Source: an uncultured delta proteobacterium
GTDB taxonomy: Bacteria > Myxococcota_A > Polyangia > Fen-1088
Reading direction: 5' to 3'
Assembly (NCBI GenBank): GCA_963767925.1
Contig: CAVYGB010000010.1
Location: 32,001-96,000, forward strand
Length of the DNA: 64,000 nucleotides
In this document: positions 1 through 64,000 of the stretch, piece after piece
How the letters are laid out: each line of letters starts with the position of its first letter
Position numbering within the stretch: the stretch's first letter is position 1
Translations under genes and position numbers: made by a program
Notes under the pieces: generated by a model
Database searches by the model: none
What the model saw: only the letters and a program-made list of their open reading frames with translations
Told to the model about the DNA's origin: nothing

Positions 1-6194
<6,194 letters not shown>

Positions 6195-6339
6195 TTGTTC
6201 CTCCGGGCTGTCTGCGTCGTCGCGGGCCGATTCTCCGACCTCCTGGCGTGACCCCGTTCGTCCGGCAAGGAGCCGGGCGGCGCAGACTTCCGTGGGGCGG
6301 CCAGTAAGTAGGCGAAAAGCGTCGAGAAAAAGGTGAAAT

Positions 6340-6369
6340 TTTATACCACGTGCGGGTCTTCACCCTCAA
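6340..6369 (-). promoter_or_regulatory. Putative sigma70-type promoter for the giant TPR gene
   Basis: TTGAGG-N18-TATAAA with a TG extended -10, in an AT-rich patch downstream of a terminator. Confidence 0.45.
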
Positions 6370-6463
6370 CCGCCACAGCGCGTACAGAAGGGCTCATCGG
6401 ACCATCAATCGACGGATTCAGCCCGTCTCCGGAGAGGAAACCGGAGGACAGACGGCCAGCACG

Positions 6464-6500
6464 AAAAAAAGCCGAGACCCCACCTCCGGGTGTCTCGGCT
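6464..6500 (-). terminator. Intrinsic terminator after the gltC-G/TPR lipoprotein operon
   Basis: Minus strand AGCCGAGAC...GTCTCGGCT stem followed by a T run, about 55 nt after the stop at 6555. Confidence 0.8.
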
Positions 6501-6554
6501 CTTCCGGCGGGATCGCCGGCCTGTATCCGCTGTGGGTGTGTCGACCAGAGAGGC

Positions 6555-7442
6555 CTACGAACCGCTCAGGGCGTACAGCTTGTCGTTGGCCGCCTTGACG
6601 TAGCCGAAGCCGCCTTCCTTGGCGCCGGCGTTGCTGACGTATTTCTGCAGGTACTCGCGGGCCCGCTCCTTGTGGTCGTTGGCCCGGCTCTGCTCGTACC
6701 AGTCGGCATAGGTCATGCCAGCGTTGTAGACGGCGGTGGTCAGCCCCGGCTCGAGCTCGAGGGCCCGCTTGAACTGGGTCGTCGCCTGGTCGAACTGGCG
6801 GAGATCCTTGAGGGCCAGGCCCCAGCCGTTGAAGCACTCCGAGCTGTGCTCGTTGGCCCGCACGCACTCGGAGAACACCTGGGATGCCTCCTTGGCGGCG
6901 TCGTAGTCCAGGTAGAGGTGCCCGAGGTCGACGAAGGGCTTGTCCAGGCGGGCGTTGGCCTCGATGGCCTTCCGCAGGGCGACGTCCGCCTCCTTGGGCC
7001 GCTCGAGGCGGATGTAGACCTGGCCCAGGCGCCAGTTGGCCTTGAACAGCTTGCTGTCGAGCTCGACCGCCTTGCGGAGCGCCCCCTCGGCCTTGTCGAG
7101 CTGGCGGGCCTCGAAATAGGCCTCTCCCAGGTCATAGAAGTAGCTGGCGTTGCTGGGCGCCCGCTGGGTGGCCGACTCGAAGGCCTCGATGGCTTTGTCC
7201 CACTTGCGCTGCTTCTGGTACACCTTGCCGAGGTTGAAGTGGGCGATGTCGTAGGCGGGGTCGGTCTGGATGGCGAGCTTGAGCTGTTGCTCGGCCGTGT
7301 CGTAGAGGCCCGTGTTGGCCGCCTCGGTCCCCTTGTTGGAAAAGTTCATCGCCTTGATCCGCTCCTGACTGCAGACGAAGGCGTCGCAGGCGGACATCGA
7401 CAGGGCGATCGCGAGGAGAGTCCTCAGGCTGTTTGCGGTCAT
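6555..7442 (-). CDS. TPR-repeat lipoprotein
   Basis: Start re-assigned to ATG 7442 (GGAGG RBS). Signal peptide MTANSLRTLLAIALSMSAC with lipobox-like Cys, then about 7 TPR motifs (AHFNLGKVY, YFYDLGEAY, AVYNAGMTY). Confidence 0.85.
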   Translation of the reverse strand: MTANSLRTLLAIALSMSACDAFVCSQERIKAMNFSNKGTEAANTGLYDTAEQQLKLAIQTDPAYDIAHFNLGKVYQKQRKWDKAIEAFESATQRAPSNASYFYDLGEAYFEARQLDKAEGALRKAVELDSKLFKANWRLGQVYIRLERPKEADVALRKAIEANARLDKPFVDLGHLYLDYDAAKEASQVFSECVRANEHSSECFNGWGLALKDLRQFDQATTQFKRALELEPGLTTAVYNAGMTYADWYEQSRANDHKERAREYLQKYVSNAGAKEGGFGYVKAANDKLYALSGS

Positions 7443-7468
7443 GCTTGCGCCTCCAGGTACCTCGCCGC

Positions 7469-9703
7469 TCACTCGCCAGCGCCGCCGGCGGGCGTGAAGT
7501 TGAACGGATAGGTGACGATGACGATACCGCCGCCGAGGGGCTTGGGGAACTCCCAACGACGCACGGCCTGCACCACGCAGTTCTCGACCCGGGCGTTGCC
7601 CATGGTGGAGTTCTGCAGCACCGACGCCACCACCTGACCGGTCGCGGCGATGGTGAACTGGACCGCGACCCGTCCGCCGAGCTCCGGCTTGCGGGTGAGC
7701 TCCTGCTCGTAGCAGTACTTCACCTCGTTGATGTGCCGCCGGATGATGCGGCGGATGATCTCCTTGTCGAGCGAGCCGCGCACGTTGGCCTGCCCGGGCA
7801 TGACCTCGGGCGCCCGCGCCCGACGCCCACCCAGCCCGCCGGCGCCCCGGCCGTAGCCCGAGCCGCTGCCGCCGCCGCCCCCCTTGCCGATGGTGCCGAG
7901 GTTGCCGAGGCCGATGGTGCCCTCGCCGGTGCCGCCGCCGCCGGCGCCGGTGCCGACCAGGCCCAGGCCGCCGATGCCGTAGGCCTCGCCGATCTGGTTG
8001 CCGATCAGGCCGCCGAGGACGTTCTCCGGGTCGCTGCCCAGGGCGGTGTCACGCCCGAAGATCGAGGCGATGTGCGACCCCTCGGCCATCTTGAGGACGC
8101 CCAGGATGCCGGCGTTCTTGACCTCTTCCTCGGCCAGCTTCTTGGCCAGGTGGGGATCGATGTTGTCCTTGGGACCCTGGAGACCGTAAAGACCCTTCTT
8201 CTTGTCGGAGGTCTTCTTCCCCATCTTCCCTTCGTCGTCCTTGTGACGCTTGCCCTTGCCCCCCTGCTCGTCGGCCCCGCTCTTCTTGAGCCACTCCGGG
8301 ATCTCCTCTTCCTTCTCCTCGGGCGGCTTGATGAGGAAGTTCACGAAGCGGTTGTCGGAGTTGAAGAGATCGAGCGAGAGGGACTTGGGGTCGGGCGGGA
8401 CGGAGAAGATCATCAGCAGGAACAGGAGGATCGCGATGGCCGATCCCACGGTGTAGACCTGCTCGTTCCACTTCCAGATGAGGAAGGGGGTGGCCAGCGT
8501 GCGCGGCCGCGGGGTCGAGGAGATGTTGAAGGTCGTCTCCCCGGCGTCGATGCGCGCGCGTCCACCCTGGGGCAGCGAGAAGCTGGGGCCTCGCTGCTGC
8601 ACGAACTGGGCGAGTGGAATCGCCCGTCCGTCGGCGTTCACCTCGCCGGTCATGGCCGGGGTGACGTTGACCACCAGCTCGCGCCCCGAGCCCTTGACGA
8701 GGGTGTGGGCGGCACCGCCGGTGAACTCGTTCGCCACCGGGGCGTCGGCGCTGGGATCGGCCCCGATGATGTAGTCGTGGTGCTTCTCGTGCCGGCGCTT
8801 GAGCCCCATGTACACGAGGCTCAGGCCCAGGGCCCAGCCCAGGAACACGACGACGTCGACGGCCGGGCTGCGTGGCTTCCAGTTGAAGGCCCGCGCCTCC
8901 TTGTTGGCGGCGAGGTGGGCGTCGTAGGCGATCCTCTCGCCGCCCACGTCCTGAACGGTGTAAACGAAGGCTCCGAGGGCCACGAGGATGGCGAGGATGC
9001 CCGCCGCGAGCATGCCGCGGGCCTGGCCGGACAGGGCCTTGGCCCCGGCGTCGTAGAGGTGCCTCGTGTTGACCACCACGCCGCGGAACATGGCCTGAAC
9101 CTCGAGCGCGCTCGAGCCGTCGAGCTCCTCAACCTCGGCCGCCATGGCCGAGGGGGCGCTGGGGGGCGGCGAGGACCAGGAGCCCGCCGTGGCCGAGGGG
9201 GGAGACGGCGGGGGGATCGGGGGAGGCGCGGCCGCGTAGCTGGGGATCTGCCCGGTGGACGGCGGCGGCTGGTAGCCCGGGATGGGGGCGGTTCCGGTGA
9301 AGGAGACCGGCGGAGGGGCGGCGCTGGGCCGGGCCGCCGGCTGGGCGGCGGCGGCAGCCGACACGTGGGGCGCCACGACGGTGGACTCTTCCTCCTCGAG
9401 GAAGGTCACGAGCACCCGGATGTCTCCGAAGTTGATCTCGTCGCCCGAGCGCAGGCGGACCTTCGTGATCCGCTCCCCGTTGACCAGCGTGCCCCGGGTC
9501 GACCCGAGATCGATGAGCTGGACGTCGTCGCCGCCATTGACCTCGACCACCGCGTGCATGCGCGAGACGGAGTCGTCGTCGATGCGCAGGTGGGAGGAGG
9601 CCAGCTTGCCGACCTTGATGACCGGCTCGTTGATCACTTCCTCTTTGAGGAGCTCGTCCCCTTTCCAGAGCTCGAACTTGAGGGGTAGGTTCGCGTTCGC
9701 CAT
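7469..9703 (-). CDS. gltG: Gliding motility protein GltG/PglI (FHA, TM, Gly-rich linker, TonB-C-like domain)
   Basis: N-terminal FHA (VSRMHA, DLGSTRGTLVNG), Pro-rich linker, TM helices, Gly-rich stretch, C-terminal GSLDKEIIRRIIRRH...CYEQEL...WEFPKP...YPFNF. Confidence 0.9.
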   Translation of the reverse strand: MANANLPLKFELWKGDELLKEEVINEPVIKVGKLASSHLRIDDDSVSRMHAVVEVNGGDDVQLIDLGSTRGTLVNGERITKVRLRSGDEINFGDIRVLVTFLEEEESTVVAPHVSAAAAAQPAARPSAAPPPVSFTGTAPIPGYQPPPSTGQIPSYAAAPPPIPPPSPPSATAGSWSSPPPSAPSAMAAEVEELDGSSALEVQAMFRGVVVNTRHLYDAGAKALSGQARGMLAAGILAILVALGAFVYTVQDVGGERIAYDAHLAANKEARAFNWKPRSPAVDVVVFLGWALGLSLVYMGLKRRHEKHHDYIIGADPSADAPVANEFTGGAAHTLVKGSGRELVVNVTPAMTGEVNADGRAIPLAQFVQQRGPSFSLPQGGRARIDAGETTFNISSTPRPRTLATPFLIWKWNEQVYTVGSAIAILLFLLMIFSVPPDPKSLSLDLFNSDNRFVNFLIKPPEEKEEEIPEWLKKSGADEQGGKGKRHKDDEGKMGKKTSDKKKGLYGLQGPKDNIDPHLAKKLAEEEVKNAGILGVLKMAEGSHIASIFGRDTALGSDPENVLGGLIGNQIGEAYGIGGLGLVGTGAGGGGTGEGTIGLGNLGTIGKGGGGGSGSGYGRGAGGLGGRRARAPEVMPGQANVRGSLDKEIIRRIIRRHINEVKYCYEQELTRKPELGGRVAVQFTIAATGQVVASVLQNSTMGNARVENCVVQAVRRWEFPKPLGGGIVIVTYPFNFTPAGGAGE

Positions 9704-9790
9704 GGTCTGTCTCCCGGGTAGGGCTCCGCCGAGGCTGCGGAGGCCCTGCTACGTCACGCGGCCAGAGTGGGGTAGTTAGAGGTCTGTCGT

Positions 9791-10111
9791 CTAGAGATCT
9801 TCGAGGGACTTGAGCATCTCGGGGATGAAGTCCTTCCGGATCTCGATGAGGCTGGAGTGCTTCACGGTCCTGACCGAATCGATGAGCTCACCGTCGGGGC
9901 GCTGCAGATCGCCCTCCACCATGTCGTCCTCGAAGTCGTAGACGGTCTTGGCCTTGTAGGTGGTGTTGTCCTCACCGGCCGCCGGGGCGGTGGCCCGGGG
10001 TGCGCTGGCCGCCGAGCCTGCGGGAGCGGGCTTGGCTGGCTCCTGCGCCAGGACGGCCCCCCCGAAGAGCAGGGACAACGCGACCGCGGTCAGGGACTTC
10101 GAGAGCTTCAT
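9791..10111 (-). CDS. gltF: Small secreted gliding protein GltF/CglF
   Basis: Signal peptide plus TVYDFEDDMVEGDLQRPDGE...SLIEIRKDFIPEMLKSLEDL; position between gltE and gltG. Confidence 0.85.
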   Translation of the reverse strand: MKLSKSLTAVALSLLFGGAVLAQEPAKPAPAGSAASAPRATAPAAGEDNTTYKAKTVYDFEDDMVEGDLQRPDGELIDSVRTVKHSSLIEIRKDFIPEMLKSLEDL

Positions 10112-10217
10112 CGTGGCCTCCTCGCCGGCGATTCAGGACATGGATCCAGACAACCGGGGAACAACAAAGTTCCCCGGCCTCGCTGATAACTCGACGCGCT
10201 AACGGGCCGGGGCCCGC

Positions 10218-11975
10218 TCACTTGCTGGATTTGGACGCCGCCGGACCGCCGGCAGCGGGAGGGGGGGCGGTCGGTGGCGGCTGGACCGCAGGAGGCTGGG
10301 TGGCGGCAGCCGGGGTAGCCCCGGCCTCGGCGGGGGCCTTACCCTCGGCGCCAGGAGCCTGGGTGGTTGGCTGGGGAGGCTGCTGCTGCTGCTTCTCCTG
10401 CTCCTGCATCTTGCGGAGCTCCTCTTCCATCTGCTTCTGCTGCTGCTCCATCTTGCGCTGCAGCTCCTCGGCCTCCTTCTGCAGCTTGGCAGCCTCTTCC
10501 AGGGCGGAGATGGTGTCGTCGATGTCCTTGATGCGCTTCTCCGCATCACGCCGCTTGGTGGTAGAGCGTCCCCGTCCGAGGAAGTCGCGGTAATACTGCT
10601 GCGCCTTGAGCAGGTTGGGCCGGTCGATCCCCTTGTACTCCTGGTAGAGCAGGCCGAGGTTGAAGTAGCTGTCGCCGCTCTGGGGGTCGATCTTCTGGGC
10701 CGCCAGGTACTGCTGCTCGGCCTCGTCGAACTTCCGGTTCCCGCGCAGGGCCACGCCGAGGCCGATCATGGCGTCGTAGTTCTTCGGCAGGGCAGTCAGC
10801 ACCGCCCGGAAGTTCTCCTCGGCGGTGGGATAGTCGCGGTAGTTGAGCGACAGGGCGGCCAGGTTCAACCGAGCCTCGTGCAGCTCGGAGTCCATATCCA
10901 CCGCCTTGCGGAAGTAGGCGATGGCGTCGGAGACCTCTTTCCGCTTCAGGGAGACCAGGCCCATGGTGTTGAACACCATGCCGAGGGCCTTCTTCATCTC
11001 GGGGGTGTAGCCGGTGCCCCGCACCGCCAGCTCGCGGCCGCGGGCGGCCGGCCCCTCCTCCTCGGCGCCCGGACCGCGGCGGCCCCGGGCTGGACGGCGG
11101 CCGGCGCCGGGCCGGGTGCGCTCGTCCTCGACCAGGGCGTCGCGCCCACCGGCGTATTTGCCGGTCGCGATCTCCTCGGCCCGCCAGATCGCCTGGGTCC
11201 CCACCAGCCGGGCCATCTCGTACAGCGGCGGCTCGCGGTCGTAATAGAAGTAACAGAGGCTGGCGTAGGCCTGCAGGTTGTTGCCGTCGACGGCGAGCAC
11301 CGTGCGCAGGTGGTCCACCGCCTCACGGTAGTAGCGCCCCTTCTCCTCGGCGCTGGTCGTCCGCCGGGCCTTGTCCCGCAGGATCTGGGCGAGGTTGAGC
11401 CGGGCCGACACCGAGCCGAGCTGCTTGTCCGCCTCGACCGAGCGCATGAACATGGCCTCGGCCCGGGCCTCGTCGCCTTTTTGCCAGGCCACGAACCCGA
11501 GCTGGGCGAGGGCCGCGGCGTAGGGCTTGGGCCCCGTCGCGAGCTGCTCCCAGATCGGCATGGCCTCGGCCTCCTGGCCACACTCGAACAGCACCGCCGC
11601 CTGGTTGTGGCGGGCCTCGATGAGGGCCGGGTACTGGCGGGCCAGCCCCCCGAAGTCCGAAGCGAGCGTGGCGCAGGTCTTCTTGAAGGAGCCCTCGCGG
11701 CGGGCCTGCTCCCAGCGGATGACGACCTCGTCGAACTCCTTCTGCTGGGCCTCGGAGATGTCCCGCTTGGAGGTGGGGGCGGCGGCCGCCACCGCCTTGG
11801 TGCCGGCCAGGGGGTCGCTGGTCTTCTGGGGCCGGGCAATGGCCTCGTCCTCCAGCTCTTTCCCCGACGTCTGGCCCATCTGCTGGCCGGCGCAGCCGGC
11901 CGCGCCGGCCAGGACCGCGCCGAGCAGCAGCGGCAGCCCCGGTCGACGGCCGCGGTGTGACCTCATGATCTGCAT
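10218..11975 (-). CDS. gltE: TPR lipoprotein GltE/AglT
   Basis: Lipobox AAGC, TPR repeats, Gln/Glu coiled coil and Pro/Ala tail; directly after gltD. Confidence 0.8.
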   Translation of the reverse strand: MQIMRSHRGRRPGLPLLLGAVLAGAAGCAGQQMGQTSGKELEDEAIARPQKTSDPLAGTKAVAAAAPTSKRDISEAQQKEFDEVVIRWEQARREGSFKKTCATLASDFGGLARQYPALIEARHNQAAVLFECGQEAEAMPIWEQLATGPKPYAAALAQLGFVAWQKGDEARAEAMFMRSVEADKQLGSVSARLNLAQILRDKARRTTSAEEKGRYYREAVDHLRTVLAVDGNNLQAYASLCYFYYDREPPLYEMARLVGTQAIWRAEEIATGKYAGGRDALVEDERTRPGAGRRPARGRRGPGAEEEGPAARGRELAVRGTGYTPEMKKALGMVFNTMGLVSLKRKEVSDAIAYFRKAVDMDSELHEARLNLAALSLNYRDYPTAEENFRAVLTALPKNYDAMIGLGVALRGNRKFDEAEQQYLAAQKIDPQSGDSYFNLGLLYQEYKGIDRPNLLKAQQYYRDFLGRGRSTTKRRDAEKRIKDIDDTISALEEAAKLQKEAEELQRKMEQQQKQMEEELRKMQEQEKQQQQPPQPTTQAPGAEGKAPAEAGATPAAATQPPAVQPPPTAPPPAAGGPAASKSSK

Positions 11976-11985
11976 GGAACTCTCC

Positions 11986-14900
11986 TCAGTTGCCGGACTG
12001 GGCCTGGGTCTGACCCTGCGTCGCCGCGGCCATGGTGGCCGGCGAGGTGGCCAGCTCGGGGATGACCTTGGCGGGGGTGATGAGGGTCGAGGCGTAACCG
12101 GCTTCGGGACGAGCCTCGACCGCCAGCGGGTACTCCGAGGGCTGCATCTGGTTCATCTCGACCTCACACATCGCCGACCACTCGTTGAACCAGGACTCCT
12201 TGGTGGCGGCCTTGAGGCAGATCTCGTAGCCCTGGACCGCCTTGGCCTCGATCGGCTCGGCGCGGTCGACGAGCTCGTCGCAGAACAGCTCCCGCTCGTT
12301 CATGCCCCACTCGTTCTTGGACTTGAGCTCCTTGGGGATGGGGGCGGTGTAGAGCTGGTCGACGAAGTTGGCCCAGACCTGGCCGATGCGGGCCGACCCG
12401 GCGATGGTCCAGTGGGCGACCTTGTAGTCGAGGACCTTGTCGTAGATCCCCTTCCGGTCGGCGCTGGGACCGGCCAGCTTGACGGCGAGCAGACCCTTCT
12501 CGGTGATGTATCTGGTGAGCTTCTTGGCGTCTTCCTCGAAGCGCTTCTTCTTGGCCGCCGCCTTGCGGGGGGTGTCGAAGTTGTTGGGCCGCTGGAGCTG
12601 CAGGCCGTCGGGGAACTTCAGGCGCAGGAAGTCCTCGTAGGTCTTCTCGCCCTGGTAAAAGAGCGCGCCGGCCGCGGCGTGGGTGGCCAGCGCCACCCGG
12701 GGCTGCCGCTCGGGGCCGGCGGGCAGCTTGCCGAGGGCCCGGCCGTTGTCGAACAGCCGGAGGGCGTCGGAGAAGTGCTTCTGGGCGGTGGCCGAGAAGT
12801 TGCGGGTCCGGTCGAGGACGGTGATCTTGGACTTGGTGGGCGGACCACACTGGGTCCGCTCCTTCTCCTTGATCTTCATCTTCTTGTCGGTGATCCGCTT
12901 GTTGATCTCGTAAAAGGCCCGCTGGCGGCCGGTGGCGCTCACCCGCTCGATGCGGATGCAGGCGCCGTTGACCCCCTCCTGGGTGCAGGACTTCTTCCAG
13001 TAGTATTCGCCGAGCTTGAAGTGGGCCAGGAGCTGCTTCTCGATGGAGCCCTTGCTGCCCCACTGCCGGAGATAGGTCTCGAGGTGGCGGATGTGGTCGT
13101 TGACCCGGTTCTCCTTCTCGTAGACCTCGCCCATCTGGAAGAAGACGTCGGCCGCCTCGCGCGGCTTCTGCCCGCCGTACAGCCGGATGTAGTCGTTCAG
13201 GTCCTTGATGGCCTGATCGTATTCGCGCATGCCCACCCGGAACTTGTAGGCGTTGTTGAGGGCGTCGGCCGCCTCCCGCTCACCGGGGAACTTGGTGGCG
13301 AACTGCTCGTAGCGCTGGGCGGCCTCGCTGTAAAAGGCGATCTGGTGGTAGCCGGAGGCCACCTTGAACAGCGCCTTCTGGGCCAGGGGATCCTGGGGAT
13401 GGGTGCGGATGAGCTCGTTCCGAACCGCCACCGCCCGACCCACCAGGCGGGCGTTCTGGAAACAGACCGCCGAGTCGTAGAGCCGCTCGGCGTGTTTGGG
13501 GTGATCGGGCATCGACTCGGCGGCGGCCAGCATGGAACGGCCGCACTCCTTGTAGTTGCCGCGCTCCTCGTATTGCTTGGCCTCGATCACCAGGCCGTCG
13601 ACCTTCAAGTTCACCACGTTCTTGGCGAACTCCGCGTTCTTCATGAGCGCGGGGGTGTCCATGAACTTGTCGACCCAGCGAAGCGCCTCGCGGGTCTTGC
13701 CCGGCTGCTTGAGCCGCTCGCCCTGGATGTTGAGCGAGTCGAGCATCAGGTTGGCCGAATACTCTGCCAGCTCGTGGTCGGAGTGCTGGTCGACGACGTT
13801 CTGGAACAGCGCCACCGCGTCGTCGAAGTGGTTGTAGTCGTAGTAGATGCGGGCTTTGCGGTACTTGATCGTTACCAGCTCGGGCGCATCGGGCACGTAT
13901 TTGATGTACGTGTCGAAGGCCGCGATCATCTTCTTCTGGTACTCGGGGATGGGCTGGGGCTTGAAGTCCTTGGTGTTGTCGCCCTGCTTGTCGGGACCCT
14001 GGCCCTGGTCGTCGATGTTGAGGGCGTTCTTCCAGGCCAGCACGGCGGCGTAGGCCGAGTCCTTGACCCACTTGCCCTTGGGATCGAGCTCGACCACCCG
14101 GCCGTATTGCTCGGCCGCCTCTCGCCACATCTGCGTCGTCCACAGCACCTCGGCATAGTAGAAGGCCATGTCGAGCGCGCCCTTCTCCTTGGCGAAGCGA
14201 TCCAGGTAGTCCTTGTAGACGTAGCGGACGAGGACGTAGGTGTCCGGGTTCTTCGTGCGCTGGGCCTCCTTGTGCCAGACCAGCGCCAGCTCCTTGGAGA
14301 TGTCGTGGAAGGCGTTCCGGCACTCGGCGACGAGATCCTTCTTGGCGGCCGGCAAGGCCTTGACCCGGTCGTAGGCGATGCCGAGGCGGTTGACCTCCTG
14401 GACCTGATCCCGCTTGGTGCCCGCCGAGAGGGTGTTGCGAACCACCTTGTTCTGCCACTCGCACAGGCGGGGCGACTCGGGGTTGAGCACCATCATCTTG
14501 TGATAGACCTTGGTCGAGTCGGCGAACATGCCCTGCTCCCAGTAGAGCTCGGACAGGCCTTCCATCATGCGGGGGGCGAAGTCGCCGCCCACCCGGTTGA
14601 AGAACTCCCAGGCCTTGTCGGGACCGGCCCCGGGCGTGCGAGCGTAGGCCTTGACGACGTCCTTCTTGGCCTCGCGCTCGAGCGCCTGGTTGGCCAGCTT
14701 GCTTCCGCCCGCCTTGCCCGATTGGGCCAGGCGGATGACGTCGACGAAGGTCTGCAGGGCGGCGCGAAAGTCGCCCAGATTGATGTAGCACCAACCCTTC
14801 TTGTAGACGGCGTAGCCATAGACCGACGACTTGGGGAACTGCTCGACCTTCTCGTAGAACTTCTTCGCCGCGTCCATCTCCCCCTTGTCGAAGAAGAACT

Positions 14901-15615
14901 GGGCGAACGAGAGGTAGGCGTCGGGGACGTACTTCGAGTTGGGGTAGTCCTTGATCAGGCGCAGGAAGAACTCGCGGGCCTGCTCCTCCTTCTTGATGGT
15001 CTGCAGGAGGTAGGCGAGCCGGAAGAGGACCTCGTCCATCTTCTCGTACTTGCGAAACTGGGAGGCGGCTACGTAGGACTCGACCGCCCGGAGCAGCCAG
15101 CGGCGCTCCTCTTCCTCGAAGCGCTTCTGCTGCTGCTCGAGACGGGCCTTGTCCCCGCCCTTGGCCTGGAAGATCTTCTCGTCGAGGCTACGAGCCTGGA
15201 AGTTCGTGTAGCGCTGCTGCTCGTAGTAGAGCTCGGCGATGCGGAAGTGGAACTCCGCCTTCTGAGGATCGTCGTCCTCGGTCACGCGCAGCAGGCGCTG
15301 GTATTTCTCGATGGTGACCCGGTTGATCTTGACGATCTTCTCCTGCCTGACACCGCGGAACTCCTCGACCGTCATCAGGGGGCCGGTGGCCTGCTTGACG
15401 TCCTTGACCGGGCCCTGCGGCTTGGTCAGCGCGGTCTGGGGCACGCCGACGACGTCGACCTCTTTCTTGGTGTAGCGGGCCTTGCCCTGAGCCGACGGGT
15501 CGCCGGCAGCGGGGGCCTGGGCCTCGCCGGCCGCCGGGGTCAGGAGCATCACCGTTGCCGCCAGCACGGCCGACCGCTGGGCTGCCACTTTCAAACCGTT
15601 TCCTGCTGCCTTCAT
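11986..15615 (-). CDS. gltD: Periplasmic TPR protein GltD/AgmU
   Basis: 1209 aa, signal peptide, TPR clusters (LIKDYPNSKYVPDAYLSFAQFFF, YAVYKKGWCYINL), C-terminal WFNEWSAMC motif. Confidence 0.85.
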   Translation of the reverse strand: MKAAGNGLKVAAQRSAVLAATVMLLTPAAGEAQAPAAGDPSAQGKARYTKKEVDVVGVPQTALTKPQGPVKDVKQATGPLMTVEEFRGVRQEKIVKINRVTIEKYQRLLRVTEDDDPQKAEFHFRIAELYYEQQRYTNFQARSLDEKIFQAKGGDKARLEQQQKRFEEEERRWLLRAVESYVAASQFRKYEKMDEVLFRLAYLLQTIKKEEQAREFFLRLIKDYPNSKYVPDAYLSFAQFFFDKGEMDAAKKFYEKVEQFPKSSVYGYAVYKKGWCYINLGDFRAALQTFVDVIRLAQSGKAGGSKLANQALEREAKKDVVKAYARTPGAGPDKAWEFFNRVGGDFAPRMMEGLSELYWEQGMFADSTKVYHKMMVLNPESPRLCEWQNKVVRNTLSAGTKRDQVQEVNRLGIAYDRVKALPAAKKDLVAECRNAFHDISKELALVWHKEAQRTKNPDTYVLVRYVYKDYLDRFAKEKGALDMAFYYAEVLWTTQMWREAAEQYGRVVELDPKGKWVKDSAYAAVLAWKNALNIDDQGQGPDKQGDNTKDFKPQPIPEYQKKMIAAFDTYIKYVPDAPELVTIKYRKARIYYDYNHFDDAVALFQNVVDQHSDHELAEYSANLMLDSLNIQGERLKQPGKTREALRWVDKFMDTPALMKNAEFAKNVVNLKVDGLVIEAKQYEERGNYKECGRSMLAAAESMPDHPKHAERLYDSAVCFQNARLVGRAVAVRNELIRTHPQDPLAQKALFKVASGYHQIAFYSEAAQRYEQFATKFPGEREAADALNNAYKFRVGMREYDQAIKDLNDYIRLYGGQKPREAADVFFQMGEVYEKENRVNDHIRHLETYLRQWGSKGSIEKQLLAHFKLGEYYWKKSCTQEGVNGACIRIERVSATGRQRAFYEINKRITDKKMKIKEKERTQCGPPTKSKITVLDRTRNFSATAQKHFSDALRLFDNGRALGKLPAGPERQPRVALATHAAAGALFYQGEKTYEDFLRLKFPDGLQLQRPNNFDTPRKAAAKKKRFEEDAKKLTRYITEKGLLAVKLAGPSADRKGIYDKVLDYKVAHWTIAGSARIGQVWANFVDQLYTAPIPKELKSKNEWGMNERELFCDELVDRAEPIEAKAVQGYEICLKAATKESWFNEWSAMCEVEMNQMQPSEYPLAVEARPEAGYASTLITPAKVIPELATSPATMAAATQGQTQAQSGN

Positions 15616-15675
15616 GATGTCCTCACTTCATCGAAGATCGAGTGTGTCAACATCGGGTCGACGCGGGTTGATCCA

Positions 15676-17304
15676 CTACTGCGTGGGGCTCGAAGGCGCG
15701 CCTTCCGGCGCACTTTTTTCGCATCGGTTGAGCAGGCGCACGCGGTAGTAGCCTAGCTCATCACGCCAGTACTCGCCCTTGAAGGGCCAGTAATGATGTT
15801 CGTCGTCAACCACGATGCGGGAGATGTCGGTGACCCGATCGGCCGCGTTGTTCTGCTGCTCCTGAACGATCTCCTGTTCGAGGGCGCCCTTCTCCCCCTG
15901 CAGGATCTCGATTTCGATCTTGAGCACCCGCTTGATGAGGCCGGCCAGCTCGGCCACCAGGCGGCTCACCCGCTGACGCGCCAGCTCGCCCGCCTCGTTC
16001 ACCGTCAGTGAGCGCTGCAACGTGATGTCGGTGACGACGGCGTTGGCCACCGCCGTCGACTTCCAGGCCGGGTCGGCCCGCTCGTGCTCGGCCAGCTCGC
16101 GGTCGAGCTCCTTCACGTAGTCGAAGCGCCGGGCGAGCATCCGGTCCGAGAGCACCGCCCGGGCGGCCAGCTCGGTCTTCTCGGGCAACCGGGCATCCCC
16201 TGAGCGGATCTTCTCGGCCAGGTCGAAGAACTGGTCGTTCGCGGTGGTGGCGTCCACGATCTTCTTCAGATCGAGGGCCAGCGGCTCGAACGACTCGCGG
16301 AACTCGTCGATGGCGTCGGCGGCCCGATCGTACTGGCAGTTGTAAAAGTAGATGGTCGCCTTGACCGTGAGGGCCTCGGCGATCGACTCCGGCTTGATGA
16401 AGTTGTCGAAGTAAGGGGCCTGCAAGGTCTGGATGTTGCCGAGGGCCTTGGAGTAGCCGGCCTGCCGGAGCATGAAGTTGGCCCAGGAGGCCTCGAACAA
16501 GCTGTTGGGCCAGTCGTACGAGGCGGTCGAGACCCGGTCGTAATATTTGGCGGCGAGGTCGTACTGCCCGGTCGAGTAATACACCCGGGCCAGCGACAGG
16601 TTGGCGAGGTCCTCGTAAGGCTTCACCTTGGGGTCGTCGCTCTCGGCACCGATGCGCAGCACCTCGATGAAGGCGTCGCGGGCGGGCTTGGCGTTGTACT
16701 CGCGCACGTGGGTGGCGCCCTCGAACAGCTTGGCCTGCACGTAATACTGGCTGGCGGCGGGCACCATGTTGAAGAGGGAGACCGCCTCTTTGAACTTGCC
16801 CTTGTTGTAGTGGTACTTGCCGAGCAGGAAGTAGAGCTCGTCGCGCACGCTCTCGAGGGCGGGCTGCTCGAGCTCCTTGCGGTCGTATTTGCCGATCTTC
16901 TCGAGGATGCCGGCCGAGTCGGCGACCTCGCGCGAGAGGGAGGCCAGCCACTTGAGGGTCTCGTTGTAGTGGGCGTGGCCGGGACCCTTCTGCACGATGC
17001 GGTCGAAGTAGCTCAGCGCCGCCGAGTAGTAGGTGAGCTTGTAGAGCGTCTTGCCCATCCAGAACTCGGCCTTCTGGCGGTTGGCTTCGCTGTCCCCGCT
17101 CTCCCCCTCGACGACCTTGTAGAGCTCGATCGACGCCGAATAGAGCTCGTTCGAGTCGTACAGCTTGATCGCGCGCTCGAGCACCTGCGAGGGCGCGTCG
17201 GTGCGCGGGCGCCGCCGCTGCTGCTGGGCCTCCACCTGCGGAGCGGCCGTCGTGATCAGGAGGCTCGAGAAGACGACGATGACGGTGCCGCGAAAAGAGC
17301 TCAT
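15676..17304 (-). CDS. gltC: TPR protein GltC
   Basis: Signal peptide, TPR repeats, C-terminal YWPFKGEYWRDELGYYR motif typical of GltC homologues; GAGAGG RBS. Confidence 0.85.
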   Translation of the reverse strand: MSSFRGTVIVVFSSLLITTAAPQVEAQQQRRRPRTDAPSQVLERAIKLYDSNELYSASIELYKVVEGESGDSEANRQKAEFWMGKTLYKLTYYSAALSYFDRIVQKGPGHAHYNETLKWLASLSREVADSAGILEKIGKYDRKELEQPALESVRDELYFLLGKYHYNKGKFKEAVSLFNMVPAASQYYVQAKLFEGATHVREYNAKPARDAFIEVLRIGAESDDPKVKPYEDLANLSLARVYYSTGQYDLAAKYYDRVSTASYDWPNSLFEASWANFMLRQAGYSKALGNIQTLQAPYFDNFIKPESIAEALTVKATIYFYNCQYDRAADAIDEFRESFEPLALDLKKIVDATTANDQFFDLAEKIRSGDARLPEKTELAARAVLSDRMLARRFDYVKELDRELAEHERADPAWKSTAVANAVVTDITLQRSLTVNEAGELARQRVSRLVAELAGLIKRVLKIEIEILQGEKGALEQEIVQEQQNNAADRVTDISRIVVDDEHHYWPFKGEYWRDELGYYRVRLLNRCEKSAPEGAPSSPTQ

Positions 17305-17325
17305 GGCTTCAACCTCTCAGGTGAA

Positions 17326-17385
17326 GCTCTGTTCCACCCGAGCAGAGCGAGCTGCTCGGACCCCCGCGAGGGGGCAGGACAGAGC
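17326..17385 (-). promoter_or_regulatory. Structured three-way-junction element in the gltC 5' leader
   Basis: + strand pairings: GCTCTGT(T)CC/GGACAGAGC closing stem, CCGAGCAG/CTGCTCGG 8-bp stem, CCCCC-GCGA-GGGGG stem. Confidence 0.45.
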
Positions 17386-17527
17386 GGGAACGCACACGCA
17401 CGATTCGGTCGCTGAACGCAAAGGGGGCGCTTTGCACGAACCCAGCCGGACGAAACTCGAATGAGATCGCTACCTTAGTACGAAAGAGCCCAGGCCGCCC
17501 GTCGCAGACACCAGCAAAATCGCGTGC

Positions 17528-17557
17528 ATCGTAGGCAGGCGCTGAGATCGAAGTCAA
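17528..17557 (-). promoter_or_regulatory. Putative sigma70 promoter of the glt operon
   Basis: TTGACT-N18-TACGAT on the minus strand. Confidence 0.55.
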
Positions 17558-17820
17558 GCCGGAAGCGGCCAGTCACAGAAGCCCGGTCTCGCGTCTAACT
17601 GCCGGTAATGCCAGATTAAAAGCGACCCGCCCCGATCCGGCAACCGCCGCCCGGCCAGAGCTCCTTCGGGCGCCGGCGGAGGTCCGGACCAGCCCTCCCC
17701 TCCCACGCCCGCTCCACGGGAAAGTTCCCGGCTCCAGTCGCCCCGCAGATTCCCGCGTCCGCGGCTCGAACCGTCGGTGCTCCGGACAGAGACCGGCGGG
17801 GGGCGCGGCGGAGTTGGATG

Positions 17821-17848
17821 TTGACACCCGAGGACCCGTCGTTAAGAT
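17821..17848 (+). promoter_or_regulatory. Putative sigma70 promoter of the cglC-like/yraN unit
   Basis: TTGACA-N16-TAAGAT. Confidence 0.55.
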
Positions 17849-17943
17849 GGCCGCCGCTTGCGCCCACCCCGCTTTCTCAGTTGTGTCGGGGGTTTGGGCG
17901 CGCGGCGTGAGCGGCCCCCAAGCCACACCCCGAGGAAACGTAC

Positions 17944-18471
17944 ATGAGCGCGCACCCCCCGATCTCTCGCCTGCGAAACCGTTTCTTCGCGATCGCCTTC
18001 CGCCCGGGGATGCTCTCCCTGGCGCAGGTCCTCACCGTCGCGGCGCTCGCGCTGACGGCGGGCTGCGAGGACAAGGCCATCGGCCGGGTCTGCGAGGTCC
18101 AGTCCGACGCCGGCGCCGAGCAGGCGGTCCTCAACGGCCAGGCGCTCGAATGCCCCAGCCGGCTCTGCCTGCGCCCGGCGCCCGACGGCACCCTGGGCCA
18201 GACCGTCGACACGACCGCCCTGTGCACCGCCGAGTGCTCCAAGGACAGCGACTGCGACGGCGCCGAGACCCGCACCTCGAACAACACCCGGGACAAGCGC
18301 TGCCGCACCGGCTTCGTCTGCGGGGTGGCCACCGCCACCGGCAGCGTGGCCTGTTGCAAGAAGCTCTGCCTGTGCAAGGACTTCCTCGTCATTCCTCAGA
18401 GTGGCCTGGAGGTCCCGGTGGTCTGCGACCGTAGCAAGAACCCCGGGGTCTGCCCGCTCGCCGGGCGGTGA
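17944..18471 (+). CDS. Cys-rich lipoprotein, CglC/GltK (AgmO)-like
   Basis: Lipobox LTAGC (alternative start ATG 18010); CPSRLCL, CTAECSKDSDC, CRTGFVC, CCKKLCLC; divergent from gltC. Confidence 0.65.
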   Translation: MSAHPPISRLRNRFFAIAFRPGMLSLAQVLTVAALALTAGCEDKAIGRVCEVQSDAGAEQAVLNGQALECPSRLCLRPAPDGTLGQTVDTTALCTAECSKDSDCDGAETRTSNNTRDKRCRTGFVCGVATATGSVACCKKLCLCKDFLVIPQSGLEVPVVCDRSKNPGVCPLAGR

Positions 18472-18854
18472 CCCCGCGGGAGGCCGGCCGGCGGGCCGAG
18501 GCCCTGGCCGCCGCCCTGCTGGAGCGCCAGGGCATGCGCATCCTGGCGCGCAACTGGCGCCAGCCCGAGGGCGAGCAGGCCGAGCTGGACCTGGTCGCCG
18601 ACCACGGAGGCGTCTGCGTCTTCGTCGAGGTGCGGGCCCGGACCGGCGAGACCTACGGCCACCCGCTCGAGGCCATCGGCCCCCGCAAGCAGGCCCAGGT
18701 CATCCGGGCGGCCCGGCTGTACCTGGCCTCCGGGGACCGGGCCGGAGCACCGGGCGGCTACCGCTTCGACGTCGTCGGCGTGCTCTTCCCCGAAGACGGC
18801 AGCGAGCCGCAGCTCCACCACGTCCCCGACGCCTTCCGGGCCGACGGCTGGTGA
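18468..18854 (+). CDS. yraN: YraN/UPF0102 family endonuclease-like protein
   Basis: GRRAEALAA...ILARNWR...ELDLVA...FVEVRAR...YRFDVV...AF; GTGA overlap with the upstream gene. Confidence 0.9.
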   Translation: MTPREAGRRAEALAAALLERQGMRILARNWRQPEGEQAELDLVADHGGVCVFVEVRARTGETYGHPLEAIGPRKQAQVIRAARLYLASGDRAGAPGGYRFDVVGVLFPEDGSEPQLHHVPDAFRADGW

Positions 18855-18882
18855 GGAGCGAGCGTCGCTGCGGGCGCGAAGG

Positions 18883-19290
18883 CTAGGAGGCGGCCGCGGC
18901 CGGCCGGGGGACGGCCGCTTTCTTCGCGGGCTCGGTCACGCGCAGCTCACCCTTGATCCGGGCGGCCTTGCCTTCCAGCGCGCGCAGGTAGTTGAGGCGG
19001 GCGCGGCGAACGCGGCCCTTGGCCACCACCTCGACCTTGTCGATGCGGGTGCTGTGCAGCGGGAAGATCCTCTCGACGCCGACGCCGTAGGAGATCTTGC
19101 GCACGGTGAAGGAGGCGCGGGAGCCGCCGACGCGGCGGTCGATCACCACGCCCTCGAACACCTGGACGCGCTCCTTGTCGCCTTCCTTGATGAGCGTGTG
19201 AACCTTCACAGTGTCTCCCGGCCGGAAGCCGGGCAGATCTTTGCGGAGGAAAGTGGCTTCGATTTCGCGAATCAGGGGGTGCTGGCTCAT
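18883..19290 (-). CDS. rplS: 50S ribosomal protein L19
   Basis: [10 protein letters not shown]...[15 protein letters not shown]...[17 protein letters not shown]. Confidence 0.99.
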
Positions 19291-19384
19291 GGCGACAGGC
19301 TCCGGTACGGAGGGTCGTATTAACTACGCGTAACTGGCGGCGGAGTCAATGGTTCTCCCGCGACCCGGGCTCTTGACGCCGCCC

Positions 19385-20227
19385 CTAGCGGTCAGGTCCG
19401 TCCCCGTGGTTCTTATCGTGGACTTGCCCTTCGTCTTGCCCGTCCTCTTGCCCGTCCTCTTGCCCGGCCTCCCGCGGCTCGGGGGTGGGGACCTCCCGGC
19501 CGAGGAGCTTCGTCTCCTGGGGATCGGGGGGATGGGCGGCCAGCAGGTCGGGGCGGCGGTCGCGGGTCCGGCGCAGCGACTGCTGCCGGCGCCAGGCGGC
19601 GATGGCGGCGTGATCGCCCGAGAGCAGGACCTCGGGGACGACCTGCCCCCGGAACTCGGGCGGGCGGGTGTAGTGGGGGTATTCGAGGCGGCCCCGGGCC
19701 GAGAAGGACTCCTCCTCGGTGGAGGCGCACTTGCCCAGCACCCCGGGCAGCAGGCGGGCCACCGCCTCGATGATCACCGCGGCGGCCAGCTCCCCGCCGG
19801 CCAGGACGTAGTCGCCGATGCTGACCACGTCGTGGGCAAACAGGGTCGCGATCCGTTCGTCGATCCCCTCGTAGCGGCCGCAGATCAGGAGCAGGCGGGG
19901 CCGGGTCACCATCTCGGCGGCCAGCGCCTGCGAGAACAGGCGGCCCTGCGGCGACAGCAGCACCCGGTGGGTGGGCCCGCGCGCCGCCTCGATCTGCTCG
20001 ATGGTCGCCGCCAGGGGCTCGGGCCGCAGCACCATCCCCGGCCCGCCGCCGTAGGGCGCGTCGTCGACCGAGCGGTGGCGGCCCAGGCCGTTGTCGCGGG
20101 GGTTGCTCCGGGTGACGGCGATCAGCCCCCCCTCGACGGCCTTGCCGAGCAGGCTGGCCGACAGGAACGAGTCGAACAGCTCGGGAAACAGGGTGACCAG
20201 CTCGAAGTGCAGCCGGGCTTCACTCAT
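19385..20227 (-). CDS. trmD: tRNA (guanine37-N1) methyltransferase
   Basis: VDDAPYGGGPGMV, CGRYEGIDER, SIGDYVLAGGE, EYPHYTRP. Confidence 0.98.
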   Translation of the reverse strand: MSEARLHFELVTLFPELFDSFLSASLLGKAVEGGLIAVTRSNPRDNGLGRHRSVDDAPYGGGPGMVLRPEPLAATIEQIEAARGPTHRVLLSPQGRLFSQALAAEMVTRPRLLLICGRYEGIDERIATLFAHDVVSIGDYVLAGGELAAAVIIEAVARLLPGVLGKCASTEEESFSARGRLEYPHYTRPPEFRGQVVPEVLLSGDHAAIAAWRRQQSLRRTRDRRPDLLAAHPPDPQETKLLGREVPTPEPREAGQEDGQEDGQDEGQVHDKNHGDGPDR

Positions 20228-20735
20228 GGGGGTCGATCACGATCCGGCGCCCCACCAGATCGACGCTGGTCAGGAACTCGGGCACCGCCGGGATCAGCAA
20301 CTCCTTGCCGGCGTCGTCGAGCACCGAGAGGACGTCGTGGCCACCGTTCCAGAACAGGGCGGCCACCCGGCCCCGGCTCTGACCGGCGAGATCGAACACG
20401 GCGCACCCGACCAGGTCGTCCACGTAGTGTTCGCCCTCCTCCAGGGGAGGCAATTCGGCGCGGGCCACCGAGACCTCGAAGCCCGTCAGACCGGCGGCGG
20501 CGTCGCGGTCGGCGATCCCCTCCATGCGGACCAGGGCCCCATCCTGGAAGGGACGCGCGCTGGCCACCGTGGATGCGCGGCGTTCGTTGCCCCGGCGCAG
20601 CTCGACAACCAGGGGGAGCTCCAGCTCGGGGAGCTGGACGCCGTCGGGGTTGAAGGCGCGAAAGACCAGCTCGCCCCGCACGCCGTGTGGCCGCCCGAGC
20701 ACGCCGAGCACCACCCTGTCCCGCTCTTCGGCCAC
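20220..20735 (-). CDS. rimM: 16S rRNA processing protein RimM
   Basis: GRPHGVRGE, LPPLEEGEHYVDDLVG, LLIPAV; canonical position between khpA and trmD. Confidence 0.96.
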   Translation of the reverse strand: MAEERDRVVLGVLGRPHGVRGELVFRAFNPDGVQLPELELPLVVELRRGNERRASTVASARPFQDGALVRMEGIADRDAAAGLTGFEVSVARAELPPLEEGEHYVDDLVGCAVFDLAGQSRGRVAALFWNGGHDVLSVLDDAGKELLIPAVPEFLTSVDLVGRRIVIDPHE

Positions 20736-20832
20736 GGTCCGGTTCGTCGTCGCGGCGGGGGCCGTCAGAGCGGCCCCGGGCGCTCCCGCGACGGGCTCGG
20801 GCGAGGCAGGCTCGCCTTCGCCAGGGCGGTCA

Positions 20833-21129
20833 TTACTCGATGATCTCGAGGATGGCGCGGCGGCGCATCTTCGCCGAGGCAGCGGACAGCACGGTCCGCA
20901 GCGCCTTGGCGGTCCGGCCCTGGCGGCCGATCACGCGGCCCAGATCGGACTCGGCGACCTTCAGCTCGTAGACCAGCGCGTCCGGCTCCTCGATCTCCTG
21001 GACCTCCACCTGATCCGGATGCTCCACGAGCGATCGGGCGAGGTAGAGCACCAGCTCCCGCAGGGGCGGTGCTTTCCCTTCGCTGGTACCCGCCTGGGAC
21101 GGAGGAGAACCCTCGGTCAAGGGGTTCAC
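20833..21129 (-). CDS. khpA: KH-domain RNA-binding protein
   Basis: [10 protein letters not shown]...[20 protein letters not shown]; start placed at the GTG overlapping the rpsP stop (GTGA). Confidence 0.9.
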
Positions 21130-21386
21130 GCGGGAGTTGACGGAGTCGCGCGGCGGAGTCGGTGAATCAGCTCGCTCACGGTCTGGCTGGGCTGGGCACC
21201 GACGGAGATCCAATGATCGACGCGCGCCGTATTGAGCTTGACCTCCGCGGGATTGCGCAGAGGGTCATAGATGCCGAGCTGCTCGATGAAGCGGCCATCG
21301 CGCGGACTGCGGCTGTCGGCGGCCACGACGCGGTAGAAGGGAGACTTCTTGCCGCCAGCGCGAGTGAGACGGAGGGTTACGGCCAT
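21126..21386 (-). CDS. rpsP: 30S ribosomal protein S16
   Basis: [38 protein letters not shown]. Confidence 0.99.
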
Positions 21387-21416
21387 ACGGGGAATCCTGG
21401 GAATAAGAGCCGAAGA

Positions 21417-21445
21417 ATCCTACAGATGTTTCAGGCTCGTGTCAA
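21417..21445 (-). promoter_or_regulatory. sigma70 promoter of the rpsP operon
   Basis: TTGACA-N17-TAGGAT about 30 nt upstream of the rpsP ATG. Confidence 0.75.
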
Positions 21446-21787
21446 CGTGAGTCGGAACGCCGAGGTTCCACTAGGTACCACTTGATTGCCGGCTGGTTGC
21501 CAGCCGGTTGCGTGAGGGTCGGAGAAGATGAGAGCAGGGTGATTCTAGCGCACGGACGCGCCGCGTGCCTACAGGTTTGGCGGCGGAGGGCGGCGGGCCG
21601 TTACGAAGGAGTTACTTCTGCTTTCGGCCGAGTTTTTAGCACGCTCGACTCGACCCGCCTAGATGGATTCCGGGGGGTTATCTCGGTTCGGTGACAGCTC
21701 AGGGCTCACCAGGACCAGGGGAGGTCGTCTGGCCCCGTGAGGTGGGCATTGGACGCGGGCCCCGGGCGAGGTTAGTCCAGAGCTGCG

Positions 21788-23479
21788 ATGCCTGCCCTGC
21801 CCTGTCCCCGGTCGTCGTTGCTCGTCACCTTGCTGGTGCCGGCGCTGCTGCTGTCGGCGCGGGCCGCGGCCGCCGAGCCGGCTGCGGCGGCGCCCAAGGA
21901 GCGGCGGGCCACCATCTTTTACACGGGGTCGGTGCGGGCGGCGCTGGAGCCGTGTGGGTGCACGAGTGACCCGCTCGGGGACTTCGCGCGCATGACTGGC
22001 GTGGTCCGCGGGGCCGGGCCCGCCTCCGCCGTCCTGCTCGTCGACGCGGGCGACCTGACCTACCCGGGGCCGGAGGTGCCGGAGCGGCTGGCCGAGGGGG
22101 CCGATCTGCGGGCGGCCTTTCTGGCGCGCGAGCTGGCTCGCCTGCCGCTCGCCGGATCCGCGCTCGGGGAGGCCGACCTGGCCCGGGGCGCGGACAAGGT
22201 GGTGCCCCCGCGCCTGGCGGCGAACGTGAGCGGGGCGCCCTCCGTCCAGGGGTCGCAGCTCCGGGAGGTCGGTGGGATCCGGGTCGGCATCCTGGGGGTG
22301 GCCGATCCCGCGCTGGCCCGCCGCTTCGGCTGGCGCGCCGAGGATCCCGCGGAGGCCGCCCGGCGGGAGGCGGCCGACCTGCGCCGGCGGGGGGCGGAGC
22401 TGATTGTCGCGGTCGCCGCGCTCGACCGCAGCCAGGCCCGCCGCCTGGTGCGGGGGGCGGCCATCGATTTCCTCGTCGTCGGGCAGAACCTGGGTGACGG
22501 GCTGGCCCGGGCGGATGCCCTGGAGGGGACCTTCGTGGTGGCCCCCGCCGAAGACCTGCAGAAGATCGGTCGCCTCGACCTCGTCGTGCGCGGGTCGCCC
22601 CCGGTGGGTGGCCGCCTGACCCTCGTCGACGCGGGCGGGCCCGAGGGGCGGCAGGTGGACCGGGCCGACCTGCAGCGCCGGCTGGCCCTGCTCGACGGTG
22701 AGCTCGCGCGCTGGACCGGCGACCCCTCGGCCGATCCGGGCTTCGTGGCCGCCCGGCGCAAGGAGCGCGAGGAGCTGCGGCAAAAGGGCGCCGCCCTCGA
22801 GGCCCCCTGGACGCCGCCGGCCAGCGGATCGTATTTCACGAACCGGCTGCTGCCCCTGCGGCGGGCCTTGCCCCGCGATCCCAAGCTGGCCTCGGCGATG
22901 CGCCGGCTGGATCAGCGGGTCGGTGCGGCCAACCTGGGGCGGGCCCAGCCGCCACCGCCCGCACCGCCCGGGCGGGCGGCCTTCGCCGGCGACGCCACCT
23001 GCACGAAGTGCCACCAGGAGGCGAAGACCTTCTGGAAGACCACCGTCCACGCCCGGGCCTGGAAGACCATCGTCGTCGGGGGCAAGACCGGCTTTCCCGA
23101 CTGCGTGAGCTGTCACGTCACCGGCTACGGTGAGGTGGGCGGTACCAGCCTGGGCCACCTCGGCAAGCTCAAGGACGTGCAGTGCGAGACCTGCCACGGG
23201 CCGGGCTCGCTGCACGTCGCCGCCCAGGGGCTGGAGGAGCCGCCCGCCGTCCGGCTCGAGACGCCGCAGTCGACCTGCGAGCGCTGCCACAACGAGAAGC
23301 ACTCGGACACCTTCGCCTACCTCCCTTACCTGCGCGACATCCTCGGCCCGGGACACGGAGCCGCCGCCCGGAAGAAGCTGGGCCCGGGCCCCACCGGCCA
23401 CCAGCTCCGCAGCGCCGCCCTCGCGAAGGCCCGGGCCGCCGGCCAGGCCATGCTGGAGGGCAAGGCCGGCAAGCCCTGA
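21788..23479 (+). CDS. Secreted UshA/5'-nucleotidase-like domain fused to a tetraheme cytochrome c (c554-like)
   Basis: Signal peptide; LEPCGC and LLVDAGD motifs; four CxxCH motifs (CTKCH, CVSCH, CETCH, CERCH). Confidence 0.85.
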   Translation: MPALPCPRSSLLVTLLVPALLLSARAAAAEPAAAAPKERRATIFYTGSVRAALEPCGCTSDPLGDFARMTGVVRGAGPASAVLLVDAGDLTYPGPEVPERLAEGADLRAAFLARELARLPLAGSALGEADLARGADKVVPPRLAANVSGAPSVQGSQLREVGGIRVGILGVADPALARRFGWRAEDPAEAARREAADLRRRGAELIVAVAALDRSQARRLVRGAAIDFLVVGQNLGDGLARADALEGTFVVAPAEDLQKIGRLDLVVRGSPPVGGRLTLVDAGGPEGRQVDRADLQRRLALLDGELARWTGDPSADPGFVAARRKEREELRQKGAALEAPWTPPASGSYFTNRLLPLRRALPRDPKLASAMRRLDQRVGAANLGRAQPPPPAPPGRAAFAGDATCTKCHQEAKTFWKTTVHARAWKTIVVGGKTGFPDCVSCHVTGYGEVGGTSLGHLGKLKDVQCETCHGPGSLHVAAQGLEEPPAVRLETPQSTCERCHNEKHSDTFAYLPYLRDILGPGHGAAARKKLGPGPTGHQLRSAALAKARAAGQAMLEGKAGKP

Positions 23480-23522
23480 CGGCGGCCAGCGCGATCGGGT
23501 CGCGTCGCGGCCCGGCTGCGCC

Positions 23523-24524
23523 TCAGACGCCGACCGGGGCGGAGCCCGAGAGGAGCTGGTCGAGCAGGTCGGGCTCGATGTTGCTGCCGGTGATGATGAG
23601 GACCACCCGGCGGCTCGGCAGGGAGAAGACCCCCTCGAGCAGCGCCGCCACCGTGACAGCGGACGAGGCCTCGCACACGAGGCCCAGGGTGCGGTAGGCG
23701 AAGGCGATGGCGTGGCGGATCGCCACCTCGCTCACCTCCCCGATCTCGGGGCAATAGTCCTGGGCCATCCGGAAGGTGCGCTCGCTGACCCCGCCCTCAA
23801 GCCCCTCGGCCAGGGTGGGGCCGCCCTCGAACTGGATGAGCGCCTGGCCTCCTTCGAGCGAACGCTTCATGGCGCAGTTGGCGGAGGGGGAGGCGCCCAG
23901 CAGGCGGATCCCCCGGGGCACCAGCTCAACCCCCAGGCCCCCGATCAGGCCCCCGCCGCCCACCGGGGCGATGGCGACCTCGAGGTCGGGGAGCTGGGCC
24001 AGCAGCTCGCGCGCGAGCAGCCCCCCGTTGCCGGCGATGACGTGGTCGTCGTCGAAGGGTGAGACGAACACCGGGCCGTCCGGGCGGCCCTCGCTCTGCC
24101 CGGCGCGGCGCCGGGCCTCGGCCTCGGCCTCGTCGTAAGAGGCGCCGAAGACCTCGAGGGTGGCGCCGAGGGCCCGGATGCCGGCGCGCTTGACCTCGAC
24201 CGTCTGGTGGGAGACCAGCACGGTGGCCTCCAGGTCGAAGGCCCGGGCGGCGTAGGCCACCCCCAGGCCATGGTTGCCGGCCGAGGCGGTGATGATGCGG
24301 CGGCGCCCCTCGCGGGCCAGGGCGGCGAGCCGGGCGGCGGCCCCCCGCAGCTTGAACGAGCCGGTCCGCTGCAGCGACTCCAGCTTGAGCCAGACGTCGG
24401 CGCCGGTGCGGCGGCTGAGGGCCGGGGCCTGCACCAGCGGCGTCACACGGGTCAACTTGCGGACACGTTCGGCGACGTCACCGCCGGTCACGTCGCGCCA
24501 GATATCGACATCGAACTGCCGCAT
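23523..24524 (-). CDS. PLP-dependent threonine/serine dehydratase
   Basis: LKLESLQRTGSFKLRGA, TASAGNHG, PVGGGGLIGG, IITGSN; start re-assigned to ATG 24524. Confidence 0.93.
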   Translation of the reverse strand: MRQFDVDIWRDVTGGDVAERVRKLTRVTPLVQAPALSRRTGADVWLKLESLQRTGSFKLRGAAARLAALAREGRRRIITASAGNHGLGVAYAARAFDLEATVLVSHQTVEVKRAGIRALGATLEVFGASYDEAEAEARRRAGQSEGRPDGPVFVSPFDDDHVIAGNGGLLARELLAQLPDLEVAIAPVGGGGLIGGLGVELVPRGIRLLGASPSANCAMKRSLEGGQALIQFEGGPTLAEGLEGGVSERTFRMAQDYCPEIGEVSEVAIRHAIAFAYRTLGLVCEASSAVTVAALLEGVFSLPSRRVVLIITGSNIEPDLLDQLLSGSAPVGV

Positions 24525-24698
24525 GCGGGGCCGCAAAGGGTACCAGGGCTGCCCCGGCCTGGCCATAGTCGGACGGATCGCGGCCGCGCAAAGCGCGCGC
24601 GCGGCGAGATTCTGCCGCTCGCGCCGGCGCATCTGGGCGCGCGCGCGGACGGGTCGATCTGGGCGCCAACCGCCCCGGTTTGTGACAAGTTTCCGGGG

Positions 24699-25785
24699 AT
24701 GTCGTTCGTCACCGTCGACCAGCTCGTGCGCAAGGGACACGTCGCGCCGCCGGCCGCCAGCCGGGTGGAATGGCTGTGGGAGGAGATCCGCCGGCTCAAG
24801 CGGGAGAAGAACGCCTTCATCCCCGCCCACAACTACCAGGTCCCCGAGATCCAGGCGGTGGCCGACACGGTGGGCGACTCGTTCGAGCTGGCGGTGCGGG
24901 CCCGCGACATGGCCGCCGACCTGATCGTCTTCTGCGGGGTGCGGTTCATGGCCGAGGGCTGTTACACCCTCAACCCCAGGGTCCCGGTGTACCTGCCCAG
25001 CCTGCGCGCGCTCTGCTCGCTGGCCGAGGTCGACGCCGACGAGGTGGCCGAGCGGCAGGAGTTCCTGCGCGGGCTGGGCCGGCGCTTCGTCACGATGACC
25101 TACGTCAACACTTACGCCGACGTGAAGGCGCTGTCGGACACCTGCTGCACGAGCTCCAACGCCGCCCGGATCGCCGAGCGGCTGGGGGCGCCCGACATCC
25201 TCTTCGTGCCCGACCAGAACCTGGCCTACCAGGTGGCCATCCGCACCAACCGGATGTACCTGCCGCCGCCCGATCCCCACGCCTTCCACCCCAAGGAGTA
25301 CCTCGAGCAGATCGAGCCGCTGATGCGCGAGGGGGAGCGGCAGGGGCTGGTGGGCAACGTCTTCGCCTGGGAGGGGGCCTGCCACGTGCACCACCAGATG
25401 ACGGTGGAGGACATGGCCCGCATCCGGCAGCAGGACCCCGAGGCGGTGGTGATCGTCCACGGCGAGGTCAGGCCGGAGCTGCAGCGGGTGGCCGACGAGG
25501 TGCTGTCGACGTCGCAGATGGCGAAATACGTCGCCGCCCACCCGGAGAAGAACAAGCTCGCCATCCTCACCGAGTGCGGGCTGGTGGTGCGCCTCGAGCT
25601 CGAGCACCCCGAGAAGCAGTTCTACAAGCCCTGCCGCATCTGCCAGTACATGAAGGCCAACGACCTCGAGCTGGTCTACGAGACCCTGCGCGACGAGCCC
25701 CCCGACCGCAAGCATCACCGTCCCGGAGGACGTCCGGGTCGGCGCCGCCCGGGCCATGCTGAAGATGATCGAGCTGGCCGCCTGA
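24699..25785 (+). CDS. nadA: Quinolinate synthase (one extra base near 25698-25713)
   Basis: AHNYQVPEIQ, FCGVRFMAE, YVNTYADVKA, CTSSNA, CHVH, CQYMK. The expected C-terminus ITVPEDVRVGAARAMLKMIELAA* lies in the shifted frame. Confidence 0.93.
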
Positions 25786-25848
25786 GCTCGGGACTGTTTT
25801 CGAAGTAGTCGGGTTCCCTCGTTTCGCTCGGGCCCGACCAGGCCTCGA

Positions 25849-27249
<1,401 letters not shown>

Positions 27250-27358
27250 CGAGGACCGCGAAAGATAACAGATCGAGGCCCTCGGCGCCTCCGGTCTCTG
27301 CTTGACAGGGCGCGCGGCAAGCTCATCTTGCTGCTTCATTCGTGGGGTCCCGTGGGTC

Positions 27359-28447
27359 ATGAAACTCTTCGCTTGCCAGCATTGTGAGCAGATCCTCTTC
27401 TTCGAAAACGTCGTCTGCACCCGCTGTGGCCACAAGCTGGCCTACCTGCCCGATCGAGACGTCCTGAGCGCGCTCGAGCCGGCGGAGGCGAGCGAGGACG
27501 AGCGCTGGGAGGCCCTCTCCGAACGCAAGGAGAAGCGGCCGACCCTGTACAAGCTGTGCAGCAACTACCGGGAGCACGGGGTGTGCAACTGGGCGCTGGC
27601 GGCCGACGACAGCGACACGTTGTGCCGGGCCTGCCGCCTCAACGGCGTCATCCCCAACCTCGGCGAGCCGGACGCCCAGGAGATCTGGTCGCGGCTCGAG
27701 GTGGCCAAGCACCGGCTGGTCTACAGCCTGCTGGCCCTGGGCCTGCCGGTCGAGCCCCGCAGCGAGGCCAGCCCGCGCGGCCTGATCTTCGAGTTCAAGC
27801 GGGAGCAGGACGGCGAGAAAGTGCTGACCGGGCACCACGACGGCATCATCACCCTCAACGTCGCCGAGGCCGACGACCCCTTCCGGGAGAAGATGCGGGT
27901 GCAGCTCGGCGAGGCCTACCGCACCCTGCTGGGTCACTTCCGCCACGAGGTCGGTCACTACTACTGGCAGCGCCTGGTCGGCGATGGCGCGTGGCTGGAA
28001 CCCTTTCGCGAGCGGTTCGGCGACGAGACCGCGGACTACGCCGAGGCGGTGAAGCAGCACTACGACGCCGGCCCGCCGGCCGACTGGCGCGACCGGCACG
28101 TCAGCGCCTACGCCTCCATGCACCCCTGGGAGGACTGGGCCGAGAGCTTCGCCCACTACCTGCACATGGTGGACACCCTGGACACGGCCCGGGCCTACGG
28201 GCTGGTCCTGCGCCCGGAGGCGGGGTCGTCCCGGGCGGCGGCCCGGTCGGGCAAGCTGACCGCCCGCCGGCTCGACCTGCAGGAGTTCAACGACCTGCTG
28301 GCGGGCTGGGTGCCCCTCACCCTGGCGCTCAACAGCCTCAACCGGAGCATGGGCCTGGCCGACCTGTACCCGTTCGTCCTGTCGAAGACGGCCACCGACA
28401 AGATGCGCTTCGTCCACGACCTGGTGCTGGAAGCCGGCGAGGCCTGA
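27359..28447 (+). CDS. Zinc-ribbon plus putative zinc metallopeptidase (DUF2248-type)
   Basis: CQHC/CTRC ribbon, RHEVGHYYW (HExxH), YASMHPWEDWAE; TTGACA at 27302 upstream. Confidence 0.88.
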   Translation: MKLFACQHCEQILFFENVVCTRCGHKLAYLPDRDVLSALEPAEASEDERWEALSERKEKRPTLYKLCSNYREHGVCNWALAADDSDTLCRACRLNGVIPNLGEPDAQEIWSRLEVAKHRLVYSLLALGLPVEPRSEASPRGLIFEFKREQDGEKVLTGHHDGIITLNVAEADDPFREKMRVQLGEAYRTLLGHFRHEVGHYYWQRLVGDGAWLEPFRERFGDETADYAEAVKQHYDAGPPADWRDRHVSAYASMHPWEDWAESFAHYLHMVDTLDTARAYGLVLRPEAGSSRAAARSGKLTARRLDLQEFNDLLAGWVPLTLALNSLNRSMGLADLYPFVLSKTATDKMRFVHDLVLEAGEA

Positions 28448-28555
28448 TCCGGAAAAAACGTTCTCTGCGGGATCCTCGGAGGCTCGCGGCGCCGGCGGCC
28501 TGCGGCAGGGTGAATCCCTCCCCGGGGGGCGAGCTTCGTGATTTGATGCCGGGGC

Positions 28556-29257
28556 GTGCGAGGAAGCCTCTCCATCCCGCTCCTGCTGGCCGCGCTCCTG
28601 CCGCTCCCGGCGTCTGGCCAGGGCCCGGGGCTCCCGGCGCTCACGGTGGACTTCAAGCGGGCGCCGGTGGGCTCCTGGGCGGAGTACGCCATCCAGGTCG
28701 GCGAGGCGGGCGGCGCGACCCTGAAGGCGCGCTGGGCGCTGCTGGCCCGCGATGCCACCGGCAACACGCTCGAGCTGACCCTGTCCGGGCCGGGCGCAGG
28801 CGCCGCGCAGATCGGGGGCAAGGTTGTGACGCGCATGGTGCTGCTTCCCGATCCCATCGGTTCGGGCAAGCCGATCCGGCAGCTCGTGGTGCAGCTCGGT
28901 GATCGCGAGCCGGTCGAGGTGCCGCTCGATACCCCTGGCCTGCCCGGGCAGAAGTTCCAGAACGCCGATCCCAAGAAGCTCCTCGATCGCCCGTCGATCG
29001 CGGTGCCCGCCGGGTCGTTCGCCACCGGGCACTACCGGGATCTGCTCCCCGACAGCACGGTCGAGTCCTGGCTCAGCACCGACGTGCCCCCGCTGGGGGT
29101 GGTCAAGATCTACTCGGAGCCGCGCCCGGGCGCGCTGGGTCCGGGCGGCAAGCCGCTGCCGCCGGTGACCATGGAGCTCGTCGCCCACGGCAAGGACGCG
29201 CGGCCGGCCATCACCCGGCCCGCCCGCCCGCTGGCCGCGGGCCCCGAGCGGAGGTGA
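28556..29257 (+). CDS. Secreted hypothetical protein
   Basis: Signal peptide, beta-rich body (VGSWAEY, VPAGSF, WLSTDVPPLGVVK); GTGA overlap with the next gene. Confidence 0.75.
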   Translation: MRGSLSIPLLLAALLPLPASGQGPGLPALTVDFKRAPVGSWAEYAIQVGEAGGATLKARWALLARDATGNTLELTLSGPGAGAAQIGGKVVTRMVLLPDPIGSGKPIRQLVVQLGDREPVEVPLDTPGLPGQKFQNADPKKLLDRPSIAVPAGSFATGHYRDLLPDSTVESWLSTDVPPLGVVKIYSEPRPGALGPGGKPLPPVTMELVAHGKDARPAITRPARPLAAGPERR

Positions 29258-32200
29258 TCCCCGCAATGGCGCGACCCGGATCTCGACCGCTCCTCCCGCT
29301 GGCCCTGCTGGCGGCGCTCCTGAGCGCGGGCCCGCGGCTGGCGCGGGCCGCCGATCCGGCCGGAGCCCGGCTGGAGCGGCAATACCAGGAGGAGGTGCGC
29401 CCCTTCCTGCAGGGCTTTTGCCTGGGGTGCCACGGGCGGGACAAGCCGAAAGGCCAGCTCGATCTCAGCGCCTTTCCCGACGCAGCGTCGGTTGTGGGGG
29501 GCATCGCGAGCTGGCGCGCGGTGGCCGACGCCCTCACCGCCCGGGAGATGCCACCGGAGAAGGCCCGCCAGCAACCGGCCGAGGCGGCGCGCGCCCAGGT
29601 CGTCGCCTGGATCCATGCCCTCGAGCAGCACGAGGCGGAGCGAAACGCGGGCGACCCGGGCCGCGTGCTGGCCCGCCGGCTGAGCAACGCCGAATACGAC
29701 TACACCGTCCGCGATCTGACCGGCGTCGACCTCCGCCCCACCCGGGAGTTCCCGGTCGATCCCGCCAACGAGGCCGGCTTCGACAACTCGGGCGAGTCGC
29801 TCGTCATGTCGCCGGCCCTGCTGAAGAAGTACCTCGACGCCGCCCGCACGGTGGCCGAACACGCGGTGCTGGCCCCCCGGGGGCTGGTCTTCGCCCCCTA
29901 CCCTGCCGTCACCGACACCGATCGCGACCGCTACGCCGTCGCGCGCATCGTCGACTTTTACCAGCGGCAGCCCACCGACCTGGCCCGCTACTTCCTGGCC
30001 GCCTGGCGGTTCCAGCACCGGGCCGCGCTCGGTCAGCCGCAGGCCACCCTGGCGGCCGTCGCCGCCGAGGAGCGGGTGGACGCCGACTACCTCGGCACGG
30101 TCTGGCAGGCACTGGCCGGCGAGCGCGAGGAGATCGGCCCGCTGGCCCGCCTGCAGGCCATGTTCCGGGCCCTGCCCCCGCCCCCCGCGGCCGAGGCGGC
30201 GCGGGCCGGCTGCGGCGAGATGCGCGACTTCGTCTCCGAGCTGCGCCCGAAGCTGTCCCCCGACTTCCCGAATCTCGAGCTCAAGGGCGTGTCGGCGGGC
30301 AGCCAGCCGCTGGTGAAATGGAAGAACACCCAGCGCGCCCGCCACCGCTGGGCCTTCGATCCGGCCGCCCTGTACGTGCCAGCGCCGCGGCCCCCCGGCG
30401 AGGTGGGCCCCGGGACGGAGAAGGCGGTGGCCGGGCTGGCCATGGCGGTGGCCCACTTCTCCTTCCGGAACATCGTCCACGACTCGGCCCTGCCGATCCC
30501 CTACGGCGTGCACGAGCTGGCGGCCACCTTCGATCCGCCCGACCCGGCCCTGGCCATCCCCGACGAGGCCTCCCGGCCCCGCTACCAGGCGGCGTTTGCC
30601 CGCTTCTGCGCGGTCTTCCCCGATGCCTTTTACGTCCTGCAACGGGGGCGCGCGCACCTCGACCCGCCCAAGGACCGCAAGCAGAACGAGGAACAAGGCC
30701 GCCTGCTCAGCGCCGGGTACCACAACATGTTCGGCTTTTTCCGCGACGACCTGCCGCTCTACCAGCGCATCCTCGACGCCGAGGGCCGGCGCGAGCTCGA
30801 TCGGTTGTGGGGGGAGCTGGACTTCATCACCCAGGCGCCCCGGCGGCAACACGCGGACTACATCTTCTACGAGCGGGCGGAGTCGGGCAGCATCAAGGGG
30901 CCGGCCTTCGACTTTCTCCGCTCGGAGGACAAGAGCGCCACCTCGGAGGCGACAATCCGCCGCCTCGCCACCGCCTACCTGGCCAACGCCCGGACCAGCC
31001 TGCGCAGCGGCGGCGGCGACGGGCGGGTCATCCCCATCCTCGAGCGCTTCTTCCGGGACGTCTCGGCGAACCTCCGGCGGGTCGAGCGGGAGCAGCGGGC
31101 GGCCGAGCCCCGCCACCTGGCCGCGCTGCTGACCTTCGCCAGCCGGGCCTACCGGCGGCCGCTGACCCCGGCCGAGCGCGCTGGCCTGCTGGGGTTTTAT
31201 CGCTCGCTGCGCCGGGAGGGCCTGGATCACGAGGCCGCCGTCCGCGACTCGATCGCCCGCGTCCTCATGTCCCCCAACTTCCTCTACCTCAACACGAAGC
31301 CGGCGCTGGCCACCGCGCCGCCCGCCGCGGGGACCGGGGTGGGGCGGCTCGACGACCTCGCCCTGGCCAGCCGGCTGAGCTACTTCCTCTGGTCGAGCGC
31401 GCCCGACGGGCCGCTGCTGGCCGCCGCCCGGGCCAGCCGCCTGGGCCGTCCCGGGGGGCTGGCGGCCCAGGCCCGGCGCATGTTGAAGGACGATCGGGCG
31501 CGGGCCCTGGCGGTGGAGTTCGGCGGGCAGTGGCTCGACTTCCGGCGCTTCGAGGAGCACAACGCCGTCGACCGCGGGCATTTCCCCGGCTTCGACGGGG
31601 CCCTCCGCCAGGCCATGTTCGAGGAGCCGGTCCGCTTCTTCCTCGACCTCGTCCAGCAGGATCGTTCGGTGCTGGACTTTCTCGACGCCGACCACACCTT
31701 CGTCAACGCCCCGCTGGCCCGCCACTACGGCATGCCGGTCCCGGCGGGCGAGGCCTGGGTCCGGGTCGAGCAGGCCGGCCGGTACCAGCGGGGCGGCATC
31801 TTGCCGATGGCGGTCTTCCTGACCAAAAACGCGCCCGGGCTGCGCACCAGCCCGGTCAAGCGCGGCTACTGGGTGGTCCGGCGCGTCCTCGGTGAGCACA
31901 TCCCCCCGCCCCCCGCCCAGGTGCCGGAGCTGCCGGCCGACGAGCGCAAGATGGGCGAGCTGACCCTGCGCGAGATGCTGGCCCGCCACCGGGAGAACGC
32001 GGCCTGCGCCGGCTGCCACGCCCGCTTCGATTCGTTCGGGCTGGCCTTCGAGGGGTACGGCCCGGTCGGCGAGCGGCGCACGGTCGACCTCGGCGGGCGG
32101 CCGGTCGACACGCGGGCGTCGTTCCCGCCCGGCAAGGGCGCGGGCCCGGCGGCGGGCGTTGAGGGCCTGGGCCTGGCGGGCCTGCGCGATCACCTGCGCG

Positions 32201-32442
32201 CCAACCGCCAGGACGACTACCTCGACAACCTGTGCCGCAAGCTGCTCAGCTACGCCCTGGGACGTGGCCTCCTGCTCTCGGACGAGGCCACCATCCGGAA
32301 GATGCGGACCGGCCTGGCCGCCGGGGGCAACCGCTTCGGCGTGCTGGTGGAGACCATCGTGGGCAGCCCCCAGTTCCAGACCCGGCGGGTCGGAGACGTC
32401 AGCGCGGCCCTGGTGTCCCCGGGCGGCGGGGAGGTGCAGTAG
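29254..32442 (+). CDS. DUF1592/DUF1588/DUF1587/DUF1585-type cytochrome c domain protein
   Basis: Signal peptide; CLGCH, RRLSNAEYDYTVRDL, LASRLSYFLWSSAPD, TSPVKRGYWV, CAGCH. Confidence 0.9.
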   Translation: MIPAMARPGSRPLLPLALLAALLSAGPRLARAADPAGARLERQYQEEVRPFLQGFCLGCHGRDKPKGQLDLSAFPDAASVVGGIASWRAVADALTAREMPPEKARQQPAEAARAQVVAWIHALEQHEAERNAGDPGRVLARRLSNAEYDYTVRDLTGVDLRPTREFPVDPANEAGFDNSGESLVMSPALLKKYLDAARTVAEHAVLAPRGLVFAPYPAVTDTDRDRYAVARIVDFYQRQPTDLARYFLAAWRFQHRAALGQPQATLAAVAAEERVDADYLGTVWQALAGEREEIGPLARLQAMFRALPPPPAAEAARAGCGEMRDFVSELRPKLSPDFPNLELKGVSAGSQPLVKWKNTQRARHRWAFDPAALYVPAPRPPGEVGPGTEKAVAGLAMAVAHFSFRNIVHDSALPIPYGVHELAATFDPPDPALAIPDEASRPRYQAAFARFCAVFPDAFYVLQRGRAHLDPPKDRKQNEEQGRLLSAGYHNMFGFFRDDLPLYQRILDAEGRRELDRLWGELDFITQAPRRQHADYIFYERAESGSIKGPAFDFLRSEDKSATSEATIRRLATAYLANARTSLRSGGGDGRVIPILERFFRDVSANLRRVEREQRAAEPRHLAALLTFASRAYRRPLTPAERAGLLGFYRSLRREGLDHEAAVRDSIARVLMSPNFLYLNTKPALATAPPAAGTGVGRLDDLALASRLSYFLWSSAPDGPLLAAARASRLGRPGGLAAQARRMLKDDRARALAVEFGGQWLDFRRFEEHNAVDRGHFPGFDGALRQAMFEEPVRFFLDLVQQDRSVLDFLDADHTFVNAPLARHYGMPVPAGEAWVRVEQAGRYQRGGILPMAVFLTKNAPGLRTSPVKRGYWVVRRVLGEHIPPPPAQVPELPADERKMGELTLREMLARHRENAACAGCHARFDSFGLAFEGYGPVGERRTVDLGGRPVDTRASFPPGKGAGPAAGVEGLGLAGLRDHLRANRQDDYLDNLCRKLLSYALGRGLLLSDEATIRKMRTGLAAGGNRFGVLVETIVGSPQFQTRRVGDVSAALVSPGGGEVQ

Positions 32443-32443
32443 A

Positions 32444-33742
32444 ATGGCCGGCATGAACGGGCGGCGCTCGATTTCCCGCCGCGTCCTGCTCCGGGGCGCC
32501 GGGGTGGCGATGGCGGTCCCCTGGCTGGAGTCGCTGCCGGTGTGGGGCGCGACAACCCCGCCGAAGCGGTTCGCGGTGCTGTTCATGGGCAACGGCATCA
32601 ACGCCAACCACTGGTGGGCCAAGGGCGCCGGCCGGGACCTGCAGCTCGGCAAGAGCCTGCAGCCGCTCGAGCCGCTCAAGGCCAAGATGAACTTCATCAG
32701 CGGCCTGTACAACAAGCCCTCGGTCGGCGTCGGCATCCACCCGGGCATGACCGGCGGCATCCTGTCGGGCGCCCCCTTGCAGAAGGGCTCGGTGCTCAAG
32801 GCCGGCGTCAGCATGGACCAGGTGCTGGCCGAGCGCCTCGGGTCCGAGACGGTGCAGCCGAGCCTGGTCCTGGGCTGCGAGCAGCCCAACACCGGGTTTC
32901 ACGAGACCAACTACTCGATGGCCTACAGCTCGCACATCTCCTGGCAGAGCCCGAGCTCGCCGGTGCCGCTGGAGGTCTACCCCTCGCTGGCCTTCGACAG
33001 CCTGTTCGAGAACCGGGGCGGCAAGCGCCTGCGCAGCATCCTCGACGCGGTCAAGGACGACGCCTCTGGCCTGAGCCGGAAGATCGGGGCCAGCGATCGG
33101 ACCAAGCTCGACGAGTACCTCACCAGCGTGCGCGAGGTGGAAAAGCGGGTCGAGCCGCTGCGCCCGACCGCGGCCGCCCAGCGCCAGCCGGAGCCGGCGA
33201 CCGCCCTGGCCCGGCCCCCCAAGGGCCTGCCCGAGGATCTGCGCGAGCATATGAAGCTGATGTGCGACGTCGCCGCCCTGGCTTTCCAGACCGACCGCAC
33301 CCGGGTGATCTCGCTGATCTTGTGCCGGGATCTCTCGGGCCTGTTTTACCCCTTCCTGGGGGTGCGCGACGCCCACCACCCCGCCTCGCACCGCGACCTG
33401 TCCGACGACTACGAGGCGATCACCCGCTACTACTGCGGGCAGCTCGCCTACCTCGCCACCCGGCTCGACCGCATGCCCGAGGGAGAAGGCACCGTGCTCG
33501 ACAACGCCTGCCTGCTGTTCCTGTCGAACATGTGGGCCGGCTGGAGACACGACAACAGCCGCCTGCCGGTCCTGACCCTGGGGGGCCTCGGCGGGACCCT
33601 CCGCACCGGCCGCATCCTCGAGTATTACGACAAGCCCGACGAGGAGCGGAAGCTGTGCAGCCTCTACCTGTCCCTCCTGGACCGGATGGGGGTGAAGCTC
33701 GACCGGTTCGGCGACGCCGACCGGCGTCTGGCCGCCATCTGA
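32444..33742 (+). CDS. DUF1552 family protein with Tat-like signal
   Basis: SRRVLLRGAGVAMAVPWLESL, SMDQVLA, SILDAV, KLDEYLTSVREVE, AFQTDRTRV, HHPASH; usual partner of DUF1592 proteins. Confidence 0.9.
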   Translation: MAGMNGRRSISRRVLLRGAGVAMAVPWLESLPVWGATTPPKRFAVLFMGNGINANHWWAKGAGRDLQLGKSLQPLEPLKAKMNFISGLYNKPSVGVGIHPGMTGGILSGAPLQKGSVLKAGVSMDQVLAERLGSETVQPSLVLGCEQPNTGFHETNYSMAYSSHISWQSPSSPVPLEVYPSLAFDSLFENRGGKRLRSILDAVKDDASGLSRKIGASDRTKLDEYLTSVREVEKRVEPLRPTAAAQRQPEPATALARPPKGLPEDLREHMKLMCDVAALAFQTDRTRVISLILCRDLSGLFYPFLGVRDAHHPASHRDLSDDYEAITRYYCGQLAYLATRLDRMPEGEGTVLDNACLLFLSNMWAGWRHDNSRLPVLTLGGLGGTLRTGRILEYYDKPDEERKLCSLYLSLLDRMGVKLDRFGDADRRLAAI

Positions 33743-33752
33743 GCCGGCGCCG

Positions 33753-34811
33753 TCAGGGGAAGGCCAGCACGTCGGGCTCGCCGTAGAAGCCGGCCAGGGC
33801 CTCGATGTGGCGCTGGGCGAACTCGCGCCGGGCGACAACCGCCCGGATCTCGCTGGCGGTGAGCACGTCTTCGGGGTCGCTCTCCTCGGACATCAGGCGC
33901 TCGAGGTTGGGCACCGTGACCCGGGCCAGCGAGCGATACAGCCGGCGGGAGAAGCGCTGGGTGCGCCCCAGGAGCTGGCGGTTGCGCTGGTGCCCCTCGG
34001 GGTTGAGGAAGAAGGCCATGGTGTTGTCCATGAAGAAGAGCTGCGATCCGTCGGGCGACATCTTGATGTTTCCGCCCGAGTAGCGGTCCGGGTTGGCGGT
34101 GAGGAAGTCGAACAGGATGAGGTCCGAGAGCTGGGCGGCCAGGGGGCGCTTCTCGGGCGGGATGAAGCTCCCCTGGATCAGCCAGGCGCCGCCCTCGCGT
34201 AGCCCCTCGCCCGTGTCGAGCCCGGAGTCCTTGATCTCCGGGATCCAGTAGGAGAACACCCCCGCTGTCCGTCCGAGCGGATTGAAGATGGTCTCGGCCC
34301 GGATGCGGGGGACTGCCGGCGTGCTCTCCGGGTGCAGCCGGGCCAGCAGGTCCTCGCGGCTGACCGCGCGGGTGGTGGCGGGCGGGACGGCGGCGAGGCC
34401 GAGCAGGCGGTTGAGCCGGTAGGCGGCCACCTCCTTGCGGGGGACCGTCTGTAGATTTGTCTGGGCCGGCTTGAAGGCGGCCCGAGATCCGTCGGCGAAC
34501 TCGACCCGGAAGGAGAGCGAGGAGCCGCCCTTGTTGAGCTTGAGGCGCACGATGGGCTGGTTGCGCACGCGGGCCAGCAGCAGATCGTCCGCCATGCCGA
34601 GGAACATCCCGGCCGGCTCGGCGATCACGGCCGGGTCGGGCGGATAGGAGATGTCCCGCCGGACCGGGTAACGCAGGGCCAGCTCGGCCCGGGCGCGCGC
34701 CTCCATGTGCCGGGAGATGGTGGCGGCCGCCACCCCCATGCTGCCGCCGATGGCGAACAGGGCGGTCACCGCCAGCACCAGCTCGACGAGCACGTAGCGC
34801 AGCAGCGACAT
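33753..34811 (-). CDS. Membrane-anchored atypical kinase, Four-jointed/Fam20/PI3-4-kinase-like fold
   Basis: N-terminal hydrophobic anchor; GGSS loop, AAFKP, EVAAYRLNRLLG, SDLILFDFLTANPDR, FMDNTMAF. Confidence 0.7.
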   Translation of the reverse strand: MSLLRYVLVELVLAVTALFAIGGSMGVAAATISRHMEARARAELALRYPVRRDISYPPDPAVIAEPAGMFLGMADDLLLARVRNQPIVRLKLNKGGSSLSFRVEFADGSRAAFKPAQTNLQTVPRKEVAAYRLNRLLGLAAVPPATTRAVSREDLLARLHPESTPAVPRIRAETIFNPLGRTAGVFSYWIPEIKDSGLDTGEGLREGGAWLIQGSFIPPEKRPLAAQLSDLILFDFLTANPDRYSGGNIKMSPDGSQLFFMDNTMAFFLNPEGHQRNRQLLGRTQRFSRRLYRSLARVTVPNLERLMSEESDPEDVLTASEIRAVVARREFAQRHIEALAGFYGEPDVLAFP

Positions 34812-34854
34812 CGCCTACCGCTCCCGCCCGGAGGGGACGCCCGCCGCGGCTACG

Positions 34855-34883
34855 TTGATATACAGAGTAACATAAAATACAAT
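34855..34883 (+). promoter_or_regulatory. sigma70 promoter of the GNAT gene
   Basis: TTGATA-N17-TACAAT in a strongly AT-rich island. Confidence 0.7.
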
Positions 34884-34965
34884 CTTCATGAGAGGCAACG
34901 TGGAGGCCGGCGGGTCGGACGGGAACGCCGGCCGGGCGCGCCGCCGGGTCGTCGCGAGAACAAGG

Positions 34966-36189
34966 ATGGCGGCTTTGCGAGCATCGGTGATCCGGGACCT
35001 GGGGGGACTGGAGGCGATATCGGCAGAGTGGGAGGGTCTGCTGGAGCGGTCCGCGGCTCCGGAGATCTTTCGTACCCCCGACTGGATGTCGGTCTGGTGG
35101 CAGGTGTTCGGCGACGGCGGCCGGCAGCCCCTGGTGCTGGCTGTGCGGCAGGGTCGCACCCTGGTGGGCCTGGCCCCTTTCGTGCTGCGCGAGGTGGGAT
35201 GGGGCGGGCGCGCCCGCCTGCGGCGCCTCGAGCTGATGGGCACCGGCGAGGATCGGGCCGACGAGGTCTGCAGCTACTTCGGGGACATCCTGGCCGCTCC
35301 CGGGTTCGAGGAGACCGTGTGCGAGGGGGTGTGGCGGTTCCTGCAGGACAACCGGTCGGTGTGGGACGAGGCGGTGTTCCCCGGATTGCTGAAGAGCGCG
35401 CTGCTGGCCCGCCTGCTCCGCTCGGCGGCTCACGACAGCGGCCGGGCCACGGCGGTCAGCGGCGCCGGACGCCGCTATTTCATGGACCTCTCGCGGGGCG
35501 ACTTCGACGGCTTTCTCGCGGGGCTCTCCAAGAAGAAGATGAAGCGCTTCCAGTCGTACCGGCGGCGGCTGGAGAAGGAACAGACCTTCGAGGAGCGCAT
35601 CACCTCGCCCGAGGACGTGCCCCTGTTTCTGCGAGAGATGTCCCGGCTCAACCGCCTCCGGCACGGGAGCAAGGGGCGCTCCTCGGCCTTCGGCAGCGCG
35701 AAGTTCCGCCGCTTCCACGAGCTCCTGACGCCCCGGCTCTGGCAAAAGGGGCAGCTCGACCTGCGCATGTGGAGGCGGGAGGGACGCTGCGTGGCCGCCC
35801 TCTACCACTTCCTCTACGCGGGCACGGTCTACGGCTACCAGATCGGCTTCGACGCCGCCGCCTTCGGCAGCGTGTCGCCCGGCCTGGTCACCATCGGCCA
35901 GTCGATCGAGTGGGCCTTCGCCAGCGGCTGCCGGCGCTTCGACTTTCTCGTCTCCGGAGACGGCTCTTACAAGGAGGACTATCCCTGCCAGACCGAGGAG
36001 GTGCTCGACCTGACGATCTACAACGACACCGCCGCGGGCCGGCTCATGAACCTGGCCCGCCAGGCCCGGGGAGCCCTCCGCGACGTCCGCGCCCACCTCG
36101 AGGCGGCCCAGGCCCGGCAGGCGCCGGCCCTCCCCGCCCCCGCCCCCGCCCCCGAGGCTCCCGCGGAGCAAGCCCAGCCGGCCGCCTAG
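34966..36189 (+). CDS. GNAT family acetyltransferase (CelD/BcsL-like)
   Basis: EWEGLL...FRTPDWMSVWW, LVGLAPF, YQIGFD...SPGLV, FDFLVSG..YKE. Start 34966 preferred because ATG 34888 is too close to the -10. Confidence 0.85.
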   Translation: MAALRASVIRDLGGLEAISAEWEGLLERSAAPEIFRTPDWMSVWWQVFGDGGRQPLVLAVRQGRTLVGLAPFVLREVGWGGRARLRRLELMGTGEDRADEVCSYFGDILAAPGFEETVCEGVWRFLQDNRSVWDEAVFPGLLKSALLARLLRSAAHDSGRATAVSGAGRRYFMDLSRGDFDGFLAGLSKKKMKRFQSYRRRLEKEQTFEERITSPEDVPLFLREMSRLNRLRHGSKGRSSAFGSAKFRRFHELLTPRLWQKGQLDLRMWRREGRCVAALYHFLYAGTVYGYQIGFDAAAFGSVSPGLVTIGQSIEWAFASGCRRFDFLVSGDGSYKEDYPCQTEEVLDLTIYNDTAAGRLMNLARQARGALRDVRAHLEAAQARQAPALPAPAPAPEAPAEQAQPAA

Positions 36190-36243
36190 CGCACCAGTGC
36201 GCCCGGTCCCGGGACCCGGATCCGGTTCGATCGAGCGCCCGCT

Positions 36244-37419
36244 TCAGCGGGTGGTGATGGCGGTGAGGGCCTGGGAGATCTCGGACTCGCTGGTGACGCC
36301 CCAGAAGGTCTTCACGATGTTGCCCCCGCGATCGATGAGGACGATGTGCGGGAGGGCCACGACCTTGTACCGGCTGCCCACCTCGCCGTCCTGATCGATG
36401 ACCATCGGGTAGGGGGCGGGGTGCTCGCGCAGCACCGCCTCGACCTGTTCGGGCGTCACGGTGGATCCGTCGAAGTTGATGCCGAGGAACTCGACCCCTT
36501 CGCCCCGCCAGCGCTGATACAGCCGGTGCAGGGTCGGCATCATGTGCAAGCAGGGGGCGCACCAGGTGGCCCAGAAGTCGAGCAGGACCACCTGCCCGCG
36601 CAGCTCGGTCAAGCTGACCCCGCCTGGCTTGCCGTCGACGCGAGGGAGGGAGAACTCGGGCGCCTCGGTGCCACGGCCGAGCGGGCGGATGGCGTCGGCG
36701 TGCCGGAACACCCAGCCGGCGTTGACGAACAGGGCCGCCCCCAGCAGCCCGGCGAAGACGGTCACGGCGATGCGCGAGCGGGTCCGGGGCACCGTCGGCG
36801 GCGGGGAGCCGAAGGGGGCCGACGAGGTGGAGGCGTCGCCGGGGCCGATGCCGGCGGCGGTGATCTGACGCCCCCGGGCCTGGGCGATCCCCAGCCCCAG
36901 CACGACCGCCGCCCAGGCCAGGGCCGCCAGGCTGAAGAGCTGGTTGGCCGAGTAGGGCAGCGGGCCCAGGAAGGCCTCGTGATCGAGCGTGCGGTAGACC
37001 GCCCGCAGCGCAAAGAAGGGGACGTAGCTGACGGCGGCCAGCTCCAGATCTCGACCGGGATCGCGCCGGCCCCGGCCCGCGGCCAGGGTCAACAGGATGG
37101 CCGCCGGCAGGATCACGATGATCGCCTCGCGGACCTCGAAGCTGACAACCGCCAGGGTCTGGCGCAGCACGGTCCCGAAGGAGAGATGGGTGATGCCCAG
37201 CATCGCCCGCATCAGGTCCTCCAGGCGAAAGCAGAGGATGCCAGCGAGCACCAGCCAGCCGGCGTCGCGCACGCCGGTGGCCCGGGCCTCGACCAGGGCG
37301 AGAGCCCGGCGGGGCTCGGCCAGGATCATGCCGAGGCGGGCCGGCAAGGTGGCGTTCCATCTGGCCGGGGGCGCGTCGGGCGGCGCGGAGTCGGTGTCGG
37401 CCAGGGTCGCTTCCGGCAT
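36244..37419 (-). CDS. Multi-TM membrane domain fused to a TlpA/ResA thioredoxin
   Basis: About 5-6 hydrophobic segments, then APEFSL...LRGQVVLLDFWATWCAPC...YKVVALP. Confidence 0.88.
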   Translation of the reverse strand: MPEATLADTDSAPPDAPPARWNATLPARLGMILAEPRRALALVEARATGVRDAGWLVLAGILCFRLEDLMRAMLGITHLSFGTVLRQTLAVVSFEVREAIIVILPAAILLTLAAGRGRRDPGRDLELAAVSYVPFFALRAVYRTLDHEAFLGPLPYSANQLFSLAALAWAAVVLGLGIAQARGRQITAAGIGPGDASTSSAPFGSPPPTVPRTRSRIAVTVFAGLLGAALFVNAGWVFRHADAIRPLGRGTEAPEFSLPRVDGKPGGVSLTELRGQVVLLDFWATWCAPCLHMMPTLHRLYQRWRGEGVEFLGINFDGSTVTPEQVEAVLREHPAPYPMVIDQDGEVGSRYKVVALPHIVLIDRGGNIVKTFWGVTSESEISQALTAITTR

Positions 37420-37426
37420 CGGGCGA

Positions 37427-38632
37427 TCAGTCCTTCTTGCTGCGGTTCTGGACGAGCCGCCGGGCACCCGCGCTGAGCGCCCCCGGCACGTTCTTGGACT
37501 TGGAGACCAGCTTGAGGTCGTCGGCCTGCAAGAAAGGCAGGAACCTCAGCGAGAGGGCCAGCGGGCACTTGGGGTTCTGCACCAGGTTGAGCTTGACCTG
37601 GTAGGTCTGGGTCAGGTCCCGCTGGGCAGCAATGTAGCGGATCACGTCTTCACAGACGCTGCGGTTGCCGGCGGCGTTCACGATCTCCGAGTCGGTGATC
37701 CGGGGGGATCGAATCGCGGCGAGCGCTACCATGCGGTTGGGATCCCGGAGGAGGTTCTTGCGACAGTACGCGTTGCCCAGGGTGGCCAGCCGGATCTTCT
37801 CGTAGAGCTTGAGGCGGGTAAAATCGATGATGGGGCTCTTGCGTTTCTTGTCGTCGCCGTCGCCCCCCTCTGTCTTGGCCTTCGCCGCGCCCGGGGGGCT
37901 GTCCTTCTCCTCCTTTTCCAGGAGGTCGTCCAGCTCCAAGGGGGGCGCGGACTCGGCGGTTGCCAGCAGCGCGGCAAACCCGGTGTCGACGGCGGGATCG
38001 GTGGCGGCGACGTCCTGCGCGATCGACTTGGCGACCTCGTCGAAGCAGGGGATGCCCTCGATCCGCACCCCGTTGCGGGCGCAGAGCTCGATGGCGCGGT
38101 TGAGCGAGGACATGCGGGACTGGGTGTTGAAGTAAAGAGCTTCCAGGATGGCCGGACAGCGCAGGATGCGCGCTTCATTGGCAAACATGACCTCCAGCTC
38201 GCGCTCGCGCAATCGGCTGGCCAGCAAGATGAAGGTCTGGTCGGCGGTCCCCTGGTTGTAGAGAACCGGCTCGAGGACCTCGGTCCGGTCGGGGCCCAGG
38301 CGCTCGGCGAAGTAGTGCAGCACCTGCGCGGGCAGCCGTTCGGCCAGGGCGGGGGCCAGGATCTTGTCGGGGATGCTGGTGGGGGCGCTCGCGCTGGCGG
38401 TGCGCACCGCCCCCTCGGCGTCGAACGAGAGCTGGTAGACGGCGGTCAGCAGCTCGGCCGGCCGCAAGGGAGCGATGCCCCGGGCGGCCAGGGTCTTCAT
38501 GGCGGGGGGCGCCGCCAGCAGCTTCTGCACGGCCGGGGGGAGGGTCTCGGCCGGCAGGGGGGCCAGCACGAACGCCGACAGGGCGCTGGCCGCCGGTCCG
38601 GTTGGTGAAAGCTCAGCGCCGGTTTCGTTCAT
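37427..38632 (-). CDS. Conserved hypothetical alpha-helical repeat protein
   Basis: Protein-like 401-aa ORF with short helical repeats (LLRDPNRMVALAAIRSPRIT, LVQNPKCP); overlaps the coaX stop. Confidence 0.8.
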   Translation of the reverse strand: MNETGAELSPTGPAASALSAFVLAPLPAETLPPAVQKLLAAPPAMKTLAARGIAPLRPAELLTAVYQLSFDAEGAVRTASASAPTSIPDKILAPALAERLPAQVLHYFAERLGPDRTEVLEPVLYNQGTADQTFILLASRLRERELEVMFANEARILRCPAILEALYFNTQSRMSSLNRAIELCARNGVRIEGIPCFDEVAKSIAQDVAATDPAVDTGFAALLATAESAPPLELDDLLEKEEKDSPPGAAKAKTEGGDGDDKKRKSPIIDFTRLKLYEKIRLATLGNAYCRKNLLRDPNRMVALAAIRSPRITDSEIVNAAGNRSVCEDVIRYIAAQRDLTQTYQVKLNLVQNPKCPLALSLRFLPFLQADDLKLVSKSKNVPGALSAGARRLVQNRSKKD

Positions 38633-39380
38633 GAATGATTCGCAACCCCCCCAAGGTAAGCAGCTCGTCGCACTCGTCGATCGAGGTGGTCTCGGCCGCG
38701 ATGAGCGACGCCAGGCCCCCGGTGGCGATCACCCTCGGGGAGAAGCGCACCTCGGCCCGGATGCGGGCGATCAGCCCGTCGACCAGGGCGGCGTAGCCCA
38801 GCACCAGCCCGGCCTGCAGGCTGTTCACCGTGTTGCGGCCGATGACGCTCGGGGGGCGCCGCAGCTCCACCCGGGGCAGCTTGGCGGTGGATCCGAACAG
38901 GGCGTTGGCCCCGCTCATCAGCCCGGGGGCGATGATGCCCCCGGCGTATTGTCCCCGGTCGGTCACGACGTCGAGCTTCGTGGCGGTGCCGAAGTCGACG
39001 ACCACCGCTCCCTGGGGAAACCGGGCCTGGGCGGCCACCGCGTTGACCAGCCTGTCGCTGCCCAGCTCGCGCGGGTTGTCGTAGAGGATCGGCATGCCGA
39101 CCTCGATCCCCGGGCCGACCAGCAGCGGCGTGAGGTCGAAAAAGCGGCGAAAGAAACGTTCGGTGGGGGCGGTCGCCGCCGGGACCACCGACGATATAAT
39201 CCCCGCCGTGACCTCCGAGAAACGTAGCCCCGCGAGCTCGAACAGTCCGCGCAACATCGCCCCCAGCTCGTCCCCCGTCCGCTCCGGCCGCGTCTCGCAA
39301 CGCCAGTGGATCCGCAGGTTTTCCCCCTCGTGCAGCCCGAAGACGGTATTTGTGTTGCCGATGTCGACGGCGAGCAGCAT
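38613..39380 (-). CDS. coaX: Type III pantothenate kinase
   Basis: MLLAVDIGNTNTVFG, SSVVP, LGSDRLVN, VVDFGTATKLD, GGIIAPG, IATGG. Confidence 0.97.
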   Translation of the reverse strand: MLLAVDIGNTNTVFGLHEGENLRIHWRCETRPERTGDELGAMLRGLFELAGLRFSEVTAGIISSVVPAATAPTERFFRRFFDLTPLLVGPGIEVGMPILYDNPRELGSDRLVNAVAAQARFPQGAVVVDFGTATKLDVVTDRGQYAGGIIAPGLMSGANALFGSTAKLPRVELRRPPSVIGRNTVNSLQAGLVLGYAALVDGLIARIRAEVRFSPRVIATGGLASLIAAETTSIDECDELLTLGGLRIIHERNRR

Positions 39381-40608
39381 GCCCGCTCTATTGTATCCGG
39401 TCCTGGCGACGCTGCTGGCGACCGGCCTGGCGAGCGCGGGCTGCAACCGCAACAAGAAGCCGCCCGTCGATCCCGAGGAGGCGGGCAAGCTTCGCCGCAT
39501 CGCCCAGAACCTGGAGCAGGCTTATGCCCGGGCGCCCCTCCCACCGATGACCGAGCCGGCGGCGCTCGTCGATCGGCTCGACAAGTGGGACGACTTCCGT
39601 GCGTGCACGGTGCGGACCTACGTCGCCCGGAAGCGGGACGCCGACAAGCGCGCGCGTGAGGGCGGGTCGCGCCCCAGCCGGCACGCCAGCATCGGCGACG
39701 AGACCGTCGAGGAGTGCGCGGTCCAGATGGCGGTGGCCAAGAAGGATGCCAGCGTCTGCGAGCGGCTGGCCCTCGACTACGAGGAGCCGAGCGGGGGGAT
39801 GCCGCTGTCGGCCGTGCGCTGCCTGGACACGCGCGCCCGGGTGTTCGGCACGCCCGAGGAGTGTCCGGTGGTCTGGATGCCCGCCGACGCGCCCGCCCGC
39901 AACCCCGAGTGTCTGGCGATGGCCCTCCGCGATCGCAGCCTGTGCCCCTTCACCGACAGCCCCGGGCGCTGCCGGGCCCTGCTCACCGGCGACTCGGCGA
40001 GCTGCAACGCCCCCGACGGCGCCCCCGACTGCGCCCTGGCCCTGGAGTACTGGAAGGGCGCCATCCCCGCCCAGATGGGCCCGCCCCTGATCGACGAGGC
40101 GGCCCACAAGGACAAGCCGCTCAGCGCCAGCTTCGACCTGCGCTGGACCGGCAACGCCCACCCCCACGTGCGCATCCAGGGCCCCAAGGCGGCCACCGGC
40201 ATCTCCTGGCCGGCGGGGCGGGCCCGGCCGGCCTTCACCGAGGAGACCACGAAGTTCTGGGGCGCCGAGCTCCCCCCCGAGGCGGCCCAGGTGAGCTGGC
40301 GGATGGGGGATCCGGCCATCAAGCTGGCCTTCGCCCCCGGCGGCGCCAGCTCGGGTGTGCGGCCGCTGCTCCCCCCCTCGCCCGGGGCCCCCGCCACCTT
40401 CATCGCGGTGTGGGCGGACGATCCCGGGGCCTTCCGGCGCTGTCAGCCGGGCCCCCTCACCAAGGGGGAGGTGCGGTTCGAGGCCAGCGAGGTGCGCCCC
40501 GGCGGCATCGTCACCGGCGAGGCCCGCGCCACCAAGCTGGCCTGCTCGGACGGCACCGAGCTCGAGCTGCGGGCCACCTTCCGCCTCGTGATCCTCGATC
40601 TGCGCTGA
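39379..40608 (+). CDS. Cys-rich lipoprotein of unknown function
   Basis: MPALLYPVLATLLATGLASAGC lipobox; 12 further Cys, mostly in short helical repeats. Confidence 0.78.
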   Translation: MPALLYPVLATLLATGLASAGCNRNKKPPVDPEEAGKLRRIAQNLEQAYARAPLPPMTEPAALVDRLDKWDDFRACTVRTYVARKRDADKRAREGGSRPSRHASIGDETVEECAVQMAVAKKDASVCERLALDYEEPSGGMPLSAVRCLDTRARVFGTPEECPVVWMPADAPARNPECLAMALRDRSLCPFTDSPGRCRALLTGDSASCNAPDGAPDCALALEYWKGAIPAQMGPPLIDEAAHKDKPLSASFDLRWTGNAHPHVRIQGPKAATGISWPAGRARPAFTEETTKFWGAELPPEAAQVSWRMGDPAIKLAFAPGGASSGVRPLLPPSPGAPATFIAVWADDPGAFRRCQPGPLTKGEVRFEASEVRPGGIVTGEARATKLACSDGTELELRATFRLVILDLR

Positions 40609-40815
40609 GCGCACATCCCGGGCCAGCCCGGCGCGGCCCGCACCTTTCCGGGCATGTCGGGTTGGCCAGCACAGCGGCGGTCCCCCGGACCAACCCGGGT
40701 TTTTCCCGAGCCAGGAGCGGTGGCGGTTGCCGCCCCGGCCAGGCTAAAATGGTCCCGGGGGATCTCGTTCCCCTGGCAGCGGTACAATCACGCCCAGAAG
40801 CTCCCGCGCACGGAA

Positions 40816-42453
<1,638 letters not shown>

Positions 42454-42559
42454 GCCGACCGCCGCGCGCACGGTCGCCAGGGGCACGACGCGCCCTGCCC
42501 GCCCACATGTGATCCCGGGCGTTGCCCGGCGTTCTGGCGCGGGCGCCCGTCGACCAGCT

Positions 42560-42601
42560 CCCGACTCCAGGGGCCGGGCTCCAGGGGCCTGACTCCGGGG
42601 T
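42560..42601 (+). repeat. Three imperfect 14-bp direct repeats
   Basis: cccgactccagggg / ccgggctccagggg / cctgactccggggt. Confidence 0.6.
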
Positions 42602-42661
42602 CTCTGCTAGCCTACGTGTGTTCCATTACCGTCTCTATTTGTACAAGTCTGAGGGGGACAC

Positions 42662-43951
42662 ATGCGCAGATCGGCCTGGCTCGCGCTCGGGGTGCTGGCG
42701 GCTTCGGGGCTCGGCTGTGTGGAGCCGGTGACGGGGCAACCGCCCTACCGGGGCACCTTGCAGGTGCGGTCGCTGATGGCCCGCACCGGTCCCACCTCCG
42801 ACAACGGCGCCGAATATTACCAGGGCATCCACGACGCCATCCGCGAGACCAACGACGTCGGCGGCATCCGGGGCTACACGATCGAGGAGGTCTTCCACGA
42901 CCACGGCTACAACATCCAGAACGCCCGGGACAAATACGCCGAGTGGAAGGCCGACCCCTCCTGGCGGGACGTCCTGATGTTCTTCAGCTGGGGGACGCCC
43001 GACAGCGAGGCTTTCGCCGCTGACTCCGCCCTGGAGGGCAAACCCTTCATCTCGGGCTCGTACGCCACGACCCTGGCCACCCCCACGCCCCAGTCGCGCC
43101 AGGTGACCCTGCCCGACGGCACCCAGCAGACCTTCAGCACCACGGGCGCCCCCTTCAACTTCTTCGCCGGCACCGACTACTCCACCCAGATCCGGATCGC
43201 GATGCGCTTCATCAAGGACCGGGGGGGACGCAAGATCGCCTTCGCCTACTGCAAGATGTCCTCGTTCTGCACCCAGCCCATCCCGGCCGGCAAGACCTAC
43301 GCCGACGAGATCGGCCTGACGGTGGCGCCCGACTTCATCCCCGAGCTCAACGAGGACGAGGCCACCATCGAGGCCAACCTGCAGCGCTACGCCGCCGCCA
43401 ACCCGGACGTCGACTGGTTCTGGGTGGGTAACTCGCCCCTGACCACCATCGCCACCATCAAGGCCGCCCGCAAGCACCTGCCCAACGCCAAGCTGATCGC
43501 CAACCTCTACGGCTTCGACGAGCGCTGCGGGACCGACTGCGCCGGCAACGCCTACGTCGTGATGTCCTTCGCCGCCTTCGGCGAGAACACCCGCCCGGGC
43601 GCGGCCGAGGTGGTGCGGGTGCACGACAAGTGGCGGCGGTCCGACGGACACGAGCTCACCCGCTACGCCAACGTCCGTTACGTGCAGGGCTTCGTGAGCT
43701 TCCTGATGTTCCAGAAGGGGGTGGAGAACCTCATCAACCAGGGGATGGAGATCAACGGCCGCAACCTCAAGGAGGCGCTGGAGGGCTTCGACCGGGTCGA
43801 CGTCGGCGGCCTCACCGCGCCGATCAGCTTCAGCCCGGACGACCACCGCCCCACCGACCGAACCCGGATCTATTCCGTCAACGAGTTCGGCCGGTTCCGC
43901 TTCGAGACCGAGGTGAAGGTCACCCTCCAGAACGACTGGCTGGGCTGGTAG
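42662..43951 (+). CDS. LivJ-type (branched-chain amino acid family) substrate-binding lipoprotein
   Basis: Lipobox GLGC; TGPTSDNG, INDVGGIRG-like motif (TNDVGGIRG), SWGTPDS, DVGGLTAPISFSPDDHRP. Confidence 0.88.
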   Translation: MRRSAWLALGVLAASGLGCVEPVTGQPPYRGTLQVRSLMARTGPTSDNGAEYYQGIHDAIRETNDVGGIRGYTIEEVFHDHGYNIQNARDKYAEWKADPSWRDVLMFFSWGTPDSEAFAADSALEGKPFISGSYATTLATPTPQSRQVTLPDGTQQTFSTTGAPFNFFAGTDYSTQIRIAMRFIKDRGGRKIAFAYCKMSSFCTQPIPAGKTYADEIGLTVAPDFIPELNEDEATIEANLQRYAAANPDVDWFWVGNSPLTTIATIKAARKHLPNAKLIANLYGFDERCGTDCAGNAYVVMSFAAFGENTRPGAAEVVRVHDKWRRSDGHELTRYANVRYVQGFVSFLMFQKGVENLINQGMEINGRNLKEALEGFDRVDVGGLTAPISFSPDDHRPTDRTRIYSVNEFGRFRFETEVKVTLQNDWLGW

Positions 43952-43960
43952 CGCCCAGCG

Positions 43961-46900
43961 CTACATGCCGCTGCCCGAGAGGCTGGCGCTGACCCCGTTG
44001 GTGGGGGAGGCCGTCACCGAGAGGGCGGCCGCCTTGGCCCCCGCCGTCCGGGGCTCGAACACCACGTCGATGGCGCAGCTCCCGCCTGCCGGGAGGGTGG
44101 TGCCGGCGCACTCGTTGCGGGTGATCCGGAAGCTGGTGGCGTCGGCGCCGTCCAGGCTCACCGCCACCTGACCGGTGCCGGGGATCCCGGCGTCGTTCGA
44201 GTTCGTCACCGTGAAGGTGGTGGCCCCCGAGGTGGCGTTGAGGGCCACCCCGCCGAAAGGCCGCCCGTCGGGCGTGATGGCGAGCGCCGAGACGGCGTGG
44301 CCCCGCAGGTTCAGGGTCGAGCCGGTGGCGGCGCCCCCCACGATGAGGGTGGAGGCCAGGTTGGGCGCGGCGGCCCCCGCGGCCGGCAGGGCCTGGGGAC
44401 GGAAGAAGATCCGCACCGTGCAGGCCTCTCCCGGCGGTCCCCCCTGCAGGCCATCCTGGGTCAGGTCGAAGCAGTCGCTCGCCGTCCCCGGGTTGGTGTC
44501 GAAGCGAAAGTTGACCGAGTCGCCGAGGGTGAAGGTGGGGGCGGGGACGCGCTGACCGTTGTCGACGTTGCGCACGACCACGTCGATCGCCGTCTCCGAC
44601 CCGACCGCCTTGTTGCCGAACTCCACCGTGGTGCCCGCCCCGGCCGCGCCGCCGATGCTCACAACCTGGATCACGCTCGGCAAGACGGCGTTGGCGCTGA
44701 GGGCCACCGAGGCGCTGGCCGCCCCCGCGGTGGCGGTCAGCGTCGCGGCCCGGGCCGCGATGGCCATCGGGGTGAGCACGACGGTGACGGTGCAGGTGCC
44801 GTTGGGCGGGAGGGCCGCCGTGCAGGTGTTGTTCTCGGCCCCCGCCGGGACGGCGAACTCCGCCCCCTGGGGCCCCGCCAGGGCGATCCGGGGCCCCGCC
44901 GCGGTGGCGGCGCCCCCGGTGTTGCGGACGGTGAAGACGCGGGCAGTGGCGGCGATCCCCACCAGGGCCTCACCCCAGCTCGCCCCCTCGGGCGGGGCCT
45001 CGATGCGCAGGCCGGGCACCACCACCCGCCCCTGCACGGAGGCGGAGGCGGTCTGGGCCGCGCCGCCAGCGGGGGTGCCGACGAGCTGCACCGAGCCGGT
45101 CACGGTCCCGGCGGTCGCCGCCATGTCCGGCTGGAAGCGGGCGGTGACGGTGCACATGCCGCCAGCGGGGATGCTCGGCGCGCAGGTCTGGGCGGCGACA
45201 CTGAAGCCGGCGCCGGTGCTGGTCGCCGCGCCCGCCGCCACCGCCACCGGCACGCCGGTCTCGTTGGTGACGGTGAGGACGCGCTCGATGGGCGCCGCCA
45301 CGCCCGGGGTGGCCGCGCCGAAGTCCGAGGGGGTGGGCGCGAGGTAGATGCCGCCGACCGGCAGCCCCACCCCGGTCAGGAGCTTGTCCTGGTTGCCGGA
45401 GACCGCGCCGAAGCCGGTGGCCGACACCCGCAGGGTCCCCATCAGGTTGCCGAGCGCGGTGTTGGGCCGGAAGCGCAGCACCAGGTCACAGATCGCGCTC
45501 GCCGCCAGGGGATCGCCGGCCACGCACACCGGGTTGCCGGTGTCGGGGTTCGTGCCGGAGGCCAGGACCCGCTCGAAGTTGGTCGGGATCTCGATCTGCA
45601 GGGCCCCTGCCCCCACCCCGCCGCTGTTCTGCACCTGCACCAGGTGGGCGACGCTCACCTGGTTGACCTTCACCCCTCCGAAGTCGCGAGGGGCGTTGCC
45701 GTCCAGGTAGACCAGGGCGGCGTCGGCGCGCAGGGTGCCGCTCACTTCGGCGACCGCCGCCGTCGTGGCGGCGGCGCCGCTGGCCAGCAGGCGGGCGTAT
45801 TTCTTCCCGGCGGTGGCGCCGGCCGGCGTGATCATGGCGACCTCGACCCGGCAGCTCGCGCCCCCCGCCAGGCTCGGCGGGCAGACCGCCGCGGCGGTCG
45901 AGCTCGGCAGGAGCTGGAAGTAGGAGGGACCGTCGGCGGTCGCGCCCACCAGGCTGCTCGGCTGGAGCTGGGTCGTGAGGGCCACCGCCTCGGTGCCGCG
46001 GTTGGTGACGATGAACTCGCGCCGCGGAGGGGTGGGCTGGCTCGCGCTGGGCTGGCCGAGGACGTTGAGGCCCCCGCTGTCGAAGTCGAAGGCCCCGGGC
46101 GTGACAACCAGGGTCGACAGGCCCGTGCCGCCCAGCCGCAGCGCCAGCGAGCCGCCCGGGTTGGCGAAGGCCCGGATCACGCCGGCCCGGGCCCCGGTGG
46201 CCCCCGGCGAGAAGCGCACGTCGAAGGTGCAGCTCTCACCCGCGGCCAGCGGCCGGGGGGAGGTGTTGTCGGCCAGCAGGCAGCCGTTGCGGCTGACGGC
46301 GAAGTCGCCGCCTGCCTGGGTCGTGTCGAGCTGGATGCCGCCGGTGGTCGGCCGGTCGGCAGCGTTGGAGACCCGGAACATCTGGGTGGCCCCCGCCGAG
46401 CCCACGGGCACCGTGCCGAAGTCGTGGGTGGCCGGATCGACCCCGATCTGGGCCGCCGGGGTGGCGGTGCCCGAGATGGCCACCGCGGAGGTCTCGGTCT
46501 GGTTGGCTCCGGCCACCATGAAGGTCCCGGTGGCGGTGAGGGTGGTGGCCTTGGCCCCGGGGGTGGTCGGGATGAACCGGACCGTGACCGCGCAGGTCGC
46601 GCCCGCCGCGGGTGGGCTGGTCGCGCAGGTGTCCGAGGCGACGACGTAGTCGGTGCTGCCGGCCAGGCTGACCGCGACGGCGGTCATCGGGAGGGGGCCC
46701 CGGTTGGCCAGCTCGAACACCTGGTCGGTGGTGCTGCCCGCCGGCCGGTCTCCGAAGTTGTGAGGCCGCGGCGAGAACTGCAGGGGTCCGGTACCGGTCC
46801 CGGTCAACGCCACCCGGGTGCTGACCCCATCCGAGGTTGTGACCACCAGGCTGCCGGCCTTGGGGCCCGCCGACTGCGGCTGGAAGCGCACCCGGATGGT

Positions 46901-49486
46901 GCAGCTCCCACCGGACATGAGCTGGGGCGTGACCTCGCAGTCACCGCCCGAGCGGGCGAAGCTGGGGGGCGAGCCGCCGCCGTCGAAGGTGACCGTGTAG
47001 GTGCCCGTGTCGACGAGCGCGGCCAGGGTGAAGGTCTCTTCGGTCCCCACCAGGCCGGAGGTGAGCTCGCCGAAGCTGAAGGCGTTGATGGCCGTCCCGG
47101 GCGGGTTCTGGAGCTGCAGCAGCCCGCGGCCCGCGCCCTGCAGCAGCAGGCTGGCCACGCCGCCGGAGCCCGCCATCACGTTGACCGTCGCGTCCCGGTC
47201 CCCGGCCAGGGTCGGCCGGAAGAACACGGTCATCGAGCACTGCCCGCCGGCCGCCAGGGGCGGGCCGCAGGTGTTGCTGCCGGGGACGATGCCGAAGTCG
47301 CCGGGGTGGTTGCCCTGGATCACCGTCGCCAGCATGCCGGTCGAGGCCTGGCCGGTGTTGCGCAGGAAGACCTGGGTCCCGGGCATCGATTCGGTCCCCA
47401 CCGGCAGCGCGCTGAACCCGAGCAGGGTGAGGTTGGACCCGGTGGCCTGCTGGAAGGCGATCGAGGCGGGCATTGCCCCGGTCGCGCTCAGGGCCGCGGT
47501 GACCGCCCCGCCCGGGTTGGCGCTGACCCGCAGGTCGGTGCTGAAGTCGCCGACGTTGGCGGCCACGAAGCGCACCGCCGCCGAGCAGGACTCCCCCGAG
47601 GTGAGGATCTGGTTCTGGCAGCCGTTCGAGCCGATCACGAACTGGCCCGAGCCGGTGCTGAGCTGGACCAGGCCGGTGTCGGAGTCGCCCCGGTTGATCA
47701 CGGTGAAGATGACCTCGCTCGACATCTGACCGAGCCCCACCGTGCCGAAGCTGGCCGCGGTCTGCAGCAGCGCCAGCCGGGCGCCGGTGACCCCCAGCCC
47801 GCTCAACATGGCGCCGGTGGTGCCGGCCCGCTCGGCAACCGCCGTGAGGGGCGAGCTGCGCTGGCCCGCGCCGCCCGGCGCAAAGGCCACCGACAGCGAG
47901 CAGGTGGCGCCCGGCTCGAGGGAGCGGTCCTGACAGGAGTCGGTCCCCGGCACGATCTTGAAGTCTCCGCTGGTGGTGGTCACCCGGATCGCGCCGGTTG
48001 CCGCCCCGCCCGTGTTGGTGATGGTGAAGCTGCCGCCGGCGCTGCTCTGGCCGACCGTCACGCCGCCGAAGTTGCGCTCGGCCGGCGAGATGCTGATCGA
48101 CGGGCGGCTGACCCCGGTGCCCGCGACGGTGGTCTCGGCGGCGGCGATGTCCATGCCGCGCACCTTGCCCCTGACCCGCACGATGCTGGTGGCGGCCCCC
48201 TCGGCCGCCGGGGTGAACACGACGGTGAGGTCGCAGGAGGCGCCGGCCGCCAGGCGGGTGCCGCAGGTGTGGCGCAGGGCGAACCGGGCGTCGGTGCTCT
48301 CGGGCCGCAGCTCCTCGATCTCCTCCTGCCCCTCGTTGCGCACGGTGAGGACCAGCTCCGGGCTGGCGCTGCCCACCGCCACCGGCACGAAGCTCGGTCG
48401 CTCGGGCCCCAGCACGAGGGCGGCCGGCGGCACCCCGTTGCCGCTGAGGGGCACGCCCACCGCGTCGCCGCCGCTCACCGAGAGGGCCAGCACGCCGCGC
48501 TTGGCGCCCACCGACTTGGGGGTGAAGGCGACCTGCAAGGTACAGGTCCCGCTGGCCGCGATCAGGGCCGGGCAGCCGCTGGTGACGAGGAAGTCCATGC
48601 TGCTGGCGGTGGCCCGGAACTCGGTGACCGGCGCGGTGCCGGGGTTCTTGATGGTCACCATGGTGGGGCGGCCGGTGCGGCCGACGCCCACCGCCTCGAA
48701 GTCGACCGCGCTCGGCAGCGACTCGACCGCCGGGCGGGCGACGCCGTTGCCCGCCAGCTCGACCGTCACGGTCGGAGAGCCGGTCACGGCGGCGATGAGG
48801 GTGCCGGTCTTGGGGCCCACCGAGGTCGGCTTGAACACGACCGGCTGCATGCAGGAGGTGCCCGCCGCCAGGGTGGCGGTACAGGTGCCACCCATCCGCT
48901 CGAAGCCTTCCCCGGTGATCCGCAGGTCGAGGCCCGCCGCCTGCAGCGTGCCCTCGTTCCGGATCATGACCGCCTTGGCCTCGCTGGTGCCGCCCACCGA
49001 GATCGACCCGAAGCTGAGGTCCATCTGGGTGATGGTGAGGACCGCCGGGCGATTGGCCTTGCCGGTGAGGCTGGCCGTCTTGCGCCCGCCGCCCGCGCTG
49101 ATCTCGAGGGTGGCGGCCAGATCCCCGGCCCGCGTGGGTTTGAAGACCACCATGACCACACAGCTCTGGTTGCGGTTGAGGGTGCCGCTGCAGCCGGTGG
49201 CCATGAACTGGTCAGCGGCCGGGCCGGTGGTGATGACCCCGACCGTGTTGAGCGCGCTCGAGTGGACGTTGCGGACGGTGAACATGAGGGCCGCGCTGGT
49301 CTGCCCGACCAGCGTCTCGGGAAAGGCCCGGGTGGCCGGGTCGATCACGACGGGCGCCGGAATTCCGCCGGGTCCGACCGCCGGGCTCTCGCTCCCTCCA
49401 CAGCCTGCCGCGACACCGACACCCAGCACGGCCAGCAGAATCGGAAACGTGCGCCCACGCGGGCCGAAGCTACCTGCGAAAGTCAT
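43961..49486 (-). CDS. Large surface lipoprotein with about 16 choice-of-anchor-D/ASH-type Ig-like repeats
   Basis: Start ATG 49486 with GGAGG RBS; lipobox AAGC; repeats of P..xFG.V.VG..S...FTxxNxG...C...L..G..C...V.F.P...G. Confidence 0.88.
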   Translation of the reverse strand: MTFAGSFGPRGRTFPILLAVLGVGVAAGCGGSESPAVGPGGIPAPVVIDPATRAFPETLVGQTSAALMFTVRNVHSSALNTVGVITTGPAADQFMATGCSGTLNRNQSCVVMVVFKPTRAGDLAATLEISAGGGRKTASLTGKANRPAVLTITQMDLSFGSISVGGTSEAKAVMIRNEGTLQAAGLDLRITGEGFERMGGTCTATLAAGTSCMQPVVFKPTSVGPKTGTLIAAVTGSPTVTVELAGNGVARPAVESLPSAVDFEAVGVGRTGRPTMVTIKNPGTAPVTEFRATASSMDFLVTSGCPALIAASGTCTLQVAFTPKSVGAKRGVLALSVSGGDAVGVPLSGNGVPPAALVLGPERPSFVPVAVGSASPELVLTVRNEGQEEIEELRPESTDARFALRHTCGTRLAAGASCDLTVVFTPAAEGAATSIVRVRGKVRGMDIAAAETTVAGTGVSRPSISISPAERNFGGVTVGQSSAGGSFTITNTGGAATGAIRVTTTSGDFKIVPGTDSCQDRSLEPGATCSLSVAFAPGGAGQRSSPLTAVAERAGTTGAMLSGLGVTGARLALLQTAASFGTVGLGQMSSEVIFTVINRGDSDTGLVQLSTGSGQFVIGSNGCQNQILTSGESCSAAVRFVAANVGDFSTDLRVSANPGGAVTAALSATGAMPASIAFQQATGSNLTLLGFSALPVGTESMPGTQVFLRNTGQASTGMLATVIQGNHPGDFGIVPGSNTCGPPLAAGGQCSMTVFFRPTLAGDRDATVNVMAGSGGVASLLLQGAGRGLLQLQNPPGTAINAFSFGELTSGLVGTEETFTLAALVDTGTYTVTFDGGGSPPSFARSGGDCEVTPQLMSGGSCTIRVRFQPQSAGPKAGSLVVTTSDGVSTRVALTGTGTGPLQFSPRPHNFGDRPAGSTTDQVFELANRGPLPMTAVAVSLAGSTDYVVASDTCATSPPAAGATCAVTVRFIPTTPGAKATTLTATGTFMVAGANQTETSAVAISGTATPAAQIGVDPATHDFGTVPVGSAGATQMFRVSNAADRPTTGGIQLDTTQAGGDFAVSRNGCLLADNTSPRPLAAGESCTFDVRFSPGATGARAGVIRAFANPGGSLALRLGGTGLSTLVVTPGAFDFDSGGLNVLGQPSASQPTPPRREFIVTNRGTEAVALTTQLQPSSLVGATADGPSYFQLLPSSTAAAVCPPSLAGGASCRVEVAMITPAGATAGKKYARLLASGAAATTAAVAEVSGTLRADAALVYLDGNAPRDFGGVKVNQVSVAHLVQVQNSGGVGAGALQIEIPTNFERVLASGTNPDTGNPVCVAGDPLAASAICDLVLRFRPNTALGNLMGTLRVSATGFGAVSGNQDKLLTGVGLPVGGIYLAPTPSDFGAATPGVAAPIERVLTVTNETGVPVAVAAGAATSTGAGFSVAAQTCAPSIPAGGMCTVTARFQPDMAATAGTVTGSVQLVGTPAGGAAQTASASVQGRVVVPGLRIEAPPEGASWGEALVGIAATARVFTVRNTGGAATAAGPRIALAGPQGAEFAVPAGAENNTCTAALPPNGTCTVTVVLTPMAIAARAATLTATAGAASASVALSANAVLPSVIQVVSIGGAAGAGTTVEFGNKAVGSETAIDVVVRNVDNGQRVPAPTFTLGDSVNFRFDTNPGTASDCFDLTQDGLQGGPPGEACTVRIFFRPQALPAAGAAAPNLASTLIVGGAATGSTLNLRGHAVSALAITPDGRPFGGVALNATSGATTFTVTNSNDAGIPGTGQVAVSLDGADATSFRITRNECAGTTLPAGGSCAIDVVFEPRTAGAKAAALSVTASPTNGVSASLSGSGM

Positions 49487-49791
49487 GAATCTAGCCTCCG
49501 TCTCGGTCGATCGAGCACCGCCGACTCCGCCGGGCGACGACCGTAAAATATCGAGGAAAGGCGCCCAGTTTTGTGGATCAATCGGGAAAAGCGCAAGCAA
49601 AAATCGGCTCGAATTGGCAGGGATTGAGCCTGACGGCGGGGGTGCCCGGCGTGCTCCGATCCACAGGCGATACGTCGATCCGGCAGGTCCGCGCCCAGCT
49701 GGCGGCGGACACGCCCGCCGCCCTCTCCCGGTGTCACCTTCCCGGCGTCTTCCGGGACCGTTCCTTCGAAGGTGGCGACAGCGTCGACGTC

Positions 49792-49821
49792 GAAGAAACC
49801 TGAAGAAACCTGAAGAAACCT
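49792..49821 (+). repeat. Perfect 10-bp tandem repeat (GAAGAAACCT)x3 upstream of gyrA
   Basis: Read directly; followed by degenerate GAAGACA copies. Confidence 0.9.
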
Positions 49822-49910
49822 GGAGAAGACACCCGAAGACATCTTCTGTGATGACGGTCGCAAGCTACTCCGTTCCAGCCGCCCTGCCGTGGTAGGGTGA
49901 ATCGGGACCC

Positions 49911-52565
49911 ATGGACAGCGTCGACGGCAACCCGCCTACTCCCCCGTCTTCTCCCCCGTCTTCCCCATTTGGCCAGCGCATCCCGGTGGCCATCGAGGAG
50001 GAGATGAAGTCCTCCTTCATGGACTACGCGATGAGCGTCATCGTGTCACGCGCCCTGCCGGACGTGCGCGACGGCCTCAAGCCGGTCCATCGGCGGATCC
50101 TCTACACCCAGCATCTGACCAGCAACGTCTGGAACCGCGCTTACGTCAAGTGCGCCCGCGTGGTCGGGGAGGTGCTGGGCCGCTTCCACCCCCACGGCGA
50201 CTCGGCGGCCTACGATGCGCTGGTCCGTCTCGCCCAGGACTTCGCCATGCGCTATCCGCTCATCGACGGGCAGGGCAACTTCGGATCGGTCGACGGCGAC
50301 CCCCCGGCAGCCTACCGCTACACCGAGTGCCGCATGGAGAAGATCGGCGGCGAGCTGCTGGCCGACATCGACAAGGAGACGGTCGAGTTCCAGCCGAACT
50401 ACGACGACAAGGAGATGGAGCCGACGGTCCTGCCGACCAGGCTCCCCAACCTGCTGGTCAACGGGGCTTCGGGCATCGCCGTCGGCATGGCGACCAACAT
50501 CCCGCCCCACAACTTGCGCGAGATCGTCACCGCCACCATCGCCCTCATCAAGAATCCCCAGGTGACGATCGACGAGCTGCTGGAGCTGGTGCCGGGCCCC
50601 GACTTCCCCACTGGCGGCACCATCTGCGGCCGCGAGGGGATCCGGCAGGCCTACCGCACGGGGCGGGGATCCATCCTCGTGCGCGCCCGCACCACCATCG
50701 AGGAGCACCCCAAGTCGGGGCGCAAGTCGATCATCGCCACCGAGATCCCCTACCAGGTCAACAAGTCCAAGCTGATCGAGAAGATCGCCGAGCTGACCCG
50801 GGACAAGAAGATCGACGGCATCTCCGACATCCGGGACGAGTCGGACCGGGACGGCATGCGCATCGTCGTCGACCTGAAGAAGGACGCCGTGCCGGAGGTG
50901 GTGCTCAACAACCTCTGGAAGATGACCCCCCTGCAGGACTCCTTCGGGGTCAACATGCTGGCCATCGTCGACGGCCGCCCGCGGGTGCTCTCCCTCAAGG
51001 AGGCGCTCGTCCACTTCGTGCAACACCGGCGCGAGGTTGTGACCCGCCGCACCCAGTTCGACCTGCGTCAGGCCCAGGAGCGGATGCACATCCTCGAGGG
51101 CCTCAAGATCGCCGTCGACAACATCGACGCGGTCATCGACCTGATCCGCTCGTCGAAGGACACCGACGGCGCCAAGCAGGGGCTGATCGAGACCTTCGAG
51201 CTGTCGGCCCGCCAGGCCCAGGCCATCCTCGACATGCGGCTGGCCAAGCTGACCGGCCTCGAGCGGGAGGCCCTCGTGCAGGAGATCGCCGAGGTGAGCG
51301 CCCTCATCGCCCGCCTGGAGGGGATCCTCGCCGACGAGGGCGTCATGACCGGGGTCATCGTGTCGGAGCTCGAGGAGATCCGCACCCTGTACGGGGATGA
51401 CCGGCGCACCGTCATCTCGGAGATCGACGTCGACATCGACCTCGAGGACATGATCGCGCCCGAGGAGATGGTCGTCACCGTCACCCACGGGGGGTACGTC
51501 AAGCGCAGCGCCAAGAACCTGTACCGGGCCCAGCGCCGGGGCGGACGGGGCATCACCGGGGCGGCCACCCACGAAGAGGACTTCGTGTCGCAGATGTTCG
51601 TGGCCTCCACCCACGACAACCTGCTGATGTTCACCAGCAAGGGGCGGGTCTACGCCCGCAAGGTCTGGGAGGTCCCGGCCGCCGGGCGGGCCGCCCGGGG
51701 CAAGGCCTTCGTCAACCTCCTGCCCCTGCAGGAGGGCGAGCGGGTGATGGCCCTGCTGCCGGTGCGCGAGTTCGCCGAGGGGGCCTTCGTCGTGATGGCC
51801 ACCCAGCGGGGGACCATCAAGAAGACCTCCCTGGGAGCCTTCACCAGCATCCGCCAGAGCGGCATAATCGCCCTGACCATCGAGGACGACGACGCCCTGG
51901 TGGGCGTGCGCATCACCGAGGGGAACGCCGACCTCCTGCTCGGCACCCGCGACGGCTGGGCCATCCGCTTCCGCGAGGAGAACGTGCGCCCCATGGGCCG
52001 CTCGGCGCGGGGGGTGCGGGGGATCAAGCTGCGCGAGGACGACGACCGGGTGGTGGGCATGGCGGTGGTGCCACGCGAGCAGCCGGTCACCCTGCTGACG
52101 GTGTGCGAGCGGGGCTACGGCAAGCGCACCCCCACCTCCGACTACCCGACCAAGAACCGGGGCGGCAAGGGGGTCATCACCATCAAGACCACCGACCGCA
52201 ACGGCAAGGTGGTCGGCCTGCGCATCGTGACCGACGAGGACGACCTGATGTTGATCACCGACGGGGGCAAGCTGATCCGCATGCCGGTCGACGGCATCCC
52301 CACCATCGGACGCAACACCCAGGGGGTCCGCCTCATCCGCCTCGAGGAGGGGGAGCAGGTGGTGGCCATGGAGCGTCTGGCGGAGAAGGAAGAGGGCGAA
52401 GAGGTCCCACCGGAGGTGGCCGCCGCCCGCGCCGAGGCGCTCACCCTGGCCGAGGAGGACCTCGGCGAGGAGGCGGCCGAGGAGGAGGAGAGCGAGGGCG
52501 AGGGCGAGGAGGACGAGGAAGGTGGCGGCGGCGACGACGGCAACGGCACCCCGGGCTCCAACTAG
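49911..52565 (+). CDS. gyrA: DNA gyrase subunit A
   Basis: [29 protein letters not shown], GyrA-box QRRGGRG, CTD pinwheel repeats, acidic tail. Confidence 0.98.
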
Positions 52566-52577
52566 GCCAGGACGACC

Positions 52578-53873
<1,296 letters not shown>

Positions 53874-54036
53874 CCGCTTCCCCACCCCGGGTTCACCTTG
53901 GGAGAGGAAGAGCTTGCCTTCCGCCCAGGGTCTGCCGATGAAAACTTCTAACGGGCTCCGGCAGTAGTCACTGGCGGCCGGCTCGGATTCGGGTTAAATA
54001 GCCCCTCCCCCCGTTCAGGTCGGAGATTCAAAGACC

Positions 54037-54423
54037 ATGCCTAGAAAAAGCCCGCTCGCCCAGGTGAACGAAACCTTTGGCGGTAAAGACAAGCTGGTGG
54101 AGAAGCTGCTCTCTCTGCTCGAGAGCGACGAGCCCAAAGAAGACGTGCGGAAACGCCTGCTGGCGGCGGCGAACAGCAAGCTCCTGCATCTGCACGAGGT
54201 CGCGAGCATGGTGAAGGAAAACTACGGGTCGCGAGACAAGCTCGTGACCGCTGCCGCCGCAGCGCTCGGCCGCAGCAAGGACAAGCACTACCTGGCCAAG
54301 CTGGAGACCTTCTCCACGGCCAAGCTGCTCGACTTCACCATCTCGGCAGAGCGCCGCGCCAAGCGGGCCGCCGAGAAGGGCCGCCGGCCGGGCAAGCCCG
54401 CCGCCGCCCAGGCTACCAAGTAG
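54037..54423 (+). CDS. Small basic hypothetical protein with an internal duplication
   Basis: GGAG RBS; FGGKDKLV...SKLLHL and YGSRDKLV...AKLLDF units; K/R/A-rich tail. Confidence 0.8.
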   Translation: MPRKSPLAQVNETFGGKDKLVEKLLSLLESDEPKEDVRKRLLAAANSKLLHLHEVASMVKENYGSRDKLVTAAAAALGRSKDKHYLAKLETFSTAKLLDFTISAERRAKRAAEKGRRPGKPAAAQATK

Positions 54424-54465
54424 CCAGCCAGCGCCACGACCAGGCGGGCCTCTCGGCGGTTTCGC

Positions 54466-55119
54466 TCAGAGCCAGAAACCCAGATCCATCGTCAGTCCGA
54501 AGGACCGGGTCTTCGTGGGGGGGCCCACCTCCGCCGACGACGTGAAGTCGACGATGATCACGGGCCCGAAGCCCACGAAGACGTGGGGGAACGGGTGGAA
54601 GAGCACCGGCGCCTTGATCAACATGCCGAACTGAGCGCCGGAGTTGGTCATGCGCCCGCCGCCCGAGGCCACGCTGGTCTTCTCCCAGGTGTAGGTCAGA
54701 CCGAAGGTGGGAAAGATCGAGGCCCGGTCGCTGATCGGGAAGTTGTACGAAGCGATCGGCCCGAAGATGAACGAGCTGTACGTGTCGTCTTCTCGCCCCT
54801 CGTGGTGAAAGCCCAGCAGGCCGCCCACCGCGAGCTGGTTCGCGATGAAGAACATGATCGAGGGGGAGATGGTGATGTCCGGCCCCGACTCGCTCAGGCC
54901 GCTCAGGGACTCGCTGACGTAGCGAAGGTCGATGTCGAACTCGCTCGTGATGGCGATCTGACCGGGGCTGCCGAAGACCACCGCCGGGCTGGCCAGGCTC
55001 TCGTCGGTCTTGCTGAAGCTCGGGTCGCTGGTCGGCCACTGCTGCGCCCGCGCCGGCCCGACGAAGACGGGGAGGACCGCGGAAGAGAGGACGAGGGCGA
55101 CGGCGGCAGCGAGCTTCAT
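54466..55119 (-). CDS. Outer-membrane beta-barrel protein
   Basis: Start ATG 55119 with GGAGG RBS; signal peptide; amphipathic strands; aromatic C-terminus DLGFWL. Confidence 0.8.
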   Translation of the reverse strand: MKLAAAVALVLSSAVLPVFVGPARAQQWPTSDPSFSKTDESLASPAVVFGSPGQIAITSEFDIDLRYVSESLSGLSESGPDITISPSIMFFIANQLAVGGLLGFHHEGREDDTYSSFIFGPIASYNFPISDRASIFPTFGLTYTWEKTSVASGGGRMTNSGAQFGMLIKAPVLFHPFPHVFVGFGPVIIVDFTSSAEVGPPTKTRSFGLTMDLGFWL

Positions 55120-55287
55120 GGTGACCTCCGCCTCTACCGTATCCTGCCCGAGCCCGCCCCGGCCAGCTTTCTCGGCGGTGCCGCTGGTCCGGAGCTCTTC
55201 GTTTTGCCAGGGCTTCGCCTGGTGCCACGGCTCCGGCGACAGGCGCACACACGCCGGCCTGGCGCGCGCGACGCCTCCGGCCTGCCG

Positions 55288-55956
55288 TCAGGGCTTGCGG
55301 GTGCGTTCGCGCAGGACGCGGAAGGCTTCGAAGGTCTGGCAGCGCAGGTAGGGGTTCTCGAGGCTCTCGCGGCTGAGGGTGGAGGTGGCGAAGGGGCCAT
55401 AGTCGTGGCCGGGATAGACGCGGGTCTCCTCGGGCAGCGCCAGCAGGCGCTGCAGGCTCTCCCACAGGGCGCGGGTGTCGCCTCCCGGGAAGTCGGTGCG
55501 GCCGCAGCCGCCCACGAACAGGACGTCGCCGGTGATCACGTACCCGTCGGCGAGGAACGAGACGCCGCCCGAGGTGTGGCCGAAGGTCTCGAGGGCCCGC
55601 ACCCCCCGCCCGCCGATGGCGATGTCCTGCCTGTCGCTCAGCAGGGCGAGGGTCTGCGCGAGCGGGCGCAGGCGGTCGGCCTCGTGGGGGTGGACGTAGG
55701 TGACGGCGCCGGTCCGGGCCACCAGCTCGGCCACCCCCTCGATGTGGTCGTTGTGGCTGTGGGTGACGAGGATGGCACCGATCTGCACCCCCAGGCGGTC
55801 GGCCTCGCGGAGCAGGCGGTCGACCTCCCAGGCCGGGTCGACCACCGCCGCCTCACGCGTCTCCGGGCAATAGAGGATCTCGCAGAAGTTCTGGACCAGG
55901 CCGACCTCGATCTGGACGACCTCCGGCGCGGGGGGGAGCCCGGCCGTGTCGGTCAT
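55288..55956 (-). CDS. Metallo-beta-lactamase fold hydrolase (glyoxalase II-like)
   Basis: THSHNDH, GHTSG, TGDVLFVGGCGRTD, VYPGHDY. Confidence 0.93.
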   Translation of the reverse strand: MTDTAGLPPAPEVVQIEVGLVQNFCEILYCPETREAAVVDPAWEVDRLLREADRLGVQIGAILVTHSHNDHIEGVAELVARTGAVTYVHPHEADRLRPLAQTLALLSDRQDIAIGGRGVRALETFGHTSGGVSFLADGYVITGDVLFVGGCGRTDFPGGDTRALWESLQRLLALPEETRVYPGHDYGPFATSTLSRESLENPYLRCQTFEAFRVLRERTRKP

Positions 55957-58094
55957 CGCGTGTCGACCTGGACGCGCGCGGCGCCCAGGTTGTCGGCCCC
56001 GTCCCAGACCCGGACGTTGACCACGTGGGGGCCGCGGGACAGGCCCTCGGGCAGGCGGATGGCGAACCCCTCGCTGCGCTGATCGAAGAGGCCGTCGCTG
56101 GGGCTGGCCGGCCGCCAGTCCTCGCCGTCGACGGAGAACTCGATGTGGCTGACCAGCGAGGCGGCGTCGCGGGCCCGCCCGGTCACGGCGGGCGGCCGGG
56201 CTTGCAGGTTCTGCACCTCGGGGCGGGTGTTGTCGACGAGGAAGGGGGCCGACACGAAGACCGAGTCGAGGGCCCGGTCGCTGGCGTTGGAGCGCTCGTC
56301 GGTCACCCAGACCCGCACCAGGTACTTGCCGTCGGGCACCGAGTCGGTGTTCCAGTCGAGCTCCGCCTTCGTCAGGGGATCTTCGCCGCCCATGGGCCGC
56401 CAGACCGACTCGCGCTCCTGCCGGTAATACACCCGGTAAAGGAGCGCGTCGTTGTCGGCGTTCTCCACCTTCCAGCGCAGCTTGAGGACAGAGGAGTGAA
56501 CCCGGGTTGGGCTGGCGGCGGCGGCCGCGGTGGTGGTGGTGGTGGTCGTAGTGGTGGGCGCGGCGTCGGCCAGGTACACGTCGGTCACCCGCGGGCGCTG
56601 GTTCTGGGGCAGGTAGAAGACCGAGACCTCACCCAGGGCGGTGGCCTTGGCCGGGAAGCCGACCTTGAATTGCAGGTAGCGGCTGGCCGGGCTGGCCACC
56701 TTCCCCTCGCCCTCGCCGCCATCGAACCCCGCGCCTTCGATCTTCTTCCAGCCGGTCCAGCTCTTGTCGGGCTTGGCGGTGTTGCCCGAGCGGGTCTCGA
56801 ACGCGAGGTTGGGCGCCCCGGTCCAGCGCAGCCGCCCCCAGCTCGCGAAGAACTCGCCGTCGAACACCTTCGACAGGTAGGTGGCCTCGCCGGGCCCCGC
56901 CGGCCGCACCTCGTAGACGCCGCCCACGTCGCCGGTGCCGACGAGGAAGCCGTCGCCCGAGCGGACCAGGGTGAGGGCCTGCCGCTCGGAGAGATCGGCG
57001 GCGAGGGCGAAGGTGCGATCGGGCAGCAGCCGGTAGACCTTGCCCTGGGTGCCGGCCGCCGCGTAGATGTCGCCGCTCGGATCAGCCAGCAAGGCGGTGA
57101 GGTAGCCGTCGGACAGGGCGAACACCTGCTCGATGGCGCCGGCGTCGGTGAGGCGGTACACGGCGCCGCGCGCCCGGCTCGAGCTGCCCCCGCCCCCGCC
57201 CCCGCCCCCGACGGCGGCCGGCGCCGCCCCCCCGGTGACCGAGATGCGGGTCCCCTTGGCGGGCGCTGCCGTGCTGCCCCCGGTGCTGGCGGTCGCGCTG
57301 CCGCTGTCGGCCTGGCCGGCGAAGTCGTTCACCGCCACGTAGGTTACGTTGCCCACCCGCAGGATGGCCCGCACCTCCTCGGCCTCGAAGTCGTGCACCG
57401 CTTCGGCCCGGCCGTCGGGGAACACGCGGTACAGGATCCCGCTGTCGGAGGTGCCGGCCAGCAAGGCGCCCCCGCCCACCGGCAGCAGCGACACGACCTG
57501 CTTGTCCCCCGAGTCCCAGATCTGCCGCACGCTCCCCTTGGCGTCGATCGCGAACACCTTGCCCACCCCGCCCGTGCCGGCGTAGGTGGTGCCGGAGGCG
57601 GCGTCGTGGACCATGGTCCAGATGTGCTCGGCCCCCAGCTTGGCGAAGGTGCGCACCTCGCCCTTTCCGGGGTCGACGGCGAACACCCGCCCGCCGGGGG
57701 TCGATCCGGCCAGCAGGGAGCCGTCCGGCCGCACCACGAGGGCGGTCACCCAGGGGACGTCGAGGTCGGCCAGCTTGCGCGGGGCGGGCCCGGTGTTGCC
57801 CTGGCGGAGGGTGACGGCGAAGATCCGCCCCTGGTCGCCGGTGCCGAAATAGGCGGTCTTGCCGTCGGCGCTCAGCGCGGAGGACCAGACGAAGGCGGCC
57901 TCGAGGCCGACCCGGCTGGCCTTGAGGCCGGGGCCCACCTCGCCGCTGGGGAGGATCACGCTGGTGGTGGCCTCCCCTTCCTCGAAGTCCTTGGCGGTTG
58001 TCTGACGAAAGGACTCGGTGCCTCCGGCCTGCGCGGCGGCGGACAGCACCAATGACGACACGACCGCCAGGGCGGCAAGAACAGGCGACCTCAT
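55953..58094 (-). CDS. Secreted beta-propeller protein with C-terminal beta-sandwich domains
   Basis: Signal peptide; repeated (Y/L)xGT.xxGxVxxV blades; poly-Gly and poly-Thr linkers; VPDGKYLVRV, VDNTRP. Confidence 0.82.
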   Translation of the reverse strand: MRSPVLAALAVVSSLVLSAAAQAGGTESFRQTTAKDFEEGEATTSVILPSGEVGPGLKASRVGLEAAFVWSSALSADGKTAYFGTGDQGRIFAVTLRQGNTGPAPRKLADLDVPWVTALVVRPDGSLLAGSTPGGRVFAVDPGKGEVRTFAKLGAEHIWTMVHDAASGTTYAGTGGVGKVFAIDAKGSVRQIWDSGDKQVVSLLPVGGGALLAGTSDSGILYRVFPDGRAEAVHDFEAEEVRAILRVGNVTYVAVNDFAGQADSGSATASTGGSTAAPAKGTRISVTGGAAPAAVGGGGGGGGSSSRARGAVYRLTDAGAIEQVFALSDGYLTALLADPSGDIYAAAGTQGKVYRLLPDRTFALAADLSERQALTLVRSGDGFLVGTGDVGGVYEVRPAGPGEATYLSKVFDGEFFASWGRLRWTGAPNLAFETRSGNTAKPDKSWTGWKKIEGAGFDGGEGEGKVASPASRYLQFKVGFPAKATALGEVSVFYLPQNQRPRVTDVYLADAAPTTTTTTTTTAAAAASPTRVHSSVLKLRWKVENADNDALLYRVYYRQERESVWRPMGGEDPLTKAELDWNTDSVPDGKYLVRVWVTDERSNASDRALDSVFVSAPFLVDNTRPEVQNLQARPPAVTGRARDAASLVSHIEFSVDGEDWRPASPSDGLFDQRSEGFAIRLPEGLSRGPHVVNVRVWDGADNLGAARVQVDTR

Positions 58095-58134
58095 GGGCCG
58101 CAGATCTTAGCGCACACCACCGCGGTGGTGCACG

Positions 58135-59455
58135 TCAGCCGCCCTTGCGGGCGGGCGGCGGCACCAGCGGGGACCGGGGTGGACTGGCCAGGCGGCCCTC
58201 GACGGCCCCCAGGAGGTCGACGCCCACCGCCGCCTTGAGCTGCTCGTTGGCGGAGATGAGGCGGCCGGCCAGGCCCCCCAGGTCGCCGCCGGGTGGGGCC
58301 GCTCCGTTGCTGGACGCACTCCCGCCCACACCGCCCAGCACGGTGAGCCGGTCGACCTTGAGGTTGCCCACGGTCCCCATGACGATGCGGATGAGCTCGT
58401 CCATCTTCTGCATCAGGAAAACTTCGCGCGCGCCCGCGCCCACCCGGTTCCAGGTGGCGGCGATCCGCTCCATCGCCTCGCCCGTGGCCCGTCCCTGCTC
58501 GACGATCTTGGCCGCCGCGCCCCGGGCGTTGGCCTCGGCCGCCGCCTTCTGGGCCCGGGCCGGCTCGAGCACGTCGGCCTGGAGCTGGCTGCGCACCTGC
58601 TCGATCCGGGCACGCTGGACCTCCAGCTCCGCCTCGGCCCGGGCCAGCCTGGCCGAGACCTTGCCCCGGGCCTCCGCGATCATGGCCGCGGCCTGGGTCT
58701 GGGCGTCGGCCACCCGGCGGGCGTTCTCCGCCCGCAAGGTGCCGAGCTGGGCGTCGAGGCGGGAGATCTCGGTCTCCTGGTGATTAAAGGCCGCCTGGAT
58801 GGCCGACTCCGCCCGCGAGTTCGCCTCGGCGATGAGGGCCCGCTTCTGCACCTCGGCCGACTGGCGGCGCCCGATGCTGTCGAGGTAGTCGACCTCGTCG
58901 GAGACGTCCTGGATCTTCAGGGTGTCGAGCTCGAGGCCCAGCCGCCGCAGGTCGTCCTCGGCCTCGTCGAGCAGGGACTGAGCGAACTTGATCTTGTCCT
59001 CGTTGACCTCTTCGGGCGTGAGGGTGGCGAGCACGCCGCGCAGGTTCCCCTCGAGCGTCTCCTTCGCCACCGACATGATGCGGTCCCGGGGCGATCCCGA
59101 GGAAACGTTCGATGGCGTTGTCGAGCACGGGCTGCTCGCCCGCCACCTTGACGTTGGCGATGCCGTGCACGTTGAGCGGGATGCCCCCCCGCGAGTAGGC
59201 CCCCTTGACCTGCACCTCGATGGGCATGTTCGTCAGATCCATGCGGTCGACCCTCTCGAACAGGGGGATACGGATGGCCCGCCCACCCTTGATGATGCGG
59301 TAGCCGATCCGACGCCCGGAGGCGGAGGCCCGCTGGCCTCCCGAGAAGATGAGCACCTCGTTGGGCGGGCAGATGTAGAGCAGACGCTTGATCACCCCCA
59401 GGAGCACGATGGCGAAGATCGCGATGACCGCCAGGAGCGAGAGGAACGAGATCAT
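58135..59455 (-). CDS. Flotillin/SPFH protein 2 (one extra base near 59090)
   Basis: N-terminal TM, ICPPNEVLIFSG, ETLEGNLRGVLATLTPEEVN, LKIQDVSD...YLDSIGR, EA-rich coil; ATGA overlap with the upstream flotillin. Confidence 0.9.
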
Positions 59456-60745
59456 GGCTGGGTGCCCTCCTTCTCGCCGCGGGCCCGACCCAGCAGCGCG
59501 GGGATGTCGACCCCGGTGGTCTCGCGCAGCGAGCGGAACACCGCCGCCACCGCCGCCGGGTAGGCCGCCGCCAGCCGGGGCAGGGCCTGCCCGTCGCCGT
59601 CGATGAGGTGAATGTTGCTGACCTCGACCCGCTGCACGCCTTCGACCACCATGCGGGTGATCCCCTCGATCTTGTCGATGAGGAACATGTCCATGGCCGA
59701 GGTGCCCGCCTTCATCCAGGCGTCGGAGACCAGCGAGAGCGACTCGGCCGTGGCCCGCCCGTTCTCGACGATGCTGGCCGCCGAACCGGCGGCGGTCAGC
59801 GCGGCCGCCTCGCTGGTTGATCTCGGCGGGGATGACCACGTCGCTCTGCAGCCGGACCGCCTCGAGCTCGCGCCGGACCGCCTCCAGGGCCTGCATGGCG
59901 GTGGCCTGGGCGGCCAGGGCGCCGGCCTCGGCCCGCTCCTCGATGGACTTGGCCTCCGCCTCCAGCTCGGCGGCCACCCGGCGCAGCTCGTTGCGCCGCT
60001 GGGCGATGGCCCGCTCGGCGTCGGCCTGGGCCACCTTGGCCCGCATGTCGGCCCCCGCGGCCTCCTTGGCCGCCTCGTTGCGGGCGTTGGACTCGGCGAT
60101 CTCCGCTTCCTTGATGATCTGGGCGATCTTCCCGCGGCCGATCGAGTCGAGGTAGTTGGCGTCGTCGGTGACGTGCTGGATCTTCAGCACGTCGAGGTGC
60201 AGCCCCAGCTTGGCCAGGTCCTGCTCGACCTCCTGGGAGAGCGACTCGGCGAACTTGAGCCGGTCGGTGTTCACCTCCTCGGGGGTGAGGGTGGCGAGCA
60301 CGCCGCGCAGGTTGCCCTCGAGCGTCTCCTTGGCCACCTGCTGGATGTCGGCCTGTCCCCGGCCCAGGAAGCGCTCGACGGCGTTCATCACCACCTGGGG
60401 GTTGGCCGAGATCTTCACGATGGCGATGGCCCGCACCTTGAGGGGAATGCCCACCCGGGTGTAGGCGCCCTGCACCTGCACGTCGATGGGGAAGCTGCGC
60501 ATGTCCATCCGGTCGACGGTCTCGATGATCGGCACCCGCCAGGCCCGGCCGCCGAACACGACCCGGAAGCCGACCTCCGAGCCGTCCTCGCGGCGGTGCT
60601 TGCGCCCGGCGAAGATCACCATCTCCTGCGGCCGGCAGATGATCAGGAACTGCTTCACGAAGCCGAGCAGGATCAGGATGCCGACCGCCGTGCCGAGGGC
60701 GGTCACCGGCAGCCCGAGCAGATCGCCGAGGGGAGAGTCGCTCAT
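59452..60745 (-). CDS. Flotillin/SPFH protein 1 (one extra base near 59813)
   Basis: Same SPFH motifs (ETLEGNLRGVLATLTPEEVN, YLDSIGR); the C-terminus continues in the 59452..59715 frame. Confidence 0.9.
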
Positions 60746-61386
60746 GAATCCTCCGTTTTCGAGCCCAGCGGGAGCCGGCCGGCCGGGGGCAACGAAGCCG
60801 GGCTCCGCTCCACCAGGGCCACCGTCCCGCGCATGCCGACGACCAGGGCGGTCTCGCCGGCACCGAGCGCGCCTTCGCTCTCGGTCTCGGCGATGAGGTC
60901 GGTGCTGATGCCCCCGATGGACAGGCGCACCTTGCCCCGCACCCCCTTGCCGACCGGCAACAGGACGCGGCCTTCCCGCCCGATGTGAGAGTCGCTGCCG
61001 CCCAGCAGCCCCACCGGGCCGCGGGCCAGCCCCTGCAGCACGCGCGCCGACAGGTAGCCGCAGCCCAGCCCCATGCCCCCGGCCACCAGCGGCGTGGCCA
61101 GGCCGAGCCCGGTGAGGGTGAGGGCCGCCCCGCTCAGCCCGAAGAAGGCCAGGGCGAACGCCCAGAAGCGCAGGCTGAGGAAAGGCAGCAGGCTGTGCGG
61201 GGCGTGGCTGCCGTGGTGGCCCTCGTGCCCCTGGCCGTGGTCGCCGCCATGCCCGTCGTCGTGGCCACCGCCGTCGCCGCCGCCATGATCATGGCCGGCA
61301 TCGCCGTCGCCGCCGTGCCCCCCGAAGATCGACGCTCCCAGGAGCACGCCACCAAAGAGCAAGCTTCCCAAGTAGATCGACAGCAT
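60742..61386 (-). CDS. NfeD-like (YuaF-type) membrane protein with a His/Gly-rich loop
   Basis: Three TM segments, His-rich loop, OB-fold-like C-terminus IGREGRVLLPV...GKVRL; ATGA-coupled to flotillin 1. Confidence 0.85.
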   Translation of the reverse strand: MLSIYLGSLLFGGVLLGASIFGGHGGDGDAGHDHGGGDGGGHDDGHGGDHGQGHEGHHGSHAPHSLLPFLSLRFWAFALAFFGLSGAALTLTGLGLATPLVAGGMGLGCGYLSARVLQGLARGPVGLLGGSDSHIGREGRVLLPVGKGVRGKVRLSIGGISTDLIAETESEGALGAGETALVVGMRGTVALVERSPASLPPAGRLPLGSKTEDS

Positions 61387-61580
61387 CGAGGCCCTCACGT
61401 GATGTTGCGAATGACACCATGGGATAGCACCCCGGTCCATGACAATCGAGGACGTCTCGCCATGTGACACCTCGATCGAACGCGCGCCGGGCGCTGACAT
61501 TCTGGGCAAGCGGCCTGGCGCGGTGCCCGCGTAGGCGGAACGCGTAGGCGCCAGCGAAGGAGCAGCGGCGGCCCGCTGCT

Positions 61581-62999
61581 TCAGCTCGGCTCGGTGGAGA
61601 CCCGGGCCGGGCGGGCGGGGCGCGGGCGCGGGCGGCGGGTGCGGGCGGGGCCCAGCACCATCTCCAGGCGGGCCCGCTCGCGCAGCAGCTCCTCGCCGAA
61701 CAGGCGGCGGATGGCGTCGGCCAGCTCGGGCGTGGCCCCCACGCAGAAGGGGGCGATCGCTTCGCGCACCTCGCGCGCGCTGCCGAACCGCTCGGCCGGG
61801 TCGGTCGCCAGCAGCCCCGGCAACAGGGCGGGCAGCGGCGGGGGCAGCCCGGCGATGAAGTCGCGCTCGCGCTCCTGGGGACCGGTCGCCGCGGCCAGCA
61901 GCCGGTCGTAGAGCGTCTTGCCCCGGTAGAGGGGGGCCCGGGCCGCGCAGTAGTAGATGACGAGACCGACCGAGAAGAGGTCGGCCCGCTGGTCGACGGT
62001 GAAGCCCTGGGCCTGCTCGGGGGACATGAAGTCGACGTTCCCCTTCACGGTCTCGTTGCCCGAGGTGCCCAGCCCCGACGAGCCGCGCACCTGGGCGATG
62101 CCGAAGTCGAGCAGCTTCACCTCGGCCCGCTCCGACAGCAGGATGTTCTCGGGGGTGACGTCGCGATGGACCAGGTCGAGGGGCTCGCCGTGCTCGTCCA
62201 CCTTGCCGTGGGCGTATTCGAGCGCGCCGAGGACCTCTTGGGCCAGGTAGAGGATCGCACCGGCGCTGAGGGGGCGTTGCTTGAGCTCCACCATGCGGCG
62301 GGTGAGGCGGCCCAGATCCCGTCCGGCGATGTACTCCTCGACCAGGAAGCGCTGCCCCTGGGCCTCGGCGTAGTCGACGACGGCGGCGATGTTGGGATGG
62401 ATCAGCGAGGCGCCCAGCTCCTTCTCGGCCAGGAAGTGCATCATCGCCACCGCGTCTTCGGACTGCTCGCGCCGCAGCTTCTTGATGACGAAGGGGCGAA
62501 TGGTGCCATCGGGCGCCGTGCCGGCGGCGGTGAACACCTCGGCCAGGCCGCCCTCGCCGATGCGATCGATGAGGAGGTAGGCGCCCAGCCGCTCGGGCAC
62601 GCTGCCCGGCGGAGGCGGATCGCCGCTGGCCGGGCCCAGCAGATCGGCGTCGGTGTGCGGCTCGCCCTCGGTCTCGGCCTCGGTCGACCAGCGGCCGCTG
62701 TGCCGCCGCCGCAGGATCACCATGAGCCCGAGCAGGGAGACCGCCGCCGCGCCCACCAGCCAGGCGATCGAGGCCCAGCCGATCCCCTCGCGGGATCCGC
62801 GGGCCACCTCCTCCTCGGCCCGGGCCTGCGCGCAGCTCGTCGGGAAGATCAGCAGCAACAGCGCAGCCAGCGCGCCCACCCGGACCACCGCCCGCCACCG
62901 CCTGCTCGACGCTCGGCCCGCTGACGGGGGAACGCGCTCACGGCCATCCGGACTACCAGCGCTCGCCACCACGAGGGCAGGATACAGAAAATTGCCCAT
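61581..62999 (-). CDS. Hanks-type Ser/Thr protein kinase with N-terminal membrane segments
   Basis: IGEGGLAEVF, VIKKL, HPNI, HRDVTPEN, DFGIA, FMSPEQ, DLFSVG; start codon uncertain. Confidence 0.92.
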   Translation of the reverse strand: MGNFLYPALVVASAGSPDGRERVPPSAGRASSRRWRAVVRVGALAALLLLIFPTSCAQARAEEEVARGSREGIGWASIAWLVGAAAVSLLGLMVILRRRHSGRWSTEAETEGEPHTDADLLGPASGDPPPPGSVPERLGAYLLIDRIGEGGLAEVFTAAGTAPDGTIRPFVIKKLRREQSEDAVAMMHFLAEKELGASLIHPNIAAVVDYAEAQGQRFLVEEYIAGRDLGRLTRRMVELKQRPLSAGAILYLAQEVLGALEYAHGKVDEHGEPLDLVHRDVTPENILLSERAEVKLLDFGIAQVRGSSGLGTSGNETVKGNVDFMSPEQAQGFTVDQRADLFSVGLVIYYCAARAPLYRGKTLYDRLLAAATGPQERERDFIAGLPPPLPALLPGLLATDPAERFGSAREVREAIAPFCVGATPELADAIRRLFGEELLRERARLEMVLGPARTRRPRPRPARPARVSTEPS

Positions 63000-63153
63000 C
63001 GCGATCAGCAGTTTTGCGCGCACCGGCGCTGCGTTCGCCCGATCGGGAGCACATCGCTGCCAGCGAGGTAAAATCGATCCGTCGATGTAGTCCAGGTAGG
63101 GCGCATATCGGTGCTAGAACGGGGCTGGGGCAGCGGCTCCGCAGAACACCCAC

Positions 63154-63816
63154 ATGCTCGGCTTCCTTCACACCTTGTCGGCGAACGCCAAGACCTTCGG
63201 CGACCTCCTCGAAAAGCTCAGCCCCGAGACTCCCAGCCTGCACCGCCTGGACGAGGCGGTCCTCGTCGAGGCGCGGGCCGCCGGCGCCGGCAGCGAAGCG
63301 GTCCGCCGCCAGGTGCAGGTCGACGTCGGCAGCCTGGTGGCGGAAGGGGCCCGGATCATCGTCTGCACCTGCTCCACCATCGGCGCGGTGGCGGAGGCGG
63401 CGACGGTCCCCGCCGGCATCACGGTGATGCGCATCGATCGCCCCATGGCCGAGCAGGCGGTGGCCTGCGGCCCGGCGCTGCTGGTGGTGGCCGCCCTCAA
63501 GTCCACCTTCGAACCCACGCTGGCCCTGCTGAACGAGGAGGCGGCCAGCGCGGGCAAGACTCTCGAGATCAGCAAGGTCCTCTGCCAGGACGCCTGGCCC
63601 TACTTCGAGCGGGGCGACCTCGAACGTTACGCTCAGGAGATCGCCCGCACCATCGGCGCCTTCCGGGGCCGGGTCGACGCCATCGTCCTGGCTCAGGCCT
63701 CGATGGCCCCCGCCGCCGATCTGCTGCCGAACCTGTACACCCCCGTCCTGTCCAGCCCCCGCCTGGGCCTGCTCGCCGCCCTCGAGAAGCACCGCCTCGC
63801 CACCCCGACCCGCTGA
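63154..63816 (+). CDS. Asp/Glu racemase superfamily protein
   Basis: MLGFLHT, CTCSTIG, RIDRPMA, IVLAQASMA, PVLSSPRLG. Confidence 0.8.
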   Translation: MLGFLHTLSANAKTFGDLLEKLSPETPSLHRLDEAVLVEARAAGAGSEAVRRQVQVDVGSLVAEGARIIVCTCSTIGAVAEAATVPAGITVMRIDRPMAEQAVACGPALLVVAALKSTFEPTLALLNEEAASAGKTLEISKVLCQDAWPYFERGDLERYAQEIARTIGAFRGRVDAIVLAQASMAPAADLLPNLYTPVLSSPRLGLLAALEKHRLATPTR

Positions 63817-63850
63817 GCCGCGCCGGCTGCGGTTTCTCTGCGACGGGCTG

Positions 63851-64000
63851 CTAGGGGATCTCCTGGCCGCGGGCGGCCTCCCAGAGGAGGTACCAGTCTT
63901 CGCGGTCGAGGGTGAGGCTGGCGGCGGCGGCGAGGCCCTCGATCCGCTCGGGGCGGTTGGTGCCGAAAACGGCGATCGGCCGGCTGGGGTGGGCCAGCAC
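63851..64000 (-). CDS. Aldo/keto reductase, C-terminal fragment (starts beyond right edge)
   Basis: Hand translation VLAHPSRPIAVFGTNRPERIEGLAAAASLTLDREDWYLLWEAARGQEIP*, a YdhF-like ending. Confidence 0.8.
   Translation of the reverse strand: MLAHPSRPIAVFGTNRPERIEGLAAAASLTLDREDWYLLWEAARGQEIP

Follow-up and report, generated by a model that had tools for sequence, protein, structure and literature searches.

The gene P0001, in the 64,000-nucleotide stretch of DNA that was analysed (the window), encodes what is probably a divergent bacterial Fam20-type kinase-like protein. Judging from its sequence and its predicted fold, the protein would be tethered to the inner membrane by a helix and a Pro-rich linker, with its domain in the periplasm and phosphotransfer taking place on the cell envelope. 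The gene, the parts of its product and the neighbouring elements are as follows.

33753..34811, minus strand: kinase-like gene P0001 (ATG start, 352 aa, stop included)
34719..34796, minus strand: N-terminal hydrophobic helix, taken as a signal anchor, residues ~6 to 31 (translation, conservation, model)
34602..34670, minus strand: Pro-rich linker from anchor to domain, residues 48 to 70 (translation)
33756..34601, minus strand: kinase-like domain, residues 71 to 352 (profile and Foldseek alignments)
34431..34529, minus strand: putative N-lobe nucleotide-binding elements GGSS, K114 and E127, the last where the alpha-C helix begins (alignment with the FAM20C N-lobe)
34023..34127, minus strand: catalytic segment SDLILFDFLTANPDRYSGGN...FFMDN with D235, N240, D242, R243, N248 and D262 (FAM20C alignment)
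34855..34883, plus strand: sigma-70-like site TTGATA-17-TACAAT, just before the start of the GNAT gene (10/12 matches)
34888..36189, plus strand: GNAT acetyltransferase (Acetyltransf_6, PF13480, E 4.8e-25)
36244..37467, minus strand: membrane TlpA-like thiol:disulfide oxidoreductase (AhpC-TSA, Redoxin and Thioredoxin matches, E 1e-23 to 1e-11; weak Yip1 match)

A sequence-only reading of this DNA had called an open reading frame at 33753-34811 on the minus strand; these coordinates matched exactly, and every motif that it quoted was found in the translation. A hydrophobic stretch at residues ~6 to 31 is followed by GGSS at 95 to 98, AAFKP with K114, EVAAYRLNRLLG with E127, SDLILFDFLTANPDR at 229 to 243 and MDN at 261 to 263. 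Scoring of 8,000 candidates yielded 886 homologous database proteins at E<=1e-3, and identity among the 120 matches listed was 58 to 85%. Since the motif residues are also 89 to 100% conserved in a 117-sequence alignment, P0001 is no chance open reading frame. The translation contains no cysteine, and no paralogue was present in the window beyond P0001 itself.

The relationship to Fam20, whose members include the Golgi casein kinase FAM20C, the xylosylkinase Fam20B and the pseudokinase FAM20A, became visible at the level of profiles. When P0001 was compared directly with Pfam, nothing was retrieved at E<=1, and the gathering score of the Fam20 model PF06702 (26.8 bits) was thus not reached. 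A single-sequence phmmer search of the PDB returned matches to Fam20B, Fam20C and Fam20A only (E 0.005 to 0.37). A profile built from 27 sequences matched FAM20C at E 1.6e-7, FAM20A at 5e-6, a Fam20B-type chain at 7e-5 and Caenorhabditis elegans Fam20 at 0.039. Its matches to FAM20C, FAM20A and FAM20B covered query positions 78 to 155 and 223 to 353, i.e., both lobes; in FAM20C the two parts were 78 to 155 (N-lobe) and 223 to 343 (C-lobe). PF06702 was matched at E<=0.01 by 50 of the 117 relatives. Of 30 relatives taken singly, 14 reached this threshold and six exceeded the gathering score (27.1 to 35.8 bits); the matched part of the model extends from the catalytic loop to the C terminus. A precomputed PF06702 label was carried by 81/120 relatives of a secreted-type family member, P0259, versus 1/120 relatives of P0001. 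Matches to other families were weaker. The NCBIfam search gave only a weak SCO1664 family match for P0001 (E 0.0018; cut-off, 172 bits), and HipA_2 (PF20613) matched 33/117 relatives weakly over the catalytic loop, its cut-off being passed by one of the 30 taken singly (P0211). The CotH Pfam model matched neither P0001 nor any of its 117 relatives.

The predicted structure led to the same family. AlphaFold modelling with the 117-sequence alignment (pLDDT 94.7, pTM 0.82) superseded an earlier run on a shallow 27-sequence alignment (pLDDT 69). In this model residues 2 to 47 form a single helix, and the linker at residues 48 to 70 is the stretch of lowest confidence (block means, 68 to 78). Foldseek placed Fam20 chains at ranks 1 to 28 throughout, with E-values of 1.9e-12 to 6e-8, TMq of 0.48 to 0.61, alignments of 333 to 369 columns and 15 to 17% identity. 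Type II phosphatidylinositol 4-kinases (PI4K), which share with P0001 a membrane association and a DRxxxN-type catalytic loop, were the second-best fold but much weaker than Fam20 (E 2.9e-7 to 1e-4, TM 0.39 to 0.49), and PI4KII-alpha (E 2.9e-7, TM 0.47) stood below every Fam20 chain. In sequence, the profile matched PI4K type II in the PDB at E 1.9, PF00454 was matched by 1/117 relatives, and one related Atlas cluster carried a PI3/PI4-kinase label. No HipA chain and no CotH chain occurred among the Foldseek rows listed. The proposal that this is a bacterial homologue of Fam20-type kinases has thus held up, both in the structural comparison with HipA and PI4K and through the FAM20C/A/B profile matches and the relatives above the PF06702 cut-off.

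The catalytic segment of P0001 aligned without gaps with FAM20C FDFLMGNMDRHH...LDNG, in the common pattern FDFLxxNxDR...DN. K114, E127, D242 and D262 fell on the ATP-binding Lys, the alpha-C Glu, the catalytic Asp (D458) and the metal-binding Asp of Fam20, the last being D478, which we take to be the metal ligand of FAM20C. Among the 117 sequences of alignment A2, D235 and R243 were retained in all 117, D262 in 116, E127, N240 and D242 in 115, N248 in 113 and G95 in 109; K114 was kept in 104 and replaced by Arg in 11 more. Because the Lys, the alpha-C Glu, the catalytic Asp and the metal-binding Asn/Asp are conserved at 89 to 100%, P0001 is likely an active phosphotransferase. D235, D242 and R243 correspond to FAM20C D451, D458 and R459 (5yh3_C chain numbering + 140). 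This mapping agrees with a review table in which D451N disrupts a salt bridge of the catalytic segment and R459 adjoins the cation-interacting Asp (PMC7948968).

P0001 departs from Fam20 in several respects. The known Fam20 proteins are animal proteins, whereas P0001 is bacterial (Myxococcota) and falls short of the crystallised Fam20 domains by ~100 residues. According to PMC5865150, the Lys of Fam20 is paired with a Glu of the beta3-alphaC loop (E306 in FAM20C, E213 in C. elegans Fam20), which is described there as essential. No counterpart of E306 was present in the HMMER alignments of P0001, from which the 12- to 13-residue segment of this loop that holds E306 is deleted, nor did A2 contain a conserved acidic residue between K114 and E127 in its 117 sequences. 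E127 occupies the canonical ion-pair position, which is filled differently in Fam20. Four conserved disulfides are attributed to Fam20 in the same paper (PMC5865150); having no Cys, P0001 possesses none of them. The His after DR and the Lys after DN that bind Gal-Xyl in Fam20B are likewise replaced, residue 244 being Y, F or W in relatives and residue 265 being M in P0001.

The catalytic-loop motif of Four-jointed/FJX1 is presumably very similar to that of P0001; no FJX1 chain appeared among the PDB sequence or Foldseek matches listed, and FAM198, which is related to Four-jointed/FJX1, matched 5/117 relatives weakly. HipA acts in the cytoplasm, as the toxin kinase of a toxin-antitoxin pair. 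P0001 matched neither HipA nor HipA_2 in Pfam at E<=1 and, unlike HipA, has no toxin-antitoxin-type partner beside it. According to a review (PMC12189002), CotH of the Bacillus spore coat is the one Fam20C-like bacterial kinase that has been characterised, and it lacks the DFG-type metal-binding Asp, whereas the corresponding D262 is conserved in the P0001 family.

As in Fam20, an N-terminal anchor or signal probably places the domain outside the cytoplasm. The N-terminal helix is conserved in sequence (consensus MRLxRYVLxELA), with E10, inside the helix, invariant in 27/27 close-clade sequences (alignment A1). N termini were sorted with a home-made hydrophobicity heuristic, which is not equivalent to SignalP or LipoP; it assigned the P0001 segment to the class "long" and gave hydrophobic or lipobox-like segments in 99/117 relatives (28 lipobox-like, 71 otherwise hydrophobic), leaving 18 with no signal. 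As controls, internal pieces of the same proteins scored positive in 44/471 cases with none lipobox-like, and shuffled N termini in 395/1,170 cases with 20 lipobox-like. The linker region is Pro/Ala-rich and variable in length among relatives, and it is long in those of the anchor type. These signal-peptide-like and lipoprotein-like N termini make an extracytoplasmic, type II orientation plausible.

On this topology (N-in, C-out), a catalytic sequence can be proposed from the conserved residues and the Fam20 alignment. A nucleoside triphosphate and a divalent metal would be held between the lobes by GGSS, N248, D262 and the pair K114-E127. The DR motif would supply the general base, D242, and phosphate would pass to a hydroxyl group on an envelope component close to the membrane, the catalytic domain facing the periplasm. 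Since the Gal-Xyl-binding residues of Fam20B are not kept, we lean slightly toward a protein Ser/Thr rather than a glycan as the putative substrate.

The main competing explanation is that the helix is inserted the other way round (N-out, C-in). P0001 would then be a membrane-tethered, ATP-using kinase with a target at the inner leaflet or in the cytoplasm, similar to PI4K type II, which is a lipid kinase, or to HipA. Availability of ATP only in the cytoplasm is established knowledge, and we know of no ATP pool in the bacterial periplasm, where lipid-linked donors are the norm for modifications. The helix flanks of 118 clade sequences point in the same direction, K+R being higher on the C side in 91/118, which taken alone favours a cytoplasmic domain; however, the net charge of the two flanks is nearly equal (~+1.2 for the N-terminal one, ~+1.3 for the C-terminal one), which makes the comparison ambiguous, and the hydrophobic core preceded by MSLLRY (MRLLRY in the clade) resembles a signal peptide in its n- and h-regions. 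The absence of cysteines, the weak HipA_2 and SCO1664 matches and the second place of PI4KII-alpha among folds could also be read in favour of a cytoplasmic enzyme, but the E-values of Fam20 are better than that of PI4KII by a factor of five orders of magnitude, and its TM is higher. Neighbouring genes add a further point, as the products of coaX and, in related loci, of a radical-SAM/PilZ gene are cytoplasmic; the synteny of the kinase gene may therefore reflect mere gene order of the lineage. Against these points stand the relatives, of which 28/117 carry lipobox-like N termini, compared with 0/471 internal pieces, and others short signal-peptide-like ones. Homologous domains seldom switch compartment. 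Considering both sides, we regard a cytoplasmic domain as unlikely.

A second possibility accepts the kinase fold and doubts phosphotransfer: P0001 could be a pseudokinase or binding module, as Fam20A is, or could perform another nucleotide chemistry such as AMPylation. Such a use of the fold might be an answer to a periplasm without ATP. The missing equivalent of FAM20C E306 fits this idea, want of an E306-type acidic residue being named in PMC5865150 as part of the reason why FAM20A is a pseudokinase. Also in its favour, the FAM20A profile match nearly equals that of FAM20C, and the conserved transmembrane helix with its buried Glu suggests a protein partner. However, the near-complete conservation of the canonical catalytic positions is the pattern of an active kinase, and E127 is found where the canonical ion pair requires it. 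We therefore consider a loss or change of activity rather improbable.

The sequence-only reading had also described an acetyltransferase gene divergent from the kinase gene across an AT-rich promoter island, and had suggested that the two form an envelope-modification pair. The arrangement itself is real. The GNAT assignment is given by PF13480, and the 76-bp spacer contains an AT-rich patch of ~36 bp that holds the sigma-70-like site; the scan of the region gave one such site, where shuffled sequences predict 0.2, and the GC dip over 300 bp is modest (0.66 versus ~0.70 to 0.72). As predicted from its position and direction, this putative promoter serves the GNAT gene and not the kinase gene. 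Co-regulation of the two genes as a pair, for which their divergence at close distance and the promoter-like site between them would speak, did not survive a comparison across 74 related loci in which the upstream DNA amounts to 1,500 bp or more. GNAT was missing from 73 of them, the sole exception being the closest relative (L001, 80% identity), which shares the arrangement; elsewhere the gap is empty or occupied by unrelated genes. Together with a promoter-like site that faces GNAT only, this leaves the pair a most improbable explanation.

What is conserved instead lies beyond the GNAT gene. The TlpA-like gene, whose product combines a Yip1-like membrane part with a thioredoxin domain containing WCxPC, was found upstream of the kinase gene on the same strand in 68/74 loci. 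The gap between the two was at most 642 bp in 52 of these 68 and 1.1 to 3.8 kb in the remaining 16. In 12 of the 16 long-gap loci, the open reading frames within the gap were for a cytochrome c peroxidase, a short-chain dehydrogenase, a DEAD-box helicase, a LysR-type regulator and cytochromes c. The cytochromes c and the peroxidases, which are of the periplasmic di-haem type, speak together with the TlpA-like neighbour for the main reading of P0001. GNAT is an insertion specific to its lineage, placed between the TlpA-like and kinase genes, and no conserved partner. In a Polyangia lineage the kinase gene belongs to the core and occurs as a single copy, following a gene for a membrane TlpA-like thioredoxin. 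PADLOC defence models matched neither the kinase nor GNAT, the TlpA-like protein or a 401-aa neighbour.

The family comprises at least 1,314 clusters at 50% identity and apparently belongs to Myxococcota. Fused or longer forms (617 to 2,000 aa) were absent at E<=1e-3, a null result that counts as weak evidence. Its members are always named "hypothetical", part of them with a PF06702 tag. Literature searches on Fam20, CotH/HipA, myxobacteria, periplasmic kinases and PF06702 retrieved no paper describing bacterial Fam20-like proteins, and a single line of a 2026 preprint names Myxococcota as possible sisters of FAM20B. The earlier suggestion of an undescribed system is thus right in that the proteins are uncharacterised, but not in the sense of an entirely new find, as Pfam already tags many relatives with a Fam20C domain and the preprint mentions Myxococcota beside FAM20B. 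The P0001 family represents a known kind of kinase in a bacterial variant that is still uncharacterised.

Extracytoplasmic phosphorylation is well established in animals, where it is carried out by Fam20C, Fam20B, FJX1 and POMK. For bacteria, to our knowledge, next to nothing of the kind has been described, and their periplasm is generally regarded as devoid of ATP. ATP-using kinases would be unexpected at the cell envelope, toward which P0001 seems to face. A large and conserved family with intact catalytic residues and apparent export allows a direct experimental test of envelope phosphorylation in bacteria and of its donor. It also bears on the origin of the animal secretory-pathway kinases, the bacterial side of which has so far gone without a description. 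In a wider and more tentative proposal, which is conceivable and on balance doubtful, the exported Fam20-type kinases of Myxococcota (anchored, lipoprotein and secreted forms in those clusters) would use nucleotides to phosphorylate periplasmic or surface-located proteins or glycans, and would represent the prokaryotic stock of the eukaryotic secretory-pathway kinases, FAM20B first. If true, bacteria would have their own equivalent of the extracellular phosphorylation known from animals, some supply of phosphate donor beyond the cytoplasm would have gone unrecognised, and the secretory-pathway kinases of eukaryotes would derive from a family that has no disulfides and whose Lys-Glu pair is simpler and canonical.

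The gene and its membrane helix lie as follows.

33753-34811, - strand: kinase gene, an open reading frame with an ATG start encoding P0001 (352 aa)
34719-34796, - strand: N-terminal membrane helix of P0001 (residues 6 to 31)

This is a real gene. All motifs quoted for it in the sequence-only reading were recovered in the translation, namely a hydrophobic N terminus (residues about 6 to 31), GGSS (residues 95 to 98), AAFKP (containing K114), EVAAYRLNRLLG (containing E127), SDLILFDFLTANPDR (residues 229 to 243), and MDN (residues 261 to 263). When 8,000 candidates were scored, 886 proteins matched P0001 at an E value of 1e-3 or less, with identities of 58 to 85% among the 120 matches listed. 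Among the matches listed, every relative is named "hypothetical protein" and derives from a Polyangia, Myxococcales, Myxococcota, or Polyangiales MAG. A profile run exhaustively against 1.84 billion cluster representatives matched 1,314 of them at E ≤ 1e-3; the number was 677 at ≤ 1e-10 and 276 at ≤ 1e-30. The Atlas clusters closest to P0001 are 100% bacterial, Myxococcota being the commonest source, and carry PF06702 (Fam20C) on 10 to 36% of their members. Two alignments were used: A1, comprising 27 of the 120 listed homologues, and A2 (n = 117), which combines 15 close homologues with 102 of 150 listed representatives, the other 48 being excluded as short or fragmentary. No account of bacterial Fam20-like proteins was found in the literature searched.

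The Fam20 assignment proposed from sequence alone is supported by the profile, fold, and PF06702 matches. P0001 by itself gave no Pfam match at E ≤ 1 and only a weak SCO1664 family match in NCBIfam; a single-sequence PDB search returned solely Fam20B, Fam20C, and Fam20A, at marginal E values of 0.005 to 0.37. The A1 profile matched FAM20C (1.6e-7), FAM20A (5e-6), Fam20B-type (7e-5), and C. elegans Fam20 (0.039) structures over both lobes, and PI4KII-alpha only at 1.9. The AlphaFold model reached a pLDDT of 94.7 and a pTM of 0.82 with A2 (pLDDT of 69 with a shallow alignment). In a Foldseek search of the PDB with this model, ranks 1 to 28 were Fam20 chains (E values of 1.9e-12 to 6e-8, TMq of 0.48 to 0.61, 15 to 17% identity), so the best match is neither HipA nor PI4K, the outcomes that the sequence-only reading had named as counting against it. 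PI4K type II came next (2.9e-7, TM of 0.47), ahead of actin-fragmin kinase and Vps34, and neither HipA nor CotH chains were among the matches listed. At E ≤ 0.01, 50 of the 117 A2 members matched PF06702, 33 HipA_2, 5 FAM198, and 1 PI3_PI4_kinase; of 30 members examined one at a time, 6 reached the gathering score of PF06702 and 1 that of HipA_2. Among the matches listed, a precomputed PF06702 label was present on 81/120 relatives of the secreted-type relative P0259, whereas it was present on 1/120 of those of P0001.

The catalytic segment of P0001 aligns without gaps to FAM20C. With FAM20C numbered as the 5yh3_C chain index plus 140, D235, D242, and R243 correspond to D451, D458, and R459, K114 to K285, E127 to E311, and D262 to D478, which we take to be a metal-binding residue. 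The first three assignments are consistent with the pertinent entries of PMC7948968, a review whose table lists D451N as disrupting a catalytic-segment salt bridge and in which R459 adjoins the cation-interacting Asp; E311 is the canonical alpha-C position in the structural description in PMC5865150. D235 and R243 were kept in 117/117 sequences of A2, D262 in 116, E127, N240, and D242 in 115 each, N248 in 113, and K114 in 104, with Arg in 11 more. As judged from the alignment, the conservation pattern is that of an active enzyme.

P0001 nevertheless differs from animal Fam20 kinases. It contains no cysteine and therefore none of the four disulfides described for them (PMC5865150). Its beta3-alphaC loop is 12 to 13 residues shorter, and the missing piece includes FAM20C E306, called essential in the same description, where the Gln at its equivalent in Fam20A is part of the reason that protein is a pseudokinase (PMC5865150). 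Between K114 and E127, A2 (n = 117) shows no acidic residue that is conserved, and the bacterial proteins therefore probably use the canonical Lys-Glu pair. Fam20B is described as binding Gal-Xyl through a His after the DR motif and a Lys after the DN motif (PMC5865150); the His is replaced by Y, F, or W at position 244 across the bacterial relatives, and the Lys by Met at position 265 of P0001. Of the bacterial kinases that have been characterised, only CotH is likened to Fam20C in the relevant passage of a review (PMC12189002), and CotH is not a match for P0001.

One genome per species was searched with a sequence pattern; this gave 86 relatives, and 80 loci, all from MAGs, were retained. 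By hand count of their labels, 55 are Myxococcota, Myxococcales, Polyangia, or Haliangium; the other 25 are labelled no more closely than (delta)proteobacteria or Pseudomonadota. Linkage was counted on the 74 loci with at least 1,500 bp upstream. The neighbours in the window are listed below.

29254-33742, + strand: DUF1592/DUF1588/DUF1587/DUF1595/DUF1585 protein with a cytochrome c motif (1062 aa), then DUF1552 (HXXSHH), convergent on the kinase gene
34855-34883, + strand: sigma-70-like site TTGATA-17-TACAAT, facing the GNAT gene
34888-36189, + strand: GNAT acetyltransferase (Acetyltransf_6), divergent from the kinase gene
36244-37467, - strand: TlpA-like thioredoxin with a Yip1-like multi-pass membrane part (its own alignment, A3)
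37427-38632, - strand: 401-aa protein between coaX and the TlpA-like gene, present in many related loci

The kinase and GNAT genes, which the sequence-only reading had suggested as an envelope-modification pair, are separated by 76 bp containing an AT-rich patch with the one sigma-70-like site. The GNAT gene was found in just 1/74 loci, that of the closest relative (L001), and the ORFs scanned in large gaps of other loci were unrelated genes. The pair is therefore a local insertion, not a system; we rejected it and regard it as very improbable. In NCBIfam, the GNAT weakly matched the crotonyl transferase BspF, an effector of type IV secretion (E value of 8.8e-5, 21 bits versus a cut-off of 775), and a FemAB_like match was weak too; both probably reflect shared GNAT-fold similarity only.

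Of all the neighbours, the membrane TlpA-like thioredoxin gene shows the most constant linkage to the kinase, lying upstream on the same strand in 68/74 loci, at a distance of ≤300 bp in 32, 300 to 1,000 bp in 20, and >1,000 bp in 16. This linkage is conserved but may be mere lineage gene order. In A3, the WCxPC active site is conserved and the membrane part has a near-invariant AGRGRRDP loop (R135 invariant, R134 and D136 at least 90% conserved). The usual order is coaX, the 401-aa protein (no Pfam, NCBIfam, or PADLOC match), TlpA-like, kinase, and a radical-SAM/PilZ gene (48/80 loci). Downstream of the kinase, related loci have this radical-SAM/PilZ gene where the window has the convergent DUF1592-type and DUF1552 genes, so the window is rearranged there. 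The TlpA-like/kinase spacer (34812-36243) is a variable spot, with 1.1 to 3.8 kb of differing DNA in 16/68 loci (variable-spacer loci L002, L004, L024, L029, L040-L044, L055, L067, L071, L073, L074, and L076); the window's own insert is the GNAT with its AT-rich promoter-like site. Sixteen ORFs scanned from 12 of the 16 large-gap loci were unrelated genes, including a di-haem cytochrome c peroxidase, cytochromes c, an apiosidase-like protein, short-chain dehydrogenases, a DEAD-box helicase, and LysR-type regulators; 5 of the 16 were assigned no family.

The N-terminal helix has the consensus MRLxRYVLxELA, with E10 invariant in 27/27 sequences of A1, a conservation unusual for an anchor. Conservation so far beyond the need of a plain anchor may point to oligomerisation or to a specific partner in the membrane. 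An RLxxY/C..E motif persists in relatives below 45% identity, its Glu inside the hydrophobic core. The charges flanking the helix are ambiguous as to its orientation: the net charge is near +1.2 on the N-terminal flank and near +1.3 on the C-terminal one, and in 91 of 118 sequences K+R is greater on the C side. A simple home-made heuristic classed the A2 N termini (n = 117) as 28 lipobox-like, at least two of which (P0147 and P0168) look anchor-type by eye, 48 long hydrophobic, 23 short hydrophobic, and 18 with none. The hydrophobic peak begins within the first 25 residues in 91 of the 101 sequences with a peak. In controls, 44 of 471 pieces of 60 residues taken from the interior of these proteins were positive, none lipobox-like, as were 395 of 1170 shuffled N termini, 20 of them lipobox-like. 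Several anchor-type relatives carry long Pro/Ala-rich linkers. From the export-type N termini of most family members, we infer that the kinase domain of P0001 would be periplasmic.

P0001 is thus probably an inner-membrane-anchored, periplasm-facing, catalytically competent Fam20-type kinase, with a membrane-proximal envelope protein or glycan as its target. An enzyme of this kind with its domain in the cytoplasm, like PI4KII or HipA, is unlikely; HipA_2 matches recur in A2, and Fam20 chains lead the structural ranking. That the fold serves as a pseudokinase or non-kinase seems more doubtful still; the E306 equivalent is missing, and the catalytic residues are kept. The main objection to the periplasmic kinase is that no ATP pool is known in the periplasm. 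If that reading is true, this same lack is what would make the finding interesting.
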